Source: Schmidtea polychroa (taxonomy: Eukaryota). From it: a stretch of 64,000 bases of DNA. Position numbers and translations under genes: made by a program. The stretch is taken from the NCBI GenBank assembly GCA_044892525.1, contig CM097888.1:60016001-60080000 (forward strand). The letters are read 5' to 3'. This document shows positions 1 to 64,000 of the stretch, piece by piece. Position 1 is the first letter of the stretch, and every line of letters starts with the position of its first letter. The notes under the pieces are model-generated. The model worked only from the letters and a program-made list of their open reading frames with translations. It searched no databases and was not told the DNA's origin.

Positions 1-162
1 TTTTATATTTATAAAAAGAAAAAAGTTTTAAAAAAGTACTCGGCGAAATTTTGTGAGTTATGCATCGATAGAGAAAAGTTGATTTTCACATAACATTGAA
101 ATAAAAATTTAATTTTATCAATTGAGAAATTTATAGCAAAATTTTAATATATTGAATCACAG

Positions 163-726
163 ATGGACTCTTCATGGCACAAATCTCATAAATTTTATGA
201 TATTTGAGTTAATATCAAGCTCTTCCGTGCTTATTATTCAACAGTATTTATTTTAATATTTAGTTATTTCAAACAATCTAATTTTAAATTTATTACAATT
301 TTTAGAAGCAGAAATTCAGAAGTTACTCAGTCAAACTTTCTGAATCAGTATCCCCAGAAATTCGAAAGCACATTCAAGAGGTCATTCTCACTTGACGATA
401 ATTCTGCGTATCTTCCTGTAAATTCCACTACATTGACAAACAGTCCTCAACTAATAACTTTGGGATCCAGCAATGGATTTTCTGTCCATTCAAATTCTTA
501 TCAAGATAATCCAGCAATAAGCTTTGTAAGTTATCCGTCGGCTTATAATGAAATCTGTAAGCAAGATCCTCGGTCTGGGTACATGATTATGGCCCGAAAT
601 TGCGGTGAAAATAGTAATACAGATACCAATACCTTATCAAGTGGTAGTATTCCACCACCAGCGTTGCCTCCAAGACCAAATATCGATAATGAAAGTCCGA
701 TTTTACTTACTCAAAACTCAGAATAA
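163..726 (+). CDS. Last two coding exons (163-243, 306-726) of an unidentified gene entering from the left; low-complexity signalling-type C-terminal tail
   Basis: Acceptor cacAG at 161-162, donor GTattt at 244, acceptor ttttAG at 304-305. The only open frame of exon 163-243 (WTLHGTNLINFMIFELISSSSVLIIQ) joins in phase (CA|A) to the frame ending ...GYMIMARN...PPPALPPRPNIDNESPILLTQNSE*. AATAAA overlaps the stop. Confidence 0.7.
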
Positions 727-1124
727 AAACCTTTTATTAAATTCTCTGCAAATCATTTTTTATTCATATTGTTTTACATTTTTATACATTTATGAACGTC
801 TCATTTTTATGGCCAAATCGAATGTCAACCGAATAGTCGTTATATCAAATTTAACCATTTTGAATGCAAATATGGTGCGACGTATATTTAACACATTTGT
901 AGTAATTTTTTAAAATTTGTTAAATTTTCTATCATTATTGAGAATATTTTAAATTTTGTATATTATTAAATTGAAAAGGGAAATAAAAATAAGAAAGCAT
1001 GTCGTAATTTTATGTTTAATTGTACAAAAAATTTCTTTTCAATTTGATCACAGAATAAATTTTAATAAAAATATATAATTTTAGAGGAAGTTTCTTTGGT
1101 GCTTTATCTGGTTTTTTAATTGTT

Positions 1125-1129
<5 letters not shown>

Positions 1130-1212
<83 letters not shown>
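1130..1212. repeat. (TA)n microsatellite, about 41 units
   Basis: Directly visible. Confidence 0.99.
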
Positions 1213-1218
<6 letters not shown>

Positions 1219-1312
1219 CAAATATGTCTAACGAAATCAGTGAAGTTGCTGAAAAAATAGAATCATCAGAACTAGTTAAAGATATTGAACAAATCTGTCA
1301 AGCTCAATCAAC

Positions 1313-2444
1313 TAGAGTTTAGCGAGTCAATTAACGGTCGGTTTTTAACCCCTGTTTTCGGTTTTTTCTTACTTTTCCTTATTTCTGATATTTTAATGTA
1401 CTTAATAAATTTCCTCGGCAAGAAAACTTCTTATCAATGGAAAATCAAAATATTAAATTTTAAATCATTAATTATTAAAATTATTACAGTTTAATAATGT
1501 CGTCATCAAATGTATGGAAATATGCAGTAAAAAGAAAAAATCCATAAACGAAAAAATGTGAAGGTGTTTGTAACAATTGTGGATCGGCAATAAAATGTAG
1601 TGATGGATCTACAACTTCGTTGAAAAACCATATTTTAAGGCACGGTATAAAAGTAGATTCTGAAGTATGAAATGACAATATGGGTCCATCAACAACAAAG
1701 AAAGCCAAGACACTGGGCAGTTATTTTAAAATTAGCATAATTAAATGAACGAGTATTGGATATGGCCACTGACGGTGTTTCAATTCAAGCCATAACTCAT
1801 GGGTGTCCGCAGGAATTTTTCCAGGGAGACAAAAATATTTTTTTTACCAAGTAGACATTTTTTCTAGGAAGAAGAAAGTTGAAAAAAATTGCATGGGTAT
1901 AATAAATTGTTGGGACATTATACAAAATAGGTCTTTTATTCCGTTTATTTACAACATAGAACACTTTTTATTAATTTACAAAATAGAACAACTTTTTTTA
2001 TTCAATTATAAAATAAAATTACAGACTTATGAATCAAACGTTTGTGATCTTGATCAAATTTATTTAATGCATTGTTGACAATTAAACCAACGTCCACTGA
2101 TGTGGAGCGTGTTTTTTCAAACACAACCAATTTTTGTACTCGTCTTCGCTATCGCCTCTCAGATAAGTCATTGAATGTCTTAATTTTTTTGAAAGCATTT
2201 TATGGGAAAATGTAGATTATCTTAAGTTTTCAAGTTCTCATTTTTTACCGTTATATACGGAATAGAATTGAAGCAAATGCAAATAAATTGGATTTATTGG
2301 AAGTTTATTTTATGTTCTTTTCATTGAATAAATATACTTATAATATCTTAATGTATTTATACAATAATATATTAAAAAATAGACAAAATCTTCTAAAAAC
2401 CGAAAACCGCGGTTTTCAAAAAGACCGGTTTTTCCCAAACTCTA
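1313..2444 (+). mobile_element. Internally deleted hAT transposon (BED finger plus C-terminal dimerisation domain)
   Basis: Ends TAGAGTTT...AAACTCTA with AACCG/CGGTT subterminal motifs. About 1503-1660 translates SSNVWKYAVKRKNP*TKKCEGVCNNCGSAIKCSDGSTTSLKNHILRH (BED finger). About 2084-2215 translates KPTSTDVERVFSNTTNFCTRLRYRLSDKSLNVLIFLK (hAT dimerisation motif). No matching 8-bp TSD. Confidence 0.8.
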
Positions 2445-2520
2445 CTATTAGGATGTTCATCCTGTAAAACATTAAAATCAGTTTTTGTTTCCATAAATTT
2501 TATTTCAGTAAATATCAGTA

Positions 2521-3445
2521 CAGTAAAACCTCTACTTAAGACCACCTCCCTAAAGAGATCACCTCTAGTTAAGACCTCTATTTCTTCGGAACCAAATCTA
2601 CACAGTAGTTTACTGGGACAAATAACCCTCCATAATAGGACCACCCCTCTCGTTAAGACCACTTTTCGTAAAAAATATTTTTAGTTTAAATATTTTTTGT
2701 TTAAATATTTTTTTTAAATTAAAATGGGAGTAAAAAAACGAGAAAGGAGCTTACATTGAGCGAGAAGATGGATGTTATTAAATCTTCTGAGCGAGGAGAA
2801 GGACAGAGACTTATTGCAAGACGATTTTCTTGTAGTAAAACGCAAGTCCACAATATCATTGTTAACAAAGAAGAAATAAAGGAGCTTTGGAACAATAATG
2901 CAAATAAAAAACTAAAACGACTAACAAATCAGCAGTTTAAACTTATCAATGAGTATGTTCTAGAGTGGTATGAAAACAAAGTGCTGCGAGGCTTTCCTAT
3001 TAACGGAGAATTGTTGAAAGCATCAGCTAAGAAGATAGCTATTAGTCTAAACAACAATGTGTTTAAAGCTAGTAATGGCTGGTTGGAGAAATTCCTCAAG
3101 AGAAACAATATTACTTTGAGGGTTTTATCAGGTGAATCTGCTTCCGTAGAACCATCTATGCTATCTTATATTCAGCAGATTAAGAATCTTGGAATGGAAC
3201 TGGGTGACAATAAATTAGTTGACATAATGTTTCAAGCTGAACAAAAGTTGACGAATATGATAGTTTTTGATAACAGTGAAGCCAAATCGAAGAGACAAAC
3301 AACATTAGATGAGTTTTTATAGTAAAATCTTCAATTTAAGTCTAGTTTTCTTTATAAAAATAAAATCCTCTCTAATAGGACAACCTCTAGTAAAGACCAC
3401 TTTTGGTCCGGAACCAAGGGTGGTCCTATTAGAGAGGTTTCACTG
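2521..3445 (+). mobile_element. Tigger/pogo-like deletion derivative, 925 bp, with TIRs and TA TSD
   Basis: TA|CAGTAAAACCTCT...AGAGGTTTCACTG|TA. ORF 2756-3322 has HTH-psq and CENP-B HTH motifs (GFPINGELLKASA, FKASNGWLEKFLKRNNI) fused to a Tigger-type C-terminus (KRQTTLDEFL). No DDE domain. Confidence 0.9.
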
Positions 3446-3802
3446 TATCAAATTATATCTTCTTAAAACTTTCTTATTTAAACAAATTTTCTACGAAGAT
3501 ATTTTTAATTAAAAAATCTTATTTTAAAAATTAATCTAAAATTTAATTTTTAAAATTTTCAATTTAAAAATTTCTTCATCATAAAACTTCCTCATATCTA
3601 CAATCAACAGATGTCATAAATAAATACTACATTTTAATATCGAATTGTATCTTATGACTATATATAAGTTGTACAGAAACATGAGATAGGTTCCACAAAT
3701 AAAAACTCCTACAAAATTTAGTAATTAAAGAATCAAAATCAAGTTTTGTAGTTTAGTACATATACCCATACATATTTTAGTTATTAAATTTTTCATACAG
3801 AT

Positions 3803-6461
3803 TTAAAATGCACAACCATGACTTATTTCTTCCATTGTAATAGCATATGCTAGATAGCCGAGTCCTGAACCGCCTTCATCTTCAGGAGCAATCAGAGACA
3901 AGAGGCCGATTTTGGTCAATTTTTTAACCTATATTCACTGGTAAATTATTTAATTTTAAATTGTTTTTATAGTTTTAAAAAATTTAAAACCATTTATATC
4001 ACATAAAAAATGTAGTTAGTTTTTTACTGAACGATATCAGTAATTTATTCGATTGCTTTTTCCAATAATACAAGTTACCAAGATCCTCTAATTCTTTTAA
4101 ATTATTTTTTTATATAAATTTAATAAATTTTTCCTTTATGAAAATAAATCATAAATAAATATATTTTCATGTCATTAAAAATATTATTAACATTAAAAAA
4201 TTAAAAATATTTTAAAAAACCTTTTAATAATTGTAAATTCAGTGACAAATGTAACTTTTAAATTACAAACTACCCATAATGCATCCGTGTCACACATAAT
4301 TATTGATAGCTGGTGTATACGACTAAGCTTGAATCCTGAAATAAATATGATTGAAAATGAAGAAAATTTAGCTTTTAATCACATTTATCGATACACATAT
4401 CAAAATGGATGCTTCTTTCTGAAAGAAACGAGGTATGTTAGGTTGGATGCGGACGCTGGTAGGAACTAAAAAAGAAGGATATTTTTGTTTACTCCTCATG
4501 CATAAAATATTTCATATTTTTCAAAGTTGTCAAAAGTTCATCATTATTCATACATTGTTGACAATCGCTTCCGTTTTTATGCGAACACAAGTAAATTTTG
4601 GCTCGAATAATGCATGAATAAATTTCAATGTACAATCCATCAAGCGAAATATTTGATTATGCATTGGAGTATGGTACGCAAAGACTGCCTCGGTAATTGC
4701 TAATTCTTTTGCGCATTTTCATTTCCCAATGTTGTTTTCATTTATGTGCTGGCTATGAACTATGATTTTTTGAGATTAATTGTCTGCGCTGGAATTCAAA
4801 TATTTTTCTTTAAATAATAAAAATTAATTTTTCTGAAATATTCACAATTTATTCTTTAATGGAGATTTCATCATTTATCCACACAACAGATCCGAATTCA
4901 ACTTAACGAAAATAATTACATAAATGAAATGAAGAATAAACAGCTCATTTATTTTGTTCGATAAAGCATTTTTACCTTCGGAAGCTATGGGGAGAATTCA
5001 ATTTTAGAAATATCACAGTGGAAGTTAATTTCAAAAACAAAACATGAAAACAAAATCGGCATCTCAGAGCTTTCAGAGATAACATGGAAAATAGAAAAAA
5101 GGATGGAAAATGCCAAAAGCAGAAATGAAAAAATGACAAATTATCCCGAGTGCCGAACTGTTAGTGATAATACAAATTATGGGTAGACAGGCATGAAAAA
5201 ATGAATTATAAAAGCAAGTCTTCTTAACAGAATCAGAAGTTAGTGGTCGAGGGAAAAATTAAAAAGATAATCCAAAAATAATTCGGAATTAGAGAAATTA
5301 AAAGTGAGAAATTAGAAATTGGAAAGAAAAGAAAATATTTGAACTAAACGGTACTGTGTAATTACCTATTTCAGTGTTGAATTGATCGTGTTGTTATAAA
5401 TCGTGTAATCAATTGTGATAATCAATAAAGATTTATATTGTCTGAGAATTGTTATTTTATGGACCAAATAAAGCACGCTTTGGAGTCAGAGATTTGATTG
5501 GTAACTTTTAAATATTACCACCAACCCAGTAACCCAACAATAGAATGGAAATTGCCTGTTCCGTTGAGTGACGGGGAGAGTTGGTGAAATTTGCCAATCG
5601 AATCTATAGTTAACTTGTAAACTCTTTATTGATTTCGAGAATTTGTAAAAATTAAATTAAATGTACTAATTTTGGAGTTGAAATAAGTGTTAAAAATAAG
5701 TGTGCAAAAATTTGGAGGAAATAAACGGTTAGAGTTTTGTTTATTTTAAAAAGTACACAAGGAATTATAAAAGATAATCTCACATCGAATTATTGAAAAC
5801 TTAAAAAAGATTACACCAGAAAAATTTAAAATTCGATAAATCCTTTGTAAGACAATTGGATTTGGCAACGACTATGATACGGAAATTGTAGAAATCCTCA
5901 CTATCAACTTAAAATTTGGAGTGGTTGAAGCTCATCAACATTACTGTGTGATTAAATCGGCAACAATTTTCTTTTTAATGGTCGACTTGAACCGAAACTT
6001 ACTATTATTGCTACTCTTTTTGATAATAAATCAAAAAAATATGTATTTTATGAGAAGTTTAAAGAACATTTTAAAGAATAAAAATAACAAAATCAGGGAA
6101 GCAAAAGTAATTTTTCCACATGTGATAAAAAAAATAAAACGAATCAAATTAATACCAAAAATAGTATATATTAGTATATATTATAGTATATATTATAATG
6201 CAAATTTTTTCTGTCAATATAATTATGAAATTATAAAAGAACAAATACTTCATCAGTTGGAAACTCCAAAATACTAGCTTTGGGAATTAATTCCTTATTA
6301 GCAAATTCTCTGTATGTTCTTTGAAGAAGCTTATGTGTTTCAGGTAAATCAGACACTGTAAACATTCTTTTAACTATTAGAGGAATTATTAAAAGCTGTA
6401 TTTAATTCTAAATCATACCCATATAATTAGGAAATTTCTTAACTAGACGTTGAAAATTCAT
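3803..6461 (-). pseudogene. Truncated tandem paralog of ACADS; exons 6461-6419, 6373-6249, 3928-3803; 97 aa; pseudogene or microprotein
   Basis: Spliced translation MNFQRLVKKFPNYMVKRMFTVSDLPETHKLLQRTYREFANKELIPKASILEFPTDE|[41 protein letters not shown]. All GT-AG sites are intact, and intron phases match ACADS introns 1-2. Confidence 0.9.
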
Positions 6462-7659
6462 GTTTGGAAAATACAATAGTTTATTATCCTATGAAATGAA
6501 ATAATTGTTTAAAGGTTTATCATTTTAATTGGTTAAGAGTAAAGCTATAATATAGGTCAATATTATAAATTAAATCATTAATGAAAATAATTAAAAATTA
6601 AATTTTGTCAAGTGCATATTGCTACATAATATTATTGTTAGGGATATTTAAATATTTAATTTATAAATAAAATATATATTATATTATAAGAAAAAGTATA
6701 ATAAGTATAAAAGCTGGCACGCATAATTATCATTATTATTTAATTAATTAATTCGCCATTTAAATCGGGTGTTTTAATAATACCAGATTTGGGCAATAAT
6801 TTGTATTTTGCATTTTGTATTAAAAATAAATATTTCTAGATTATTAACTGGTTATTATTAACAATTATCATTCTAATAGAATATAACATATATAAGTATT
6901 AGTTTTTTTATTTATTTAGATACTTTGTTTTTTGTTGAATGTGGTATCAAAAATTTTATTAGTCAAAATAAAAAAATAATTTAACCTACCATCTCTGTAG
7001 ATTTTCCCCGGAATACCCTTAAATCTATCTTTTTAAAATTATAAACAGAAGCAAGAAATTTGTTTATACATATCAAAATATAACCCTAACTATAAAAATA
7101 AAAACTTTGTTTTGTATTTTAAAATAACAATTTATAAATAATTTAAAATTACTTTTTACATGGTTGTTATTTATGTGGAAATTAAAAGCGGGAAATTGAA
7201 CTGAATAAAATTAATAATGAAATAAAATAATTTATGGAAAACCCCCTTAAACACTGGTAAGGAGTAAAAAAAACACATTAATACCGAAATAAATTAAATT
7301 GTTTTGGAATTTCAGTTAAAGAACTAATTTTAAATAGGAGACGGACATGAAAGAAATTATTATTGTATTGGCGGTTTACTGAGGACTCTAAAGAAGCGTG
7401 ACGATGAACTGAGAACACAAAATACTTTACAGAAATATAATTTTTAAATGTTATTGACTAGTTTGCGTTTTTAAATCCTTAAAGTGATGACTTAGGAAAG
7501 CAGAATTTTTTACCGACAGAATCGTCTCACCATTGACTTATACCCTGTTGGCATGTGTTGTATAATACTCTAATTATTCAAAATTTATTTAGAAATTTTA
7601 TAGCTCAATGTTATATTCAGTGTGGTATTAATAAATCTCTATAGTGTTTAGAGTTCATC

Positions 7660-9950
7660 GATTTGATACCAAAGATCAAGATTAGAATCAGAGTGTGAAT
7701 CAATAAAACTTTTCATTATTGTCTTAATTTAAAACCACGACACAACTGTATATCCACTAAATTGCAAATTATCCAAAATTACTCAACAGTCGTCTTCAAA
7801 AAACTTGTAGAACCAGCTGGTTGTATCGGGTTATTTCAGGTCGATTCACCTGAATTCATCACTCCAAAAGAAGGGTCAATTATCTTCCATGAATTTTGTT
7901 GTAGACACCAGTTGTTACGTATATGTATTACCAGTCAATTTATTCAAAAAGATTTAGTTAATTGATAAAATAGAAGGAACAGAATTCCAAGATATAAAAA
8001 CAATAGGAATTATTCTTAAATTAAATTCACCTTGGGTGTCGGCTTTATATGTGATACATAAAAATGATGGATCTTGGCAACCACACAGTTACTGTAGAAA
8101 GTTAAATGCCGTCAGAGGACTAGACACTTACTCTATGGCACTGATTCATGACATCACGACGAGATTTGAAAGATACTCCGCTTTTTCTAAACTGGATTTG
8201 AGACAAGTCTTTAATCAAGTGCCAATAGCACCCAAAGACAGTTCGAAGGCCGCGATAACAACTCCCTTCGGATTATTTGAATATCCTCAAGTGCCTTTCC
8301 CATTTTCAAATGCTGCACAGATTTTTCATAGGTTCACTGATCAGGTACTACTACATCTTTATTCTGTGGCGGTATATGTCGATGACATAAATCCATAATC
8401 GCATAAAGCATTTGTCAGAACTTTTCCATCGACTTTAAAATCAGAATATGCACATCAATCAATTAAAATTTTCTCTTGACAAGTACTCAGCACCATTCAT
8501 TGGACAATTAATACGAATAAAAGCCTCGTCCGGAGAATATCAAAATTGCCAAGGAGTTTCCCAGACCTCAAACAATAACACAATTGGGCAACTTTATAGG
8601 TTTGATTTATTTCTATCATAATTTTATTAAGAACTACCTTGGACTTCTGACTTCTTATTCTACAATTATGTACGGTCCTAAGTATGATGTTGAAACTTGA
8701 ACAAAAGAAAGAGAAGAAGCCTTTATTAACTCTCAATATGCTCTAGTGCTGATATTAGTGTCAAAGTTTCCGGTGCAAAATGTCGAATAAAATCTTACCA
8801 CAGAAGCCTCAGACATAACTATAGAGATATTGTTACATCGACGTAGCAAGTTTTACATTAGTGCTTTTTTTTGCAATGCAAACGGAAGTATTTGATGTTT
8901 GATAGAGAGCTTTTGGGAATCACAGTCAATAAAATATTTTCAATACATGATGGAAGAGTGATTGTTTGTTACTTATACTAACCACAAACCACCCACTAGA
9001 CAACAAAGATAGCTATATGTCCGAGTTTGATTGTCAAATCAGGTTTATCTAATGTCGCAATAATATTGTAGCTAATTGTTTCGTAGAGCAATAGAGCAAT
9101 TAAAAAAAGTACCTTCAAGAAATGGATTGATTAACAAGTCTCTGATTATAAAATAGACAGATGGTGTCCTATAATATACGTCTATTCAATGTATCGCGCG
9201 CCCTGTTTTTGGAAAGAACCTTCAATATTTGGCATTCAGTTCGAACCACGAACTTATGAATATCCGTGGAAGAGTTTACTGAAAATCAGTGAGACAAGAC
9301 ACCAAAAACTGTTATAAATCAAGACAGCCTTGCTAATTTTAGAAGATCGTACGCCAGAGCATTTGCATTTCGAATTCGATCTATTCAAGAATCTATCAGT
9401 CCTATGATTATAATCCAATTACCCTCCAATTCAATACCCCAGAGAAATTACCGCAATTTAAAGAATTCGCAAAGAAATCGACAAGTATGATTGGACAAAA
9501 ACGCCGCCTACGTATTATTTTGATAGAAAACACATAATGTTAAAAGCGTCTAACCATGATATTATCACGATTTTAGATAAACCTGATATGGCAATCAAAC
9601 TAGAGTGTATAGCCAAGCTGTCGCTGTAGTCTAGTGAACGGTCAATTGAGTATTGTCATGGAGGACACATATTCCGACACAACCAAAGTATCCAGATCCT
9701 CCAACCTTACAAGATTTCATTTTTGGACCAGAGATACAAATCCATTTTACTTAACTAACAAACCACATATTACAATGAAATTTTCAAACTGTGAAGCGAT
9801 TTTGATCTGTTCATTATAAGATTCATCTGAGCCGCCAATGTATCATGAACTTTACAAGCTAGTAGAAGCAATCACAACAGTCAGACGCTCTTCAGCAGGT
9901 ATTTTGTCAAAGATATTTGCCAATAAGTTTTATATAGGAGGGGACATTAC
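7660..9950 (+). mobile_element. Degenerate Ty3/Gypsy LTR retrotransposon (gag, RT, RNase H and integrase remnants)
   Basis: 8036-8398 has Gypsy RT motifs (FSKLDLRQVFNQVP, TTPFGLFEY, YVDDI). RNase H-like remnants at about 8790-9070, purine tract at about 9935. Many stops and frameshifts. Confidence 0.8.
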
Positions 9951-10153
9951 AGTGAATTATAAATAAATTTATTTTAATATTTAAAAAGGGAATAGAAAAA
10001 TCACTTTTTGAATTTTTGTCCAAATAAAATTATTCAATTACTTGTCCTCAATATTGACAACTTTTATCATCATAATTATCTGTTCAAGAAGAAATTACTA
10101 TTATAAAATGGATAAATTAAAACAAATATTTTTTTTATTAAAAAATTACAAAA

Positions 10154-43461
<33,308 letters not shown>

Positions 43462-43689
43462 TATCAAATTTTAAAAATATTAAACTAAAAATTAAAAATG
43501 ATTAATTTAAACAAACCATTATAAAATAATTTAAAAATAATGAAAAATAATCACAATTTATTAGCAAAAAAATAATGAAAGCCAAAACGTTTTACATACA
43601 TAAAATTATTTACAATTTCAAGGATTTCATTAGGTTATTGAAAATTTAACACTACCTAGTATGAAATTACAACAATGGAGCACAATTTA

Positions 43690-46600
43690 TTAGGCAAACT
43701 CCGATAGTTTTGTCTCTTTAAAAAGCTGTTTCAAATATTGAATACCAGAAGAAACTTTAATTGCCGGTCCCAATTTCATACCTAGAACCTTCATTAAATC
43801 CATCTGTTTAAGACACATAAATGCAGCTCCATCGACTTCCTACAAAACCAATTTCTCAAAAGAAAATTCACATAAAATATAATTTACTTGATCAATAAAA
43901 GTTTTACTATATTGATCAGTTCCAATAACCGAAGATATTAATTGAGAAACTTCTTGACTATTCCATTGTAAAATTGATTTTTTAATATCCATTTCTTTGA
44001 TTTGGTCATTTATGTTTGAATTCTTTTTTTTATTTGATCCTCTTTTGCTTTTATTTTTTGTTTTTATATTTTTAATATTCTGTACATCTTGAATTATCTG
44101 AGAATTTTCCTCTTTTACCAATTTTAATGGGGGTAATATCTGCTCAACTATATTCCATTCCATAATGCGACGATAATCATCACTGGGATGATAAGGTGTT
44201 CGATTGGTATATGGTTTTAATACCGAGGAGGAAACAATGGCTACTGGATTGGGAATGAGATTTTTTGGTGGGTGATATTGAAAGAAAAATTTTTGATCTT
44301 CCCGAAATAACTCACAATTTTCGTCTTGTTCTTTCAGTTCTTGAAGAGATAAGGTAGGTGGGAAATCATAAATTTTAATCTGATGAAAATCACAAGGTGA
44401 ATTCTCAGTAAGTTGAGAATCATCAGGTCTAAAAATATAAAAATATATTATATAATGATTATATTAAACAATCAATTGTATTTTTGTTATTCATAGAAAC
44501 TCAGTTATATATTTAGAAAAACAAAAAGTGAATTAATCGTATTAGGCTCCTAATACATTGTAATGTAATTATTGCAACTGTTTCCTGCCAGCTTTTGAAT
44601 TTTTGATTACTATTAGAATCATTTAATCCCATATTTAATTCAATACGACATTTCACCTAGCAATTTACAATGCTCCTTGATTTTGGCACAGACTATTAAT
44701 TGGGACCAGAAATACACAAACATAAAACAAAATACATGAAAAACAAAATTTGGAATTTCTGAAGTAAATTTATATAGATATTAAATTACTAGAAAACATT
44801 TCAATTCAATTTGTTTAGATCACATCTAATATATAAAGATGAAAGTTTGTTTGTTAGTTTGTTACCCATAGAATTCCCCACTATTGGACCTAGGGTGCTG
44901 AAATTTTGCATGTGACCCTCATTTAACTCGGTACAGTTCATAGGCTGTTTCAACCCCAGGGTCACCTTGATTTACTACAGTAGATACCATTTCTGGTACG
45001 CTCGATTCGAAAATATATAGCTATAAATTTGTTCAATTCTCCTTTGCTTTCTCTCGCTAGATTGTGCCTTTGCGTTTCTTCGACCTACTGGCAATTCTGC
45101 TTACTTGCCGATCGCTTTTATACCCATTTCGTAATTTGATTTTACCTTGTCAAATTATTTTGGATCCATTTTCCGCGGGCTTCCTCTTATCTGCCTATTT
45201 AGTTCGGGCAATTTTCTTCTCTTTTTGATAGCTTGCCCCAATTTTAATTTAATTGCTTCTAGCTAATTTGATTGACCATTCGGGTCCTCTCACACTGATC
45301 GGGTTTTCCATTAGCTCAGGTTTTCTATTAGCTAATTAATTTTTAATTAATTTTAGTTTTTTGTAATTAATTCCTTCTAGGGAGCTCCCTTTGATTTTAT
45401 TTTTTTTGAACTCGTCTCATTGTTCGGCATCCACCTATACCAGTTTCCCCGGAAAATATTCATTTTTAATTTATTTTTGATTTTTAATTAATATTTTTAT
45501 ACTTTGGTTTATTATTGTGAATTTGGTGTTTTTATTGATTTTTAACTTCATTTTTGTACCAATCTTGTTAAACCCCAACAATATATTTATTTGTAAAATG
45601 TAACAATTATATCAGATTAAAAGAAAAAACCATTAACTGCTGACGAAATGACACTTGCTTTTGAATGGAGTTTTTTGTTTTATTTTTGAATGTAGTTTGT
45701 GTCGATTAAAATTAATTTTTAACAAAAATTAATTTTAATAATTTTTCTGAATATCTTTGGAATAAATTCTACCAAAGTTTTTTATAAATTATCTAAATTT
45801 CCACATTTCTATGAAATTTCTATCACATCAAAAATATTTTCAAAATTATTGGTAATTCCTTTTTTATATTCTTATTTATTTTCAAACGGTGTATTTTTTA
45901 TAAAATAAATTTGTATTATACAACCCGTATTTATGCATTATCTAGAAGATTTATCTAGAAGATTTATCTTTATTGAAAAGGGAATATCAAAAACATCGAT
46001 TATTTACTGATTCATAGTCAAGCTTTTTAATAAACATAATTATTCATTATAAATGTATTAAATATTTTGTTAGTTTTGTCCAATACTTAGTTTTAAAAAT
46101 TCTGGAAAACAATCTTATTTTCGTAAATATTTAAAATTATTAATATTATATTATTATAGATACGCTGCATTAGTGAGGCACGAGGAAAAGTTTGATTAAA
46201 ATTATTATTTATTATATAAAATAACTGATAAATTAAAAGGTTTTTATAAAATAATGAAATATAATTTTTTGCGATAAGATAATAAGTCTACCTAATTGCA
46301 TTGAGTTTATATAATCTATACAAATTTTCTACACTTCGCTAAAAATAAATATGATTCCTTGAACTTAATATTTTGATTTTATTAATGGCTTTTCCACTAC
46401 AATTTTTGAAAATTTATTTTTCCTCATAAAATTTATGTTTTACTGTGTATAAACTAACTTTTGTCTGTAGTTTTAGTTTAAATTAATTTTCTTCGGTTTT
46501 CGATCATAATTACTTTTTGACATGTGACTATTAAAAACATTTCGTAATAAAAATTACTGTAATTTTCCAGTTATTTGCAAATTACTTGATTCGGCAACTT

Positions 46601-49600
46601 TCATGATTATTAATTCGAAATATTAATTCTTTCACAGTATATTTTCACACAATATTTACTCTTTTCAAAAATTATTTTTGAAATAAATATTTGATAATTG
46701 CTTCAATTTTCTAAAGTTTATAATTGAAATTTTTTTATTGTAAATATAATATTTTTGCTTATTTTATCATTATAAAAATGTTGGCACATGAAATATTTAT
46801 TTGATTTACCATGTTAACATGTGCCACATAAACCTTTTTTAATTATAAAATATTTATAAATATTTTAAATTATAGATAATTGTTATTTTTCGCAGATTCT
46901 TTCCATGACAAATTCTTTGACAGATTGCTATAACAATCCCTACATAAAATCCTTTACCATCTGCAACGCATTTATTTAACCCATTATTATTCAGGGAGTA
47001 TTTATGAAGACATCGATACCATAAATTAAAAAGCGTGTTGTTGATAAAAATTAATTACAAATAAGTTAAATTGTCAGTCACATTTATCGCTTTATTTCAA
47101 AATATTGTTTATTTTTAAATTATTAAATTAAAATATGAATTAAATTTAACATATTTGCGAAAAACTAATTTAGGTAAAAAATATTTTTAAAGTGAAATTT
47201 TTCTATTTGTCACCCGCTGTGGGCTGGTATTTATAGGACAGGATACATTTTGCAAACCACAAGTTAAATTCGGCTTTAATATTTGAAGAACCAATATTCG
47301 AATGCTTGTTTTTAAATAGTTTCAATTGGTCATTTTTGCACGTCAAAACACCCGTCAAAATTACTATTTAAAGGGAATATTAAAAAATATTTATTTCTTA
47401 ATCAATATTATGTAATTATCGACACATGGGGAATTTTAAATTTTACCATAAATTTTTATTTTAATTGACAATTTGACATTTTCATTATAGGAATTACTTA
47501 TACGACCATGTAATTTTGATTTTAATGGTTCAATAATATTTATATAGAAATAGATATTTGATCATCGTGTTCTTTCGGTTTTTGTTATTTCATCCAAATT
47601 CAAAACAGAAAGGTTTTATTTTTTAAATTATAAAACAGAAAATGCATATGCCTGTCACAAGAATTCCTTCCAAACGGTGAATAGTAGCGACGTGAAATTT
47701 TCATACGGCTATTTTTAATCTTTAACTTTTAACTTTTGCATTCATAATCAATAACGCGCGAAGACAATCAATTAAAACAAAGGCTTGGACTTTACAGAAG
47801 TTTTCTCGAAATGTATGTAAGAAAGCCAAGGGTAAAGGATCCATCAGCATTCATCGTCACCGATGATCGAACAGAGACAAAAAATATTGTTTATAGCCAA
47901 GTTTTGAAATAAATTTGTAATAACAGGATCAATAAAATTAATTATAATAGATGAATGATAATTTTGAATCTATTCCGAGTCAATCTGGGTAATAAAGTTA
48001 GTTATTTATATTATATGGTGTGCCCATAAAGTCCGTTAAAACACCTGTAGCTATATAATCATGTGATAAACAGAATATAATAAAGAAAGAAACACTTAAT
48101 TTTTTTATTCTTGTTAGTTTTCAACATACCCAACAAACAAATTGGAATTCGATTCTGTAGTTCTCTGAAAGCATTTCCAAGCTGATTTTCAGAAAGAACA
48201 GCAAATACATCAGTTATTCTATCTTGCAAACAAATACTAAATACAACTTTTAAAGACCAGAAACTAAATACATAAAGCTTTCTAATAATTTTTAAATATT
48301 CTTTCTATAACATACTTAGTCATTAATATAAATCAAACATATCGTCACCGAACATTGTGTAATTCTTCGAAGAAAAGCAAACACATCAATACAATATATC
48401 AAAAATGCAACAGTCTTATGCAAAGACTATTTCGCACCATATCATTCGAAATAATCAGTCATAGTTTTTATATTTATTTTAAACAGGGTATAATAAAATA
48501 ATCTATATATTATGTATAAAATTGAAAGTTTATTTGTTTAAACAAAAATAAAATTTAAATATCTCAAAATATACTAAAGCTAGACTATTCAAATTTTACT
48601 AATAAGTATTTAGGAATAGGGCCATTATTTCTGAAAAATTTCGCATGCGGCCCTCGAGAAAGGTGCTATAAAGAGTATGAAATCTCAGAGATGAAATTGT
48701 GCTATTTTTAGAAATGAAAAATATTAACTGTGAATTTTTGCAATTGGTTAAAATCCGAGAATGGTTATGTGACTTTGCATACACTGTCAATTTTTTTGAT
48801 AATCTTAATGAGGTTAATGTAAAATTGCACGGCAAAGGCACTTTTGCACATGATTTATATATTACCGGTCAATCATTTGAAGCCAAACTTGCTCCCTTTT
48901 CAACACAATTAAAAGTGAATAATTTAGCACGTTTTCCTTACTTGCATACACAAATCGTTGATCAAGTAACAGCTATTAAATATAGCCAGCAAATAACAAC
49001 TTTGAAAGAGGAGTTTCCAAGAAGATTTGTTGAATTTAGATCTCTTGAAAATCAATTTAATTTGCTTACATACCCATTTCAAACCAATCCAGAAACTGCA
49101 GCAAATAAACTTCAACTTCATAGTGACAACACTGTGAAGGAACTATATCAGTGATGGCGAACCTTTTCGAGCTTGCATGTCATTAATATTTTTTTTATAA
49201 AATAATAAGACGCGTGCCGAGAAAATAAAATAAAACCAATACATAATATGTTTTGTGTAAATAAATTTCAGAACTATACATAATAAACAAATATTTTTGT
49301 GTTATGTTAATATCCTTATTAAAAAAAAAGTATAAAATGAAAATATAGTTGAAATGAAATAAAAAAAATATCCATATTTTTATTAATTTAGTTATATGTA
49401 TTAAATTAATGAGATTTCTGTTGTTGTACGGTGGATGATAAATATTTTATATCCGGCTCATAATTCGTAGTTTTGAATAAGATACAAGAAGCACTGCTAT
49501 CGTCTGTTAGTCTATTTCTCATGTCTGATTTAATAAAATTCATTGAAGAAAACAATGTTTCACAAGAATAAGTAGATGAAAAAATTGTTAAAATAGCCAT

Positions 49601-52600
49601 TGCTATTTTTTAAGGCAAGAAAAATTATCGGGAATAGATTTCCAAGTTGTACGAATTTCATTTTCGCCATTTCTCCGGACTGCTCCAAATAATCGATCTC
49701 GTTCAATTTCTTCCAAAATGATTCTTAAATCAATGAATTTTTGCTTCCATATCGAACTAGATTGAAAAGCCACCAATTGCATCTCGAAATCTTCTAAATT
49801 CATAAACTCGAATATCGTTAAATTTAACTGTTCGTATGTATACATATCTGGACGAGTAATAAATTTTGAAGTTTCTTCAAATTGTCGAAATTGTATAAAT
49901 CTTGCCGAAAATTGTTCAATTGTAGCTTCTAAAACATTGTTGAATTCAGTTATTATTTTTGTTACATCGGGTTTTTCATGAACTTCTAAGTCCATAATAT
50001 ATTTTTTTTAATTTTTTATCTTGCTAAATTTACTGGTATTTATAGCTGAATATAATTCTGTTAGTGTCAAAATTCAATATAGTTACTATATTGAATTTCG
50101 ACACTGACAGAATTCTATTCAGCTTTAAACGCCATAAAAAATTTAGCTAGCAGATTTTTCTCAATTTTTGGATCAACTTACATATGTGAACAAATATTCT
50201 CGTGTTTGAACATTAAAAAGTCCAAAACCAGTTCGCAGCTTATAGATGTAAATTTGCAATCTGTGCTACGAATATCAACAAGTAAATTAGATCCTGACTA
50301 TAATAAACTTGTAGGAAATTTTTTTCAATTACAAATTGAAATCCTCTTAATTTTCATGTACTTATTTCATCATGATTTACTAAAGACATACATAATTTAT
50401 ATTATCGTTATTCTCATGTTAAAATTACAAATGCGTCTAAAAATAATCAAAGTATAAATAGAACCTTTTAATTTTAATTAATAGCCATCACTACCCATTC
50501 TAATTAGCATTCCAGAAAGTCTTGCCTCTTGTTAACCCAATAGCATTTTACATAAATATTTCTAATTTTACTTAAAGTTCAGAATGTTTCAGTTCGCCAA
50601 TTGTATAATTTTTATTTTATGTTTTATATACTTCATAGTGATTTTAATGTTTTCATATTTTTGCAGAAAATAAAACATTATCTTACATTTCATTTTGATT
50701 CATAGATAAATCTCTGATAAATTCATTCTGAATAGGATTTTTGTTTTCTTTCATTGAAAGATCCATTGGTTCTATATCATCTATTGGAATTTCTATTTCA
50801 AGAGATTTTTGTACAGAATTTATAGGCTCGTCTTGAACATTATCTAATGTTGATTCTGTGTTATTATTGATTGGAACTGTCGCACTGCTTTCATCGAGTG
50901 ACTGAATTATTGATAGGGGAATTCGATCAATTGTTTTAAAATCTTTATTCAAATTGCATTCAGCATATGGACAACCAGATGTCCTGTGTAATTATGTAAA
51001 AGTAAAATATATCGTGGATTTATAAACCTTTGATGATTTGAATATCTAGGACCTTTAACATGACCATATCCTTTACATCCATAAATAGGACACGCACTTG
51101 ATTCGATAGAAGCATCGACTAAATATTATAAAGCTAAAGTTTTAAGATATGAAAGGAACAATTTATAAAAAAATTCCTGTTTGCATTTAGCAAAAAAATT
51201 ATAATTTGAAAACTGAGAAACTAATTTAAAAAATAAAAATAAAATCATCATAAAATCAACGTACTAAATCTTATAGTTTAAAGATAAGCAATTTTAAAAT
51301 GTTAAAAATTATTTTAATATTTACAAATTCATATTCATCTATTGCAGGGGTTCTCAAAGTGCGGCCCTCGAACTGTTGAAATATGGCTCGTGAACCGCCA
51401 ATGTAAGATTAGAGATCATAATTTAAAAAAATATTTTGTATTTTTATTACAAAAAAAGGTTCAGTTGAAGTGAATTCAGACCAAATGCAAACCTATGTAT
51501 ACATGTGACTTCAAAAACAAGTTTCAAGCAATAGAAAATAAAACTTCTCAGTAAATGCAGCATTCTTTTGTAAGACATTTCCATGAAATAGTATAATATA
51601 TTCTAAGTCGAAGAAGTCTATTATTACTTTTTTAAAAACATTTTTGTATTTTGGCCCGACAAATAAAACTTTGGTAATCCTTGATCAATTGATTTCACCT
51701 TTGATCTTTTAATTAATTCAGAAATAATCATATTAATATTTGAATTACTATTGATCAAAAAAATATATAAGGTACGCAATATTTCAGTACAGCCTTTATC
51801 AATACACACTTGATGAAGTCTGTGCCGAAATAATTTGTACCTTATATATTGTTTTGATCAATAGTATTACAAATATTAATATGAAAATTATTTACATATT
51901 CAATTAATTCTAAAAATAAAATATCAGAAATACGTTAAAATTTTGTGTGCCCAATAAGTTCAATATAAAGATAAACGAAATCAGGAAATATTTTAAGGTT
52001 GATCTATAATAATAATGAAAATTAATGACATATCATAAGAAAATAGACCACTGGTGAAAAAACTAAAGAATTTTTACTGTTAAAGTATATCATTCCTTGT
52101 TTTTATTGTAATTGTTACTAATGAAATATCATTAGGAAATGTGATATTGAGATTTTTGGCTTTGAAATAGAAAATTTTTAATTTGAACTAAATGATGGTG
52201 ATTTATTTATTTTTATATTTTGGTTTGTGTTGTTAAATGAAAAAAGCATGAAAAAAATTTTTTTTAATATCTTTTAGTGGCGTTGGATGTAAAAACAATC
52301 CAATGTATTAAAAACGGATTTAAATGTTGTGCGATAATTTTGGGGCTCTATTTTATAGATATATGCTCAATAAAAACAGACTTACATGTAGGAGGAGGCT
52401 GTAAAACACATCCATTTTTTGCACACCATCCTACTGGGAGAATATTAGTCCATGAACTGCCGAGGTCAATTTTGTAATTGTATTTTTCTGACCAATCATC
52501 AAAACCAATTGTTACTTGAAATTCTTCATTTAACTTGGCAATATGCGCCACTCTTATGAGCTGTGGGCATCGTTTATCAATCACTTCACAACGCATACCC

Positions 52601-55600
52601 ACATCCAAATCGAACCACCACTGATTTCTCTAAAAATTATCTCCGTTTATAACTAGACTCAAATATAGATAACATTTTATTTCATTGAGTCTAAATTTCA
52701 AATTTTATCCTAAGAAACATTTGAGATTTACATGAGGATAAACGTTTAAAATTTTTGAATTACAGAGTTATTAAAATATTTTTATTAAAAAGTTTAAAAA
52801 AATGTTATATTTTTGAATTTTTCATTTAATTTGATTTCAAGTTTAAATTCTTGAAAACTTTTATTTTCATTTATTTCAACCAATGAGAAGGCAGAACATG
52901 AATTTTAAACAGATAATTAAAATAGCTAAATTCCTATATAATAATAATAATAATATTAATAATGCTTACTTCTTCGAAAATTGAATTAGGCACTGATTCT
53001 GAATTTGTTAATTTTAAATAACTATCCCAACTAAATGAGCTTAAATCATGTCCATAAGCTATATTTCGATAAAGACTAAAATTATTATATTCGGTTTATT
53101 TAAAATACCTGATGGTATTGACAGCACTTTTTCATTATCCTCACAATATCCTACCGGCAATAATAACGGTGAGCTGTAATGCGCCCACATATCATAGGAA
53201 GAATCCCAGCTATCAAAATGCACCAAAATATTTTCGCCAATTATATCTTTCACGGTAGCAACACAAATCATTCCAGAATTTCTTTTATCAACAGCTTCTA
53301 ACTTTTGACCAATAATAAAATTATTTTTAGATGAATTCTGAAATGTATAAATCCCAATAAAATCGCCATCAGTAAAATTAATTTACTGGATTTCTGACAA
53401 TAAAGAAACAGCTTTCGTGGGTGGCTTCTGATTTTGTTTTTGTTAAATAAACAGGCCATGAAAATGCAATATTTATGTAATCTAAATATTAAATTTATTT
53501 TTAATTTCGTTAAAACAACAATTTTTTAAAAACGCGTTTTAATAAATTAAAAAATAAAACCAATAATTATCTATATGTAGAACGCATTGAAATACATATA
53601 CACCTAAAACCCCTAAATATTTGACGATACAATTACAAATGAAATGAAAAATAGTTTAAAAGAACTAAAAAATTATTATGTAAAACTAAAGTTATATATT
53701 TCCTGAAAAAATCGAAAAACTAGCAAAAGAAAAAAAGCCTGTGTTTTTCACTGGGAAGCGATTGATTCAAATATATTTACAAATATCTGAGTTTTTTTAG
53801 AACAATAAAACAAAAAAAAATTGATAACAAAATATAAAATTTTACTTATTCTTTTCCTTTTTTAATAATAAAACACGATGGCTGGATATTGCATCATAGC
53901 TAACTATAAAATTTGAAAATATACTATCTTATAAGCTAATTTCATGTGTATCAATTTTCAACAAGATTTTAATATCTTTTGAATTTGAGGTTTTCAATAA
54001 TTCTATTGGCAATGCAAAAAAAATGGAATACTCTCTTACAAAAATAGGAAATAGTGTATTAATCTTTAAAGCAGTGATGCCCACAATATTTTCAACAAGT
54101 ACCAAAAATAAATAGTGAGAATTTAAAAAATTCAAATTTTTTATTAAAATCATTCATTAATATTATTGGCTAATTTTTCAAAATCAATTGAATCATCATT
54201 CATCGCTATTTTAAGTTGAATTTAAATTTGAATTTTGTAATCGATTCCTGTGTTTATTTTTAATTATTTTCAAAGCTGATCTCTTTCGATTGTAAATAAA
54301 TAATAAACAATAATTATTGATTTCAAGGTTAGGGTAATTGTTTCGAAAACTTTAACAAATATGGAAGTTTAAAAAGTGCCAATAAAAAGGCTAACGCGTG
54401 TCACACTTTGGGCACCACTGCTTTAAAAGCTTTGAATATGCAAACTTTAGAGAAAAAGAAGATGGATTGATCACGTAGCGTTACCTTTATTCTAGCTAAG
54501 TTTAATAAATTCGTCTTCCTGTCGTTTTATCATGTCTTGTTTATTCATTATTCTTAATAAATGGACGTCATTTTCAATAAGATAAATCAAGACCACATAG
54601 AGAAATATAGGTTGAGGAAACTTAAAGCAATCAGACTAGAAAGTCCTAATTCATCCATAGAACTCCTTGATATCATACTTTTTTCTATCAATGCAGTATT
54701 TTCTTGTAAAAAAGCATACTCTTTAAAGGCGTAACACTTGAAAAACGGGCTTCTGGAAATTTATGAAAAACAGAAAATGAATATTAGAAACTATCTATAT
54801 ATAAGAATTAAATTTACCTTTTTTCAGAAATGGAATACGAAAATTAGCTTCAGAATAGAGAACAAGGAAAATTATATTCATTCAAATGGTAGCTTAAGTT
54901 CGAGTAAAGATTGAAATTGGCACCCTTTTTATGTTTTGTTTATCGAATGATAATTTAAATTTAAATCAAATCAAATCATAAAAATACAAACTGTTTGTCT
55001 TTTAATTTTATGAATTTAAATTGCATTGTAAACATCAAGTTTAAAAGTAAATAAATAAATTAAGTCCGTAACCGGACACCAAAATCATGTTTGACAAAAA
55101 GTTTGTATGAAAAAGGGATACGATTAGATAAATATCGAGCTATAAAATTAAGTGTTAAAAGTTTTATCATTTTTCATTGAAAAATTAATGATTCAATAAA
55201 TTTTCCACTTTTTAAAATGTATGTCTCCCTAAAGCATTGATTGATTGGAGCTAATTCAATCCGGTTTCTTAAAAATTTTGAAACTTGGACAATTTTCGTT
55301 AACTCAGTTTACAAAATCACTCATTGTAGTTGGGTTTCTTTTTAATTTAAGATTAAATGAACATTTGGCATCTACCACATAATGCGAAAATTTGAATTTC
55401 TTTTTTAAATTGCAATCAGTATTAAAATTTTTATATGAATATTCATATAATAATTTAAACTTTATAAAATAAATAATATGTAACCTCTATTCATATTATT
55501 TGAGTTAATTTTATTTTACTGTTTCGAATTCGAACTTTTACTTAAATTAAGAATTTTTACTCATTTCGTCTGTCAAATTTTATTTTTTTAATTTGGTGAG

Positions 55601-58600
55601 TCGGTTTTTTAACATTTCACAGTAAAAACCCCGAAAATGGAAAAATTTATTTTATTTTAAACAACTATTTTAAAAGAACTATTTAAATTTCTTCGAAATA
55701 TAGCAATTTTAAAATAATATAAAACTAAATTGTTTGAATTAAACAAATTGTTATAATGTAAACGGGTGCAAAATAAATAGGTTAAAACATGTCATTATTT
55801 CATTTATTCAATAATTATACATATAATTATTATCCATAATATGAAATAATTGAAAATAAATCAAATTATAACATTGTTCGTCTTTTGAAACTCTATCATT
55901 AAAATGCAAATTTTCTCCAAAAAATATTCACTTTAATATCTTTAGAAAATAAAAGATAATTTAAATTTAAAATTTTATTTTATTTTTACTAATTATTCAA
56001 AATGTGAAAAAAAATTTTATTTTAACAAATTTATAAGTTAAAATTCATTTTTAATAAAAAATTTTAGAAATTTATATTTAATTGATTTTTAATTGTCCTT
56101 ACGATTTTGCAATTGTGAAATTAAATTATAAATCAAAACAACATTATTTACATATTATTGATTGATGATAAATTGTAAGTAGTAACTAATCGAATTAAAA
56201 TGAAGATAAAAATTGGAAAACTCAAAGTACCTTTTGGAGGTTGTAACTTTCTATTGTTATTCTCACACCAACCAGTTGGGAAGATTAATTGTGAATCTGA
56301 TAATGTCCAAAAATCAAATTGATCTTGATAACCATCAAAGTGCAATCGTAATCGACTACCTAAAATCTCAACAATTGTCAGTACGCAGAATAAACTTTCA
56401 TTGTTCGGATCAATTCCTTCAAGTTTTTGATTTACAGAGAATTTATATTTTGAATTGTATTCCATCTGTATATAAAATTACAAATAATTCATTCAAAGCC
56501 GAAAAATAGAAAAAAATATGGATTGACTTTTTAATCAAATTATCATTAGCTTGTATTTGGCTTGTACTTACTGTTTTGTGGAAACATTTTTTCAATGTTT
56601 AATATTTTATTAAGATATCACAAATGAACTTCTTCCACAAATAACCAATGTAATTGAAAAGGTTAAACGAGATGGTAAACTGTACAAGGGATATTACTGT
56701 GGCAATAAACTATAGAAAGCTGTATGCCATTTTCTATACAATTACAAATTGGATAAAAAATACTTCTGTATTTATGAGTTGTTTCGTTTTCATTAATATT
56801 CTTATCATAAAGTCAAATTCTAGGGTCTGGTTGCAAAGTCACGAATTCAATCCCAAGAGGGATCAAGTTTCTTACATGAAACCGATAAGAGCTAAGCTTC
56901 ATTTAGTTTTTGATTATAGATTAATTTTTAATATTATAAGTTTATTTTTCAAATTTCATCACTGATTTCTTTTCCATTGAAATTGTATTTTATAAAAAGC
57001 TTGAATCAGTAAATATATCAAAAATATCGATATATTTACTGATTCATAGTCAAGCTTTTTAATAAATGCTACCTCTGTTCCACAATAGTTGTCACATTTT
57101 GATACTTTTGGTCTGATTATTAAAATTGTGACAAGTATTATAGAACAAAATTTATGCATCAAATGTGACAATTATTGTGGAATGGAGGTAGTACAATTTT
57201 TTATATTCTATACAATTTTTCAACACCTTACAAAACATATGAAAAACCAGCTTTGGAACTTTTATGATAAAACATAAAATATTGATCTATATTCAAAAAC
57301 TAAATTAGGATAAATTTGTAAGTCAAAATTTTTAAATTTTAATAAAATTTGTATTTTACGAAAGGGCGAGATCTTTTTATGTATACATTGTAAAACATAG
57401 ACGTCTATTGAATAAGATAACTTTATAAATGTCCACATTTGAAAACAATATGTTAAATAAATATTCTATATTAAGTATAAATTTTACCAAAAACGCCAAT
57501 TTTGAAAAGAATATTAAAAATATAATCAAAAATTGAAATTTCGCCAAAATATAACATGAGTCACGCTTGAAAATAGTCTTGCTAAAATAAATAATCATAA
57601 TTTATAATGTGATAACTTTAAACATCTTTTCGGACGAATGTATTAAAAAAGCAAAAATACATGAATATTCTCGTTAGACTATATTTTGATCAGTTGATAT
57701 GTTTTCTGTCTAAATTTTCAATTACATTGTTAATTTTACATTTATTAATGTTTCTATTTTATAACCTTTTTCAAACAACAAATAAAATTACTTAAAACTT
57801 AAGTTTTATTTTCAACATTTTATGACATCAGTTAACTTCTTTTTTTTTAATCAATAAATTAGTTACGATTTGTTTGTTTTTATCAAAAAAAATAATTACA
57901 TAATAGTCATGTGTTATAATGAAAAAAATAAAGACAGAGCTTACATCAATGCTAGAGAATCGTATTCCAATATTGTCAAATAGTTTAGCTGGAACTGTTC
58001 TGCCATCGATTGATTTAAGATATTCCGTCCAATCAAAACTGCTAATTTTTGATTCTAGAAAAACATAAACTTACTACTTTCATTAATATAAGTAATTATA
58101 TTGATTGAGAAAATTATATTATTAGTCATTTAGTTGATTTTTCGTTTTTCATTGCTGGGATTAATATGGAACTGAAATTATAAACTATCGGATTATTATT
58201 TACCAGAAATATGGATTTATTTCGTAGTAAAAACTCTCGATCAAACATCAAATTTTTGGACAATTTATCTCTATACTTTTTCATGTTAAACATGCAATAC
58301 CTTATTTAAATTTCAATATTTTTAGTAAAATATNNNNNNNNNNNNNNNNNNNNNNNNNNNNNNNNNNNNNNNNNNNNNNNNNNNNNNNNNNNNNNNNNNN
58401 NNNNNNNNNNNNNNNNNNNNNNNNNNNNNNNNNNNNNNNNNNNNNNNNNNNNNNNNNNNNNNNNNNNNNNNNNNNNNNCTGTTTAAAAAAATAGTCAAAG
58501 AACGAAAGTTTGGTTCAAAAGTGGCAATTTATGAAAAACAAAAATAAGTTTAAATATCATTAAAATGTTTGATTTCAAAAAAGATTGGACATAGAAATTA

Positions 58601-61600
58601 TTGATTTTTTAATAAAATTTTTGTAAAATTTCATACGAAATTTTTTTGAATTTAATTATCATTCATATATTTATTTAATCTGAGTTCTTGTTTATTCAGA
58701 TCAATTATTTCTACTCATCGATTTTTTGTTTCGAGTCACGAAACAATTTAGACTTCTCTAAAAAGTTATTTTGAAAATATATGTTAAAATTTTAATCTTT
58801 TCAGTGCCGAATATATTTCATTATACAATACAGATAACCCTCCTACAACGCTTTAGATAGTTTCCTAAAAAATGCCGCGTTGTCGGAAAATTTCCGCATT
58901 TTAGGAATCGCGTTGTAGGGAGGTTATCTCTATTTACAAAAACTTATTTAGAATTTAGGCGTGGATTCTTTGTGGATTCGCAAAAATCCAATTAGAAAAT
59001 AATAAAATCAATTCATAGAATAACTGAACATCTTTAAACTTCCTTTTGTACACAATTCATTAGTTAAAATTCTTTTTCGCCGATATATAAAGTGATAAAT
59101 TTAATTTTCAAATGTGTGGAATCAGTAAATAAAAAACGCAAATATTTTATTCAAATTTTTAAGGAATGTAACAACGTGAAATATTTTCATCATAAATTCT
59201 AATCATCAACTGTTATTAACCCCTTTTTGGCTGAAATAAGGATGTAATGTAAATATTTGTTATTATATCTTCATTAAAAACTTTAAATAAACCATTATCT
59301 CAATCAACCTTACGTAGATCGACAGATTTATTCATCATCATAATTAACTTTAAATTATTTTAAGAATTTTCAAAATGCCAAAAATAAATTCATTCAAATA
59401 ATGATTTGTAATCATATTTGAGTAAGTAAAGAAATGTCTATAAAAATTATAGACTATAGCAATGATATATAATAAAAGTCATTGGAGTATGATTGTCTAA
59501 AATAGTCTGAAATGCATAATCAATTAGGCAAACAATAAAAAAAACAAAATACGATGATTGCATGCAAAAAATATATAATCTAAAAAAGGATGTTATAAAA
59601 TCGACAAACATTAAAAATTAGTTGATAACGTAGATCAAGATCCACAGAAAATTTGTTTAGCTCATTGAAACACATTCTTGTTGAAGTTCTAAACAAAGAC
59701 CAAAAGACTCCAGATATCAGATATTCTAATCATTGATAGAACATATCATATGTCTTTCAGCATATAATTAAATGATAAAAGATTAATATTTATTTGGATA
59801 AACAAAAAAACACCCATTGTTATACAATAATACATTAAAACTTAAATATTAGACTGAAAAAATATAAATTCAAACTCGGTTTAAATTTCATTTTTCTAAA
59901 CTATCATTTAAACAAATCCGCAAAAAATGGAAAATATATATATTATGTTCAATAAATTATTAAGCATATGTTGCAATTATGTATAATTTTCAAAATTTAT
60001 ATACATGAAATATTGCCTATATAAGTAACGTTTTTTGTAAGAACTAAGAATGAAATTCAACAATTGAATTATTTGTGACTAATTTAAAATCGACGCACAT
60101 TTATTAGTAATTCAACGAAATTATTATATCCATAAGAACTAAATATTCTAGGAAATCCACCATTGATCCTTTAATTTCAGCATATAATTTAAAAAGATCG
60201 ATATTTATTTAATTTTTTATTTTTTTGGTCACCTTTGATCTTGATGATATTTCATTTATTTTCATTCTGCCTTAGGTTCCAAGGGATTTTACATCATATT
60301 TTACAAAAAAGCCAAAATTAAAGTGTTGCAAAATGTGAACCACGAGTTTTTCCATAATAACTTGAATTCTTTCAATAATTCAGTATTTTTCGGAATAATC
60401 GATTTTTTTACAAATAGGTAACCAATACCTTGTTAATATTTTTTTTCCTAGTTCATCTCTTCTGATATTTAAATAGAGCATCTTTATCATCTGGTTATAT
60501 TAATAGAAATTTAAATAGAGTTGTAGTCATCAACTTATTGGTTCTTCCGTCTTTTTAATATCATATTCAAAGATTTTTTAAACGGAGTGCGATTAATATT
60601 TAATTTAAATATTTAATTCAATTCAATACACGAACCAGCTTTATAATATATTTCAATCATTTCTAAAAATAAAAATTATTTATTAAGAAAAGCGAGAACA
60701 AATAGATTTCTTTAAATTTAAAATCAATTTTTATTTTCTGAAAATAAAATGTAAGAAAATATTTTTTTATATTTTAATCACAATGGTAATGGCAGCATTC
60801 GGCCACCCTGATGTACACTATTTATTAATATTTTTTTTATATTTATATAAAAGAGTTAAAGGAATTTGAAAAAAAAGATCAAGGCGAAAGCGATTTTATA
60901 TTTCTTCAAAAAACTACTGCAATAAGTTATTAGGTACCTTTGAGATATTAGAGATTGTCTTGTTTTAAATTTTCAAAAAATATGATTTGTGTTTATCAAC
61001 TTTAGTAAGAATTTCAAACATTTGTTTTGTTTTGTAATTTCTTTGACTACAAAATTTGTGAAATTTAGTGGTAAAATCATTTTTATTTCATCGCATTGAA
61101 AATCTGTTGGATGATATGAAGCGTTATTGTTCAGAAGTAAAATTACCTTTTGCAGTAAATATAATGTCTTTAAATGTGTCTTGAGTTTTGGTACAAATTC
61201 TTGAAATAATAATGAATTTATCCTTGCAGATTTTTTAGCATTGTAAAAATTGAGTATTAAACCAAGGATAAATTTTTGGTCTGTAGAATATATTTCTCTA
61301 TCTATCATTAAAAAATTTCTTATGTTTTTTGCAATTTCTTTTCCAGATAAATAATTTATATAAATATGTTTATCCCAGTTGGTTAGCAATCCTTCATTTG
61401 CTGTAAATTTTCCTTCACAGTTTAACTATGTATGAAAAGACATTGCTTTAGCTTTTATATGTGGACCTTCAAATAGAGTTCAATGTTGTTGCGTTTCATA
61501 ATCGTCGAGTTGTTGATTTTTTTGCTGTCTATCTAAAAGTACACTTTTCGATTGCTAAAATTCAAAGTTTTTTTATTTTATCCTCAAGCGCTTGCAGTAG

Positions 61601-63150
61601 TGTTTACCAAACTATTTTTTTGTGCACTAAAAATTTACAAAAAAAATTTTTCATGACCCCAGCTATTAAATTAATTTAAATTTTTTCAAATGATCAAATT
61701 TAATGTATTTCATTTATCTTAGTTTTTAATATTGTATGTTTGTTTTGCAATTTCCAAACAAATATTGAACATTTGAAAATATAAAAAGATTAAATTTGTT
61801 AATTAATAATAATAATAATAATTAAATAATAATAATAATAATAACAATAATAGTTAATTAAATAAATTTTCTTTGTAGTTGAAAATAAAAATAACCTTTG
61901 ATTTGTTCGAAATATTAATCACTACATAATTATAATTAAGAAATTATTTTATTTTTATTTTTAGTTACAATAAATATGTGAAAATTAAAATATATTAATT
62001 TTTTTTGAAAATATTTCTGTGCCTCATAAAGGGGCACATGACCAACTTTTGGAAACACTGGCTCTCAGCATTCAGATCAACTCCAGATTCGATTCTATTT
62101 ATTGCATAAAGTTTATTCGCTATTATTGTAGGTGTTTGCTTGTTTTTACGATTCTGTTATTTAAGGTATAAAAAATCTTTAAAATTCTATAATAAGTTTT
62201 ATATAATGAGTTTTTATATAACCAACTGATTTAGGATTAAATTTTTAATATTTTTTAGAAATCAAATTTACAAATGCTAAATTTAATTAGAATTACAAGC
62301 GGTGGATAAAGTGGAGGTCGGATAAATGAAAGAGTATTGCATCTGTAAATATAATATTTTCGAAATGAAATTATTATAAAATAAGCAACAAAATTAGAAT
62401 TTAATTAAATCCATGTTTTCATTAAATAAATGAGGGGAAAACGTTCATGCTAACCTCAAGATAATTATAAGCATTTGAGATATAATAGTAACATGAATAT
62501 TTTGATGCTTAAAAATACAAATAATAAAATTTATCAACTGAAATTTTGATGCATTTGTAATTTTATACGCAAAATAGCAATGTGATAACTGTATTAGAAA
62601 TCCGTATTTAGAAACACTTTGGAATATAAATTCTATATGACACTTTAATCTGTACTTAAATGACAAGAACAATCATTATAATTTGTAGAATGGTAGAAAT
62701 TTTTTCATTTAAAATTGATGGGATAAATTTTAAAATTGGAATACTACTTACTTGCAGTTTCCCGTTCTAACTTTTCTCGTCTGGTTTTTGAAGAAAACCC
62801 AACCACCTCTCCGTCGATAATTCTTCGTTTACGTTTCCGTCCGTAACTAGACGTGTTAAGTGGATTCTTGAAACCGTTTTTACTTTTGTCTGTTTTATAA
62901 AAATTAATTTTTTGTTGATTTATTTTATTTTTAATAGACCTTTTCTTTCATCGGCCTCTTCTATTGTTGGCTCGGTTTTTTCAATTTTATTTAAAATTAT
63001 GTCATCATGTTCTGGCGATTCTGAATTGCTGTTTTCTTTGGATTCCTTGGACTCTTCGTTTTTTACTTAGTTGTGATTAGGAAATTCAATATAATTTTCT
63101 ATTATAGTAATACCTTGTTTATTTTCCTCCCATAGTTCAAGCAAACCCAT
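43690..63150 (-). CDS. L3MBTL: Lethal(3)malignant brain tumor-like protein (3xMBT, C2HC zinc finger, SAM); exons 63150-63114, 63065-62940, 62889-62752, 58054-57945, 56465-56231, 53481-53387, 53337-53109, 53058-52970, 52629-52386, 51118-51028, 50983-50687, 44428-43888, 43839-43690; about 793 aa
   Basis: All junctions are GT-AG and phase-consistent. MBT motifs KLEGIDP...RLRLHFDG...IFPTGWC, KLEAVDKRN...LVHFDSW...PVGYC, GMRCEVIDKR...PVGWC. C2HC finger CPIYGCKGYGH...H.RTSGCP. SAM EVDGAAFMCL...MKLGPAIK. The start codon is uncertain and extra exons could hide in the N-gap or introns. Confidence 0.9.
44825..44960 (+). mobile_element. Helitron-like 5' end
   Basis: A|TCTAATATATAAAGATGAAAGTTTGTTTGTT...GCTGAAATTTTGCATG, typical of non-autonomous Helitron 5' ends. 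No CTRR 3' end seen. Confidence 0.5.
49149..49995 (-). mobile_element. hAT transposase 3' half with TIR
   Basis: TIR CAGTGATGGCGAACCTTT at 49149; FSSTYSCETLFSSMNFIKSDMRNRL. Confidence 0.9.
50045..50123. repeat. Near-perfect palindrome (about 38-bp arms, 3-nt loop)
   Basis: GCTGAATATAATTCTGTTAGTGTCAAAATTCAATATAG-TTA-CTATATTGAATTTCGACACTGACAGAATTCTATTCAGC. Confidence 0.9.
51728..51884. repeat. 157-bp palindrome (about 75-bp arms, 7-nt loop)
   Basis: Arms tcatattaatatttg...ctttatcaa and ttgatgaag...caaatattaatatga around the loop tacacac. Confidence 0.92.
54072..54420. mobile_element. hAT MITE with 8-bp TSD
   Basis: CAGTGATGCCCA...TGGGCACCACTG; flanks ctttaaag and ctttaaaa (7/8 match). Confidence 0.85.
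57079..57182. repeat. Inverted-repeat MITE-like element; the adjacent 57020-57065 also matches 45990-46035
   Basis: ccacaatagttgtcacattttgat vs atcaaatgtgacaattattgtgg; shared tttactgattcatagtcaagcttttt. Confidence 0.6.
58334..58478. other. Assembly gap (145 N)
   Basis: Run of N. Confidence 1.
58831..58930. mobile_element. 100-bp Tigger/pogo-type MITE with TA TSD
   Basis: TA|CAGATAACCCTCCTACAACGC...GCGTTGTAGGGAGGTTATCTC|TA. Confidence 0.85.
60950..61700 (-). mobile_element. Degenerate Jerky/Tigger-like transposase
   Basis: EGPHIKAKA (CENP-B-like), KVILLLNNNASYHP (cf. LLLDNAPSHP). Confidence 0.6.
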
Positions 63151-64000
63151 TTTATTGTGACGAAACTAAGATAAAAGAATATTTAAAAAATAAACTTACT
63201 TAAAAATACAACTATCAATTCAGCAGTCACGAGATTTACATTTATTGCATTAGTATGAAAGACACGAAAAATAATAGTGACCAAAATATAAAACAAAAAC
63301 TGCAATTTTATAAATAAGAATTCGAAATTACAAAAGTTTTACATCCAAATATATGAATCAAATAAATACAATATTAAAATTTTTTTGTTATTTATCAATG
63401 CTTGGTTCTGTTGGGTTAAAATAAAATTCGGTAGGATTATGATATTCACCTTGAATCATCATGTTTTTATACTATCGCCACTTTATTAAACTATCAACAT
63501 AAATACAATTTTGTAACAGGTTCACCTTTTCTTCAATGAAATTACGAATGTTGTAAGTGTCCTTTGATTTTTACATTTGCAATTAATTTTGTACACTTTT
63601 TTATAACCTCAATAAATAAAATTATTTCATAAAACAAATTTAATTAACTATATATGTAATTAACCTTATGACAAATGTGCACAAAGTCTGCATACCATGA
63701 TCAAAGATCTAATGAATGCCATCAAAGAAAATGAAAATTTGTTTCTGAAAAATTATGTTCTTAAATTACTTATAATAATTTTATTATACTATTTCTTCCT
63801 TTCATCTAGTTATACATTTGCTACGAACCCACATATCCAGCTTAATTTCCATAAAGGTATGGTTAATCTCAAAGTTCGTAGTGTTATGAGTATGATGCAC
63901 ATTGGTATAGTACCAAAAATTATGATACCAAAAATACTGAACAACACAAATTTTCAGATAAAGACAGGGCCGAAAATTTGTGTTTCATAGAAAACAAATT

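Follow-up and report, generated by a model that had tools for sequence, protein, structure and literature searches.

Unprocessed pseudogenes and the relics of tandem duplications adjoin their parent gene in the same orientation, keep parental introns, lack part of the gene and have lost the constraint on invariant residues. Truncated paralogues are also the source of certain microproteins, such as the plant LITTLE ZIPPER and the animal Id proteins, which titrate a multimeric parent and in which a complete interaction domain is kept. In the ACAD family, the contacts between subunits are made mainly via the C-terminal helical domain and FAD, as in the MCAD and SCAD structures.

A fragment of an ACADS gene was examined in a 64,000-nucleotide stretch of the Schmidtea polychroa genome (GenBank assembly accession number GCA_044892525.1; contig CM097888.1, coordinates 60016001 to 60080000), here referred to as the window and numbered from its first base. 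Like unprocessed pseudogenes and tandem relics, the fragment adjoins its parent in the same orientation, carries a parental intron, is missing part of the gene and appears to have lost constraint at invariant residues. It differs from the usual members of that class in that the duplication is unusually old, being saturated at synonymous sites and older than the genus, and in that 82 codons are free of stops and frameshifts; as so old a copy carries no such lesion, its decay appears to be recent relative to its age. The LPETH...FA.KEL and YLAYAI.MEEIS.GCA motifs of ACADS/SCAD (1JQI, 2VIG and 8SGS) are present, but the N-terminal domain is without its last third and neither the middle beta domain nor the C-terminal domain is there, and any product is predicted to be unable to bind FAD or to act as a dehydrogenase. 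One domain of a multimeric protein is kept, as the microprotein idea would have it and as in the paralogue-derived LITTLE ZIPPER and Id proteins, but unlike these the fragment lacks the parts that make the ACAD subunit contacts, namely the C-terminal helical domain and the FAD-binding regions. The fragment is probably the relic of an ancient tandem ACADS paralogue that was truncated by deletion.

The ACADS parent gene

The parent ACADS gene is located on the minus strand of the window (coordinates 10154 to 43461), where its six exons (43461-43434, 43390-43224, 20597-20259, 20216-19914, 12672-12439 and 10312-10154) were pieced together from genome-wide Pfam matches, frame translations and splice sites. 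They encode a protein of 409 aa that is 74% identical to a mollusc ACADS over 381 aa and groups with flatworm ACADS in a phylogenetic tree. The gene spans 33.3 kb and is not compact: introns 1 and 3 are 43 and 42 nt long, and the others are 22.6 kb, 7.2 kb and 2.1 kb. An AATAAA motif is present about 20 nt 3' of the stop codon.

Structure and homology of the fragment

In the preliminary description of this DNA, three minus-strand segments 3.7 kb downstream of ACADS were said to splice into an open 97-aa frame. Both the frame and its location were confirmed. When 6461-6419, 6373-6249 and 3928-3803 are joined, an open frame of 294 nt is obtained that ends in GCAF and a stop codon, with GT directly after both donors and AG directly before both acceptors. 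From the parental stop codon at 10154 it is 3.69 kb to the ATG at 6461, and the frame runs in the same direction as the parent gene.

The second of these segments (coordinates 6249 to 6373, minus strand) is a homologue of parental exon 2 covering parent residues 20-65, less four codons removed in frame. The third includes a homologue of parental exon 3 (from 3809 or 3810 to 3928, minus strand) that covers parent residues 66-105, the first third of the parental exon; it is followed, just beyond the point where the homology breaks off, by a single non-homologous codon and a stop (TTT TAA; coordinates 3803 to 3808, minus strand). Intron 2 lies between them (coordinates 3929 to 6248, minus strand) and is 2,320 nt long, against 22.6 kb in the parent, with a repeat inside it at about 5032-5543. 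In tblastn searches, exon 2 (about 6374-6246) was 57% identical to the neighbouring ACADS over 47 aa (E 7e-12) and exon 3 (about 3928-3809) was 70% identical over 40 aa (E 1e-12), so that together the two exons are homologous to parent residues 20-105. Intron 2 interrupts the frame at the same codon boundary and in the same phase as the parental exon 2/3 boundary; homology to a parent gene together with an intron at a parental position is what characterises an unprocessed duplicated pseudogene or gene relic.

The predicted product matched the Pfam Acyl-CoA_dh_N profile (PF02771; E 1.3e-15), though only at profile positions 2-76 of 113, and its best matches among solved structures were rat and human SCAD (E about 1e-20), with fragment residues 21-96 aligned to residues 7-86 of rat SCAD (1JQI). 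In the tree the fragment was sister to the ACADS of the window (SH-aLRT 91), identifying it as a lineage-specific duplicate, and its end branch was 1.46 long compared with 0.21 for the parent.

Several details given earlier were upheld by the alignment and others needed correction. Six synonymous changes across the 10 codons of SDLPE(S/T)HKLL were found as reported, and the frame is indeed free of frameshifts, as the 82 aligned codons contain neither a stop nor a frameshift and the sole indel is in frame. That indel is a deletion of four codons (12 nt), not of five. The identity, given there as about 52 of 72 residues, becomes 55 of 82 aligned residues. The claim that intron phases are shared holds fully for intron 2, with the same boundary and phase, but intron 1 has the parental phase at a site 30 nt further 3'.

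Proposed exon 1, intron 1 and presequence

The first segment of the frame is a hypothetical exon (coordinates 6419 to 6461, minus strand) consisting of an ATG and 14 further codons, open throughout, ending in phase 1 and followed directly by GT. The proposed intron 1 (coordinates 6374 to 6418, minus strand; GTATGA...AATAG) is 45 nt long, in line with the mini-introns of 42-43 nt in the parent; it is situated 30 nt 3' of parental intron 1, and the unspliced frame there carries stops. Neither exon 1 nor the 400 nt upstream of it showed similarity to parental exon 1 or its upstream region above that of dinucleotide shuffles. A rescue exon of this kind (a mini-exon that starts with ATG and ends at a phase 1 GT donor, plus an intron of 40-120 nt) could be drawn upstream of 40% of the AGs in the window. 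Because so many AG dinucleotides in AT-rich DNA permit such an exon, exon 1 carries no evidential weight.

A basic presequence, re-written relative to that of the parent, had also been proposed. The N-terminus is basic and free of acidic residues, but the exon that encodes it has no similarity to parental exon 1, and an N-terminus as basic as this was found in 4% of random ATG-initiated ORFs of the window, which makes it suggestive at most of a targeting presequence. Judged on its sequence, exon 1 is indistinguishable from chance, and its putative presequence may be so too.

Probable truncation of the gene

The homology to ACADS breaks off abruptly at 3809/3810, within parental exon 3, leaving one codon before the stop. 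The abrupt end at GCAF, described previously, is thus real, and nothing further of the gene was found in window positions 1-3809 or in the next 40 kb downstream. The loss of the FAD-binding, beta-sheet and catalytic C-terminal domains was borne out in the same way, as there was no PF02770 or PF00441 match near the fragment. What remains had been described as the N-terminal helical domain only; no other domain is indeed present, but the domain itself is retained for just two thirds of its length (profile positions 2-76 of 113). A functional ACADS has complete PF02771, PF02770 and PF00441 domains with the catalytic base and FAD contacts, and this set is not present in the fragment. About 300 of the 409 codons are absent and the break falls in the middle of exon 3, a disabling lesion of the sort seen in gene relics.

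The whole genome sequence (781,270,316 bases in 1,012 contigs) was searched for the missing part. Searches of these 781 Mb with exons 3b, 4, 5 and 6 recovered only the parent and distant family members with 34-67% identity, where the 67% match spans just 36 residues. A genome-wide Pfam search with the three ACAD domains found no orphan ACAD exons near the fragment; PF02770 and PF00441 matches in this part of chromosome scaffold C4 were confined to the parental exons, and all others were on C1-C3. Retention of the rest of the gene nearby, or its relocation, was rejected on these grounds. Transposon insertion was rejected as the cause of the truncation: the 210 nt adjoining the break (3599-3808) are single-copy sequence, and no repeat comes closer than the one at 3445-3598. 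The simplest explanation is a deletion or rearrangement.

The genome-wide search also listed a single weak Acyl-CoA_dh_N match (E 0.04; profile positions 45-113) on C1 (coordinates 247404845-247405090, minus strand). No match to the middle or C-terminal domain was listed close to it, and it may represent a further ACAD relic or a diverged member of the family. The chromosome scaffolds of the assembly are 271.6, 189.7, 144.6 and 93.1 Mb long.

Age of the duplication and past selection

Over the 82 aligned codons, the Nei-Gojobori method gave a pS of 0.67 and a pN of 0.18 between fragment and parent, corresponding to a dN of 0.21 and a nominal dS of 1.66. The pairwise dN/dS was 0.13 (bootstrap 0.05-0.27), with values of 0.18 for exon 2 and 0.09 for exon 3. 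The same codon was used at 28 of the 55 identical residues, compared with 27.2 expected from codon usage, and four-fold sites were identical in 9 of 28 cases, compared with 9.3 expected from composition. The synonymous sites of the two copies are therefore fully saturated. No significant similarity was found between the introns of fragment and parent, none exceeding that of dinucleotide shuffles; a blastn alignment extended 70 nt into the intron but was not significant by itself. As the four Schmidtea species S. polychroa, S. mediterranea, S. nova and S. lugubris are only 0.3-0.6 substitutions per four-fold site apart (PMC11410931), saturated synonymous sites and introns that can no longer be aligned indicate that the duplication long predates the genus.

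When neutral drift was simulated to K = 1, 17% identity was left and the frame was open in 0.1% of trials. The synonymous sites and introns have been randomised, yet 55 of 82 residues are kept, which excludes a duplicate that was dead on arrival. Purifying selection thus acted on the copy through most of its very long history. The preliminary description had looked to dN/dS against ACADS as a guide to function; the pairwise value of 0.13 does point to selection in the past, but it is an average over a mostly old path and is silent on the period since truncation. An old duplicate that was truncated recently, one of the two possibilities raised there, fits the saturated synonymous sites, the past selection, the later disregard of conserved positions and the disappearance of the rest of the gene.

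Apparent later release from constraint

Changes on either side were assigned by comparison with 114 metazoan ACADS sequences. The 28 differences between fragment and parent comprised 18 specific to the fragment, three specific to the parent and seven that were ambiguous. Columns were scored as conserved when at least 90% of the reference sequences agreed, and 82 columns were counted, residue 97 being left out as it is past the homology break. The fragment had changed at 8 of 40 conserved columns and at 9-16 of 42 variable columns (Fisher p 1.0 to 0.09), whereas the parent had changed at only one of the 40 conserved columns (p 0.03 versus the fragment). The four-codon deletion removes a (K/R)-E-H motif from a conserved loop, the His of which is present in 106 of 114 ACADS, and the Asp beside the deletion, found in 114 of 114 ACADS, is Glu in the fragment. 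Conserved columns were still kept in 32 of 40 cases and 22 of 27 replacements were achievable in a single step. The substitutions particular to the fragment thus seem to disregard site conservation in ACADS, as would follow from a loss of ACADS-type constraint.

Unconstrained change of about 0.1 substitutions per site would produce the 20% rate seen at conserved columns. This amount of drift is comparable to the length of the S. polychroa branch after its split from S. mediterranea (half of 0.3; PMC11410931). When drift to K = 0.11 was simulated, 78% identity to the starting sequence was left and 18-28% of trials had no stop, so that an open frame is unremarkable, the more so as the finding was itself selected for an intact frame. 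Among 21 copies of a 187-nt repeat compared in pairs, there were 0.018 gap events per substitution, and the corresponding figure from a published trio study is about 0.1 indels per SNV (PMC10899757). With so wide a range of indel rates (0.02 to 0.1 per substitution), the lack of a frameshift is only weak evidence.

Expression and protein searches

Sequencing runs guessed to be RNA contained 0-2% of the sampled words of the locus, the three exons making up 10.7% of the stretch sampled, while DNA runs of the species contained 47-83%. The low word content of the RNA-labelled runs is a weak hint on expression. The 97-aa peptide had no similar or exact match in a protein collection that does not include the ACADS of this species, which makes the result uninformative on expression; as controls, two parental ORFs were likewise missing from the collection, and a profile that included the parental exons found no planarian ACADS there.

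Origin and fate of the fragment

Derivation of the fragment as a processed retrocopy of ACADS mRNA is hardly credible and was rejected: homology to the gene is all that speaks for it, and a processed copy would lack parental introns, whereas a 2.3-kb intron (2,320 nt) is retained here with its GT and AG exactly at the parental exon 2/3 boundary, which rules it out. A partial duplicate, in which only exons 1-3a were ever copied and have decayed neutrally since, would explain why only the 5' part is present and why it ends inside an exon. It is, however, very improbable and was rejected by the dN/dS and the simulation, as 67% of residues are kept where synonymous sites and introns are randomised, and after neutral decay to that depth identity is down to 17% and the frame is still open in 0.1% of trials. 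The fragment might instead be a relic that is transcribed, and perhaps spliced, by read-through from ACADS or from promoters of transposons close by, while being non-coding or functionless. It has the orientation of the parent and lies 3.7 kb behind it, an AATAAA is found about 20 nt 3' of the parental stop, transposon remnants are present on its flanks (repeats at 3445-3598 and 5032-5543, Tc5 HTH at 2756-3322 and reverse transcriptase at 8036-8398) and its splice sites are still intact, but the RNA-labelled runs contain next to none of the words of the locus, and a relic of this kind is rather unlikely.

The contrasting possibility, that the truncated gene has been retained, would have the fragment encode an expressed and selected protein of 80-97 aa comprising the first four helices or so, with or without a presequence, which might function by itself as a microprotein or form the 5' part of a chimeric transcript. 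An open frame with an in-frame indel only and an intact GT/AG at intron 2 would be expected of such a gene, and these features count against a relic, their joint probability under pure drift being roughly 0.05-0.15. Selection on a truncated ORF would likewise lead one to expect the homology to end right at the stop, as it does to within two codons, and a 45-nt intron of the size class typical of this genome can be drawn together with a basic, acid-free N-terminus. A pairwise dN/dS of 0.13 in spite of saturated dS, the 32 of 40 conserved columns kept and the 22 of 27 single-step replacements would also fit a retained gene. However, the low dN/dS averages a mostly old path and says nothing of the period since truncation, the fragment-specific changes do not avoid invariant columns, and a conserved motif has been deleted. 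It is doubtful that a domain ending at profile position 76 of 113 would fold independently, exon 1 does not rise above chance, and no RNA-labelled run contains the exons (at most 0.02 of words). No similar short protein was found in the collection either, a weak blank given that this species is not included in it. Retention of a truncated gene is considered unlikely, and the more specific proposal of an ACADS-derived protein of 80-97 residues that has been selected in Schmidtea since long before the genus diversified is quite unlikely. The idea of a concealed but spliceable microprotein that carries a presequence and influences tetramer assembly received no positive support.

We infer that the copy was once full length, was truncated by deletion and is now functionless. 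The course of events would have begun with a tandem duplication of ACADS at the DNA level, with introns kept, in a flatworm or triclad ancestor long before Schmidtea. Both copies would have been retained for a long period, the second under purifying selection and presumably as a full-length enzyme, until a deletion or rearrangement on the branch to this genome took away the sequence beyond codon 105, the 3' three quarters of the second copy. Since that loss the two surviving exons would have undergone drift of roughly 0.1 substitutions per site, with a frame that is still open by chance. If there is a product, it would consist of two thirds of the N-terminal helical domain without the FAD-binding, substrate-binding and catalytic parts.

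If the fragment is such a relic, an additional short-chain acyl-CoA dehydrogenase was present in triclads over a very long period, and its loss in this lineage was fairly recent, a small point for studies of gene loss and lipid metabolism in planarians. It is also a caution for annotation, as open, spliceable frames would persist by chance in about a fifth of such stumps. Conservation and expression in sister species would instead make the fragment one of the few documented examples of a small protein derived from a piece of an enzyme; a retained truncated protein would be a new small protein, mitochondrial or cytosolic, that arose from a metabolic enzyme by truncation.

Genomic surroundings

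Two repeats are located in or close to the fragment. The dispersed repeat in intron 2 (5032-5543) had more than 1,600 first-look candidates genome-wide, and consists of a well-kept 187-nt part (87-95% identity) and an older part of 320 nt (68-81%). The other, of 154 bp (3445-3598), is situated 210 nt past the stop of the fragment and had more than 1,000 first-look candidates; the copies listed were 94-99% identical, and it matches its own opposite strand, suggesting a young MITE-like element.

Other features of mobile elements were found on the plus strand. An ORF of the pogo/Tigger type (2756-3322) encodes CENP-B_N and HTH_Tnp_Tc5 domains without a transposase core, a short ORF (2072-2215) resembles a hAT dimerisation motif by eye only, and a fragment of a reverse transcriptase (RVT_1) is present at 8036-8398. 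A further plus-strand ORF of 97 aa (433-726) is rich in Ser, Pro and Asn, is not AT-rich and has no Pfam match, and may be an exon of a neighbour on the opposite strand to the fragment. The only strong DNA matches between the surroundings of the fragment and the rest of the window were mutually matching (TA)n microsatellites (1120-1260, 23646-23711 and 28380-28422). A run of 145 N at 58334-58478 represents an assembly gap or masked sequence.

What the first reader, a model, noticed from the sequence alone, without database searches (positions are those of the whole stretch)
43434..43700. Operon-like junction: L3MBTL stop only about 230 bp from the ACADS start, same strand
Seen on the minus strand: stop at 43690; the 13-mer CTAATAAATTGTG occurs twice (AATAAA at 43691-43686 and 43562-43557); then a U-rich tract and an acceptor ttttAG at 43486-43485, 23 nt before the ACADS ATG. 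The second AATAAA is about 70 nt from the acceptor. Known: this poly(A) / U-rich / trans-splice-site layout defines SL-resolved operons, and flatworms use SL trans-splicing. Alternative seen: a strong GTATGT donor at 43599 could make a 115-nt cis 5'-UTR intron, which would put the ACADS promoter in the L3MBTL 3' end. Either way a chromatin repressor and a mitochondrial enzyme that supplies or consumes short acyl-CoAs are tightly coupled.
Basis: partly seen in the sequence, partly recalled or inferred. Interest (0 to 1): 0.7.

Follow-up and report, generated by a model that had tools for sequence, protein, structure and literature searches.

The report
Tight L3MBTL–ACADS gene junction in planarian
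In this planarian genome a chromatin-reader gene ends, at a poly(A) site seen in RNA, only 79 bases before the start codon of a fat-burning enzyme gene on the same strand; the layout fits a flatworm operon, but no RNA I could reach shows the two genes being made from one transcript.

Summary
Observation confirmed. On the minus strand, a three-MBT/C2HC/SAM (L3MBTL-like) gene stops at 43692-43690. A complete six-exon, 409-aa ACADS gene starts at ATG 43461.

RNA contigs add one new fact: the L3MBTL-like mRNA is polyadenylated at 43541, about 16 nt after the second AATAAA. The true gap from poly(A) site to ATG is therefore 79 nt. It is 63% T up to the acceptor and contains a single AG, the ttttAG at 43486-43485.

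The genome carries real spliced-leader (SL) RNA genes, so trans-splicing is available.

The decisive evidence is missing:
- ACADS contigs stop at 43449, inside the coding sequence, so neither an SL nor an upstream exon is visible.
- No contig covers 43540-43450.
- No 43599-to-43485 splice was seen.
- One run holds L3MBTL at depth 112 with no ACADS contig. Two others hold ACADS at 27-29 and L3MBTL at 7-13. This argues against strict co-expression.

Estimates: SL added at 43485, about 0.55; true co-transcription (operon), about 0.3-0.4; own promoter without splicing, about 0.3; cis 5'UTR intron, under 0.1. The proposed chromatin-metabolism coupling is unsupported.

This is a candidate new member of a known kind.

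The parts
43888..44428 (-). Penultimate coding exon of the L3MBTL-like gene (first half of the SAM domain at its end)
   Evidence: RNA contigs X1 and X2 join 50687|44428 and 43888|43839. The frame is open.
43840..43887 (-). Last intron of the L3MBTL-like gene (48 nt, GT..AG)
   Evidence: A joint skipping 48 nt appears in X1 and X2. GTAAAT donor and TAG acceptor were read.
43690..43839 (-). Last coding exon of the L3MBTL-like gene (second half of SAM) including stop TAA 43692-43690
   Evidence: Pfam SAM_1 partial match. Contigs X1, X2 and X3 cover it.
43541..43689 (-). L3MBTL-like 3'UTR (149 nt). It carries both AATAAA hexamers, both copies of the 13-mer, the unused GTATGT (43599-43594) and a TGTAAATA at 43614-43607
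   Evidence: The X3 contig runs 43839-43541 without a gap and then carries 18 untemplated A.
43681..43693 (-). 13-mer CTAATAAATTGTG, copy 1 (overlaps the stop codon and the first AATAAA, 43691-43686)
   Evidence: Contigs read through it to 43655, 43633 and 43541, so it is not the only poly(A) signal in use.
43552..43564 (-). 13-mer CTAATAAATTGTG, copy 2 (holds the second AATAAA, 43562-43557), the poly(A) signal seen in use
   Evidence: The poly(A) tail starts 16 nt after the hexamer.
43541..43541 (-). Cleavage and poly(A) site of the L3MBTL-like mRNA (after a CA)
   Evidence: X3 contig: loose end of 18 T on the + strand before 43541. The genome there reads TTATTTTTAA on the minus strand, so the tail is not templated. 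The contig starts at the 3'-most GATC (43893), as in a 3'-fragment library.
43487..43540 (-). T-rich intergenic tract (54 nt, 63% T, 2% C, 6% G)
   Evidence: Background T on this strand is 35%. No RNA contig from the four runs lies here.
43485..43490 (-). ttttAG: candidate 3' splice (trans-splice) acceptor, the only AG between the poly(A) site and the ATG
   Evidence: Its use is not shown, because no contig reaches it.
43434..43484 (-). ACADS exon 1 as predicted: 23-nt 5'UTR (43484-43462) plus ATG 43461 and 28 coding nt
   Evidence: The last 16 nt (43449-43434) are joined to exon 2 in contigs X1 and X4. An in-frame TAA at 43473-43471 fixes ATG 43461 as the start.
43224..43390 (-). ACADS exon 2 (end of presequence, start of the ACAD N domain). 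Intron 1 is 43433-43391 (43 nt)
   Evidence: Contigs X1 and X4. Pfam Acyl-CoA_dh_N.
10154..20597 (-). ACADS exons 3-6: 20597-20259, 20216-19914, 12672-12439, 10312-10154 including stop. Intron 2 (43223-20598) is 22.6 kb
   Evidence: The contig loose end matches 20597-20568. All introns are GT..AG and give an open 409-aa frame. Pfam middle and C domains. PDB short-chain ACAD.
50952..56477 (-). Upstream L3MBTL-like exons: MBT repeats at 56477-56151, 53382-53062 and 52629-52351; zf-C2HC at 51125-50952
   Evidence: Pfam MBT at E 8e-29, 2e-26 and 1e-17; zf-C2HC at 1e-7.

Best explanation
This is an operon-type junction between two separately matured mRNAs.

Shown:
- The L3MBTL-like pre-mRNA is cleaved and polyadenylated at 43541, using the second AATAAA.
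- The ACADS mRNA contains exon 1 (at least 43449-43434) spliced to exon 2 and then, across a 22.6-kb intron, to exon 3.
- Its only possible start codon is ATG 43461.
- The genome encodes SL RNAs.

Inferred:
- Polymerase that has passed the L3MBTL poly(A) site continues through the 54-nt T-rich tract.
- The ACADS 5' end is made by adding a spliced leader at the single AG (43486-43485). This would give SL + 23 nt + ATG.
- A supplementary promoter inside the L3MBTL 3' end (a 'hybrid operon') may also feed ACADS. That would explain why the two mRNAs do not rise and fall together.
For: - The poly(A) tail at 43541 lies 56 nt before the only AG and 79-80 nt before the ATG.
- That spacing matches intercistronic distances in Schistosoma mansoni operons, which have a median of 99 bp (PMC12582326).
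- The acceptor has a strong T tract, and TTTTAG would be expected only about 0.05 times in a gap of this size.
- True SL RNA genes are present: an SL exon ending ...TTATATG, then a GTA donor and an Sm-like AATTTTTGA, found as inverted pairs on chromosome 2. The SL 19-mer has 133 genomic matches against 0 for the control pattern.
- No ACADS 5' exon or long 5'UTR appears anywhere in 43450-44550 in the runs where ACADS sits at depth 27-29.
- Introns in this window reach 22.6 kb (ACADS) and 6.3 kb (L3MBTL-like), so a 79-nt spacer between two genes stands out.
Against: - No SL-ACADS join and no RNA crossing 43540-43450 was seen in four runs.
- The ACADS contigs of X1 and X4 stop at 43449. That is 35 nt short of the acceptor, despite depth 27-29.
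- Run X2 holds L3MBTL at depth 112 but no ACADS contig, whereas X1 and X4 hold ACADS at 27-29 and L3MBTL at 7-13. That is not what one shared promoter predicts. The tool itself warns that contig depths and holes are weak evidence.
- The terminal AUG of the SL would open a 7-codon upstream ORF ending 2 nt before the ACADS AUG.
- ACADS spans 33 kb, which is long for a downstream operon gene.
- No operon has been documented in planarians in the papers I could read (PMC8629364).
Confidence: 0.38

Rival explanations
1. These are two ordinary, independently transcribed genes that happen to abut. ACADS has its own core promoter overlapping the L3MBTL 3'UTR and poly(A) site. Transcription starts inside the 79-nt gap, roughly 43470-43500, giving a short unspliced 5'UTR. 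The ttttAG is a chance match.
For: - Relative abundance of the two genes differs greatly between runs: X2 has L3MBTL at 112 and no ACADS, while X1 and X4 have ACADS at 27-29 and L3MBTL at 7-13.
- The ACADS contig starts at 43449, about 20-50 nt from such a start site. That is similar to the roughly 40-nt shortfall of the same contig at its 3' end.
- Nothing upstream of 43449 is attached to ACADS in any contig.
- AT-rich TATA-like and initiator-like strings exist in the gap (TATAAT at 43523-43518, TCATTTT at 43501-43495). In 72% A+T DNA these carry little weight.
Against: - A well-formed acceptor as the only AG in the gap would be expected only about 5% of the time by chance.
- A promoter would have to share sequence with the upstream gene's poly(A) signal and cleavage site.
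- Introns in this window run to many kb, so the 79-nt gap between the two genes is unexplained.
Confidence: 0.3
2. ACADS is SL trans-spliced at 43485, but from its own promoter inside the last exon or 3'UTR of L3MBTL. A short outron overlapping the L3MBTL 3' end is discarded. There is no functional co-transcription with L3MBTL.
For: - The acceptor and SL-gene evidence is the same as for the operon reading.
- This reading also explains the uncoupled contig abundance.
- In flatworms most SL-trans-spliced genes are monocistronic (PMC12582326).
- The AAATTGT x5 cluster, spanning 43688-43438, could be a set of promoter or regulatory sites.
Against: - No outron-derived or SL-bearing RNA was seen.
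- The outron would carry the working poly(A) signal at 43562-43557, which should cut many such transcripts.
- There is no direct evidence for a promoter.
Confidence: 0.18
3. This is the reader's alternative: a cis-spliced 5'UTR intron. ACADS transcription starts upstream of 43599, inside the L3MBTL 3' end or further upstream. A non-coding first exon is spliced from donor GTATGT (43599) to acceptor 43485, removing 115 nt that include the poly(A) signal.
For: - GTATGT is rare on this strand (0.14 per kb) and is a plausible donor.
- The acceptor is good.
- In parasitic flatworms cis- and trans-splicing often share acceptor sites (PMC12582326).
Against: - No 43599-to-43485 joint appears in four runs.
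- The polyadenylated X3 contig reads straight through 43599.
- In X4, with ACADS at depth 27, nothing lies between 43407 and 44069. In X1 only a depth-6.7 L3MBTL contig lies there. So no ACADS 5' exon of matching depth exists.
Confidence: 0.07
4. This is the reader's broader claim: the adjacency reflects a functional link between a chromatin repressor and short-chain acyl-CoA metabolism, with the two genes co-regulated as a unit.
For: Only the physical adjacency supports it.
Against: - Contig abundance of the two genes varies independently between runs.
- There is no synteny or co-expression evidence.
- ACADS has an ordinary mitochondrial presequence and an ordinary domain set.
Confidence: 0.05

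Closest known systems
SL-resolved operons of flatworms (Schistosoma mansoni, cestodes, Macrostomum lignano) and SL2-type operons of Caenorhabditis elegans
   Same: - Two same-strand genes.
- The upstream gene has its own AAUAAA and poly(A) site.
- A short T/U-rich spacer (56 nt here, against an S. mansoni median of 99 bp; PMC12582326) leads to a 3' splice acceptor with no usable donor between it and the poly(A) site.
- The acceptor lies 23 nt before the downstream AUG.
- The organism has SL RNA genes.
   Different: - The SL on the downstream mRNA and the polycistronic precursor, which define the class, were not observed here.
- The downstream gene spans 33 kb and contains a 22.6-kb transposon-filled intron.
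- Contig abundance of the two genes looks uncoupled.
- Operons have not been documented in planarians in the literature I could read (PMC8629364).
Hybrid operons of C. elegans (an internal promoter in front of a downstream operon gene)
   Same: They would reconcile an operon-type spacer with independent expression of the downstream gene.
   Different: This is purely an analogy. No promoter or start-site data exist here, and flatworms show no SL2-like specialised leader (PMC12582326).
Planarian SL RNA genes (Zayas et al. 2005 and Rossi et al. 2014, known to me only by citation in PMC12582326 and PMC7346339; the papers themselves are not held)
   Same: The genome holds SL RNA genes with a leader of about 41 nt ending in AUG, a GU donor and an Sm-like site.
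   Different: Their use at the ACADS acceptor is not shown. I recalled the 19-mer query from memory and validated it only against this genome: 133 matches against 0 for the control, and the gene structure seen in L026 and L027.
Mammalian ACADS and L3MBTL1/3/4
   Same: - ACADS: N, middle and C ACAD domains and the YEGTSEI motif. Best solved matches are rat and human SCAD.
- L3MBTL: three MBT repeats, a C2HC zinc finger and SAM.
   Different: I know of no such adjacency of these two genes in other animals (my own knowledge, not tested here).

Membership tests
SL-resolved operon | Adjacent genes on the same strand with a short intercistronic distance (300 bp or less in flatworm surveys) | tested here: met
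   Stop at 43690 to ATG at 43461 is 228 nt. Poly(A) site at 43541 to ATG is 79 nt.
SL-resolved operon | The upstream mRNA is 3'-processed (AAUAAA plus poly(A)) just upstream of the downstream gene's acceptor | tested here: met
   The X3 contig ends at 43541 with 18 untemplated A, 16 nt after AATAAA 43562-43557 and 56 nt before the AG. This rests on one contig from one run.
SL-resolved operon | The downstream mRNA carries the spliced leader at that acceptor | tested here: inconclusive
   ACADS contigs (X1, X4) end at 43449, before the acceptor, so neither an SL nor genomic 5'UTR is seen.
SL-resolved operon | A polycistronic precursor spans both genes | tested here: inconclusive
   No contig covers 43540-43450 in four runs. 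Contigs drop rare molecules, so absence is weak evidence.
SL-resolved operon | The downstream gene depends on the upstream promoter (no independent start site) | not testable with these tools
   This needs CAGE, TSS-seq, chromatin marks or promoter perturbation. The uncoupled contig abundance leans against strict dependence.
SL-resolved operon | The organism has SL RNA genes and SL trans-splicing | tested here: met
   SL RNA genes in L026 and L027 have an SL exon, a GTA donor and an Sm-like site. Planarian trans-splicing is cited in PMC12582326 and PMC10899757.
Short-chain acyl-CoA dehydrogenase (ACADS) | ACAD N, middle and C domains in one open frame, with the catalytic-base motif YEG | tested here: met
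   PF02771, PF02770 and PF00441 match. The 409-aa frame contains ...[10 protein letters not shown].... That the Glu of YEG is the catalytic base is established knowledge for SCAD and MCAD.
Short-chain acyl-CoA dehydrogenase (ACADS) | Closer to SCAD than to other ACAD classes | tested here: met
   Exon 3 scores E 1e-47 to 2e-46 against rat and human SCAD. It scores 1e-23 or weaker against bacterial ACAD/butyryl-CoA dehydrogenases and about 1e-19 to 1e-12 against IVD, GCDH and MCAD. The whole protein is 72-74% identical to animal ACADS.
L3MBTL family | Three MBT repeats followed by a C2HC zinc finger and a C-terminal SAM domain | tested here: met
   MBT x3 (E 8e-29, 2e-26, 1e-17), zf-C2HC (1e-7, just under the cut-off) and a partial SAM_1 match (0.009, below the cut-off because the domain is split by an intron). 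Exon joins are seen in contigs.

The most novel reading that the evidence does not exclude
This may be the first concrete SL-resolved operon in a planarian. An L3MBTL-like chromatin reader and mitochondrial ACADS would be transcribed as one unit and separated by polyadenylation at 43541 and SL addition at 43485. The five-fold AAATTGT cluster across the junction would act as an intercistronic or promoter signal. It would show that operons survive in a transposon-bloated 780-Mb flatworm genome, even with a 33-kb downstream gene.
Probability: 0.3. Interest if true: 0.5.

Novelty: new member of a known kind. Interest (0 to 1): 0.32.

Why it matters
SL trans-splicing is established in planarians, but the papers I could read give no estimate of operons in them (PMC8629364). 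A verified dicistron in the main regeneration model would show that operon organisation extends to free-living triclads with very large genomes. It would also give a defined poly(A)-to-acceptor spacer of 56 nt for studying how flatworms, which lack an SL2-type leader, keep the polymerase going past a poly(A) site.

If ACADS instead has its own promoter, the locus is an example of a promoter overlapping a neighbour's 3' end, which is ordinary. Either way, the suggested link between chromatin repression and acyl-CoA metabolism has no support beyond adjacency.

Tried and rejected
1. Looking for planarian ACADS transcripts in the protein collections, to read their 5' ends:
   - the exon-2 ORF gave no hit;
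   - the exhaustive representative search gave only fragments of 67% identity or less from other organisms;
   - a profile built from an alligator ACADS scaffold plus the window's exons returned 120 animal ACADS, none above 74% identity to the window protein.
   The collection appears to hold, or to serve, no Schmidtea ACADS.
2. The look-up of encoding contigs on P0001, on P0002 and on the 42-aa L3MBTL terminal ORF gave no usable planarian contig. L029 and L030 have no L3MBTL-like sequence upstream. Synteny in other flatworms therefore could not be tested.
3. The partial ACADS paralogue downstream shares only the coding part of exon 2 (73% at the DNA level) and nothing of the junction, so it says nothing about conserved signals.
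4. The junction is single-copy. Two 77-79% matches to 43557-43470 elsewhere in the genome are AT-rich low-complexity sequence, not a repeat family.
5. The trematode UQCRB-enolase operon is not adjacent in this genome. This neither supports nor refutes planarian operons.
6. Rfam finds nothing in the window.
7. Earlier notes of the scan mentioning trans-splicing concern transposon cargo arrays and gave no usable evidence.
8. The paper PMC3994195 (Rossi et al. 2014) is not held.
9. The first AATAAA as the main poly(A) signal is rejected, because three runs read through it.
Full report
**Context**

The window is chromosome-scale contig C4:60016001-60080000 of a 781-Mb genome with four large chromosomes. 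It is about 28% G+C. It carries planarian-type SL RNA genes, so I treat it as a Schmidtea-like planarian. Everything relevant lies on the minus strand.

**Observation**

Reading 44100-43200 on the minus strand and recomputing positions confirms every coordinate in the finding:
- stop TAA at 43692-43690, followed by a second TAA;
- CTAATAAATTGTG at 43693-43681 and 43564-43552, the only two copies in 64 kb;
- AATAAA at 43691-43686 and 43562-43557;
- GTATGT at 43599-43594;
- ttttAG at 43490-43485;
- ATG at 43461, 23 nt after the AG.

**The two genes**

The upstream gene has three MBT repeats (56477-56151, 53382-53062, 52629-52351), a C2HC zinc finger (51125-50952) and a C-terminal SAM domain split by the last intron. 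That is the L3MBTL architecture.

The downstream gene is a clean six-exon ACADS:
- 43461-43434
- 43390-43224
- 20597-20259
- 20216-19914
- 12672-12439
- 10312-10154 (including the stop)

All its introns are GT..AG, and the frame is open for 409 aa with a basic presequence. ACAD N, middle and C domains are present. Exon 3 matches rat and human short-chain acyl-CoA dehydrogenase at E 1e-47, against 1e-23 for the next class. An in-frame TAA at 43473-43471 fixes ATG 43461 as the start codon. Intron 2 is 22.6 kb, richer in G+C, and holds a retroelement integrase.

**RNA evidence**

I had one search for sequencing runs and one read-laying run. Four probable RNA runs from two studies were laid on 43050-44550. 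All are Logan contigs, so they show presence and joins, not starts or expression levels.

1. *L3MBTL splicing.* The last L3MBTL intron (43887-43840, 48 nt) is removed in X1 and X2. Exon 44428-43888 is joined to an exon ending at 50687.
2. *L3MBTL poly(A) site.*
   - An X3 contig begins at the 3'-most GATC of the mRNA (43893), crosses the splice, runs unbroken to 43541 and then carries 18 A.
   - The genome does not encode these A; the minus strand continues TTATTTTTAA.
   - This is a poly(A) site after a CA, 16 nt downstream of the second AATAAA.
   - The contig shape, GATC to poly(A), suggests a 3'-fragment library, which makes the site credible. It is still one contig from one run.
3. *The first AATAAA.* X1, X2 and X3 all read through it, to 43655, 43633 and 43541. 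It is therefore not the sole signal.
4. *ACADS splicing.* Contigs in X1 and X4 (same sample, depth 27-29) consist of 16 nt of exon 1 (43449-43434), exon 2, and a continuation that matches 20597-20568. Introns 1 and 2 are thereby proven.
5. *The ACADS 5' end.* These contigs stop at 43449, 12 nt inside the coding sequence. The 5'UTR is not seen, whether SL-derived or genomic.
6. *The gap.* No contig from any run lies on 43540-43450. The only joint reported in the whole stretch is the L3MBTL intron.

**Anatomy of the gap**

From the poly(A) site to the ATG is 79 nt. The first 54 nt are 63% T, 2% C and 6% G. The single AG of the gap is the ttttAG. After it come 23 nt and then the ATG. TTTTAG occurs 0.69 times per kb on this strand, so about 0.05 would be expected here.

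No GT lies between the poly(A) site and the AG apart from two in GGTTTGTTT (43516, 43512). This is the layout of an intercistronic region of the type with a spacer. The 56-nt distance from poly(A) site to acceptor lies below the 99-bp median reported for Schistosoma mansoni operons but above the 5-bp minimum (PMC12582326).

**SL machinery**

A 19-mer that I recalled as the start of the planarian SL matched 133 places in the genome, against 0 for the reversed control.

Two inverted pairs on chromosome 2 are true SL RNA genes. Each has a leader ending ...TTATATG, immediately followed by GTA(C/T)GG, stem sequences and an Sm-like AATTTTTGA. Trans-splicing is therefore available to this gene.

If the SL were added at 43484, its terminal AUG would open a 7-codon upstream ORF ending 2 nt before the ACADS AUG. 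This is a mild cost. The genome also holds SL copies fused to other sequences, and at least one of these (L020) shows a similarly short out-of-frame reading from the SL AUG.

**Weighing the readings**

*Cis intron (43599 to 43485).* This is the least likely.
- No such joint is seen.
- The polyadenylated L3MBTL contig reads through the donor.
- In X4 nothing at all lies between 43407 and 44069, although ACADS is at depth 27.

*SL at the acceptor versus a start site in the gap.* The contigs are silent on this.
- For the SL: a well-formed acceptor is the only AG in the gap, and that is unlikely by chance.
- For a start site: a contig at depth 27-29 stops 35 nt short of the acceptor. That is easier to understand if the mRNA ends 20-50 nt upstream of 43449 than if about 76 further nt follow (5'UTR plus SL).
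- The same contig also falls about 40 nt short at its 3' end, so end loss is large in these data anyway.

*Co-transcription.*
- The very short spacer favours it, given that introns in this window run to many kb.
- Against strict coupling, X2 holds a 2450-nt L3MBTL contig at depth 112 but no ACADS contig. The word share of 0.52 agrees with that. X1 and X4 show ACADS above L3MBTL.
- The runs were chosen for holding this stretch, which is mostly L3MBTL exon. Holes in contig sets also prove little. I count this only as moderate evidence for at least partly independent control.

*My estimates.*
- SL at 43485: about 0.55.
- Co-transcription: about 0.3-0.4 (my best reading carries 0.38).
- Own start site without splicing: about 0.3.
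- Cis intron: about 0.07.

**The repeat**

The duplicated 13-mer is modestly unusual. Its probability is about 0.008 under a Markov model, but 7% of real 267-nt tiles hold a direct repeat that long.

More striking, its core AAATTGT occurs five times between 43688 and 43438. Two copies lie in the 13-mers, one in the 3'UTR and two in ACADS exon 1. Only 0.10 would be expected. A sliding scan of the whole strand shows this is the only place where any non-trivial heptamer reaches five copies. I have no explanation. It could be a set of protein-binding sites for a promoter, an RNA signal, or the residue of small duplications.

**Comparison with what is known**

The junction works like, or at least is built like, the spacer-type SL operons of flatworms and nematodes. 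Membership of that class is not established, because the two defining molecules were not observed: the SL-bearing downstream mRNA and the polycistronic precursor.

The papers I could read say planarian trans-splicing is known but give no estimate of operons (PMC8629364; PMC12582326). If verified, this would be a new member of a known kind and a first concrete example for planarians. If ACADS has its own promoter, the locus is ordinary.

**What I could not do**

- The protein collections returned no Schmidtea ACADS, so transcript 5' ends could not be fetched that way.
- No other flatworm genome was reachable for synteny.
- The assembly gap at 58334-58478 was left untouched.

Noticed in passing
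window 43438-43688 (minus strand): The heptamer AAATTGT occurs 5 times (starts at 43688, 43618, 43559, 43455, 43444) against 0.10 expected. It is the unique maximum cluster of any non-trivial 7-mer in the 64-kb window. It spans the L3MBTL stop, the 3'UTR and ACADS exon 1. Its function is unknown.
   Followed up: partly
L017-L024, L028 (own genome, chromosomes 1 and C18); list: Most of the 133 genomic matches to the SL 19-mer are not SL RNA genes. In the copies examined, the full leader is preceded by a conserved ..GTAGTGAG and followed directly by different ORF-like sequences. They look like retro-copied SL-trans-spliced mRNAs or SL-bearing mobile elements.
   Followed up: no
L026 (C2:113231700-113234000) and L027 (C2:109761000-109762500): True SL RNA genes are arranged as inverted pairs about 1.1-1.9 kb apart. 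They have an SL exon of about 41 nt ending in ATG, a GTA donor and an Sm-like AATTTTTGA.
   Followed up: partly
window 20598-43223 (minus strand): ACADS intron 2 is 22.6 kb and G+C-richer (0.31-0.40 against about 0.27). It contains a retroelement integrase ORF at 42338-41748 (Pfam rve, E 1.6e-6).
   Followed up: no
window 6374-6234 and 3928-3809 (minus strand): A partial ACADS paralogue lies downstream of the ACADS 3' end. It has exon-2-like and exon-3-like pieces only, at 50-58% protein identity to an alligator ACADS used as guide. At the DNA level its exon-2 part is 73% identical to ACADS exon 2. It shares nothing with the junction region.
   Followed up: partly
window 43607-43614 (minus strand): TGTAAATA, a Pumilio-type UGUANAUA element, sits in the L3MBTL-like 3'UTR between the two AATAAA hexamers. 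It is a single copy in AT-rich sequence, so it may be chance.
   Followed up: no
window 43633: The 2450-nt L3MBTL contig of run X2 (depth 112) ends at 43633 without a poly(A) tail, 92 nt before the mapped site. The cause could be a polymorphism, a graph branch or an end of cloned or dsRNA material. It was not resolved.
   Followed up: no
window 10120-10156 (minus strand): The ACADS 3'UTR appears very short. AATAAA lies about 20 nt after the stop inside TTAATAAAAAAAATA. The ACADS contigs end 7 nt before the end of the stop codon.
   Followed up: no
window 43966 and 44023: Run X1 reads C for T at 43966. Run X3 has one extra T after 44023, in an A-rich coding stretch. These are probably strain polymorphisms or contig errors.
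   Followed up: no
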